DNA from: a virus
Taxonomy: Duplodnaviria; Caudoviricetes
Strand: one strand, 5' to 3'
Length of the DNA stretch: 38,820 nucleotides
Virus record (IMG/VR): IMGVR_UViG_3300050161_000104
Location: 1 to 38,820 of that record
Shown here piece after piece: positions 1-38,820 of this stretch (positions are counted from its first letter, which is position 1; each line of letters opens with the position of its first letter). The position numbers and the translations under genes were made by a program. Below the pieces are notes generated by a model. The model saw nothing but the letters and a program-made list of their open reading frames with translations, was not told the origin of the DNA and ran no database searches.

Positions 1-121
1 CCAACCCCGCTTCGAAGCCCCGCTGATAGTCAGTATCAGGCGGGTCGCCATACGAAAGCAGTAGGCCGCTCTCGATATAGCGTTGGGCTTTGTGGCCTTC
101 GAATGAAACAACCTCTGCCAT
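1..121 (-). CDS. Hypothetical protein, truncated at window edge (MAEVVSFEGHKAQRYIESGLLLSYGDPPDTDYQRGFEAGL...)
   Basis: Manual translation from ATG at 121, open to position 1. Continues the leftward cluster. Confidence 0.5.
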   Translation of the reverse strand, partial: MAEVVSFEGHKAQRYIESGLLLSYGDPPDTDYQRGFEAGL

Positions 122-201
122 TATTCAATTATCGACCCTAAAGAAATCATCGACGCCGTGGAAAGCCGCGTAGGCGATCCGCGCCACCTTTTCCTCTTCG
201 G

Positions 202-741
202 TCATGTCCAGTTCCTTCCTGAAACTCCCCGCAACTGCCGACGCGGGAACAATATCATTTGCAGCACTTCTTTGGCGGCGCGGCGTAGTGCGAACGGGTC
301 TTTGCTGCCGTTCGGTTTCAATCCGGCGGCGAACATGCCGACCAGCGTGTCGATCCGGTCTGCTAGGGCCAACGCCTTCGTGACCGGTGCAATCTCACCC
401 CCGTGCGGACCTTCCCAAACCACAGGCATCCGTTCCACCATGAACCGGGCCAACGCGGGGAGGTGATGTTCGGCGGATATAGGTTGATTTATTGCAGCTT
501 CCTCGAATGCAGGCCACACGCTGGCCATCGCCTCGAAATCGTCAATCAACAGATCGAATGCGCGCCAAGGACTATCTGCATTCTGACCGTGCTTGCGCAG
601 GAAGTCGGAACCAAACGAAATCAACCAACGCGCGCCGCCTTGTTCGCTACCATCATTGGCGACCGCCATCCCAACAGCGCGAACGAACGGCCCGGACGGA
701 ATCGCATCGGCTGCGTTTTGCCAAGCTGGTTCATAGGTCAT
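202..741 (-). CDS. Phage protein with a C-terminal segment resembling the HD domain of glycyl-tRNA synthetase beta subunit
   Basis: aa 118-164 [47 protein letters not shown] match the GlyS signature A-x-A-D-K-x-D-T-L-x-G-x-F...P[13 protein letters not shown]. ATGA overlaps at both ends. Confidence 0.8.
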
Positions 742-1043
742 GTTTCAGTTCCTTCGCGGATTGCTGCGGCTGACCAATCAGCTGCCTCAGCGTAGCCTTG
801 GAATTTCTCCCATTGGTTCAGGCTGTCATTACCCATTGGGTCATGGCCGTTCCGCTTCTCACGATACATCGCCGCCCGTTCATCAAGCACCCTCGCATCC
901 GCCTCACGCTGCTCGGCCTTGGCTGCGTCGATGCCGCACCGGATAATATCGGCAGCAGCGTGGATGCCGTGACTATGTTCGGCGGCGATCATATCATGCG
1001 CGAGGCTTATTGCATCCCGCGCGACTTGGGTGACGGTGATCAT
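738..1043 (-). CDS. Hypothetical protein ([17 protein letters not shown]...)
   Basis: Start re-called at ATG 1043, which overlaps the upstream stop (ATGA coupling). Confidence 0.65.
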
Positions 1044-1192
1044 ACCAAACACCCCACAGCAACAACCAAGCATGCAAAGGTGATGGTCAGGCACAATACG
1101 CCAAGGCCGCGCTCGCCAATCATGTGGAACGTCGCGCCTTGCAGCGCAAACAGGCAGGCGATGAGGGTGATTATCAGGCTGTTATTCATCAT
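1040..1192 (-). CDS. Small hydrophobic membrane protein, 50 aa (MMNNSLIITLIACLFALQG...)
   Basis: Manual translation, below ORF-track cutoff. Two hydrophobic stretches; ATGA-coupled at both ends. Confidence 0.55.
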   Translation of the reverse strand: MMNNSLIITLIACLFALQGATFHMIGERGLGVLCLTITFACLVVAVGCLV

Positions 1193-1338
1193 GCCTCACT
1201 CCAATAAGAACAATCCCGCCCACTTGACCCAGCCCGCCAGCTTTGCCGCCACTCATTCGGAACGGTGCCGCTATCAGGGTGGCGATGGCATCTGGCGGAC
1301 GCCTCGCAGGTTTCTGCGCACATGGTTATATCAGGCAT
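1189..1338 (-). CDS. Small Cys-rich phage protein, 49 aa (MPDITMCAETCEASARCHRHP...)
   Basis: Manual translation. MPDITMC...C..C.R pattern resembles small phage proteins; overlaps neighbouring stop/start. Confidence 0.6.
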   Translation of the reverse strand: MPDITMCAETCEASARCHRHPDSGTVPNEWRQSWRAGSSGRDCSYWSEA

Positions 1339-1537
1339 TGCGTTTCTCCAAGTGGGCGCGGACGGCGAGGCCCAGGTCGGTTAGGTCATACCTCACTTCG
1401 TAAATGCCCAAATGCTTGAGCGCATGGATAATACTTCCCTTGCTGGTGATGCTCAGGTGGGGAAGTTTGCCCGCAAGGAACTCCCGCTGCGCTTTCGTCA
1501 GCCCCCGCGCCACATCTCCTGCGTCCCGCGCGGTCAT
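1331..1537 (-). CDS. Hypothetical protein (MTARDAGDVARGLTKAQRE...LTDLGLAVRAHL)
   Basis: Start re-called at 1537 with GGAG RBS and ATGA overlap. Confidence 0.65.
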   Translation of the reverse strand: MTARDAGDVARGLTKAQREFLAGKLPHLSITSKGSIIHALKHLGIYEVRYDLTDLGLAVRAHLEKRNA

Positions 1538-2049
1538 TGTGTTTCTCCTAGTTCGGCGCGGGCGGAAATAGCCGCCATAATTTCCCGGATTGTTGGCCAC
1601 GGAACATCTATGCGCCGATATGTCCGCCCGCCGCATTCATCAAAATCGGGCACGTTGAATGAAAACTCACCAATGTAGGCTCGCTTGGTTTTATTGGGAT
1701 CAAGCGCATCACGATACCGCGCAATCTCCTGCCGGAGCGCGCATATTTCTAGCCACAAATTTTCGCTTTGCTCGTTCAGAATGCTGACAGACGCCTTAAG
1801 CCCGCCAATCTCCGCATCCTTCGCCGCCACCCACTCGCCCACGCTGGCATAGCCTGCCGCGAGGGCTTGGGTGTGGTGGGGATCGGTGCGGGTGTTCCAG
1901 AGTTTAACCGCTTCTCGTTCGGATGAACCGACAGGGCCGCGTGCGCCGCAATAGCACTGAACCCAATGCCTAAATTGACTGGTTGTCTCCGCGTTCACCG
2001 CTGCATTACATCCATGCGGACAAGCCGCCATCGCATCCCGCCCGCTCAT
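1534..2049 (-). CDS. Lar-like (restriction alleviation) zinc-finger protein with coiled-coil extension
   Basis: N-terminal CPHGC...CYCGARGP...EAVKLWNTR resembles the Lar family pattern; heptad region follows. Confidence 0.6.
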   Translation of the reverse strand: MSGRDAMAACPHGCNAAVNAETTSQFRHWVQCYCGARGPVGSSEREAVKLWNTRTDPHHTQALAAGYASVGEWVAAKDAEIGGLKASVSILNEQSENLWLEICALRQEIARYRDALDPNKTKRAYIGEFSFNVPDFDECGGRTYRRIDVPWPTIREIMAAISARAELGETQ

Positions 2050-2495
2050 TGCGGGTCGCCTAGTGCGGCGCGGGCTTCGGCCTCGGTCGCATGTTCGGTG
2101 AATATGAACCGTTCGCCTGCATCTGGATCATCAGTGACGCGAACGGAGCACCATATCGACGGGCAAGGTCGCGCTGTAGTCACTTCTATGAGATAGTCGC
2201 CTGCGTCCGGGTCGATCCAGTCGATCACTTCGTGAGGGCTGTAAAAACAGCGTTCACTATCATTAGCATCATAAAACCAAGAGGGTTGTTTCAGGCGCGC
2301 AATCTCCGCCTGCATCACCGCCCCTTGGCGAGCCGCGATACTCAGGAGTGACCCAAGATCATCGATACGACCAGCAGCCTCTTCGCACTCCTCGGCCTGC
2401 ACAGACAACCTGACAGGATCGCCGTCTTGAGTGTAAACGGTGTTTTCGTTGAATGCCTCTGCGCTACTGCGCAAGCGTTGCTGGATGCTATGCAT
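2046..2495 (-). CDS. Hypothetical protein (MHSIQQRLRSSAE...)
   Basis: Start re-called at 2495 after GGAGGT RBS. Confidence 0.65.
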   Translation of the reverse strand: MHSIQQRLRSSAEAFNENTVYTQDGDPVRLSVQAEECEEAAGRIDDLGSLLSIAARQGAVMQAEIARLKQPSWFYDANDSERCFYSPHEVIDWIDPDAGDYLIEVTTARPCPSIWCSVRVTDDPDAGERFIFTEHATEAEARAALGDPQ

Positions 2496-3012
2496 TTTTA
2501 CCTCCGATGCTTGCTGCATAATCAAGTGCCGCTTCGCCGAAATCGGCCTCCCACTGCTCTTCACCAGCGACCCACGCGCGGTGGGTGTCTGCTGCACCAG
2601 CGTGATATGCAGCTACGGCTACGTCATAGTGAGAGTTTAGGTATGTGAGCCTTTCCCCCAGCAGTGCATCGCGTTCGGCCTCAGCCTTCTCAGCGCGGAC
2701 GCATGTATCGCGGATCTGCCCGATGAATTTCTCGTTATCGTCCCGAAGCCGCTGCAACTCGTCACTGCGAAGGGTGGCTAGCTCGTTCCCATCGCAATCA
2801 ACGTGTCCGGCGAACCAGTCGTCTTTTACTGGATGCGCATCGGTGGTGAGCCGGTCGATAGACGATTTCATGCCTGCTATTACTGCCTGCGCACGGTGAA
2901 GCGCATATAGCAGCCGCCCTATGTCTGTTTCGTATCCCCAATCTCCGGGTGATCCGAACTCTTTCAAAATGGCGATGATTGCGCCATCATCGGCTGCGCT
3001 TTCGTGGGTCAT
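2488..3012 (-). CDS. Hypothetical protein (MTHESAADDG...FGSPGDWGYET...)
   Basis: Start at 3012 after AAGGA, with ATGA overlap; coiled-coil segment. Confidence 0.65.
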   Translation of the reverse strand: MTHESAADDGAIIAILKEFGSPGDWGYETDIGRLLYALHRAQAVIAGMKSSIDRLTTDAHPVKDDWFAGHVDCDGNELATLRSDELQRLRDDNEKFIGQIRDTCVRAEKAEAERDALLGERLTYLNSHYDVAVAAYHAGAADTHRAWVAGEEQWEADFGEAALDYAASIGGKNA

Positions 3013-3218
3013 GTTGGTTCCTTTGCGGATGCGCGGTCGTAAGCGCGTAACTGTGTTCCAGCGTGGTCTTTGCACAGGCGCACGATCTTGCTGGCGAACT
3101 TGTTACCGTTCGGAGTTCGGAACAGACCGCCCTCGCATAAGGCGATAATGGCGTAGGCAGTATTCAGATCGCAGATCGCGTTCTGTACCTGTTCTACCGG
3201 TGTGTCATTCGTGGCCAC
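3009..3218 (-). CDS. Hypothetical protein, 69 aa
   Basis: GTG start with GGAGAGGG RBS; coupled to neighbours. Confidence 0.6.
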   Translation of the reverse strand: MATNDTPVEQVQNAICDLNTAYAIIALCEGGLFRTPNGNKFASKIVRLCKDHAGTQLRAYDRASAKEPT

Positions 3219-3219
3219 T

Positions 3220-3360
3220 TCACCCTCTCCCCAAAACCCGTTGCAGCCACGTTGGCCGCTCCATCGGTAAAATCTTGCCGTGCGTCATCGGGCGCATCGG
3301 ATCGTGGTTGTCTGTCCATCGAAGCCGCGTCGTGTCGTGGATGGGGCGAAGGGCGGTCAT
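3220..3360 (-). CDS. Small hypothetical protein, 46 aa (MTALRPIHD...HGKILPMERPTWLQRVLGRG)
   Basis: Manual translation; fills the gap with an ATGA overlap. Confidence 0.55.
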   Translation of the reverse strand: MTALRPIHDTTRLRWTDNHDPMRPMTHGKILPMERPTWLQRVLGRG

Positions 3361-3572
3361 TTGAAAAATCCCCCGGCGATTAGGATAAACAGCACAAGTG
3401 CACTGCTGCCGAGTTTCTCGAATGCATTGTAGCGTTGCGGCTCACCCTTTCTATCGCCAGTTGTTTCAAGTCGATCTCGACCGTGCGCGGTGGCGACTAA
3501 CGCAAAAGACAGGAAAATTAAGGTGAGGTATGCCCATTGCGGCCAACCCCAATTTGCAGTTTCGATAATCAT
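3357..3572 (-). CDS. Small two-TM membrane protein
   Basis: WGWPQWAYL...LIAGGFF; AAAGGA RBS. Confidence 0.7.
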   Translation of the reverse strand: MIIETANWGWPQWAYLTLIFLSFALVATAHGRDRLETTGDRKGEPQRYNAFEKLGSSALVLFILIAGGFFK

Positions 3573-3614
3573 GATTGTGTTTCCTTTTGTGTCATGCGCC
3601 GCGCGCCTCGTTGG

Positions 3615-3863
3615 TCAGGCGGCGGATTTCGGGCATGTTGAATATGCAGGTAATGATGTTTGTTCCCAAATAGTGATACCGGCCTTGTTCAACTTGGCCG
3701 AAAAGGTGGAGATCAGCGCATCCTCTGGTCCGCCAACGAATTGAGACAGAGAGACGCCATCGGACGGCCATTCGTAGCCCGGTGATAGGACGCGCATGGC
3801 CACACGAGCGGCTAGGAGCAGGTTATCGGGTGCCGCGTAGATCGTGACCTTCGTGCATGTCAC
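3615..3863 (-). CDS. Hypothetical protein (start re-called at GTG 3863)
   Basis: AAGGAG RBS 8 nt upstream of GTG. Confidence 0.55.
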   Translation of the reverse strand: MTCTKVTIYAAPDNLLLAARVAMRVLSPGYEWPSDGVSLSQFVGGPEDALISTFSAKLNKAGITIWEQTSLPAYSTCPKSAA

Positions 3864-3894
3864 TTCGTGTCTCCTTGGCTGGCAATAAGGGCGG

Positions 3895-4122
3895 TCATTT
3901 TCTGTCCAACAAATTTGCGATAAACAGAGCGATAAACATAACGCTTGCGGCGATGGCAAAAAAGCCAGCCACCACGGCAATCGGCAACCAAATAGGGGGA
4001 AAAACCCAAAGCCATGACCATGTAATATATCCGGTCAATTTGAGTGCGATGAAAACTATAGACAGCAGGCCGGGGAAGCTGATGGCGTTTCTTGAGGTAT
4101 AGGCGCTTGCATGATTAGTCAT
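3895..4122 (-). CDS. Membrane protein of the phage Fragile-X-F / TMEM185-like type
   Basis: Motif IVFIALKLTGYITWSWLWVFPPIW; start re-called at 4122. Confidence 0.7.
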   Translation of the reverse strand: MTNHASAYTSRNAISFPGLLSIVFIALKLTGYITWSWLWVFPPIWLPIAVVAGFFAIAASVMFIALFIANLLDRK

Positions 4123-4232
4123 AATGGCAATCCTTGTTTTAGGGGCTTCACTAACATTCGACATCTGTGACAAACCGCGCATCGAACATCGCAATGCCGA
4201 TTTTTGCGCCTGCCATCCGCTCGTAAGGCTCG

Positions 4233-4535
4233 TTAAGCCCATATGGCGCGGGCTACGCGGGGCGTCATAATCATGCCGATGTTGTCATCAACGCACATCA
4301 GGAACTGGCAATCGTCAATCCGCCGTTTTGCCCATGCCAAGTGCCGTTCGCGCGGCAAGACATAGCCGTATGACATGCCGATCAACTTGCGTTCACGCGA
4401 GTTCGCCCACTCGGCAAGCGCATAAATCGCAGATTGCCGTTTGGTGGTTTTGCCCACGCCGACGAATATGGGAGCGCCGGTCACTGCCGAAAGGGTGGCC
4501 ACCCGACCTATCTCGGCATCGCTTGTTCGGGTCAT
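4233..4535 (-). CDS. Hypothetical protein
   Basis: ORF with ATGA overlap to the upstream gene. Confidence 0.55.
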   Translation of the reverse strand: MTRTSDAEIGRVATLSAVTGAPIFVGVGKTTKRQSAIYALAEWANSRERKLIGMSYGYVLPRERHLAWAKRRIDDCQFLMCVDDNIGMIMTPRVARAIWA

Positions 4536-4918
4536 GACGAGTGTTCCCCGGCGATCTGGCGATCAAGCCAAGCGTCCAGTGCCTGCATTGCCTTGCCGCC
4601 CGTTTCGCTGTTCATGACTTCCTCGCCCATTTCAGAAGCGGCGATGGCGTAGATCGTGGATTGCGAGGGAATAGGCGCGGCAAGAAAAGCGGCGACAATC
4701 GCCACCTTGAATAGGCCTTTACCCGCTTGCCAACCCGTCAAAAGGCAAGGCAATTGCTCGCTCTTGCCGCGCGAACTGTTGGCAAGATCGGTGCGGGCGG
4801 CGTTTGCGAAAATTGAAACCATCCCGGCGATTACAGCGCCAACAGCAATGGTCTCCAGTATGGCGCTAAGGCTGCCCACTACATCGGCGGCGTATATCAT
4901 CCAGCTAAGGTAGTTCAT
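4532..4918 (-). CDS. Membrane protein (MNYLSWMIYAADV...PSQSTIYAIAASEMGEEV)
   Basis: Two TM segments; GGAGG RBS. Confidence 0.7.
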   Translation of the reverse strand: MNYLSWMIYAADVVGSLSAILETIAVGAVIAGMVSIFANAARTDLANSSRGKSEQLPCLLTGWQAGKGLFKVAIVAAFLAAPIPSQSTIYAIAASEMGEEVMNSETGGKAMQALDAWLDRQIAGEHSS

Positions 4919-4919
4919 C

Positions 4920-5495
4920 TCAAACCTCCACCAGTGCCTTGTTGTTGATCCTGATCGCAGCGCGGGCGGCGTCTTTCTCCGCTACGGACATATCGCCCAT
5001 CGCCTGATTGCAATGGTAGTGTGCGAGGCGAAGGTTATCGAGTGCCCACGTCCCGCCGTTTGCCAGCGACTCGACGTGTTCAATCGTGCGATCCTCTCCT
5101 AATTCGCGCCCGCAAACCCAGCAATCCGGGCCGTCGCGTTCGAACAACGTATGGCGGATTTTAGCGTTGTTCCTTTTAGCCCGACCCTTCACCATTGGCG
5201 GCTTGCTGATTTGAACCTGCAACGCCCATACGCTTTGTGCGGCGTCAATCGCGGTAAGGCATCGATTGCTAAAGTCCAGTGCATTCAGGTGGCCAGTGAA
5301 GCCAGCGCGCCAGTAGTGGTCATGAACATCGGCGCGAGCCTTGTCGGCATCGGCGCGGGACAGGGCCGCAAGACTGGGCGCTTTCAGGCCAAACCATGCG
5401 CAATGGAGCAGGTCACGTCGGTAAGCATCCATCGGACTGGCAGGTTCGTTAAGCCAATCTGGCGCGGGATCGCGGCGGCGGGTGAGGTCGATCAT
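4920..5495 (-). CDS. HNH endonuclease
   Basis: RDGPDCWVCG...TIEHVESLANGGTWALDNLRLAHYHCN; start re-called at 5495. Confidence 0.88.
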   Translation of the reverse strand: MIDLTRRRDPAPDWLNEPASPMDAYRRDLLHCAWFGLKAPSLAALSRADADKARADVHDHYWRAGFTGHLNALDFSNRCLTAIDAAQSVWALQVQISKPPMVKGRAKRNNAKIRHTLFERDGPDCWVCGRELGEDRTIEHVESLANGGTWALDNLRLAHYHCNQAMGDMSVAEKDAARAAIRINNKALVEV

Positions 5496-5716
5496 GATGG
5501 TGAACTGGGCACTGGCGAAGGTTCTATCCTGCCGAAAGCAATGCAGAACGGCCCCGCGAAAAGACCAATCCAGTTGAAACGGAACCATTCAATTCCAAAA
5601 CCAAACGACCGCCATTTGACCAACGCTATTGCCCCGAACCGCATCCGCTTGGATACAAACCGCCACAATATGTGATAGGTTGTATCGGGCGATATGAATT
5701 GCACGTCAGCCATCAC
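5492..5716 (-). CDS. Hypothetical protein
   Basis: ORF coupled at both ends. Confidence 0.55.
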   Translation of the reverse strand: MMADVQFISPDTTYHILWRFVSKRMRFGAIALVKWRSFGFGIEWFRFNWIGLFAGPFCIAFGRIEPSPVPSSPS

Positions 5717-5859
5717 TCCCCCCCTCTCGCGTCAATCGCCGCGATTTCGTTAATGATGGCGCGGGCGTGCCGGAAGCCCGCGCGGGTTGATTGCACGTTC
5801 ACCGCAAAGGCAGTTCCGGCGCACATGGCGAAAAACAGATTAATGGCGAGGGATATCAT
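5713..5859 (-). CDS. Small hypothetical protein with hydrophobic N-terminus
   Basis: Start at ATG 5859, ATGA overlap. Confidence 0.5.
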   Translation of the reverse strand: MISLAINLFFAMCAGTAFAVNVQSTRAGFRHARAIINEIAAIDARGGE

Positions 5860-6188
5860 GCCACCACCTTCCGGGCTGCACCAATCAGCCGCTCGGCATC
5901 CGCCAAGGTCAGCCGCTCGAACGGCACACAATACAACTCATCGACATCGGTGCGGGGATAGCCAATACGGTCAATCAAATAGCCCTCATCGTTAAAGGCG
6001 GGCGTGCACTCCATCCGGGCCTCGTCCATCTCATCGGACAGGTCTGCCCAAGTGACAAAACGCATCGCATCCAGCATCCGCCAGCGCCAAAAATCGCTAT
6101 CCCGCTTGCCGACTGCATTGGCGTAATCACCCATGCAGGCGGCAGCTCGGAATGCGTGGGCGCGCTCGATTGTGTCGCTCGCGTTCAT
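5856..6188 (-). CDS. Hypothetical protein
   Basis: ORF coupled at both ends. Confidence 0.65.
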   Translation of the reverse strand: MNASDTIERAHAFRAAACMGDYANAVGKRDSDFWRWRMLDAMRFVTWADLSDEMDEARMECTPAFNDEGYLIDRIGYPRTDVDELYCVPFERLTLADAERLIGAARKVVA

Positions 6189-6469
6189 GACGCATACTCG
6201 AAACGGCCATACTCATCCGTGCCAATGCCTTCTTCGACATCATCCTCGAAATCATCGGGACCGCACGGGCCGGAAGTCAGCCAAACGCGAAGGGTGGTTG
6301 CAACCCAACCGCGCAGGTCGTCATGATCCCATGCCATGCCGCAAGCGATAGCCGCGTCCCACAGGCGGCTTTCCATGCGCGCTTCGTCGCATGTGCCTTC
6401 CGAGCGAAAATGAGCGTCCTGCGCGGTGATGAGCGCCTCAAGGGTTGCTTCGGTCGGGGTTGCTGTCAT
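6185..6469 (-). CDS. Acidic hypothetical protein; first gene of the leftward operon
   Basis: GGAGG RBS 7 nt before ATG 6469. Confidence 0.7.
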   Translation of the reverse strand: MTATPTEATLEALITAQDAHFRSEGTCDEARMESRLWDAAIACGMAWDHDDLRGWVATTLRVWLTSGPCGPDDFEDDVEEGIGTDEYGRFEYAS

Positions 6470-6495
6470 GTCGTTTCCTCCGTTTCGTTGCTCGC

Positions 6496-6524
6496 ATATA
6501 AGCGCGGCTGGCAAAGTGCGTCAA
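6496..6524 (-). promoter_or_regulatory. Leftward sigma70-type promoter
   Basis: Minus strand TTGACG-N17-TTATAT upstream of the leftward operon. Confidence 0.65.
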
Positions 6525-6548
6525 GCATTAATTTAGCAAATTATGCGC

Positions 6549-6585
6549 TTGCCTTTGCGCGAAATTGGCTTTAGCAAGCTTCATA
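6549..6585 (+). promoter_or_regulatory. Rightward promoter for a leaderless HTH gene
   Basis: TTGCCT (6549)-N17-TAGCAA (6572), ATG 7 nt later, no SD. TTTAGCAA occurs at both 6532 and 6570. Confidence 0.5.
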
Positions 6586-6785
6586 TGGACAAAACATCAG
6601 AACTAGACGCGCTCTTGAAGCGCTGTTTCGAAGCCCGCATCCCCGTCTATCGGGTGTGTGATGCAGCGGGGGTGGCGCGATCCACCCCTAGCCGCTGGAA
6701 GGCTAACCCCGGCATGATGAGCGCCAGCACGCTGGGCAAGCTGGAAGATGCGCTTGCCGGTATCGAACGGGAGCGAGCGGCATGA
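6585..6785 (+). CDS. Cro/XRE-like helix-turn-helix regulator
   Basis: VYRVCDAAGVARSTPSRWK HTH; first gene of the rightward unit. Confidence 0.8.
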   Translation: MDKTSELDALLKRCFEARIPVYRVCDAAGVARSTPSRWKANPGMMSASTLGKLEDALAGIERERAA

Positions 6786-6883
6786 CCTGCCCCGCACCAG
6801 ACTGCGACTATTGGGCAGGGGCGATTTGTTGTTCGCCCGATTGCCCTGAAAGTTTTACGAGGTCCGCGCCTATCGCGCGTGAC

Positions 6884-6936
6884 GCCACCCGCGCTGGGGT
6901 TCCTCCCCATGTCTCCCCCGGCGCGGGTGGTTTTTG
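6884..6936 (+). terminator. GC-rich hairpin with U-tract; terminator/attenuator, loop contains UUCCUCCCC
   Basis: CCACCCGCGCTGGGG (6885-6899) pairs with CCCCGGCGCGGGTGG (6916-6930), followed by TTTTT. Confidence 0.6.
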
Positions 6937-6992
6937 ATGGTTGAGGCTGTCACTATCGGGCGGGCGATTCTCCAATCACTGAAAGAACGCGC

Positions 6993-7103
6993 ATGACCCG
7001 TTTCACCACTACAATAACGCGCGCCAACGTCATGGGATGGCTTGCATCCTTGTCGGCTGGCGCGGCGATTTGGGCGCTGATCATTTGGGCGGTGTGGCCG
7101 TGA
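6993..7103 (+). CDS. Small membrane peptide, 36 aa
   Basis: MTRFTTTITRANVMGWLASLSAGAAIWALIIWAVWP; GTGA overlap with the next gene. Confidence 0.5.
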   Translation: MTRFTTTITRANVMGWLASLSAGAAIWALIIWAVWP

Positions 7104-7450
7104 TCGCTTCCGATATTCCCGGCGGCTACCGCCATAGCACAGATATGGCCCGCGTGCTGGTGACGTATATCGATTGCGATGAACGAGTGCAGCGCGAGTG
7201 CTTTGCCCATTTTGACACCGCGCCATCACTGTTCGCCATCCGTGACCTTCGCGGCATTCACGAACGCAGCTTAAAAAAGCGCTTGATCCCGCCCTTTGGC
7301 CCGCACGAAGGCTATTGCCGGGCGAAAGAGGCTGCAACGTTGGACAAGGTAAACGCGCGGTTTGTCCTGGCGCTCAAGACCGAACGCAACAGGTCGAACA
7401 ACGCGCGCGAGCTGGCCCAGATGGCGCGGGCGCGGGGGATCGGCGCATGA
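7100..7450 (+). CDS. Hypothetical protein (start re-called at GTG 7100)
   Basis: Coupled ORF. Confidence 0.6.
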   Translation: MIASDIPGGYRHSTDMARVLVTYIDCDERVQRECFAHFDTAPSLFAIRDLRGIHERSLKKRLIPPFGPHEGYCRAKEAATLDKVNARFVLALKTERNRSNNARELAQMARARGIGA

Positions 7451-7602
7451 TCGCCCGCGCCGTGCAGCGCATTGCCGAGGGGCTGTTAGAGGACGTGCAA
7501 GCCGATGAAATAACCCCCGATGCGTTGCGCCTTGCGGCTAGACGGTTGCTGGCACAGGCAGAGATGCTTGAGGTGGATTGCGTGGAAAATGCGGACGGGT
7601 AA
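7447..7602 (+). CDS. Hypothetical protein, 51 aa
   Basis: ATGA overlap; GGGGGA RBS. Confidence 0.55.
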   Translation: MIARAVQRIAEGLLEDVQADEITPDALRLAARRLLAQAEMLEVDCVENADG

Positions 7603-7615
7603 CTGCAAATAACGC

Positions 7616-7652
7616 TTGCCGATGCGCGTTGCATTGTGCATAATGCAACGCA
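7616..7652 (+). promoter_or_regulatory. Promoter with overlapping palindromic operator; leaderless start
   Basis: TTGCCG-N17-CATAAT, ATG at 7652. Inverted repeat GCGTTGCATT-N6-AATGCAACGC at 7626-7651. Confidence 0.7.
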
Positions 7653-7855
7653 TGAGAACGCACCCTGAAATCATCCAATCCATCGGCATTGGTCGCACGG
7701 CTGAAATAACCGGATCGCCGGTTAACACCGTCCGCTCATGGATACACCGCGACCGCATCCCGGTTGAACACTGGCAGGCGTTGATTGAGTGTGGCCTTGC
7801 GGCAACCGATGAACTGCTAGCGGGGGCAACCCGTGCGGTCAGGCCCGCCGCATGA
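7652..7855 (+). CDS. Cro-like HTH regulator
   Basis: GIGRTAEITGSPVNTVRSWIHRDRIPVEHW is a Cro-like HTH pattern. Confidence 0.8.
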   Translation: MRTHPEIIQSIGIGRTAEITGSPVNTVRSWIHRDRIPVEHWQALIECGLAATDELLAGATRAVRPAA

Positions 7856-8193
7856 TCCGGCTTCCATTCCCCGCTTCGATCCTCGCAGGCCATGCCAATG
7901 GCCGGTCGCACTATGCCAAGTCGAGTGCAACCAAAAAACACCGCGAATGGGCGGGCAACGCCGCGAAAGCCGCGCCCTACGTCATCCCCGAAACCGGCGA
8001 TATAACGGTGCACGTCGCCTTCTATCCGCCGAATGATCGCGGGGACCGGATTAACTACCCGATCCGTATGAAGGCATATTTTGACGGGATAGCCGATGGC
8101 TACGGCGTCAACGACAAGCGGTTCGTGCCGCAGTTCTATTTTTGCGCGCCCGATAAGGCCGACCCGCGCGTTGAAGTGAGGTTGGGGGTATGA
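7852..8193 (+). CDS. RusA-like Holliday junction resolvase
   Basis: IRLPFP...FYPPNDRGDRIN...KAYFDGIAD...VNDKRF. Confidence 0.75.
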   Translation: MIRLPFPASILAGHANGRSHYAKSSATKKHREWAGNAAKAAPYVIPETGDITVHVAFYPPNDRGDRINYPIRMKAYFDGIADGYGVNDKRFVPQFYFCAPDKADPRVEVRLGV

Positions 8194-8978
8194 ACGCCTT
8201 TCACACCCACGGCATCACGCATTTGAGCGCGTCCAGCGTCAACCTGTTCGTTGCCGCCCCTGCTATGTGGGCGTGTTCGTATCTCATGAAAAAACGCACG
8301 GGTGTTGGCCCCGCCGCGCACCGGGGGACCGCGATTGAAGCGGGCGTGGAAGCTGGCTTGTTCGATCCGGCTATGCCGGTGGAAGAATGCCAGAAAATTG
8401 CCGAGGCCAAATATCACACGTTAACCCGCCTGTCTGGTGATGGCCGGATTGAAAAGGAACGGGCCGCGATTGCACCGTCTGTTGTTCATGCGTTGGCAGA
8501 ATTGCGCCGGTATGGCATTCCCGCAGCCGCGCCCGATGGAGACCGCCAACACAAGATTGAGCGCACGCTTCCCGGCGTGCCGGTGCCGATCTGGGGGTTT
8601 CTTGATTTCTGGTATCCGGGCCACGGTATCATCGTGGACCTTAAAACCACGGCGCGCATCCCTTCTGCGATCAGCGAACCGCATGCACGCCAAGGCGCGC
8701 TCTACGCTGGCGAAGGCGGCAACAGCCAAGTGCGGATGGCTTACGTATCCAGCGCCAAAATCGCGGTTTACGTGGTCGAGGATGTTGACGCGCGGATGGC
8801 CGAGTTTGTCCGCATTGCGCAGGCAATGGAGCGGCTGCTGTCGCTTTCCGATGATAGCGAAAAGCTGACCCGCTGCTTCGCTCCTGATCTGACCAGTTTT
8901 TATTGGGGTGACGCCAGCGCGCGCCGCCTCGCCCACGAGATTTGGGGCAAACCTGCCCCGCAACCCGATCAGCCATAA
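8190..8978 (+). CDS. PD-(D/E)XK superfamily exonuclease
   Basis: HLSASS, RGTAIE, GFLDF, IVDLKTT and Q..Y motifs. Confidence 0.85.
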   Translation: MNAFHTHGITHLSASSVNLFVAAPAMWACSYLMKKRTGVGPAAHRGTAIEAGVEAGLFDPAMPVEECQKIAEAKYHTLTRLSGDGRIEKERAAIAPSVVHALAELRRYGIPAAAPDGDRQHKIERTLPGVPVPIWGFLDFWYPGHGIIVDLKTTARIPSAISEPHARQGALYAGEGGNSQVRMAYVSSAKIAVYVVEDVDARMAEFVRIAQAMERLLSLSDDSEKLTRCFAPDLTSFYWGDASARRLAHEIWGKPAPQPDQP

Positions 8979-9036
8979 TGGCCGAAGGCAACCGCTGGGC
9001 CAAATCAGCGGGCAATGAGCATAAGGAAATAGCACG

Positions 9037-9651
9037 ATGGCATTCATGGCGAGCAACACCGGCGGCGGCGATTTCACCCCGTATGTGAAATACAATGCGA
9101 AAGCGGGTCGCTGGTATACCAAAAAGGACGAACAAGGCGCGGCGGAGTTCGAGGTCACCAATATGACCGCGATTTTCGACATGGATAACATCCGCACAGG
9201 CTGGTTCAACTTCCCTACCGGCGGCGCGCCGGAAAAAACGTTTGACCCTTCGCTTGATGAGGCGGCGGCGCGGCCTTCGGAAAATCACAAACGCGGTTTT
9301 CAGGTGGACGTTTTCAGCGAAAAGAATTTGCTGGGTAAGCGTGAATTTTCTTCAACCGCCGGAACGGTGATCGATGCAATCAATCCACTGCATACCGATT
9401 GGGAAGCAGGTAAGGCGGCCAACCCCGGCAAGGTCCCGGTGGTGAAGTGTTCGGGCGTGTTGCCGATCGTGGGCAAGCACGGGACGAATTATCAGCCGGT
9501 GTTTGAGATCGTTTCGTGGACAGACCGCCCTGCCGAACTTGGCGCGCCCGCTGCCAAGTCTCCAGCTGCATCCCCGCCCGCCGCCAAACCCGCCGCGCAT
9601 ACGCCGCCACCCGCTATGGCAACCGCAGGCGCGGATGAACCCGACTTCTAA
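9037..9651 (+). CDS. Probable single-stranded DNA-binding/annealing protein
   Basis: Located between exonuclease and primase; aromatic beta-rich core, Pro/Ala linker and acidic ADEPDF C-terminus; AAGGA RBS. Confidence 0.6.
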   Translation: MAFMASNTGGGDFTPYVKYNAKAGRWYTKKDEQGAAEFEVTNMTAIFDMDNIRTGWFNFPTGGAPEKTFDPSLDEAAARPSENHKRGFQVDVFSEKNLLGKREFSSTAGTVIDAINPLHTDWEAGKAANPGKVPVVKCSGVLPIVGKHGTNYQPVFEIVSWTDRPAELGAPAAKSPAASPPAAKPAAHTPPPAMATAGADEPDF

Positions 9652-9669
9652 GCGCATGACAATGGACCG

Positions 9670-9699
9670 GGCCGGGTGGCTGACAGCCCCCGGCCTTTT
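9670..9699 (+). terminator. Intrinsic terminator after the SSB gene
   Basis: GGCCGGG-T-GGCT-GAC-AGCC-CCCGGCC followed by TTTT. Confidence 0.6.
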
Positions 9700-9728
9700 C
9701 CACCCAATCCCCTAATTAGAGAGAAGCG

Positions 9729-11798
9729 ATGGCATCGGTGCTTGAATCCATTATCCAGCCCGATGAGAACGCCATAACGGCGCATCTCGATATGCTGTTC
9801 ACGCCGCTGATGGGGGATTATCCGCGCGGCCTGATCGAACTGCGCTACGGCAGTCCCACCCCCAACAAATCCGCCTATTTCAACATCCGCAAGGACGGCA
9901 TTGCTGATGCAACCGCGTTCGCCGCTGGTCGCTCGCGTGCTGGCGATAACGTGTATGTCGGCGTCAACCCGCGCAAGCATAATGTGGACTTGCGCGGGTC
10001 CGCCTCTGATACGGACGTGGAACTGGCGGTCTGGCAGTTTGCAGATATTGATAAAGCGGAGAGCCTGGACGGGCTTGGCGCGAAACTGCGCACGCTGCCA
10101 GTGTTCTATTCGATCAACACCGGGACCACCCCGCACCGCCGCCCGCACCTGTATTGGCTGCTAGAGGAACCAGTCACCAACCTTGCCGCATGGACCGAAC
10201 GCCAGCGCGGGATCGCAGCTGCACTTGGCGGGGACGCGGTAATCAACCCCTCGCGGATAATGCGGCTTGCGGGCACGGTCAACTTCCCGCCACAGCACAA
10301 GTTGCAGCGCGGTTACGGCGTTGAGGTGGTCACGCTCAAGACCACCTTTGATGATGAACGCGAGACGGTAACGCCGGAACAAGTGGCGGGTGCGTTTCCT
10401 TTGCCCGCCACCCCCGCGCCACTTTACGACAACGCACCAGCGCAGCCGCTACAGGCTGGGCAGAACACGTTGCATGCGATGCGCAGCACCAGTGTGCAAG
10501 ACCTGTTGGACGCCTGCCGTAGCGGGCAAGAATGGCACAACAGCATGATCCGGCTAGTTGCGCACCTTGCGGGCAAGGGCCGCACCAGTGCCGAGATCAT
10601 GGCACTAGCCGAACATATCACTTTGCCGGGTTACACCGTGGCGCAAACGCAGCGGGATATGCGGGTAGCATTGAACGGTGCGCGCACCAAATATGATATG
10701 CCGGAGCCGGAAGGTGACCCGGTGGAGGCCGAGGAAGCCAAACGCGAACCGGGTGACAGCATCTTTCAGATGTTCGATATTGACGAACTCGAAGCCATGC
10801 CGCCGCCTGAGTGGCTGGTTAAGGACACGATAGCGCAGCAAGGCTTGACCGTGCTGTATGGTGATCCGGGCGCGGGCAAATCGTTCATCGCCATCGATAT
10901 GGCCCTACGGCTTGCACATGGCATGGATTGGCACGGCACAGAGGCCAAGGCTACCGGGGTGCTGTATATCGCCGGGGAGGGCGTGCACGGGCTTGGAAAG
11001 CGTGTGCAGGGCTGGCGTAGGCATCACAAGATGGAGGGCATTGAAGCGCCGTTTCTGGTGTTGCCCGTGGCCGTGCACCTGCTGGATGATAAGCAGCGCA
11101 ACAAGCTGCTACGCACTATTGACGCGGCCATGGAACGGGCGGGGTTCGCCATTGGCTTGATCGTGATTGACACCGTGAGCCGCGCATTGGCCGGTTCCGA
11201 TGAAAACGGGCAGGAAGCTATGGGCGCGTTTGTTGCTGCCTGCGATCAGGTGCGCTTGCACGCGGGCGGTGCGGTCATTGGCGTGCATCACAGCGGCAAG
11301 GATAAAGACCGGGGGATGCGTGGCAGCACGGTGCTGCTGGGGGCCTGCGATGCTTCGATCCAGGTTAGTAAGTCGGCAACGCTGGTGACGCTGAAAACGG
11401 AAAAGCAAAAAGATGCGGAGGAGGCCGCGCCAATGATGTTCACCATGGAAACCGTGGCTTGGGCCAAGGGCTTTGAACCAGAGCAAACCACCTTGGTGCC
11501 CAAAAAATCAGCATCACAAGAGATGCCAGAAAGGGCCGCGATAACCCGCGATCAAATTGCAAAAGCGTTCGGCATTTTAGCTGATGCGTGGGGTGATGGC
11601 AGGCCACTTTCGCACCGGATCGAGACCACCAGAGATGGCCGTTACGCACCTCGGATATTGGCAAGCAAGCTGGGCGGGGATCCGGGGCAATGGGCCGAAC
11701 TGGTCGCTGGCTGGCTGGAAAATGACTGCCTCGGAACTGAGATCGTGAACAAGAATACCAAACAGAAAGGGCTAAAGGTGATCAATGCAATCGTCTGA
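9729..11798 (+). CDS. Primase-helicase (RepB-type primase N-terminus plus RecA-like AAA_25 helicase)
   Basis: VYVGVNPR, ADID, PHLYWLL and NPSRIMRLAGTVN primase motifs; Walker A GDPGAGKS, Walker B LIVIDT, VHHSGKD...RGS. Confidence 0.9.
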   Translation: MASVLESIIQPDENAITAHLDMLFTPLMGDYPRGLIELRYGSPTPNKSAYFNIRKDGIADATAFAAGRSRAGDNVYVGVNPRKHNVDLRGSASDTDVELAVWQFADIDKAESLDGLGAKLRTLPVFYSINTGTTPHRRPHLYWLLEEPVTNLAAWTERQRGIAAALGGDAVINPSRIMRLAGTVNFPPQHKLQRGYGVEVVTLKTTFDDERETVTPEQVAGAFPLPATPAPLYDNAPAQPLQAGQNTLHAMRSTSVQDLLDACRSGQEWHNSMIRLVAHLAGKGRTSAEIMALAEHITLPGYTVAQTQRDMRVALNGARTKYDMPEPEGDPVEAEEAKREPGDSIFQMFDIDELEAMPPPEWLVKDTIAQQGLTVLYGDPGAGKSFIAIDMALRLAHGMDWHGTEAKATGVLYIAGEGVHGLGKRVQGWRRHHKMEGIEAPFLVLPVAVHLLDDKQRNKLLRTIDAAMERAGFAIGLIVIDTVSRALAGSDENGQEAMGAFVAACDQVRLHAGGAVIGVHHSGKDKDRGMRGSTVLLGACDASIQVSKSATLVTLKTEKQKDAEEAAPMMFTMETVAWAKGFEPEQTTLVPKKSASQEMPERAAITRDQIAKAFGILADAWGDGRPLSHRIETTRDGRYAPRILASKLGGDPGQWAELVAGWLENDCLGTEIVNKNTKQKGLKVINAIV

Positions 11799-11807
11799 AA
11801 ATACCCG

Positions 11808-12021
11808 TGCGGAGGCTTGCGGAAGCGTGCGGAACGTGCCAGCTAAGTCATTGAAAACAAACATTGCGGAAGCGTTGCGGAAGGTGCGGAAGGTGCCTTG
11901 TAAGTCATTGAAAACATTGCGGAGGCACTTTTTTGCGGAACCCCTATATATAACTACGTTATATATAAAGGGCGCGCTACGCGGAGCGCCCCCCGCCGCT
12001 GGCGCGGCGGGGCGGCTCCGC
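11808..12021. repeat. Origin-like region with iterons, duplicated 16-mer, AT-rich palindrome and GC hairpin
   Basis: TGCGGA x8 (11808, 11818, 11828, 11865, 11876, 11885, 11918, 11934); TAAGTCATTGAAAACA x2 (11844, 11901); TATATATAAC-TAC-GTTATATATA (11945-11967); GC stem-loop 11981-12021. Confidence 0.75.
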
Positions 12022-12047
12022 TACGCTCAAGTTTTTGGTGGCGCGGC

Positions 12048-12638
12048 ATGACCGGCCCGGCTATCCAGCAACCGCCGCTGACGCAGCGCCAAGTTTATGA
12101 GCGGATGGCTGATATCGTTCGCACGGTTGATGAACATGCCCGCGAAAGCAACCGCCGTTGGGGCTTCAACAGGCTCCCGCACATTGTGCCGATTGAATGG
12201 ACCGAACGGTTCAAGTCGCAGCAACGCAAGTGGGTTGGCGCATGCTGGGAATGCGGATGCGATCCTACTGAGGCCATGCTTGCGCCAGTCCGGCAACATG
12301 GCGAGGCCATGATCCGCGCATTCGACAAACTGGAGGAAATAGCGCTGGCAAATGGCAAGTCGCCCGCACCCCCCGGCGTTTGGGAGTTCGAACTTGCGGA
12401 CGGCACGCCGATCACACTGGTTAGGGCACGGGCCGAAATGGCGCAGCTTGAACGCACACCGCCCGCGCTGGTCTGGTCACTCGATGAAGTGGCGCAGGCC
12501 ATTGACGCGACCCGCGCGCAATTCCCCGGCGTGTTCGAGGCAAAGAACGCCTTTCCTGATTGCGAGATATTGCAACTACGAACCCCAGTGAAGGTGCGCC
12601 AGCTTATCGATGACGAACTATGTCAAATACCGTTTTGA
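12048..12638 (+). CDS. Hypothetical phage protein
   Basis: 196-aa ORF with RWGFNRLPHIV motif downstream of the helicase. Confidence 0.7.
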   Translation: MTGPAIQQPPLTQRQVYERMADIVRTVDEHARESNRRWGFNRLPHIVPIEWTERFKSQQRKWVGACWECGCDPTEAMLAPVRQHGEAMIRAFDKLEEIALANGKSPAPPGVWEFELADGTPITLVRARAEMAQLERTPPALVWSLDEVAQAIDATRAQFPGVFEAKNAFPDCEILQLRTPVKVRQLIDDELCQIPF

Positions 12639-12687
12639 ATATCCGCACAGACTACGTCAAAGCATGGCGCAAACTAGCAGGGAGGCG

Positions 12688-12903
12688 ATGATGAGTTTTC
12701 TCGGCAAAGCGATCAACCGCGCGCAGCACGAAACGGTCGCAACTGCGTTCGGACAGGCGTTAACCGAATACATCGCCAAAAAGGGCAAGCTGGCATGGGA
12801 TAGAGAACGCGGCTTGTTCCGGGTCAACCACCCCGCCGATGGCTGGCAAGTCGCGGTGTGGATGATGCCGACCGCAAACGAAATTACACAAGGGAGACGA
12901 TGA
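12688..12903 (+). CDS. Hypothetical protein
   Basis: GGGAGG RBS before ATGATG. Confidence 0.55.
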   Translation: MMSFLGKAINRAQHETVATAFGQALTEYIAKKGKLAWDRERGLFRVNHPADGWQVAVWMMPTANEITQGRR

Positions 12904-13094
12904 TGGCGAAGAAAGGTAGGCAGCACGTTGTGGCCCGTATTCAGCAACTGAGGGAGCAGGGTATGTCAAAACATGACGCCGGAGTGATCGCATACCGCGA
13001 AGCCGGGTTAGGCAAGAGCAGAGCTAAAGGCGCAGGCGGGGCTGGTAAGGCTGGTGGTCGCGGCATTGGGTATAGCGGAATAGGAAACGCATGA
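12900..13094 (+). CDS. Small basic, Gly-rich protein
   Basis: ATGA overlap and GGGAG RBS. Confidence 0.55.
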   Translation: MMAKKGRQHVVARIQQLREQGMSKHDAGVIAYREAGLGKSRAKGAGGAGKAGGRGIGYSGIGNA

Positions 13095-13333
13095 TGGCGA
13101 ATCCGCACAAGTGGATGCTGTTTGGCTGGGATTTGGATACATGGCGGCGCGCCCTTGAATTGCCCCGCCACGCCCACCACAAGCCCGCACAGCCCGCAAA
13201 CGGGGTTTTGGCAACGCGGGGCGGCTAAATCGCATTGTTGACGCTCTACGGGGCTTAGGTTGCCTTCGTGCATGTTTTTCGATAAGTAGGCGCGGATTGA
13301 TCGATTTTTACGATCTAGAGTAGGAAAAACTAG

Positions 13334-13615
13334 GTGCCCAAAGGCGTTAAGACAGGCGGGCGGGTAGCGGGCACGCCCAACAAGACCACGGCGGCGATCA
13401 AAGACGCAATCATGTGCGTCTATAACGACTTGCAAAGCGAGACTGGGGCAACGCATGGGCACTTTTTCGGGTGGGCGCATGAAAATCCAACCGAGTTTTA
13501 CAAGCTTGCCGCGCGGTTGATACCCGTGCAAACCGAACACACCGGCAAAGACGGCGGGGCTATCGAAATCGCCAACCGTATCGAGCTAATCGGCGTGGTG
13601 CCGGGTGAAGGTTGA
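13334..13615 (+). CDS. terS: Terminase small subunit
   Basis: KTGGRVAGTPNK motif and EHTGKDGGAIE tail; immediately upstream of TerL. Confidence 0.75.
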   Translation: MPKGVKTGGRVAGTPNKTTAAIKDAIMCVYNDLQSETGATHGHFFGWAHENPTEFYKLAARLIPVQTEHTGKDGGAIEIANRIELIGVVPGEG

Positions 13616-14909
13616 CATAAAACTCCCCGCTGCGCTGCAAGGGCTGTTCCTGGGTGAGGCCGATGTTCGCGCTTCATATGGCGGGCGGGGTAGTGGCAAG
13701 ACCCGTTCATTCGCGCTCATGACTGCCGTTCGCGCGCATATCTGGGCACAACAAGGGCGCGAGGGGATTATCCTATGCGCTCGCCAGTTCATGAACTCGC
13801 TGGATGATTCCTCGCTCGAAGAAGTGAAGGCGGCAATAACCGGCAATGAGTATCTGGTGAACCATTTCGAAATCGGCGAGAAATATATCCGCACGAAATG
13901 CGGGCGCGTTTCTTACAAATTCGCGGGGCTTGAGCGCAACCTCAACAGCCTGAAGTCAAAAACCCGGATCCTGCTGTGCTGGGTTGACGAGGCCGAGCCG
14001 GTATCGGACAGCGCTTGGACAAAGCTTATCCCCACGTTGCGCGAGGAAGACAGCGAATTGTGGGTGACGTGGAACCCGGAAAGCGAACATAGCGCCACGC
14101 ATAAGCGCTTCCGACAATCCAGCGATCCGCGTTACCGGGTTGCGGAAATCAACTATTCGGGCAACCCGTGGTTTCCATCCATCCTGGAGCGCCAGCGCCA
14201 GCGCGATATGATCGAACGCCCGGACCAATATAATCACATTTGGGAGGGCGGCTTTGCCAAGGTCATCGAGGGTGCATACTACGCCAGCGATCTAACCCGC
14301 GCCCGCCAAGAGGGCAGGATAGGTGAAGTCGCCGCCGATCCTCTCATGCGCTACCTGACCTTCTGGGATATCGGCGGCACAGGGCAAAATGCCGATGCCT
14401 GCTCAATCTGGGTGGCCCAGTGGATCGGCACGCATATCCGGTTTCTCGATTACTACGAGGCGCAGGGCCAACCCTTGGCGGCGCATGTCATGTGGATGCG
14501 CGAGAACGGCTACGGGCGGGCTATTTGTGTCCTGCCGCATGATGGGGTGCAGTCTGACAAGGTCTATGCCGTGAGCTACGAAAGCGCATTGCAACAGGCG
14601 GGTTTCGACGTTCGCGTCGTTCGCAACCAAGGCCGGGGTGCCGCGATGTTGCGCGTTCATGCCGCCCGCCGGTTGTTTGTATCGATGTATTTTGACGAGG
14701 CTCGCTGTGCCGGGGGGCTTGCATCGATCGGGGCTTATCATGAAAAGCGAGATGTGATACGAGGGATCGGGCTAGGACCGGCGCATGACAGATCGAGCCA
14801 TGCGGCGGATGCGTTCGGGCTTTGTGCGGTGGCTTATGAGCAGCCGGATAACGACGATGATGTTTACGACGACACGACCTATGGGCGAAACAGTGTGACG
14901 GGGTATTAG
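13605..14909 (+). CDS. terL: Terminase large subunit (PBSX/SPP1-like)
   Basis: Walker A GGRGSGKT, WVDEAE Walker B, TWNP, and nuclease motifs WDIG and SHAADAF. Confidence 0.95.
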   Translation: MKVDIKLPAALQGLFLGEADVRASYGGRGSGKTRSFALMTAVRAHIWAQQGREGIILCARQFMNSLDDSSLEEVKAAITGNEYLVNHFEIGEKYIRTKCGRVSYKFAGLERNLNSLKSKTRILLCWVDEAEPVSDSAWTKLIPTLREEDSELWVTWNPESEHSATHKRFRQSSDPRYRVAEINYSGNPWFPSILERQRQRDMIERPDQYNHIWEGGFAKVIEGAYYASDLTRARQEGRIGEVAADPLMRYLTFWDIGGTGQNADACSIWVAQWIGTHIRFLDYYEAQGQPLAAHVMWMRENGYGRAICVLPHDGVQSDKVYAVSYESALQQAGFDVRVVRNQGRGAAMLRVHAARRLFVSMYFDEARCAGGLASIGAYHEKRDVIRGIGLGPAHDRSSHAADAFGLCAVAYEQPDNDDDVYDDTTYGRNSVTGY

Positions 14910-14910
14910 G

Positions 14911-16965
14911 ATGGATATGGAAGACCCCGCCGAAACCCCAACCGGCCCGCTGGATGCAGTGGCGATGCTGTTGCGATATGCTGAGGCCGAGGCCGACATA
15001 TCCGATATGATCCGCGAAGGTGATCTGGGCAAGTTATGTGCCGAGGTTATCGAGAATTACGACCGCGACAAGCAAAGCCGGGTTGACTGGGAAACGGTGT
15101 CCCTCCGCGCCTTGAAGGATATGGCGCAGGGGGATTACCCTCAAAAAAACACTCCTTGGGAAGGCGCGGCCAACGTCCACTATCCTCTGCTAGGCTACGC
15201 GGTGATGCAGTTCAACGCCCGCGCATACCCGGCCATTGTAAAGGGCGATGAGGCGGTTAGCATCAAGGTGATCGGCGCGGATGATGGCCTACCGCAAACC
15301 GGGCCAGACGGTCAGCCGATGATGCAATTGCAGGGGATGCCGGTAGGTCAAACCCCGCAAGGTATGGCGGTGATGACGCCGCAGGGGCTTATGCCGCTTC
15401 CACAAGGCGCACAACCCGAGCCGGTATGGAAACGCGCACCGGGGGCCAAGACTAAGCGTGCCGGCCGTGTGTCTAATTACATGAACTACCAGCTTTTCTA
15501 TCGGATGGACGATTGGGAAGGCGAAACCGATGCGATGCTTTCGCAGGTCGCCGCCGTTGGCGTGGCGTTCCGCAAGGTGTGGTTCGACGGGGTTAAACAC
15601 AATTCGCGGTTTGTGCCCGCGCTTAAACTGGTGGTGAATAACGACGCGACCACGCTGGCGACCGCGCCGCAGATCACTGAGGAAATCGACGGGGTTTATC
15701 CCATCCATATCCGGCGCGATATTGCGGTGGGCAAATATCGCGGGATCGTGCTGGATGAAACCGAACGCGAGGCCCGCACACTGATTGAACAGCAATGCCA
15801 TTACGATATGGACGGGGACGGTATTCCCGAACCTTATATCGTGACGGTCGATTACAAGTCGAAGCAGATTTTGCGCGTGGTGCCGGATTTCGGGCCGGAG
15901 GACGTTAAGCTTGTCGGCGGGCGGCTGGCCTATATCGAGCGGCGTCAATTCTACGTCAAATATGAGTTTCTACCGCACCCGGAAGGCAAGTTTTACAACA
16001 TCGGGCTGGGCCATTTGCTGGACCAATATGGGGCGGTGGTGAACACGATTATCAACCAGATGATCGATGCCAATACGGCGGCGACGGCGGGCGGGGGCTT
16101 TATCGCCAGCGGCTTGCGGATTCAGGGGCAGGGCCAATCATCGGCGCTGCGGTTCCGGCCCGGCGAATACAAGACCATCGGCGTTTCCGGTTCGGCCTTG
16201 CGCGAGGGAATTGTTGACCGCACGTTCCCAAATATGTCGCCGGTGATGTTCAACCTGCTGGAATTGATCCTTGGGGCAGCGAAAGAAATCGCTTCGATCA
16301 AGGATGTTATGACGGGGGACGCTTCAAACACCGGGCAGGTTGGCACCACGCTGGCGCTTATCGAACAGGGTTTGCAGGTGTTCACGGCGATCTACAAGCG
16401 GGTGTATCGCGGTATGAAGTCCGAATTCACGCTGCTATTCCGCAATATGGCGGACCACGGCGATGAGCAAATGCAGGCGGATTATATCGAATTGCTGGAC
16501 GATCCGGCGGCGGATTTTGCGGCGGATTTCAACGGCGCGGATATGGATATCCGGCCTGTATCGGACCCGTCCAATGTGACTAAAATGCAAAAGATGGCGC
16601 GGGCGCAGTTTCTGCTTTCCACCGCTGAACAACTAGCGGCGGTTGGCGGTGATGGGCGCGAGGCATTGCGGCGCGCATACGAGGCGGCGGATATCGAGGA
16701 TATCGACAAACTATTGCCCCCGCCGGACCCGATGGGGCAGGTGGCTCAGCAAATGCAGCTCGCCAAGGGGCAAGCGGATATCAAGGCTGTGGAGGCCCGT
16801 GCGGCCCGCGACATGGCCAATGCGCAGGCTACGGGGCAGACGGTGCAACTTGATGAGGCCCGGTTGCAGCGGGATAGCGCGGTTGACGCGGCCAAGCTGG
16901 AAATAGAGCATAGCCGGACGTTGATTGACGCCTTCGACAAGGGAGCGCGGATCGGTGCAGCCTGA
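14911..16965 (+). CDS. Portal protein (podoviral type, long C-terminal helical barrel)
   Basis: Follows TerL; PWEGAANV, FRKVW, FYNIGLG motifs; Q/A-rich coiled-coil C-terminus. Confidence 0.88.
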   Translation: MDMEDPAETPTGPLDAVAMLLRYAEAEADISDMIREGDLGKLCAEVIENYDRDKQSRVDWETVSLRALKDMAQGDYPQKNTPWEGAANVHYPLLGYAVMQFNARAYPAIVKGDEAVSIKVIGADDGLPQTGPDGQPMMQLQGMPVGQTPQGMAVMTPQGLMPLPQGAQPEPVWKRAPGAKTKRAGRVSNYMNYQLFYRMDDWEGETDAMLSQVAAVGVAFRKVWFDGVKHNSRFVPALKLVVNNDATTLATAPQITEEIDGVYPIHIRRDIAVGKYRGIVLDETEREARTLIEQQCHYDMDGDGIPEPYIVTVDYKSKQILRVVPDFGPEDVKLVGGRLAYIERRQFYVKYEFLPHPEGKFYNIGLGHLLDQYGAVVNTIINQMIDANTAATAGGGFIASGLRIQGQGQSSALRFRPGEYKTIGVSGSALREGIVDRTFPNMSPVMFNLLELILGAAKEIASIKDVMTGDASNTGQVGTTLALIEQGLQVFTAIYKRVYRGMKSEFTLLFRNMADHGDEQMQADYIELLDDPAADFAADFNGADMDIRPVSDPSNVTKMQKMARAQFLLSTAEQLAAVGGDGREALRRAYEAADIEDIDKLLPPPDPMGQVAQQMQLAKGQADIKAVEARAARDMANAQATGQTVQLDEARLQRDSAVDAAKLEIEHSRTLIDAFDKGARIGAA

Positions 16966-17191
16966 CGAGGCCGACTTCAAGGAATGGCTGGCGGGGCCTG
17001 TCACCGAATGGGTGATCGCGTGCATGCGCAAGGCGGCGGCGCGGCAACAGGCAGAATGGCTGGCGCTGGCATGGGGCGGCAACTTGGACCCGTTATTGCT
17101 CAACGAAGCGCGGGTTAGGGCGGATTGCTATTTGGCGATCCCGGATTGTTCATTTGAAGACTGGAAGGCTATCGATGATACCGAAGATTGA
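16955..17191 (+). CDS. Conserved hypothetical protein after portal (FKEWLAGPVTEW)
   Basis: GTG start at 16955 with AAGGGAG RBS. Confidence 0.7.
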   Translation: MQPDEADFKEWLAGPVTEWVIACMRKAAARQQAEWLALAWGGNLDPLLLNEARVRADCYLAIPDCSFEDWKAIDDTED

Positions 17192-17513
17192 CGATTGCGC
17201 GCCGGGGTTAGCCCCGATGGGTTATAACGTGCTGGTGGCGCTAGACGTGGTGGAAGAGGTAACGCTTGGCGGGATTATCCTGCCGGGCAGGCATATCGAA
17301 CGGGAAAACGGCGCGTCCGAAAAGGGGCGGCTCGTGGCGAAGTCCGATATGGCTTTTTGCGGCGGCGATTGGGGCGGCGCTCCTGTCCCCGATGTTGGCG
17401 AAGTTGTGCTGTTCCAGCGTTATGCGGGAACCGAGTTTGAGGGCCAAGATGGCAAGAAATACCGCATTATCGCGGATAGTGACTTGAAAGGAATTTTCCA
17501 TGGCAACGCCTAA
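17175..17513 (+). CDS. groES: GroES-like co-chaperonin
   Basis: PMGYNVLV, T.GGIILP mobile loop, VGEVVLFQRYAGTEF, YRIIADSDL. Confidence 0.88.
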   Translation: MIPKIDDCAPGLAPMGYNVLVALDVVEEVTLGGIILPGRHIERENGASEKGRLVAKSDMAFCGGDWGGAPVPDVGEVVLFQRYAGTEFEGQDGKKYRIIADSDLKGIFHGNA

Positions 17514-17742
17514 TACTTCCGGTGCAGATGATGCTGTTTCGGTTACGCCTAGCGACACGGTGGCCCTTGCTGACGGCTATTGCCGCGCCTTGCATATCGG
17601 CGTGACGGGTGATGTCGCGGTCGTAATGCGCAGCGGGCGTTCGGTTACGTTCACGGGCGTCCCTGCGGGCATTTTTCCGGTGAAGGTTTTGCAGGTGAAG
17701 GCGACAGGCACGACCGCAACGAACATCGCGGCGCTGTATTGA
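17500..17742 (+). CDS. Capsid spike base protein, RcGTA Rcc01079-like
   Basis: 80 aa; AVSVTPSD...RALHIG..GDVAV...VTF..VPAG..PV.V.QV.ATGTTATNIAALY is the family pattern. Confidence 0.85.
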   Translation: MATPNTSGADDAVSVTPSDTVALADGYCRALHIGVTGDVAVVMRSGRSVTFTGVPAGIFPVKVLQVKATGTTATNIAALY

Positions 17743-17778
17743 GTTTGGCCGAATGGGCCGATGAAAGGAAGAGTTCCG

Positions 17779-18543
17779 ATGGAATTGGAAAGCGAAGTCG
17801 CAACCGAAGTGGTCGCCAATGAATCCCCGGTCGAGAAAACACAGGCTGAACCCGTAGCGCCGCCCACGGTGGAAGAATTGGCGCGCGAGATGCGCTGGCT
17901 ACCGCAAGAAGAATATCGCGGCGATCCGGCCAAGTGGAAGCCCGCGCATGAATTCGTGAAGGCCACGGTCGATGTGAACCACAAGCTGGCGAACCGGCTC
18001 AAGGGCGTGGAGGATCAGCTTTCGCATGTGGCCCGCACCAGCGCGCAGATTACCGAGCGCGCGGTTAGCGATGCGCGGCAAAAGCTTTTGGACGAACGTG
18101 CCGAGGCCTTCGATACGGGCGACGCGGTCAAATTCAACCGGGCCGATAAGGAACTTGCGGAACTGCCCAAGGCAGCGCCTTTTGTGCCGCCGGAAACGCA
18201 AGATTTCATGGCGCGCAACGATTGGTTCGACAAGGACCAAGAGGCGACCGGGTGGGCTATTAACCGCACGAACGAACTGGCAAATCAGGGTTTGGGCACC
18301 GCGCGGCAATTGGCGATTGTCGAGCGCGAGGCCAAACAGCTTTTTCCCGAACTGTATCCTGAAAACAAGCCGCGTGCCCGCGCCGCCCCGCTTAACCAGC
18401 CCGGTGCACGGGGAGGCCAACCCGCCACAAAGACATTCGGGGCCATGCCAGCGGAGGCGCAAAAGGCGGCTTTGGAATACGAGGCGCGCGGTATTTGCAA
18501 GCGCGATGAATACGCGAAAACCTATTTCGAGCAGGAGGCTTGA
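17779..18543 (+). CDS. Capsid scaffolding protein
   Basis: Acidic coiled-coil protein upstream of capsid genes; start re-called at 17779. Confidence 0.7.
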   Translation: MELESEVATEVVANESPVEKTQAEPVAPPTVEELAREMRWLPQEEYRGDPAKWKPAHEFVKATVDVNHKLANRLKGVEDQLSHVARTSAQITERAVSDARQKLLDERAEAFDTGDAVKFNRADKELAELPKAAPFVPPETQDFMARNDWFDKDQEATGWAINRTNELANQGLGTARQLAIVEREAKQLFPELYPENKPRARAAPLNQPGARGGQPATKTFGAMPAEAQKAALEYEARGICKRDEYAKTYFEQEA

Positions 18544-18545
18544 AT

Positions 18546-18995
18546 ATGACCGATTTTCAGTTTACAGAGACTGTTGAAGTAGCAACCCGGCGTCCGGGAC
18601 GACCCCCAAGGGCCGAAGTGACGCAAGCCGAGCGCCGCCGCAGAGTTGGTGGCACAGCCGATAAGCTGGCCATCCCAGAATCCATCAAAGCAGCATACCC
18701 CGATATGGAGTTTCGGTGGGGGCGCGATGACGATGGCCGGATACAGCAGCTTACCCAAAGCGACGATTGGGACATTGTCCCCGGCGTTACGGAAATTCAC
18801 GGCGGGCCTGCACGTTCGGGCGGTGCGATGAAGCAGCACCTGCTTATGAAACCAAAGGCATTCATGGCGGCAGATCGGGCTGAAAAAATGACCGCTCTGA
18901 AGTCACTGGAACAGGATGCGCTGGCGCGTCCGACCGCCGAACGGGCACTGCAACAGGGCGCGGATATGTATTCCGTCCCCGGCAACAAACTATAG
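18546..18995 (+). CDS. Head-module hypothetical protein
   Basis: AGGAGG RBS; sits between scaffold and capsid genes. Confidence 0.7.
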   Translation: MTDFQFTETVEVATRRPGRPPRAEVTQAERRRRVGGTADKLAIPESIKAAYPDMEFRWGRDDDGRIQQLTQSDDWDIVPGVTEIHGGPARSGGAMKQHLLMKPKAFMAADRAEKMTALKSLEQDALARPTAERALQQGADMYSVPGNKL

Positions 18996-19004
18996 GAGGC
19001 TTTC

Positions 19005-19589
19005 ATGCCCTTTGGACTTAATCCCGTCCGTTACAAAAGCGGGGCACCCTATAACGGGGCGAACAACCGCTATTCTGTGGCGGCTGGCGAAACGAACAAC
19101 ATCTTTATCGGCGATCCCGTCATTATCTCCGGCACCGGCGATGTGGACGGCGTTCCCGGTGTGAACCTTGCTGCTGCTGGCGACCGCATCACCGGCGTGG
19201 TGGTGGGTTTTGGCTCGGCACCGCTTGCGGCAGGTGGTTCCACCACGGCCATCAATCGCGGCTATCGGACGGCTTCCACGGCGGATTTTCTGCTTGTGGC
19301 GGACGACCCGGCGCTGCTGTTTGAAGCAAACGAGGACGGCGTTGGCGGCTTCTTGGCTACCACCAGCATCGGCCTCAATGTCGATTTGATTGGTGGCACA
19401 GGTAACACCTACACCAAGAAGTCCGGCTATATGCTGGACAGTTCGACCGCCGCCACGACCACCAACGGCGTCCGGGTATGGGGTGTTTCGCCCCGTGTCA
19501 GCAACGCGCTGGGCACGGTCACGACCGCATGGTTGGTTTCGATTATCGAAGCAACTGAAACCCCCGCCGCTGGCACCACCGGCGTCTAA
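19005..19589 (+). CDS. Minor capsid / cement (decoration) protein
   Basis: MPFGLNPVRY, IFIGDPV, ADDPALLFE; Gly/Thr-rich; precedes the MCP; AGGAGG RBS. Confidence 0.7.
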   Translation: MPFGLNPVRYKSGAPYNGANNRYSVAAGETNNIFIGDPVIISGTGDVDGVPGVNLAAAGDRITGVVVGFGSAPLAAGGSTTAINRGYRTASTADFLLVADDPALLFEANEDGVGGFLATTSIGLNVDLIGGTGNTYTKKSGYMLDSSTAATTTNGVRVWGVSPRVSNALGTVTTAWLVSIIEATETPAAGTTGV

Positions 19590-19605
19590 TAGGGAGGACT
19601 GAGAA

Positions 19606-20523
19606 ATGGTTACCACACGCTCTGCTCACCCCTCGGCGCTATGGCCGGGGATTTATGCTTGGTTCGGCAAGAACTACAAGGACATGCCCAAGGCCTATGA
19701 GGCTTATTTCCAGATGGAAACAAGCGACAAGTCCTTTGAGGAAGTCTCGGAAGCTTACGGTTTCGGCCTTGCCTACGAGAAGTCCGAAGGTTCTTCGATC
19801 CAGTATGATTCGGACGGCGAAGGCAGTAAGACCCGCTTCACAAACAAGACCTATGGCCTCGGCTATATCGTGACGCGCGAAGCTACCGAGGACAACCAAT
19901 ACAAGCAATTGGCCGAGCGCCGGTCGTTTGAATTGGCCCGTTCGATGAATGCAACCAAGTGCATTGTCCACGCCAATATCCTGAACCGGGGCTTTTCCAG
20001 TTCGTATGTCGGCGGCGATGGCGTGGCGCTGTTTTCGGCGGCTCACCCCGCTGCTACCGGCGTCAACCAGTCGAACCTGTTGACCGCTGCGGACCTTTCC
20101 GAAGCTGCACTGGAAGCTGCTGCCACCCGTGTGATGCTGCTGGAGAATTCGCGCGGTATCAAGGTTGGTGCGAAGCCCAAGACGCTTATCATTCACCCTT
20201 CGGAATGGGCGAATGCGAAGCGCATCTTGGAAAGCACGCTGCAAAGCGGTGTCTCGACCGATACGACCAATACGAACAACATCAACGCGCTCAAGGTTGC
20301 GGGTGTGGTGGATCAGATCGTGATGGACCCGTATCTGACGGATGCCGATGCCTGGTTCCTGACGACTGATTTGCCTTACGGGCTGATGTCGTTCCAGCGG
20401 CGCGCGCTGGAATTCAAGCAGGACAACGACTTCGACACCGAAAACGCGAAGGCGAAGGCCACGGAACGTTACGTTCCGGGTTGGGCTGATTTCCGGGGCA
20501 TTCTCGGTTCTGCCGGAGCATAG
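19606..20523 (+). CDS. Major capsid protein (HK97 fold, Mu GpT-like family)
   Basis: 305 aa; HPSALWPG, GDGVALFSAAHP, PKTLIIHP, PYLTDADAWFL, DFDT...KATERY; strong RBS and downstream terminator. Confidence 0.9.
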   Translation: MVTTRSAHPSALWPGIYAWFGKNYKDMPKAYEAYFQMETSDKSFEEVSEAYGFGLAYEKSEGSSIQYDSDGEGSKTRFTNKTYGLGYIVTREATEDNQYKQLAERRSFELARSMNATKCIVHANILNRGFSSSYVGGDGVALFSAAHPAATGVNQSNLLTAADLSEAALEAAATRVMLLENSRGIKVGAKPKTLIIHPSEWANAKRILESTLQSGVSTDTTNTNNINALKVAGVVDQIVMDPYLTDADAWFLTTDLPYGLMSFQRRALEFKQDNDFDTENAKAKATERYVPGWADFRGILGSAGA

Positions 20524-20543
20524 ACTCTTGAATTAATGGGAAA

Positions 20544-20577
20544 GCCCCGCGCCCATGAAAAGGCGGGGCCATTTTTT
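20544..20577 (+). terminator. Intrinsic terminator after the MCP gene
   Basis: GCCCCGC (20544-20550) / GCGGGGC (20563-20569) stem, then CATTTTTT. Confidence 0.6.
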
Positions 20578-20593
20578 CAAGCTAGGGCAAGCG

Positions 20594-20827
20594 ATGTATT
20601 CACCTGGCGGCACGAAAGCTATTTGTGATCGGTGTGGTTTTGAATATCCGCTGAAATCACTGCGCAAGGAATGGACCGGACTGATGGTTTGCGCGAAGGA
20701 TTTTGACGAAAAGCCCGCGCAACTTACGCCGCCCATTGTCCGTGCTGAGGGTGTGGACCTGCCGAATGCGCGGCCTGACAACCAGACCAATGACAGCCCG
20801 AACACCACCACGCCGGGTGATCTATGA
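20594..20827 (+). CDS. Small Cys-containing podoviral protein
   Basis: AICDRCGFEYPL..LRKEWTGLMVC motif; ATG at 20594. Confidence 0.7.
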   Translation: MYSPGGTKAICDRCGFEYPLKSLRKEWTGLMVCAKDFDEKPAQLTPPIVRAEGVDLPNARPDNQTNDSPNTTTPGDL

Positions 20828-21483
20828 CCACGAGCGGAACCACAGCATTCACGTTGACCGCGCGCGATATTATCACGCAAGCGCTGGCAGACGAATTGGC
20901 GGTATTCGGCATGGGCGAGGCCGTGGATGTCGATGCCGCAAACGGGGCTTTGCGGGCGCTCAATTCCATGATGAAAACATGGCAAATGGACGGAGTTACA
21001 TGGAAGCAGGAAACGATTAGCCAAGCCATTGCGGCGGCGACGGCGAATGTCACCTTGCCTACCTATGTGCGTGAGGTAAACGGCGCGCGGTTTGTGAACA
21101 GCGCCACAAACGAGCGCCAGATGGTGCGCTATGAGCGGGACGAATACCGGATATTGCCCAACAAGGCGGCGGTGGGGGCATCTACGGCATTCATTATCGA
21201 GCGGACCGGCACGGCATTGGTTATGCGCGTGTGGCCTGTGCCAGCGGCTGCGGCAACGGTGAAGCTGGATATTGACCGCAAGATTGATACGGTAACAGAC
21301 CTTTCCGAAACGGTCGACGTGCCGGAAGAATTGGTGGAAACCGTGGTGACCAACTTGGCATTGCGGCTGATGGGCCGATACCGGGTTGACGGCGTGCCGG
21401 AATTGGTGGCGCGGGCGCAAATGCTAGAGCGCAAGATGATGGATACATACCGGCCCGCGTCCTATTTCATGGGCGCATGGTAA
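20824..21483 (+). CDS. Head-to-tail adaptor (P22 gp4-like)
   Basis: MTTSGT...ARDIITQAL...ALRALNSMMKTW, VWPVP, NLALRL; position in module. Confidence 0.75.
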   Translation: MTTSGTTAFTLTARDIITQALADELAVFGMGEAVDVDAANGALRALNSMMKTWQMDGVTWKQETISQAIAAATANVTLPTYVREVNGARFVNSATNERQMVRYERDEYRILPNKAAVGASTAFIIERTGTALVMRVWPVPAAAATVKLDIDRKIDTVTDLSETVDVPEELVETVVTNLALRLMGRYRVDGVPELVARAQMLERKMMDTYRPASYFMGAW

Positions 21484-22845
21484 ATGGGCACGATCACCCT
21501 TGCCCGGTCCAGTTATGAACGCAGCGAAGGCAATTTGCCGCCGTTCCGGGTTGAGAATATGTTTGCCGAGGAAAGCCCTACCGAGGAAGGCGGGGTAATC
21601 CTGCAATCTCGGCGGGGGCTTGCCGACCGTAGCGCCAGCATGGGCGCGGGGCCGGTGCGGGCGCTGTTTCGGCGCGACTTGGTGTTGTCAACGGCATTGT
21701 TCGGGGTTAGCGGCGCGGCGCTGTATAACGGGACGACCTCACTAGGCACGATTACCGGTAGCGGCTTTGTGTCGATGGCGGGCAATGAAATCGGCCTGAT
21801 GATCGCAGCGGGGGCCAGCCTGCATTATTGGAACGGCACAACCTTGGCGGTGGTGGCCTTCCCCGATAGCGCCAATGTGGTGCATGTTTTTACAGGCGGT
21901 TCGCGGTTTTGGACGATCCGGGCTGACACGGGTAAGCTGTATTGGACGGATTCGCTAGAGGCCGATATCGAGGCACTGGACTTCGCCACGGCTGAAAGCT
22001 TCCCTGATAGGCTTTTGCAGGGCTTGTGGATCGACGGCATGGCGATGCTGTTCGGTAAGGAAAGTATCGAGTTTTGGGCACAGACTGGCAATAGTGATTT
22101 GCCGATCAAGCCTCTGCAAAACATGGTTATCGAGGAGGGCTTGAAGGCCACGGGATGCGCAGCGGCGATCGGCGAGACGTTTGCCGCCGTCACCAGCAAA
22201 AACCGGATTATCTACGGGGCGCAAGGCCAAGTCATCAGCAACGCAGGGCTTGAAGCCAAGATCGAAACATCGGCGTCGTGGTCGCTATTTTCGTTCTTGG
22301 ATGGGGGCACGGAGTTTCTTGCGTTGCGGCTGGATGGTGAAACGCAGGCGTGGAACCCGCGAACGAATACATGGGCGGAATGGGGCACGTTTGGGCGTGC
22401 CAATTGGGCGGCGCAGTGCTGGGCTGACGGTGTGTTTGGTTCGGCGGTGGACGGTAAAACGCTGGCATGGGCGGATGGTTACAGCGATGCGTTGGCGACC
22501 GTGGGAATATTGCGCCGCCAGTTCAACGCGGGCTTCGCGCAAAACAGCGGCGGGCTTGTTATCAACAATGTGGGCTTGCGGGTGAATGTAGGCCAGACGC
22601 CCTATTTGACCGGCGATTATGCCGAGCCAGCCATTGAAATGCGGGTCTCGCGCAACGCGGGCCAGACTTGGGGCAACCCTCGCGCGGCGAGTTTGGGCAC
22701 GCAGGGGGATTACCGGCAGATGGTGCAATGGCGCGGGCTGGGACAATCGACCAGCCCCGGTTTCTTGGCAGAGTTCACGTTGACCGCGCCAGTTCCGCTG
22801 CGGGTATCGTCTTGCTTTATCAATGAACAGTGGGGTGGGCGGTAA
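21484..22845 (+). CDS. Tail hub / packaged DNA stabilisation protein (P22 gp10-like)
   Basis: Beta-propeller-like sequence; LDFATAE..PD, SIEFW..TG, GQTW, WRGLG motifs. Confidence 0.8.
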   Translation: MGTITLARSSYERSEGNLPPFRVENMFAEESPTEEGGVILQSRRGLADRSASMGAGPVRALFRRDLVLSTALFGVSGAALYNGTTSLGTITGSGFVSMAGNEIGLMIAAGASLHYWNGTTLAVVAFPDSANVVHVFTGGSRFWTIRADTGKLYWTDSLEADIEALDFATAESFPDRLLQGLWIDGMAMLFGKESIEFWAQTGNSDLPIKPLQNMVIEEGLKATGCAAAIGETFAAVTSKNRIIYGAQGQVISNAGLEAKIETSASWSLFSFLDGGTEFLALRLDGETQAWNPRTNTWAEWGTFGRANWAAQCWADGVFGSAVDGKTLAWADGYSDALATVGILRRQFNAGFAQNSGGLVINNVGLRVNVGQTPYLTGDYAEPAIEMRVSRNAGQTWGNPRAASLGTQGDYRQMVQWRGLGQSTSPGFLAEFTLTAPVPLRVSSCFINEQWGGR

Positions 22846-23426
22846 TGGCGAGTAATGCCTATCTCGACCGGCTTGTTGCATTCGACCAGCTCATCAACAA
22901 GGACGGCACGCCTACACTTCGTTTTATGGCGATCTGGCAAAGCCTGTGCGAGAAATCGGAAGCGGTTGACGCGCTGCAACAGGAACAAATCGACGCGATC
23001 CTAGCGGCGCAAACGGCGGCGGATAACGCCAACGCAGCGGCGGACGCTGCTCAGTCGGCGGCGACCGATTTAACATCGGCACAGGAGCTATCGAACAGCA
23101 GCCTTAACCCGCCTGTTGTGCTTTCGGCGGCATCGACGGGCGTAATCACCATAACAGGCCACAACCGTGTTTACGGCGGTTCAGGCGGCACTGTGGCGAT
23201 TACTGGTGGCACGGTAAGCGGGTTTGCATCCGGGGACTATGTGAACGTCTATTACAGCGACGCAACCCGTGCAGGCGGCACGGTGACGTTCCTAGGCACT
23301 ACCGGGACTATTGCGCAGGAAGGTGCTATTCACACGATTGGCGGGGTGCAAATCCCGGTGACGGGGTCAGAGAATGGTTATGGCTATTATCCACCGGGGT
23401 ATATCCCCCCATATTACAGCTACTGA
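22845..23426 (+). CDS. Tail needle / plug-like protein
   Basis: N-terminal INKDGTPT..F motif, Ala-rich coiled coil and beta-rich knob; directly after the gp10-like gene. Confidence 0.55.
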   Translation: MASNAYLDRLVAFDQLINKDGTPTLRFMAIWQSLCEKSEAVDALQQEQIDAILAAQTAADNANAAADAAQSAATDLTSAQELSNSSLNPPVVLSAASTGVITITGHNRVYGGSGGTVAITGGTVSGFASGDYVNVYYSDATRAGGTVTFLGTTGTIAQEGAIHTIGGVQIPVTGSENGYGYYPPGYIPPYYSY

Positions 23427-23848
23427 TGATCCGGGAGGCCACCCTAGCAGATATTCCAGCAATGCTGGAATTGGGCGAGCGGTTCGCGGATGACGCGGGC
23501 GTGACCGATTGGGTTGAATGGGACGCGGACAGCGTAACCGCGATGCTCGTTTTTCTGATCGAGGACGACAACGGTATTTGTCTGGTGACGGACGGGGGCA
23601 TGTTCGGCGGGTTTGTTTTCCCGCATGAGTTCAACAAGAATATGCTCGTTTTCAAGGAAGTTTTCTGGCGCGCGGAACGCGGCGGGGGTGTGCGGATGCT
23701 CAAGCGGGGGGAATCGTGGGCCAAGGCTAAGGGGGCTGTTATTTGTGGCATGTTCGCTCCGATTAAGGTAGTGAACAGCGATGTAGGCCAGCTTTACGAG
23801 CGGCTGGGATATTCGCCGTCCGAGCGCATTTACATGAAGGGTTTATAG
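23426..23848 (+). CDS. GNAT-fold acetyltransferase-like protein
   Basis: MIREATLADIP, RGGGVRML...ESWAK, LYERLGY. Confidence 0.75.
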   Translation: MIREATLADIPAMLELGERFADDAGVTDWVEWDADSVTAMLVFLIEDDNGICLVTDGGMFGGFVFPHEFNKNMLVFKEVFWRAERGGGVRMLKRGESWAKAKGAVICGMFAPIKVVNSDVGQLYERLGYSPSERIYMKGL

Positions 23849-23849
23849 G

Positions 23850-24470
23850 ATGGCTTTGTTCAGCACCATCGGTTCGATCATCAACGCCAAGTCGCAGAAC
23901 AAGCAGGCGGCGAAGGCGGGCGAAATCGCGACCCAGAACAACACGGCGAACAATGCCCTTGCGCAGGGCATATTCAACACCAATCAGGCCAATCTCACCC
24001 CGTATATGAACGCGGGGACGCAGCCGCTTAGCCTGATGCAAGGCGCGTTGGGGTATGGCGATCAGGGCGCTTACAGGGGGGCGTTCCAGAATTTCATCAA
24101 CAACAGCGATTATGGGTTCCAGCAACAGCAGGGCATGGATACGCTTTCTAGCCAAGCATCCGGCGGCGGATGGCTGCAATCGGGTGCGGCACTGCAAGAG
24201 GGCGAACGGTTCAAGCAGAACCTGCAAAGCGGCTACCGGCAGGAATATAACAACATGCTCGGAAATCAGCAGGCGTTGGGTCTTTCTGGTGCGTCGGCAC
24301 TGGCTGGCGTTAGCCAGAACTACACCAACACAGTGAGCGCGAACAACAACCTTGGCGCACAGGGGGCGGCGAATGCCTTGCTTGCGCGGCAAAACCCGCT
24401 TGCGAACGGGCTGGCTAGTTATGGCGGGGCGCTGCAAGGCATGTTGCCCGGTCTGGGAGGTATGTTCTGA
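23850..24470 (+). CDS. Ejection (DNA transfer) protein, P22 gp7-like
   Basis: N/Q/G/A-rich; PYMNAG, YGFQQQQG, G.LQSGAAL motifs. Confidence 0.75.
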   Translation: MALFSTIGSIINAKSQNKQAAKAGEIATQNNTANNALAQGIFNTNQANLTPYMNAGTQPLSLMQGALGYGDQGAYRGAFQNFINNSDYGFQQQQGMDTLSSQASGGGWLQSGAALQEGERFKQNLQSGYRQEYNNMLGNQQALGLSGASALAGVSQNYTNTVSANNNLGAQGAANALLARQNPLANGLASYGGALQGMLPGLGGMF

Positions 24471-25291
24471 TGTCGGAAATCAACTTTGGGCTGCTGCAAA
24501 ACGGGCAGAGCGGCTTTCAGAACGCGCTCTCTAACGGCCTGCGGGCGGGGGCTGCATTTTCGGGCATGATGCAACAGCGGGAGGAAGCACAGCGCCGCAA
24601 TGCGCTTTCCACCTATGCTGCGAACCCCACCCGTGAAGGCTTGGGCGCGCTGGCGCAGTATCAGCCGGAAGCGGCGATACAAGAACGCGGGCGGTTCGAT
24701 CAGCAGGACCAACAGCAACAGACGCAGTCGCGCGAGCAATTGCCGGTTATGATCCGCCTATTGGATTCTGCAACCGATGAGGCGGGTTGGGACCGGGCTG
24801 TTCAACAGGCCCAGCAATATGGGTTTGACGTTAGCCGCGTCCCGCAGACGTTCGATCCGGCATGGCGCGATAGCACGCGGCAAATAGCGAACGCTATGCA
24901 CACTATGCCGCCGCAAGAATTAACGACTGTGGCGCAAAATGTTATGGCCGCGCTTCCAACGGCAAACCGTAGTGTAGACGACCCCATGTTCATTGCGGCG
25001 ATGGGGCGCGCATTGTCGCAAGCAACGCCGGTTGAGCCGGGCGGGCGCGTTATCTCGCGCAACCCGATTACCGGCGAAACCACAGACCTTGTGCTGCCGG
25101 GGAATGGGCCTGGCGGCGCGTCGCCAGAAAAAGCACCCGGACCGAGCGATATCCCGCAAGATGCCATCGAAGCCTTTCTGCGCGGCGAAGGAACGGCGGC
25201 TCAATTCGATGAGGTATTCGGGCTGGGTGCGAGCGCCAGAGTGATGGGAGGTGCCGGTAGCAATGCCGGTGGCGGCTTTCCGGGGCGTTGA
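24470..25291 (+). CDS. Ejection (DNA transfer) protein, gp20-position
   Basis: Q-rich helical protein between the gp7-like and gp16-like genes. Confidence 0.65.
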   Translation: MSEINFGLLQNGQSGFQNALSNGLRAGAAFSGMMQQREEAQRRNALSTYAANPTREGLGALAQYQPEAAIQERGRFDQQDQQQQTQSREQLPVMIRLLDSATDEAGWDRAVQQAQQYGFDVSRVPQTFDPAWRDSTRQIANAMHTMPPQELTTVAQNVMAALPTANRSVDDPMFIAAMGRALSQATPVEPGGRVISRNPITGETTDLVLPGNGPGGASPEKAPGPSDIPQDAIEAFLRGEGTAAQFDEVFGLGASARVMGGAGSNAGGGFPGR

Positions 25292-25520
25292 TGGTGAGCG
25301 TGTGACAAGCGGATACCGGACGCCGGAACATAACCGTGAGGTCGGCGGGGTTGCCAACAGCTATCACACGCGCCGCGATGCGCAGGGCAACCCGTTGGCG
25401 CGTGACAGCGTGCCCCCGCGCGGGATGAGCCTTGCTGAATACGCGCGCCAGTTGCGCGCCGCCAACCCGCATTTGCAGGTGATCCTAGAGAGCGATCACG
25501 TCCATATGGAGCCACGCTGA
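25263..25520 (+). CDS. Peptidase M15-like zinc D-Ala-D-Ala peptidase domain; separate gene or +1 frameshift extension of the upstream ejection protein
   Basis: VTSGYRTPEHNREVGGVANSYH...ARD...DHVH motifs; +1 frame relative to 24470-25291 with a 29-nt overlap. Confidence 0.8.
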   Translation: MPVAAFRGVDGERVTSGYRTPEHNREVGGVANSYHTRRDAQGNPLARDSVPPRGMSLAEYARQLRAANPHLQVILESDHVHMEPR

Positions 25521-25521
25521 T

Positions 25522-28500
25522 ATGCCCGACAACCCCTTTGCTAAATATGGTCAGCCATCGGCACAAGCCACGCCGGTCTATTCGGGCGTTAACCCAGATG
25601 ACGCACGCGCTGATGCGTCTGCGGCGCGTGCCGACCGTGCGGCGGCGGATGCGACTGCGCAGCGCGTAACATCGAACGATATTGCGTCCCGCCGTTTGGG
25701 AATTTCAGAGCGTGACGAGGCGCGCACACTAAACCGCGAATCGCAGGGTTTTGATGCAACCGAAGGCGAACGGAAATCGGGCGCTTTCCTTATCCGCGCT
25801 TATGGCGCGGCTGATACCTATGACCGCACCGGCGTTGGCGCGCGGTCCTATATCGGGCAGGCGCTCGAAAACAACGCGCCGGACCTGCAAAACCAATTTA
25901 CCGAATGGCCCGTCGGTAACAGCCCGGAACGGCAGGTGGCACAATCGGCGCAGAATGAATTTATCGCGGCAACACTCCGCCAAGATTCTGGCGCGGCCAT
26001 ACCCCCGGATGAATTGGAGCGCCAGCGCCGTATTTACTTCCCCATGCCCGGCGAGGGTGAGGAGGTTATTGAACAAAAGCGCCAAGCCCGCGCACGGGCC
26101 ATCGCAGGGCTTGAGCAATCAGCAGGCAGACTGCGTGAGAGTTCGCAAGCGGAATATAACGCGCTAGAGGTGGCCGCTGGACGCCGTTCCCGAAATGACG
26201 TGCCGTTCCCGCGCCGCGATGATGCGCCAGTTGCGGGCATGCAAACACCCCCTGGCGGCGGTTCGCCTCCCGGTGGCGGCACACGCGCGCCCACGCAGCG
26301 AGAAATATATGCCAACGGTATCCAGTTCGGCATGGATGGTTCGCAGGACCGTGGGTTTGATCGCGCGCAATACATGCGAGAAACTTATGGCTTGGATGGT
26401 GACGACGAGGACCTAATTGTTGGGTTCTACACAGCCAATAGCGGCAACGATGGGTTAACCCCCGAAGGAATGCGCCGCTGGTATGAAGCCAACGGGATCA
26501 ATGGACCTGTCATAGGTTATCAGGCGGCAGTCGACCGTTTGAAGTCGACTGCCGCCGGCACTCGCTGGAGGAATATCAACACGGCTGACGCCGAAGCCGC
26601 GCGCAATGCGGAACTGGACGCAGCGATTGAACAGCGCGGGCTTAACCCTGAAAGCCAAGGAGACGCATTCGGCGCTGGGGCGGTGCAAGGATCAACGCTT
26701 GGCGGTGCAGACGAACTAGGCGGCGTCATTGGCCGCGATGGGGCAATCTCCGCTCTGTTAAACGGGGGTAATATGGTCGATGGATATCAGCGCGAAAGAG
26801 ATATCCAGCGGCGGATGAGCGAACGGGCCACGGATGCCCATCCGTGGGCTACGCTTGGCGGCAACATGGTTGGCGGTCTTGCCACTGGCGGTCTTGGCAT
26901 GGAAGCTGGCGGGGTAAGAACCGCGTCCGGCGCGGCGCGTATTGGTGCGCTTGAGGGCGGCATTACGGGCTTTAACAGCGGGGAGGGTGCAGGCGGGAGT
27001 CTTGGCGGCGCGGCACTCGGCGCGGCTGGCGGTGCAGCACTGGGCGGCGCGCTGCAATATGCAGGCTCGCGCGCGGCCAATACTCTCTCGCAGAGATTGG
27101 AGCGCCGCGCCGCTGATCGGGCCGGTATTTCTGGCAGGGCGAATGCTCTTGCCGATGCTGGTTTGGCTGAAAATGTGACGGTGAACCGGGCAATGGTTAA
27201 CCCTCAATCAAACAACGCTGTAACACGTGCTGATGCTTCATATGTGGGAGGCCCCACGATTCAGCGCGAGATGAACGCCGTCGCTGGGCAGGTCGAAGCC
27301 GCCGTTACAAACAATCTTGGGAGGGGAGGCCGCGCCCTTGACGATGTGGCGCTAGGCGATAGCGTCGAGAATGCGGCGTTGCGGGCGATTAAGACCACTG
27401 GGGCAACCGCACGGCGGCGCTATGATAGAGCGGAGCAATTGGCGGCAGACGCCCGCGTGACACCCTATGAAAGCGCGAATGCCGCCCGCGATATGATCCG
27501 CGTCCTATCGGAAACACCCTCAACCAACAAAGAGGAGATTAAGTTTCTGCGTAGTATTGCATCCGATTTGGGCACAGATTTATCTGTAGGCTCCTTGCGC
27601 CGGATGCGCACGCAATTGCGTAAGCGGATCAGTCGCGGGGAGTTAACCTTTGGCGAAGATGAGGCCCGCGTTTTGGGGATCATGGACACAGCGGCGGCTG
27701 ATATCCGCACAGGGCTTGCCGCACAAGGCAAGCATGAGGCCGCGCGGGCGTTCGATACAGCAGATCGTGCATATTCCGCACGGATGGAATATATCGGAGG
27801 CGTCCTGCAAAAGGTGTTGGGCAAGCGTAGCGCGAACCGAACTGCGGAGGCGATGGCAAGGCAGGTCCGGTCAATGACCCGCAATGATGAGCGGGGATTG
27901 CGACAGCTGTATGCCTCAATGGAACCGGGGGAGGCGCTAGACGTATCAGCTACGTTCGCGGCAGAATTAGGGAGGCGCGGCGGTAATGGCGAAAGCGCGT
28001 TTTCCATCCCGATATTCAACACGCAAACGGCGGGCATGTCGGAGGGAACCTTGCGGACATTGTTCGGTGAGGGAGGCGCTCAATCGGTGAAAAACCTCCG
28101 ACTGTTGGGCCGCGAAGTTGATCGGGTCATGTCGTCAATGAACAGCCGCACCAGTAAGAGTGGCGTCGCTGGCAACGCACAACAATGGCTATTTAGTTTG
28201 CTGGGCAGCGCGGGCGTGGGTGCCGCCAGTAGCGGCACGGGCGGGGCGTTCGTGGCGGGAACCGCCGGGCTTGCCGCAAAGTCCGGCACAGAATTATTGT
28301 CCGCGCGCGCGCTTATGTCCCCGCGCATCACTAAGTGGCTGTTGCAAGCGCCGCCGTCATCATCCCCTGCCGCCATTAATCAATGGTTCGGGCGACTGCG
28401 ATCAATTGCCGCGCGCGAGCCTGCATTGGCAACAGACGTGAGCGCAATTGAGCGGACGATTATGTCATGGGCCAACGACAACGGCGCGACCGTAACCAAT

Positions 28501-28554
28501 GCAGCCGCGCATCCCGCACAGCAAAACCAGAATGGGCAACCACCCGCACGCTAG
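25522..28554 (+). CDS. Large ejection (DNA transfer) protein, P22 gp16-like position
   Basis: 1010 aa, Ala/Gly-rich helical; NPFAKY start, LRQDSGAAI...YFPMPGE motif and Gly-rich hydrophobic stretches. Confidence 0.75.
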   Translation: MPDNPFAKYGQPSAQATPVYSGVNPDDARADASAARADRAAADATAQRVTSNDIASRRLGISERDEARTLNRESQGFDATEGERKSGAFLIRAYGAADTYDRTGVGARSYIGQALENNAPDLQNQFTEWPVGNSPERQVAQSAQNEFIAATLRQDSGAAIPPDELERQRRIYFPMPGEGEEVIEQKRQARARAIAGLEQSAGRLRESSQAEYNALEVAAGRRSRNDVPFPRRDDAPVAGMQTPPGGGSPPGGGTRAPTQREIYANGIQFGMDGSQDRGFDRAQYMRETYGLDGDDEDLIVGFYTANSGNDGLTPEGMRRWYEANGINGPVIGYQAAVDRLKSTAAGTRWRNINTADAEAARNAELDAAIEQRGLNPESQGDAFGAGAVQGSTLGGADELGGVIGRDGAISALLNGGNMVDGYQRERDIQRRMSERATDAHPWATLGGNMVGGLATGGLGMEAGGVRTASGAARIGALEGGITGFNSGEGAGGSLGGAALGAAGGAALGGALQYAGSRAANTLSQRLERRAADRAGISGRANALADAGLAENVTVNRAMVNPQSNNAVTRADASYVGGPTIQREMNAVAGQVEAAVTNNLGRGGRALDDVALGDSVENAALRAIKTTGATARRRYDRAEQLAADARVTPYESANAARDMIRVLSETPSTNKEEIKFLRSIASDLGTDLSVGSLRRMRTQLRKRISRGELTFGEDEARVLGIMDTAAADIRTGLAAQGKHEAARAFDTADRAYSARMEYIGGVLQKVLGKRSANRTAEAMARQVRSMTRNDERGLRQLYASMEPGEALDVSATFAAELGRRGGNGESAFSIPIFNTQTAGMSEGTLRTLFGEGGAQSVKNLRLLGREVDRVMSSMNSRTSKSGVAGNAQQWLFSLLGSAGVGAASSGTGGAFVAGTAGLAAKSGTELLSARALMSPRITKWLLQAPPSSSPAAINQWFGRLRSIAAREPALATDVSAIERTIMSWANDNGATVTNAAAHPAQQNQNGQPPAR

Positions 28555-28599
28555 ACACAAGACAAACCAGAGGGGCCACAAAGCCCGGATAATACGCAT
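28465..28599 (-). CDS. Putative small antisense membrane peptide, 44 aa
   Basis: MRIIRALWPLWFVLCLACGWLPILVLLCGMRGCIGYGRAVVVGP; TG-N-TATAAG just upstream; overlaps the 3' end of the ejection gene. Confidence 0.35.
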   Translation of the reverse strand: MRIIRALWPLWFVLCLACGWLPILVLLCGMRGCIGYGRAVVVGP

Positions 28600-28653
28600 C
28601 CCGCCTTATAACACGCGAGTAACATTGCGGTTGTTATTTTTTGAAAGTTACAC

Positions 28654-30369
28654 ATGGCCGCTGAATTGTTCACCATTTCCCCTCGCGCGACCAACGCGAA
28701 TGCGGCCCCCCTTTCTGGGGCGGTGATATCATTCTACCTTGCGGGGAGCCTCACGTCTGCGCCCGCTTACGCCGACTATGAGTGCACCACCGAACATGGG
28801 GGCACTGTCACGGCGGATAGCGGGGGGCTATTCCCACCGATCTATTTGCCCGCTGATACCAGTTACCGCGCGATACTGAAAACAGCGGGCGGCTCAACTA
28901 TTGAGGACTTGGACCCCGCCAATTCAGCATATCTCTCGGCAATCACGGCGGCACCATCGGTTGAATATTACGTTAGCGCCGATGATGAAATTGGGGATGA
29001 TGGGAACGCTGGCACCGAACTAAGTCCGTTTCGGACCATCCAAAAGGCATATGACAGCCTACCACGCTTTCTTGAGCGGCAATGCGTTATCTGGTTAGAA
29101 CCGGGGGTTCATAGCGGGAACTACCTCGCGGGAAATTCCGACAAGTCGCTAATGCCGCGCAGTGCGGTGCTATTTTGCCGTGGGCATTACACTGGCTCAC
29201 GCACGCAGAACAATTCTGGCACGCTTTCAGGGCCGGTCGTCATCAAGTCTAACGGCGGCACGGCGGCTGATACGTTCATCGAAGTCACAACCGGTTTTGA
29301 TTATGGCATCTATGCCACCGGATCAATTGACATCGCGATTCAGGGCATCACCATCCGAACTGCGGTGGCTTGCGCGGCGTTGCTGGTGGTCCACCGGGGG
29401 GCTTATGTCCACACATCCGACCTGTCATTGCTCGGAAATGGGTATAATGTTGGGTATCTCGCCTATTCTGAAGCGCGAGCGGCGATGCTGGAATATGGCG
29501 GGCTGGCCGGGGTTATCGATGGCGGGACGGCGGGCGTAGCATCGGCGACCAAGGGTATTTCAACCCTCGCAGGCGGAACGGCGGTTATCTCGGGCACCCC
29601 GCTGATCAAGCGATGCGGACAGGCGCTGTATTGCGAGCCGGGGACTTACATGAAGATGCTGCTCAGCCCCTCGGCGCATCACACGTTGGCGGACAACACC
29701 AACACGCTGGCAATTTATGCCGAAATGGGCGCGGTGCTTAATTTGCGCGGGGCTTCCACTACTGCCCGCGTGCTGTTCGACGCGGCGGTGGAAAGCTACG
29801 GCGCGGTCGTCAATTGCACGTTTGTTGATTTTCTCAAGTCACTCACGACCGATGGCGGCGAATGGCGCATGAACACTTGCGGCTATGACTACCAATGGTC
29901 GGTTTACGATACGAAAATCTGGTTGCGCAACTCGAACAGCTACAAGCAGGGTTCGGGCACCAGCCTAAGCACCACAACGCAGCCGATGCGGATCGAACAC
30001 GGCGACAAGCCCTATTTGGAAGGCACCTGCGTTCTTTTGGGCAACTCCAGCGGGAAGCCGCAATTCAAGGTGACGGACTGGATCGCTACCGCAAACGGGC
30101 AGGTTTTTGACCCGGACGCGAACTGCAATATCTATTTCATGCGCGGTGATAGCGCGAGCCGCACGGGCTGCGGAATCTCGGCCGCGAATGGCTGGGAAGG
30201 CCGTGTGATCGAGGTTTTCAACCGAACGACAAATACGGTCACATTGGCCAGCGGTGTGGGGGCGACCGGGTTGAACAATACCAATCTTGAAGTTGGCGCG
30301 CGGAATGCGGCGGGCGTGGTGCGCAAGGCTTCATTCGTTTTCACCAGCGGGACTTGGCACGGGAACTGA
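28654..30369 (+). CDS. Tailspike / receptor-binding protein 1 (virion-attachment domain plus probable beta-helix)
   Basis: N-terminal PLSGAVISFYLAGS...ADSGGLFPPIYL domain; YYVS...GDDGNAGT..SPFRTIQKA pectin-lyase-like start. Confidence 0.75.
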   Translation: MAAELFTISPRATNANAAPLSGAVISFYLAGSLTSAPAYADYECTTEHGGTVTADSGGLFPPIYLPADTSYRAILKTAGGSTIEDLDPANSAYLSAITAAPSVEYYVSADDEIGDDGNAGTELSPFRTIQKAYDSLPRFLERQCVIWLEPGVHSGNYLAGNSDKSLMPRSAVLFCRGHYTGSRTQNNSGTLSGPVVIKSNGGTAADTFIEVTTGFDYGIYATGSIDIAIQGITIRTAVACAALLVVHRGAYVHTSDLSLLGNGYNVGYLAYSEARAAMLEYGGLAGVIDGGTAGVASATKGISTLAGGTAVISGTPLIKRCGQALYCEPGTYMKMLLSPSAHHTLADNTNTLAIYAEMGAVLNLRGASTTARVLFDAAVESYGAVVNCTFVDFLKSLTTDGGEWRMNTCGYDYQWSVYDTKIWLRNSNSYKQGSGTSLSTTTQPMRIEHGDKPYLEGTCVLLGNSSGKPQFKVTDWIATANGQVFDPDANCNIYFMRGDSASRTGCGISAANGWEGRVIEVFNRTTNTVTLASGVGATGLNNTNLEVGARNAAGVVRKASFVFTSGTWHGN

Positions 30370-30370
30370 T

Positions 30371-32911
30371 ATGGCTATTTTCCTACCCGCACAGACCCCG
30401 GCTATAGACGGCAATGGCGTGCCGTTGGCTGGGGCCGTGTGGGAGTTCTATCACGGCAATAGCAGGACGCCCGCCGCAACGGACCGGGGAGAAACTGTGT
30501 CGGCAGATGTCGATGGCGTGTTCCCGGATATTACGCTTGATGCGGATTTCACCTACCGGGCGGTTCTTAGCGATATCGGGGGCAAGATGATCCGCGATAT
30601 TGGCGCGGTCGCCGAAAGCCTGTTCGCGCCTTCGGCAAAGCCCGCAACGGACGATAATGTTGTTCAAGCTGGCGCGGTGTGGAAGTTCTACACGACCGCC
30701 ACCACTACCCCGCAAACAGTGTATTCCGATGATGATCTGGCGACCCCGCTAGGTTGGCGGGTGGAGGCTGACGCTGACGGCAATTTCCCCGCCATTTATC
30801 TCGATGACGGGGTTGCATACCGCGCTGTTTTAGAGGCGGTGGGCGGGGCGCAATTGGGCGTGATCGACCCAGTCACGTTCGACAATATGTGGCTATATCT
30901 CAATCCGAGCGCGGCCATCCCGCCTGCGGAACTTCTCCCCAGTGCCGGATACACCGGCACGGCGGGGAGCGGCTTTGGCGGGGGTTTCGGCGCGGTTCCG
31001 ACCGACCCTACGCGAACGACCGCTAAGCCAGCCATGCGGATGCTGACGCCTACGAACCAGTATTTCACCGACACGATTGTAGTTGGCGTTTTCGCGGCGG
31101 CGAACAATGCCGGTTCGATGTTGAGTAATCTCGGTCTGCAAAAGGTTGTCTGCCATTATGAGGGCGTGGCGCGCGATATCGCATCGCCCACCGTGTATAG
31201 TTTCAACGATGTAAACGGCGTGGCGCGCTCCTATCTGGGTTGGTGGGTCACGCTCAAAAAGCCGACTGGGATCACTGGCCACGCGCGCGTTTATTTCGAG
31301 GCGGTTCCGCTTGATCCAGCGATGCAGCGCCGGGTGATCGGCCCTTGCCAATTCAGCCCGCAGGCGGCGGTGAATGATATTGCGCTGGCGATTACGCCAT
31401 CGTTGGCCGCTGTGACGGGGGTTCGTTATCAGACGATCCTCGCGGCGATGGATTATTGCCGCACGCAGTCAAAGCAAAGTCCGCTGATCACGATCACCGA
31501 AGCCGGGCTGTATGATGTGGGCAACATGAGTTTCACCTATCAGCCCAACAGCTACTTCACGATACAGGCCAGCGTGCCCGTGACGATTGGCAAGGCGAGT
31601 TATACGACCGATGCAGCGATGGCATTTCGCCCAGCGTGGGACGGCGTCCATTTGCGCGGCTCTAACATCACGCTCAACCTGACACAATCGACCGGCTTCT
31701 ACCATGAGGCGGGCGATGAGTTTACCACCACCACGCCGGTTCGGCATTGGTTCGACGGGATCACCATTCTGGACAGCGCCCCAGATGCACTGATCAGGAA
31801 GGCGGCAAAGCCGAATATCTACACCGCGCGCAATTACCCGTGGTTCACCGAATGCACGATCAACGGCGCGCGCAATGGCGGTGTGCGGGCGATGCTGCAC
31901 AGGGGCACGGCCATGGCCAACGGCACGGGCGACGCCATGTCGGATTCTGCCTGCATCGTGGGCGGTTCGGTTTCGAACTGGGATAGCGCGCCAGCTCGCA
32001 CGAACATCAACGCCATGACCGTGCAATACACCGGCGGCGGGGCGACGGCGACGCTTTCGCTTGCGGGCGGCAACAGCGCGAGCAGCCGGGTCATGACGGC
32101 CAAGGTCGGCGGTTCGACTGTTGGAACCAAGACATTGCTGGCGAGCGAGGCGGCATTTATCGCCAGCACCGATTACGAAGTCTCGGACGTGGTGACATGG
32201 CTCAACACCTTGTCGGGCTGGAGCGCGACACTGCTTGACGACACACGGCAGGCGGTATGTCTTGGCGCGCCGGGCCTGCCGGGATCGTGGACCGATGTTA
32301 ACGTGAAAACGGCGGCGGTCACTTTCTATACGTGGATCGATGACCACTGCGATGTTTACCAGTCCTACGTGAACAGCGAAAATGTGATTTGCGCGGGGCT
32401 GACCACTTTCGGCAATGATACGCAGAATATATTCCTCTACGAAACCAACCACCGGGACATGCTGTTCCTGAATTGCGCGATGGACAACCAGACCGGGGGC
32501 GTGCTGCAAAGCCAGTTGGGCGGCACGCATAGCCATGTGGTGGTGGCACATTGCAGCTTTGGCCAGCAGACCTTGAGCCTGCGGACAGACGGCGCGGGGG
32601 CGTATAAATACAACCCGGATGCCTATTGCCTTGTTGCCAACAATGCTGGCCCGGCTTTGGTGTGGTCAAGCACGCCGGACACCGATTTGACGATCAAGGG
32701 CAACCATCTTTTCACCGGCGCAAGCACGCCGTCCGGTTCGACAGGCACAACGATCGGCGGGACAAAAGCGACGCTGTTTGCCGATGCTGGCGCGGGCAAT
32801 TTCACGCCTGCGGGGGCATTGTTGACCAATTTGAAAACGCCGGTAGTGTCGCGCGATATGGCGGGCACGGTGCGCGGCACAACTGATGCGGCAGGAGTTA
32901 AGGCGATATGA
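30371..32911 (+). CDS. Tailspike / receptor-binding protein 2 with duplicated N-terminal attachment domain
   Basis: Two tandem GAVWxFY...AD.DG.FP.I.L...YRAVL...GG repeats, then a long beta-rich (beta-helix-like) body; start re-called at 30371. Confidence 0.75.
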   Translation: MAIFLPAQTPAIDGNGVPLAGAVWEFYHGNSRTPAATDRGETVSADVDGVFPDITLDADFTYRAVLSDIGGKMIRDIGAVAESLFAPSAKPATDDNVVQAGAVWKFYTTATTTPQTVYSDDDLATPLGWRVEADADGNFPAIYLDDGVAYRAVLEAVGGAQLGVIDPVTFDNMWLYLNPSAAIPPAELLPSAGYTGTAGSGFGGGFGAVPTDPTRTTAKPAMRMLTPTNQYFTDTIVVGVFAAANNAGSMLSNLGLQKVVCHYEGVARDIASPTVYSFNDVNGVARSYLGWWVTLKKPTGITGHARVYFEAVPLDPAMQRRVIGPCQFSPQAAVNDIALAITPSLAAVTGVRYQTILAAMDYCRTQSKQSPLITITEAGLYDVGNMSFTYQPNSYFTIQASVPVTIGKASYTTDAAMAFRPAWDGVHLRGSNITLNLTQSTGFYHEAGDEFTTTTPVRHWFDGITILDSAPDALIRKAAKPNIYTARNYPWFTECTINGARNGGVRAMLHRGTAMANGTGDAMSDSACIVGGSVSNWDSAPARTNINAMTVQYTGGGATATLSLAGGNSASSRVMTAKVGGSTVGTKTLLASEAAFIASTDYEVSDVVTWLNTLSGWSATLLDDTRQAVCLGAPGLPGSWTDVNVKTAAVTFYTWIDDHCDVYQSYVNSENVICAGLTTFGNDTQNIFLYETNHRDMLFLNCAMDNQTGGVLQSQLGGTHSHVVVAHCSFGQQTLSLRTDGAGAYKYNPDAYCLVANNAGPALVWSSTPDTDLTIKGNHLFTGASTPSGSTGTTIGGTKATLFADAGAGNFTPAGALLTNLKTPVVSRDMAGTVRGTTDAAGVKAI

Positions 32912-35733
32912 TTGGACTTGGCTTAGTGCTTGGTTTTTCGCGCGGTCCATCCGGCCCCGCTGTGCCCACTATTCAGATATCCGCGTCGAGTGTGGCCGAT
33001 AGCGCCAGCAATGGTTCTAGTGTGGGGACGCTGACCGTCTCGAACGGGACCGGCACCTACACTTTCACCGAGATTGCCACGCTCAATTCCAGCTTTGCAG
33101 TGGCGAGCGGCGGGGCCGTCACTACCACGGGCACGCTGACAGCGGGCACTTCCACCTTGAATGTGCAGGCGACCAATGGCGTCGATACGCCGATTACGCG
33201 CGCGTTTCCCATGACTGTGACGGCAGCGGACACGACCGCGCCCACCCTGTCTGCCCCGACCGATACGCAGACCGGCGCGACAACCGCCACGCTGACTGTG
33301 GACACGAACGAGGGTAATGGCACGCTGTATTGGTATATCTCGACCAGTGCGGTTGCCCCGACGGCGGCGAACCTCAAGGCGGGCACTGGCGCGGTTGCAA
33401 GCGGCACACAGGCCGTTTCCAGCACTGGCACAAAAACCGTCAATGCAACCGGGCTGACGGCCTCCACGGCCTACTACAGCTACTTCCTGCACCGCGATGC
33501 TGCGGGCAATGACAGCACCATTGCCAGTGCGGATGGGTTCACGACCGCCGCTGCGGCATCCGCGTTCGTGGCACAGATGGATGCAACCGGGCAATCGAAT
33601 GAGCAGGGCGGCGGCAGCGGCGATAGCGTCACGGGTTATGGATATGGTCCGGGCAACAGCGGCGGGCACACGCCCATGCGGACGATGGTTGGCACCGGCT
33701 CCGATACCTACGGGGCCACCACATACGCCTTTGAGCAACTGGCCTATATCAACACCGGGCAGACCATCGGCGGCGTGCTGGGGCCGCGCGGCGAACGCAA
33801 GATTACCACGGCCGGGGCCTTCATCGGAACCGGCGGTGTTTCTGCGCTGTATGGCATTGCGGAAACGGTAAAGGCGGGGAATTATCTCGCAGGCGCGCAA
33901 GAGGCGATCTATTTCGGGGCGGCTTTTGCCGGCCAGCTTGTCACCGACCAAATGGTCGCCTTCGCTGGCACACGCTGGCAGGGCTGGCGCAACGCAATGA
34001 AGTTCGGGGTGCGTCCTTATTACAAGTCGATGGCCGATGCAGGTATCCCGATTTATCGCCAGTTCCACGGCTATTCGCAGATCGAAGCGGAAATATCTGC
34101 CGGGCAGAATGTGGTTGCTGCCGGGTTGCCTCCATCAACCACCTACTACGCATATTACCTGCACCGTTCTACGGGCGGCACAGACAGTGCGGTCGCTTCG
34201 GCGGGGGACTTCACGACTTCGGCGGCAAGCACTTCCATCGTTTTCCCAACAATCACCGCCGAATTGAGCGGCACGATCTATTGGTATGTCAGCACCAGTG
34301 CGACGCCGCCGCTCGCCACTGTTCTGAAAATGGGCACCGGCGCTAATTCGTTCGGCAACAAGAACCTGTTTTCGGATGCGCTGGACCTGCTCGCATGGCC
34401 TGCCCGGTTCCACGCGAACCGGCTGCACCGAGCATCGAAGTTCGGCCACACCGCCTACATGCCCCTGACACAGCCGATCCCCGTGCTCACCTCAAGCGGC
34501 GGGCCTGCCGAAGCCTACACCTATTACGGCATCAACACGATCATGCCGCAGGTTGCCCGTTGGCGGGTGACGGTGAACGACCTTGACGGGAACCTTGGGA
34601 CTTGGGAGGATTTGGCGGGCCAAGGTTCCGATCAGTATCGCCATGACGGCACGGTGATCCTCAAGCACAACTTCGCCAATGCCTCGTTCGATGGCGTCCA
34701 CTTCCTCATGACGCAGCACCTTGCGCTGGGTAAGGCGAGGATCAATGCGGTCAAGGCGCTGACGAGCACCACGCAATATCACACGCAGCACCCGATTACC
34801 CGCTGCGCTCCGGTGTTCCTCGATACGCCCACGGCGGGCACTACCACGGGCACAACCGCGCCCATCACCGTCCGCTGTGATGAGGCAGCGACAATTAACG
34901 TGCTGGCGGTAGCGGCCAATTCTACGGCTCCAAGCATGGCGGCTGTAAGGGCCGGGCTGCAATTGGCTCACAACAGCGTCAATGCGCAGGGTGATCCGCA
35001 ATCACAGGTGCTGACTGTCACCGGACTGACCGCTGGGACCACCTATGACCTCTACCTGTTGCCGGAGGACCCGGACGGATACGGTCATTATGGCCACTCA
35101 ATGAGCGTAATCGAAGATGTGGCGACGCTGGCAGATACGGTTCCTGCGCAATTCAACACCACGTTCAAGGTGGCCACGGGCGGCGCGAACAGCGTCACCT
35201 ATTCCAACAATGACCGCACGGTTGTCCGCTCTGGCGGGTCGCCCACGGGCAACGTCGCGTTCAAGGCTGTGGGCGAAAAGACCTCCGGGCTGTGGCATTC
35301 TGCTGTCAAGTTCTTGGGCACGAACCCATCGCAATGGGGGTTGTTCGTGGCGACACTGACCAATGCCGGGGCATCATCCACCCCGCGCATTTCGGTGGCC
35401 TCGTCCGGTATCAAATACCACAACGGAACGACCGACACGACGCTGGTTTCAGCGGCAACACTTGGCACAATCCCGGCGGGGACGATCCTGCAAATCTGTG
35501 AGGACCACACGGCTAAACAGGCGTGGTTTGCCAAGAACGGCACATGGTATCCTAATTCACCTTCCGGCGGCGCGGGCTTTGATATGGCCGCTGTGGTTGA
35601 TGCCAGCGGCGGCACGCTTCTCGCGGGGATCGTGGGCGCAACCGATGGAGCGGGGTTCCAGCTTCTCACTACGGCGGATACGGCAGATTACCCAACGCCG
35701 CCTAGTGGTTTTGCGGCAAGGACGACGGCGTGA
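32908..35733 (+). CDS. Multidomain head fibre: Rcc01080-like N-terminus, cadherin-like and FN3-like domains, SGNH-type esterase, C-terminal lectin/SPRY-like domain
   Basis: MIGLGLVLG start; ISASSVADSASNGSSVGTL; GLTASTAY and GLTAGTTYDLY; GQSN and DGVH motifs. Confidence 0.65.
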   Translation: MIGLGLVLGFSRGPSGPAVPTIQISASSVADSASNGSSVGTLTVSNGTGTYTFTEIATLNSSFAVASGGAVTTTGTLTAGTSTLNVQATNGVDTPITRAFPMTVTAADTTAPTLSAPTDTQTGATTATLTVDTNEGNGTLYWYISTSAVAPTAANLKAGTGAVASGTQAVSSTGTKTVNATGLTASTAYYSYFLHRDAAGNDSTIASADGFTTAAAASAFVAQMDATGQSNEQGGGSGDSVTGYGYGPGNSGGHTPMRTMVGTGSDTYGATTYAFEQLAYINTGQTIGGVLGPRGERKITTAGAFIGTGGVSALYGIAETVKAGNYLAGAQEAIYFGAAFAGQLVTDQMVAFAGTRWQGWRNAMKFGVRPYYKSMADAGIPIYRQFHGYSQIEAEISAGQNVVAAGLPPSTTYYAYYLHRSTGGTDSAVASAGDFTTSAASTSIVFPTITAELSGTIYWYVSTSATPPLATVLKMGTGANSFGNKNLFSDALDLLAWPARFHANRLHRASKFGHTAYMPLTQPIPVLTSSGGPAEAYTYYGINTIMPQVARWRVTVNDLDGNLGTWEDLAGQGSDQYRHDGTVILKHNFANASFDGVHFLMTQHLALGKARINAVKALTSTTQYHTQHPITRCAPVFLDTPTAGTTTGTTAPITVRCDEAATINVLAVAANSTAPSMAAVRAGLQLAHNSVNAQGDPQSQVLTVTGLTAGTTYDLYLLPEDPDGYGHYGHSMSVIEDVATLADTVPAQFNTTFKVATGGANSVTYSNNDRTVVRSGGSPTGNVAFKAVGEKTSGLWHSAVKFLGTNPSQWGLFVATLTNAGASSTPRISVASSGIKYHNGTTDTTLVSAATLGTIPAGTILQICEDHTAKQAWFAKNGTWYPNSPSGGAGFDMAAVVDASGGTLLAGIVGATDGAGFQLLTTADTADYPTPPSGFAARTTA

Positions 35734-35797
35734 CCTTAGGGTTGTTTTTCGTGACGAAACTGGCACTACAACCGTCAACCACCTAGGAGCATTTAAC

Positions 35798-35875
35798 ATG
35801 GCACGCACGCCCTCGCCTTCTCCATCGCCAACACCGACCCCCACGCCGCCTGCTCCGCCGCCATCCGGTGGCTGA
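35798..35875 (+). CDS. 25-aa proline-rich peptide MARTPSPSPSPTPTPTPPAPPPSGG
   Basis: AGGAG RBS 8 nt before ATG 35798; stop overlaps the next gene start region. Confidence 0.55.
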   Translation: MARTPSPSPSPTPTPTPPAPPPSGG

Positions 35876-36284
35876 CATGCTGCTTGAGGTAGCGTTCTGG
35901 GCATCGGTCGCTTGTGCCGTTGCCGGTAGCTATTACGGCGACCGTGCGGGCACGGCGCTTATGTGCAGCGCATTGTTTGCCGGGGCGATCACTACGCTAG
36001 GGGCCGACTTCGCGCTCTGGGCGTGGGCGGGCATCGATATTGTCACGGCGTTGGTGATCATCCGCAAGGGTATGCCGCGCCGTGATATCCTGATTGTGGC
36101 GATGTTCCTGCCCGGATGGGCGTTTTATCTCTTGCCCGATCCGTGGCGTTTCTGGGGTTCGTCCGTGGTGGTGATCGCGCAGATGATGCTTGTTTTCCCG
36201 GTTGCTCAGGTGAAGGCTTTGCATGGCCGCATTCCTCCATTGCCCGATGTTTTCGGCGATATGTTCAAGAAAGATATGCCATGA
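35868..36284 (+). CDS. Multi-pass membrane protein
   Basis: About five hydrophobic segments; start at GTG 35868 or ATG 35877. Confidence 0.7.
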   Translation: MADMLLEVAFWASVACAVAGSYYGDRAGTALMCSALFAGAITTLGADFALWAWAGIDIVTALVIIRKGMPRRDILIVAMFLPGWAFYLLPDPWRFWGSSVVVIAQMMLVFPVAQVKALHGRIPPLPDVFGDMFKKDMP

Positions 36285-36622
36285 TTGAGGCGGGGGACGC
36301 ACTGAATATCGCGGGCGGCGTTTTTAGTGGCGGCACGGCGATCATGTTGCTGCGTTGGGCGGTAAATCTGTTTTTCGTGCGGCTCGATAAGCGAGAGGAC
36401 AAGCTGGACCTGAAAGGTGACAAGCTGCTTGATGCTCTTGTTGCGCGGGTTGAAGCCCTGACGGCCAGCGAAAAGGAACTTGGCGACCGGCTGACAGCAA
36501 CCGAAAAGGCGCTGCACGATTGCCTTATGAAGCACATCGAAAGCGAACGCGCCGTTGCCGATCTGCAAGCGAAAGTCGAACAACTATCCGCCCTGCCCAC
36601 GAACGAAAGGGAATTGCCATGA
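36281..36622 (+). CDS. Holin-like or lysis-associated protein (one TM plus coiled coil)
   Basis: Start re-called at ATG 36281 (ATGA overlap); directly upstream of the endolysin. Confidence 0.55.
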   Translation: MIEAGDALNIAGGVFSGGTAIMLLRWAVNLFFVRLDKREDKLDLKGDKLLDALVARVEALTASEKELGDRLTATEKALHDCLMKHIESERAVADLQAKVEQLSALPTNERELP

Positions 36623-37155
36623 CGATCAAGGCTGAAAATCAGGCGATGAATGAGGCGATTGCTCTACCCACCAGCACAAGCGCGAAGGGGATCGAATTAA
36701 TCCATTCATTCGAGGGTTACGCGGCAAAGTTGCCGAACGGCGATTGCAAGGCATATCCTGATCCAGCGACAGGCGGGAAGCCCTTCACAATTGGTTGGGG
36801 CACTACGACAGACGAACAGGGCAAACCGCTCGCACCGGGCGCAGTATGGACGCGGGATCGTGCCGACGCGCGGTTTAAGCAGCACCTACGCCAGTTCGAG
36901 GAATCTGTTATCCGCGCGCTTGGCCCTGCGATTTATTCCACCACGCAAAGCCAATTTGATGCGTTCGTTAGTTTTGCCTATAATCTCGGCCCCGCCAACC
37001 TCGCCAAATCCACGCTACTGAAAAAGCACAAGGCGGGTGACTACAACGGCGCGGCGGCTCAATTCGCGGCGTGGAATAAGGCGGCGGGCCGCGTGATGGC
37101 GGGGCTGACTCGGCGGCGTGATGCTGAGGCGGCGCTCTATAGGGGGGTGCTATGA
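36619..37155 (+). CDS. Endolysin, GH24 phage lysozyme
   Basis: IHSFEG, AYPDP...TIGWG.T, QFDAFVSFAYNLG, STLLKK, GLTRRRDAEAALY. Confidence 0.93.
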   Translation: MTIKAENQAMNEAIALPTSTSAKGIELIHSFEGYAAKLPNGDCKAYPDPATGGKPFTIGWGTTTDEQGKPLAPGAVWTRDRADARFKQHLRQFEESVIRALGPAIYSTTQSQFDAFVSFAYNLGPANLAKSTLLKKHKAGDYNGAAAQFAAWNKAAGRVMAGLTRRRDAEAALYRGVL

Positions 37156-37688
37156 TCTCCACTAGCGACTTGCCTTGTCTTCCGCAGCGCGATCTGCCTT
37201 GCATGTGCGCCTCGTATCCCAAAAAGCCGCCCAAGTTCCTCCCACGTGGGCGCATACCTTTCGTGGACACGCCTAACGGATTCTATGAATTGATCCGAAT
37301 AGCGAGCCAAGTTGCTGCGTTCACCATGTTGCAAATTAAGGCCCGTCGAGCGAGCGTGGTTGTTGTTTTCTTGGTAGGACGCCCACTCCAGATTCTCGAC
37401 AGCATTGTTCGTTTTGTTGCCATCCTTGTGGTTCACGGTCCTGCGATTCTTGGGATTTTCCAGAAACGCCTCCGCGACTACGCGATGCACCAGCTTTCGG
37501 CATTTAGAGTCGAACGTCACGGCGTAGTAGCCATTTTTGCCCAATCCTCCGCTTATCACACCGCCGCGCAACACGCCTACGCGCCCGTCTTTGTAGGTCA
37601 TTGGGCGGGGAAGGCCGCGAACACGGCCAAAATCAGAAACCTCATAACGCCCAACAAAACCCAAAACGGGCCTCCAAACCTCTTCCAT
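37137..37688 (-). CDS. NUMOD4-HNH homing endonuclease
   Basis: MEEVWRPVLGFVGRYEVSDFGRVR (NUMOD4); VHRVVAEAFL...VNHKDGNKTNNAVENLEW (HNH); GAGGG RBS; start re-called at 37688. Confidence 0.92.
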   Translation of the reverse strand: MEEVWRPVLGFVGRYEVSDFGRVRGLPRPMTYKDGRVGVLRGGVISGGLGKNGYYAVTFDSKCRKLVHRVVAEAFLENPKNRRTVNHKDGNKTNNAVENLEWASYQENNNHARSTGLNLQHGERSNLARYSDQFIESVRRVHERYAPTWEELGRLFGIRGAHARQIALRKTRQVASGDHSTPL

Positions 37689-37722
37689 TTCCGATTCCCT
37701 CAGGTGATTGCTATGTTTGGTA

Positions 37723-37751
37723 TCTTTAGTATATTTATGGGCGCGCGTCAA
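37723..37751 (-). promoter_or_regulatory. Putative promoter of the homing endonuclease
   Basis: Minus strand TTGACG-N17-TAAAGA in an AT-rich patch. Confidence 0.45.
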
Positions 37752-37801
37752 GAGGCGCGCCGCGTCGATGAGGTCGAGGCCACGGCGCTGGGGTTGATCG
37801 G

Positions 37802-38068
37802 GTGACGCGCCGCATTCCGCACCTGCATGTTGTAGTTGCTGTGACATTCTACGTCCTGATCGGTTTCGCTCTCGTAACCGGCTATGTGTTGGTTTATTCC
37901 GATGATGAGGTGACAAAGGGCACGCTCATCGGGACATGGATTAACATAGCGATGCTTGCCGTGGGCTTTTGGCTGGGCAGTTCGCTGGGTGGAAAGGCGA
38001 TGCAGGAAACCGCCACCGGTAAGGCTAACGACCCGGTGCATGTTGAACCGCAGGAGCCGACGCTATGA
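37802..38068 (+). CDS. Holin-like two-TM protein
   Basis: Two TM helices ending in GFWLGSS; located in the lysis cassette. Confidence 0.65.
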   Translation: MTRRIPHLHVVVAVTFYVLIGFALVTGYVLVYSDDEVTKGTLIGTWINIAMLAVGFWLGSSLGGKAMQETATGKANDPVHVEPQEPTL

Positions 38069-38259
38069 CACGCTACACCACCCGCCACACGCCGCGCTCG
38101 TTCTATGTTGAGGACGATGTCTATTCGGAACCGTCTAGCGCAGGCGTGCCAGTAGTGTCGGACCATGTCGCCACCTACACCGGCCTGGTTGATGCAAGCG
38201 GCGGGGAGATATGGCGCTCACCTGATCCGATTGGTTTTGATTTCGAGAGGCTGACATGA
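38065..38259 (+). CDS. Small hypothetical protein (TGLVDASG...PIGF)
   Basis: AGGAG RBS; ATGA overlaps at both ends. Confidence 0.6.
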   Translation: MTRYTTRHTPRSFYVEDDVYSEPSSAGVPVVSDHVATYTGLVDASGGEIWRSPDPIGFDFERLT

Positions 38260-38771
38260 TCCCGCCAGCCCTCATATCATTCGCCGCGCGCATTGGCATT
38301 CGTGGCGGGATCATCGCGGCACTGGTGCTTTTCGGCGCGGTGCAAACGTGGCGGCTGTCCGGCACAAAGGGCGATCTAGCCGCGTGTGAGGCCGATAAGG
38401 CGCAAATGGTGCAGGCGTCGGCAATTGCTGGCGAACGCGCTGTAGCGGCCCGCAACGCCGCACAGCAACGCTATTCCGAACTGGCGAAGGATGCCGACCA
38501 TGAACTTGAACAAGTCACCTCTAGCGCGATGGCTGACGCTCGTGCTTTTATTGCTCGCGCCCGGCGGGTGCAGTCCGGCCCCGCTGATCGTCCATCCGGC
38601 AGAGCCATTGCCGCCGCCAGTGATAGCCTTGCCGGAAGCCCTATGCCAACCGATCCAGCGGCCATCGTGGATGATACCGTTGCCGTCCCCGCCAGCGACG
38701 TGCTGATTTGCACAGACAACACCATTCGCCTTGAGGCGGCTCAATCATGGGCCGCATCGCTAAATCCATGA
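38256..38771 (+). CDS. Rz-like inner-membrane spanin
   Basis: N-terminal TM followed by Ala-rich coiled coil; end of the lysis cassette. Confidence 0.7.
   Translation: MIPPALISFAARIGIRGGIIAALVLFGAVQTWRLSGTKGDLAACEADKAQMVQASAIAGERAVAARNAAQQRYSELAKDADHELEQVTSSAMADARAFIARARRVQSGPADRPSGRAIAAASDSLAGSPMPTDPAAIVDDTVAVPASDVLICTDNTIRLEAAQSWAASLNP
38500..38706 (+). CDS. Rz1-like outer-membrane lipoprotein spanin embedded in the +1 frame of Rz
   Basis: MNLNKSPLARWLTLVLLLLAPGG-C signal peptide/lipobox and a Pro-rich mature part, entirely within Rz. Confidence 0.55.
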   Translation: MNLNKSPLARWLTLVLLLLAPGGCSPAPLIVHPAEPLPPPVIALPEALCQPIQRPSWMIPLPSPPATC

Positions 38772-38820
38772 ACCCGCGTTGTTGCCCCTACTGCGAAACG
38801 GTCATTGGCGGCGGTGTTGC

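Follow-up and report, generated by a model that had tools for sequence, protein, structure and literature searches.

Introduction

Few natural +1 frameshift signals are, to our knowledge, known in bacteria. UUU_Y is a +1-prone site in bacteria, a Shine–Dalgarno (SD) sequence that stimulates +1 shifting acts at a distance of 3 nt, and the SD hybrid lasts through several translocation steps (PMC5009743). A stable upstream hairpin provides about 60% of the +1 stimulation of an SD on 70S ribosomes, and only at CUUUGA with UGA in the A site and RF2 absent (PMC6321510). The effect of an upstream hairpin on −1 shifting drops with distance (PMC3639245). In the initiation of T4 gene 38, a hairpin shortens the SD spacing from 22 to 5 nt (PMC3014915). 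According to the authors of PRFect, a general forward motif has yet to be identified (PMC10885494). Among podophage ejection proteins, gp20 of P22 extends the channel into the periplasm and gp16 of T7 carries a transglycosylase (PMC8954989), and about 30 copies of gp20 are injected by P22 (PMC8402733).

In this study, a candidate +1 frameshift signal was analysed in a stretch of viral DNA of 38,820 bases (hereafter the window), which is the record IMGVR_UViG_3300050161_000104 (completeness estimate, 89%). A first-pass annotation of the window had proposed that an SD, a hairpin and a UUU_C site append a peptidoglycan peptidase to an ejection protein. The comparative analysis presented here indicates that a conserved cassette very probably programs a +1 ribosomal frameshift, by which a 273-aa ejection protein would be accompanied by a 349-aa form carrying a predicted peptidoglycan peptidase.

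Materials and methods

Three scans of viral contigs were performed, each of which left one part of the signal free. The SD, loop, spacer and TTTC were fixed in the stem-free scan, with the stem and the reading frame free (46 loci, including a few duplicates). The downstream-free scan fixed the SD and the stem and returned 103 distinct hits from 120 loci in 21 of the 64 parts of the collection (approximately one-third). The SD-free scan fixed the loop, spacer and TTT (80 distinct hits from 104 loci). A generic detector, which required only TT at the site, returned 111 distinct rows; four were dropped as noise (L018, L060, L286 and L312), leaving 107. All cassette counts refer to sequences related by descent, not to independent events. 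The sequences of the covariation set likewise share descent and were picked by a detector demanding at least six pairs, and the stem-free scan is therefore the cleaner evidence for the stem.

A profile (A1) was constructed from the seven closest relatives of the M15 domain and run on viral, metagenome and genome loci, and the best 80 matches per collection were used. Sixty distinct A1 loci scored at least 60, with the window included and pattern-fetched loci excluded. Cargo domains were grouped into six BLAST clusters (66, 17, 14, 5, 4 and 1 members).

Results

Ejection locus and candidate signal in the window

A P22-like podophage gene set was recognised in the window by Pfam and PHROG matches, comprising terminase, portal, coat, gp4-like adaptor, gp10-like head closure and acetyltransferase genes, followed by the ejection genes. 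A GroES/Cpn10-like co-chaperonin gene (17154–17513; Pfam E 2.5e-9, PHROG E 7.3e-9) adjoins the portal gene. Three large ORFs (571, 874 and 941 aa; 28654–35733) lie after the ejection block and have no Pfam match and at most one weak PHROG tail match; these are probably tail or receptor-binding proteins. The features of the ejection block and the signal are as follows:

23850–24470, + strand: gp7-like DNA ejection protein (phrog_598, E 4.9e-16)
24470–25291, + strand: frame-0 gene of 273 aa, probably encoding the ejection protein of the P22 gp20 position (position and family profile)
25247–25251, + strand: internal Shine–Dalgarno-like GGAGG, in codons GGA GGN (returned in the SD-free scan)
25252–25271, + strand: hairpin of 8 bp with a GCAA loop (25260–63), directly 3′ of GGAGG (covariation and stem-free scan)
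25263–25265, + strand: non-conserved +1-frame ATG that lies within the loop and the 3′ arm
25272–25276, + strand: spacer of 5 nt that includes the E-site codon; in the family, its sequence varies and its length is 4–5 nt
25277–25280, + strand: predicted shift site UUU_C, P-site tRNA-Phe moving from UUU to UUC (scan leaving TTTC free)
25278–25520, + strand: +1-frame ORF, 80 aa, Peptidase M15-like zinc domain (Pfam PF08291)
25289–25291, + strand: frame-0 stop TGA, four codons past the site
25522–28554, + strand: 1010-aa gene, gp16-like by position only (PHROG matches of unknown function)

The 273-aa gene is located between the gp7-like gene and the large 1010-aa gene, as the second gene of a gp7-gp20-gp16 block after gp10. 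The Pan3 gene at the position equivalent to the 1010-aa gene is annotated as 'ejection protein'. No direct Pfam or PHROG match was obtained for the 273-aa protein; its family profile matches Pam1_14, annotated as 'DNA/protein translocase of injectosome' (hhalign 96.7%, E 4e-10), and the relative Pan3_12 has a weak match to phrog_2534 (E 0.002).

Translation reproduced the product sizes of the first-pass annotation, namely, 273 aa unshifted and 349 aa after a +1 shift, with the in-frame TTT (25277–79) as codon 270 of the 273-aa gene. GGAGGT (25247–52), TTT, TGA and ATG 25263 are all located exactly where they had been placed, and the +1 ORF runs to 25520, leaving 1 nt before the ATG of the following gene (25522), as annotated. 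The hairpin had been described as 7 bp around GCAA; its arms (25253–59 and 25264–70) are confirmed, and a further pair (25252–25271) extends the stem to 8 bp. Once this pair is counted, the spacer between the extruded SD and the slippery codon is 5 nt instead of the proposed 6 nt or so. An indel error, which had been named as a refuting outcome, is unlikely, because contigs of two studies besides the probable source span the junction with zero differences (X2, 25102–25334, and X3, 25216–25366, at low depths of 3.7 and 3.1). A search of sequencing runs listed no RNA data.

The full signal pattern, which was drawn from this very site, occurs once in the window and in none of 100 shuffles. The local fold at the hairpin is unremarkable (z = −0.21), with equally good folds in 77 of 200 shuffles; support therefore rests on comparison, and one sequence could not settle the question. 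Three further in-frame UUU_Y codons are present within the 273-aa gene, so a UUU_Y site alone is not special. Rfam gave no match over the cassette at E values up to 5 (window 24900–25700). In the minimum-energy fold of 25246–25281, the SD pairs with the UUUCC site and lengthens the hairpin. Pairing of the SD with the UUUY site occurs in the local minimum-energy fold of 61 of the 107 elements, and both sides are invariant and thus beyond covariation; this pairing might hide the SD from new initiation.

Composition of the cassette family

The cassette is composed of GGAGG, an adjoining hairpin of 6–9 bp, 4–5 nt and an in-frame UUU_Y, and is present in 107 distinct sequences. The stem (mean, −12.5 kcal/mol) begins 0–1 nt after GGAGG and ends 4–5 nt before TTT. 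The linear distance from SD to site is 22 or 25 nt and falls to 4–5 nt only with the hairpin looped out. The GNRA tetraloop noted in the window is present there and marks only one stem class (46 of 107 with the geometry of 8 bp and a 4-nt loop), not the family in general. Covariance model R2, built for the second stem class, misses the window and R1 misses Pam1, so the two classes need separate models.

The shift site is TTTC in 104 sequences and TTTT in three, in which a stop follows directly; an A-site stop occurs in 3 of the 107 alleles. E-site and A-site codons vary and are mostly common (the most frequent A-site codons are CGC, 36, and CAA, 21). The frame-0 tail is 1–4 codons long in 87 of the 102 forward alleles and reaches at most 11 codons, and the next gene starts −8 to +5 nt from the cargo stop in all 92 testable loci. 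Context tblastn detected a homologue of the window gp7, gp10 or gp16 in only 29 of 107 loci, many of which are short or divergent, so an ejection-block context cannot be assigned to every member.

The protein family has 861 representatives at 50% identity. Among the best 150 of these, 103 end in G(G/D/E)-x7/8-F plus 0–11 residues, a count biased by the inclusion of the tail in the profile; the residue after F is P, R, Q or L or the chain ends in 100 of the 103, as UUU_Y predicts. The motif is absent from the other 47. Locus L249 comes from genome G001, titled Sphingomonas cremea; in a sample of 401 genomes of the same family, nine match the ejection-protein profile and four of these have the cassette. 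The cassette is therefore not essential to the protein family, being absent from the 47 proteins, from Pan3 and from five of the nine matching genomes. Four prophage loci (L495, L499, L500 and L502) hold ejection genes without the cassette, and a distinct motif, which we take to be nuclease (SNase)-like, opens their next gene. A scan of viral contigs with the 273-aa protein gave four weak loci, none with a cassette.

Conservation of each part when left free

In the stem-free scan, all seven pairs formed in 37 of the 46 loci, and the other nine formed only 0–3 pairs. The two groups also differed in frame: upstream of the site, the TTT frame was open for 190 codons or more in 37/37 full-stem loci and for at most 125 in the other nine. 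The +1 ORF was at least 76 aa in 35 of the full-stem loci; one of the remaining two was reversed and one was cut by the contig end.

In the downstream-free scan, TTTC was located exactly 5 nt past the core stem in 41 of 42 paired-stem hits with seven inner bases and in 3 of 7 with four inner bases, and in none at other inner lengths. TTTY appeared only at in-frame distances, namely, 25 and 22 nt. When the SD was left free, GGAGG stood at its exact place in 20 of the 22 full-stem hits (one of the others had GGAGA and one was unrelated) and in 0 of the 58 hits with an incomplete stem.

Covariation in the tetraloop class (45 sequences) agrees with these scans. All 360 cells were paired, and all eight pairs showed compensatory double-sided changes (71 in total); slid controls paired at 17–65%. 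None of 500 shuffles scored as high on four of five measures, and the fifth was not significant (38 of 500). The first-pass annotation had set a comparison of relatives as its check, and the outcome is as anticipated there: conservation extends to the SD, the stem and TTTY but not to the ATG.

In the upstream ORFs of M15 loci, GGA opens only 23 of 314 Gly-Gly pairs and TTTY accounts for 90 of 733 Phe contexts; conservation of amino acids, with such scarce DNA forms, does not explain the DNA conservation. One allele (L531) carries the SD variant GGA GAC, which reads Gly-Asp, followed by UUU and then a stop. The Gly-Gly dipeptide is thus dispensable.

Cargo domains

The +1 ORF of the window matches Pfam Peptidase_M15_3 (PF08291) at E 4.2e-9, with 37 bits against a curated cut-off of 23.2. 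Residues H30, D43, H74 and H76 (H 25365, D 25404, H 25497 and H 25503), which we take to be the zinc ligands, are invariant in 8/8 A1 sequences, and the HxH motif is present. Compared with shorter homologues, for example L335, the interval between His and Asp is longer by an insertion of 6 residues. A structure model reached a pLDDT of 71, with residues 10–26 under 50; fold searches with this model gave no significant match (top rows, small alpha/beta domains with Z up to 5.4), and the sole PDB sequence match of the domain was 1LBU (E 0.85). The cargo is, from its sequence, a predicted peptidoglycan peptidase.

At the corresponding junction, each of the seven closest M15 relatives has GGAGG and TTTC together with a hairpin whose sequence differs. 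Among the best A1 matches (60 loci), GGAGG-N22/25-TTTY lies within 90 nt of the M15 domain in 37, and in L090 the cassette is further upstream, ahead of an extra domain. The M15 domain is held in frame in a long protein, with at least 150 residues before it, in 21 loci. The last locus, L182, has neither pattern. Its M15 domain lies in the −1 frame behind C_CCU_UUC, just upstream of the match at 1036, with GGAGG 21 nt before TTT and a weak stem; this reflects either a change to a −1 site or, in a reversed allele, a single base lost in assembly.

The M15 assignment of the first-pass annotation holds in the window, and the cargo of the family is wider. In a set of 30 picked cargo domains, eight matched SLT and seven matched M15 above the Pfam cut-off, and the other 15 had no relevant family. 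NNPG-type cargo matches PHROG endolysin and tape-measure families. In tblastn searches of 50,697 GenBank phages, the window M15 domain matched only nine microvirus records and SLT cargo matched 236 records, and no match was obtained for FKGS-type cargo. Close upstream proteins with differing cargo (L401 and L432 at 76% identity; L005, with M15, and L328, with SLT, at 43%) show that cargo is exchanged at the junction. An unnamed domain of approximately 100 aa is the cargo in P0015 and P0038 (proteins only), L090, L463 and L498. The motif occurs twice in P0015, in frame before the unnamed domain and again at the domain end, which suggests stacked cassettes.

Cassette in a cultured phage

The cultured Pseudanabaena phage Pam1 has a cassette at 11173–11206 with a UUU_U site, followed by a 103-aa +1 ORF (L491:11204–11515). 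A +1 shift at codon 265 of Pam1_14 (TTT at 11203–05) would give a predicted product of 367 aa, compared with 269 aa unshifted. GenBank Pam1_15 covers only the last 49 of the 103 codons, leaving out two residues of the putative zinc site (the first His and the Asp). Pan3, a relative of Pam1, has neither the cassette nor the extra ORF. The main text and one supplement of the Pam1 genome paper contain no gp14, gp15 or peptide entries, and virion mass spectrometry is given there in a figure only (PMC9382816).

Start codons, reversed alleles and in-frame fusions

An improbable alternative is split-SD initiation, in which the hairpin would place GGAGG close to a start codon, and the hydrolase would be translated separately as a small, free protein (from ATG 25263 in the window and from near-cognate codons elsewhere). 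The geometry of SD, hairpin, approximately 5 nt and codon is that of T4 gene 38 (PMC3014915). ATG 25263 lies 11 nt from GGAGG and has a strong SD, the second-strongest SD pairing of the 25 starts scored in the window. Some ATG, GTG or TTG is found near the junction in 65 of the 102 forward alleles. However, the conserved position is occupied by UUU, which is not a start codon. Only 8 of the 102 forward alleles contain an ATG between SD and site, where it arises from an A-U loop-closing pair. In 37 of the 102, the +1 frame lacks ATG, GTG and TTG alike over the stretch that begins at the SD and ends 10 codons beyond the site. A conserved ATG without the signal, which the first-pass annotation had named as contrary evidence, is thus not the pattern found. 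The in-frame fusion of the M15 domain to long proteins in 21 of 60 loci also stands against a free enzyme. A little free M15 may be made from ATG 25263 in the window phage.

Reversed alleles bear on the same question. Five of the 107 (L002, L003, L338, L419 and L435) hold the whole signal with the cargo in frame 0, and their +1 frame closes in 1–4 codons, which stands against split-SD initiation. These alleles include three cargo types and both main stem classes, and the upstream proteins of L002 and L003 are 34% identical; for some of them, a one-base error in assembly is possible. In 7 of 147 stored proteins, an in-frame domain follows the motif. One of the seven, the natural single-ORF protein P0074 (protein only), can be aligned to the predicted 349-aa product with no gap where the two frames join (42% identity over 344 columns). 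L089, L104 and gene 41 of Sphingopyxis phage VSN-002 are also fused in frame and lack an intact signal. In VSN-002 gene 41 (L493:4961–4985), a weak stem remnant is present and the SD and UUU are lost (21.5 bits, rough E 0.03), which is possibly a fossil inside an in-frame fusion. The reversed and fused alleles together fit a device that would make two lengths of one protein, not a start site for a free enzyme.

Discussion

The family has a conserved, re-pairable, in-frame P-site codon and an overlapping +1 ORF that lacks a conserved start and is fused elsewhere, which are the marks of the +1 frameshift class. Two further routes to a fusion were weighed, and both are very improbable. Transcriptional realignment would produce a fusion by normal translation after a nascent hairpin made RNA polymerase drop one base, as in the T5C5 tract of Roseiflexus IS630. 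The distance from the hairpin end to the site end is approximately one RNA:DNA hybrid length (8–10 nt), and a nascent stem-loop is known to stimulate one-base deletion (PMC5009743). However, no T5C5-type tract is present; only three or four Ts occur, and elsewhere the sequence that would form the hybrid varies and is rich in GC. The in-frame position of TTT in all full-stem loci and the restriction to in-frame distances also argue against realignment, in which the invariant SD would have no role.

The second route is a frameshift caused otherwise than by the SD and an extruded hairpin, namely, by a Gly-rich nascent peptide, a pause or ribosome collision, or a −2 slip. The cassette does encode a recognisable GG-x7/8-F tail, and a nascent-peptide effect has been suggested for the UUU site of Mesorhizobium loti msi172 (PMC5009743). 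Against this, base pairing is maintained despite changes in the residues that separate GG from F, L531 replaces Gly-Gly, and the first Gly codon is GGA in 107/107 sequences (partly by construction) compared with a background of 7%. The varying E-site codons imply that −2 re-pairing is not conserved. An assembly indel or a decayed in-frame fusion without programmed function has a negligible probability, since the contigs of two other studies match the junction and 102 distinct sequences, whose cargo belongs to several unrelated families, share the +1 arrangement, although in-frame fusions of the same parts exist.

For the programmed +1 frameshift, we infer the following course. The anti-SD of the elongating ribosome would pair with GGAGG and stay paired as translation proceeds. 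When tRNA-Phe occupies UUU in the P site, the mRNA past the E site would refold into the hairpin, which would cut the effective distance from SD to codon from 22–25 nt to approximately 4–5 nt, near the 3 nt of prfB. The resulting strain would pull the mRNA one base in the 5′ direction, and tRNA-Phe would re-pair on UUC or UUU in the +1 frame. No rare A-site codon would be needed for the shift. The requirement for UGA in the A site and for the absence of RF2 in the reporter system (PMC6321510) counts against this model, as most alleles here have a common sense codon in the A site. Short and long copies would both enter the ejectosome, so that only some subunits carry the wall-cutting domain; the long form may be the minority product, as the first-pass annotation had supposed.

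On a broader reading, which we favour by a small margin, the SD anchor and the co-translationally refolding hairpin would form a single ratchet, able to drive the +1 shift on a sense codon even when the A site is not hungry. The cassette would then be a portable 34-nt plug-in, whose cargo is swapped, whose polarity is flipped and which is perhaps stacked, and which would set the number of enzyme-bearing ejectosome subunits. The reversed alleles would then point to a shift efficiency that is substantial, not trace.

A compact motif with over 100 natural variants defines rules for stem, spacer and site. If the model is true, the cassette is a natural case of the upstream-hairpin effect, which has until now been seen on 70S ribosomes in reporter constructs and is here joined to an SD. 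It becomes testable whether an elongating ribosome holds the SD duplex while a hairpin forms at the exit. The cassette would also explain the mis-annotation of Pam1_15 as a fragment of a start-less ORF and suggests a way in which P22-like phages could load wall-cutting enzymes onto the ejectosome in a fixed proportion; Pam1, as a cultured phage, permits a direct test.

No description of the cassette was found in the full-text literature covered, which takes in few subscription journals, or in the available parts of PMC10885494, PMC3711429, PMC10386132 and PMC9382816. The closest described system is prfB (RF2), with which the cassette shares the +1 direction, an internal SD 5′ of a P-site re-pairing site and the bacterial ribosome (PMC5009743). 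UUU followed by a stop, as in L101, L102, L179, L510 and L531, is a further likeness. The SD of prfB is 3 nt from its codon, whereas here 22–25 nt with a conserved hairpin separate the two; the prfB site is CUU_UGA, with a stop codon in the A site, whereas here the site is UUU_Y (tRNA-Phe) with no A-site stop in 104 of 107 alleles and no autoregulation.

The M. loti msi172-msi171 (FseA) and Yersinia yopN-tyeA genes resemble the cassette in the use of a UUU or UUU_Y +1 site that gives a bacterial fusion protein (PMC5009743). They are regulatory or secretion genes and not virion cargo, and an SD–hairpin stimulator is not mentioned for them in the available sections of that review. Upstream hairpins in engineered and viral contexts (Cho 2013, PMC3639245; Huang 2018, PMC6321510) are alike in having an E-site-adjacent refolding hairpin and spacing-dependent +1 stimulation on 70S ribosomes. 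In those reporters the hairpin replaces the SD and a hungry codon is needed, whereas here the SD and the hairpin are jointly conserved in natural genes. The split ribosome-binding sites of T4 genes 38 and 25 likewise use a hairpin between SD and codon to shorten the spacing (PMC3014915), although this serves initiation on AUG there and lies inside an ORF before UUU here.

Among virion proteins, T7/T3 gp10B, the Listeria phage PSA Cps and Tsh +1 products and Ig-like extensions also provide a short and a C-terminally extended protein from one gene, and such extensions are in or out of frame in different phages (PMC5009743). There, the extended proteins belong to the capsid or tail, the shift occurs at CCC or −1 sites and the stimulators are 3′ elements or stop codons, whereas the present case concerns an ejection protein and a predicted wall hydrolase. 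The cassette resembles prfB in direction and in the use of an SD, yet is not of the prfB type, and is best filed as a new form of programmed +1 frameshifting.
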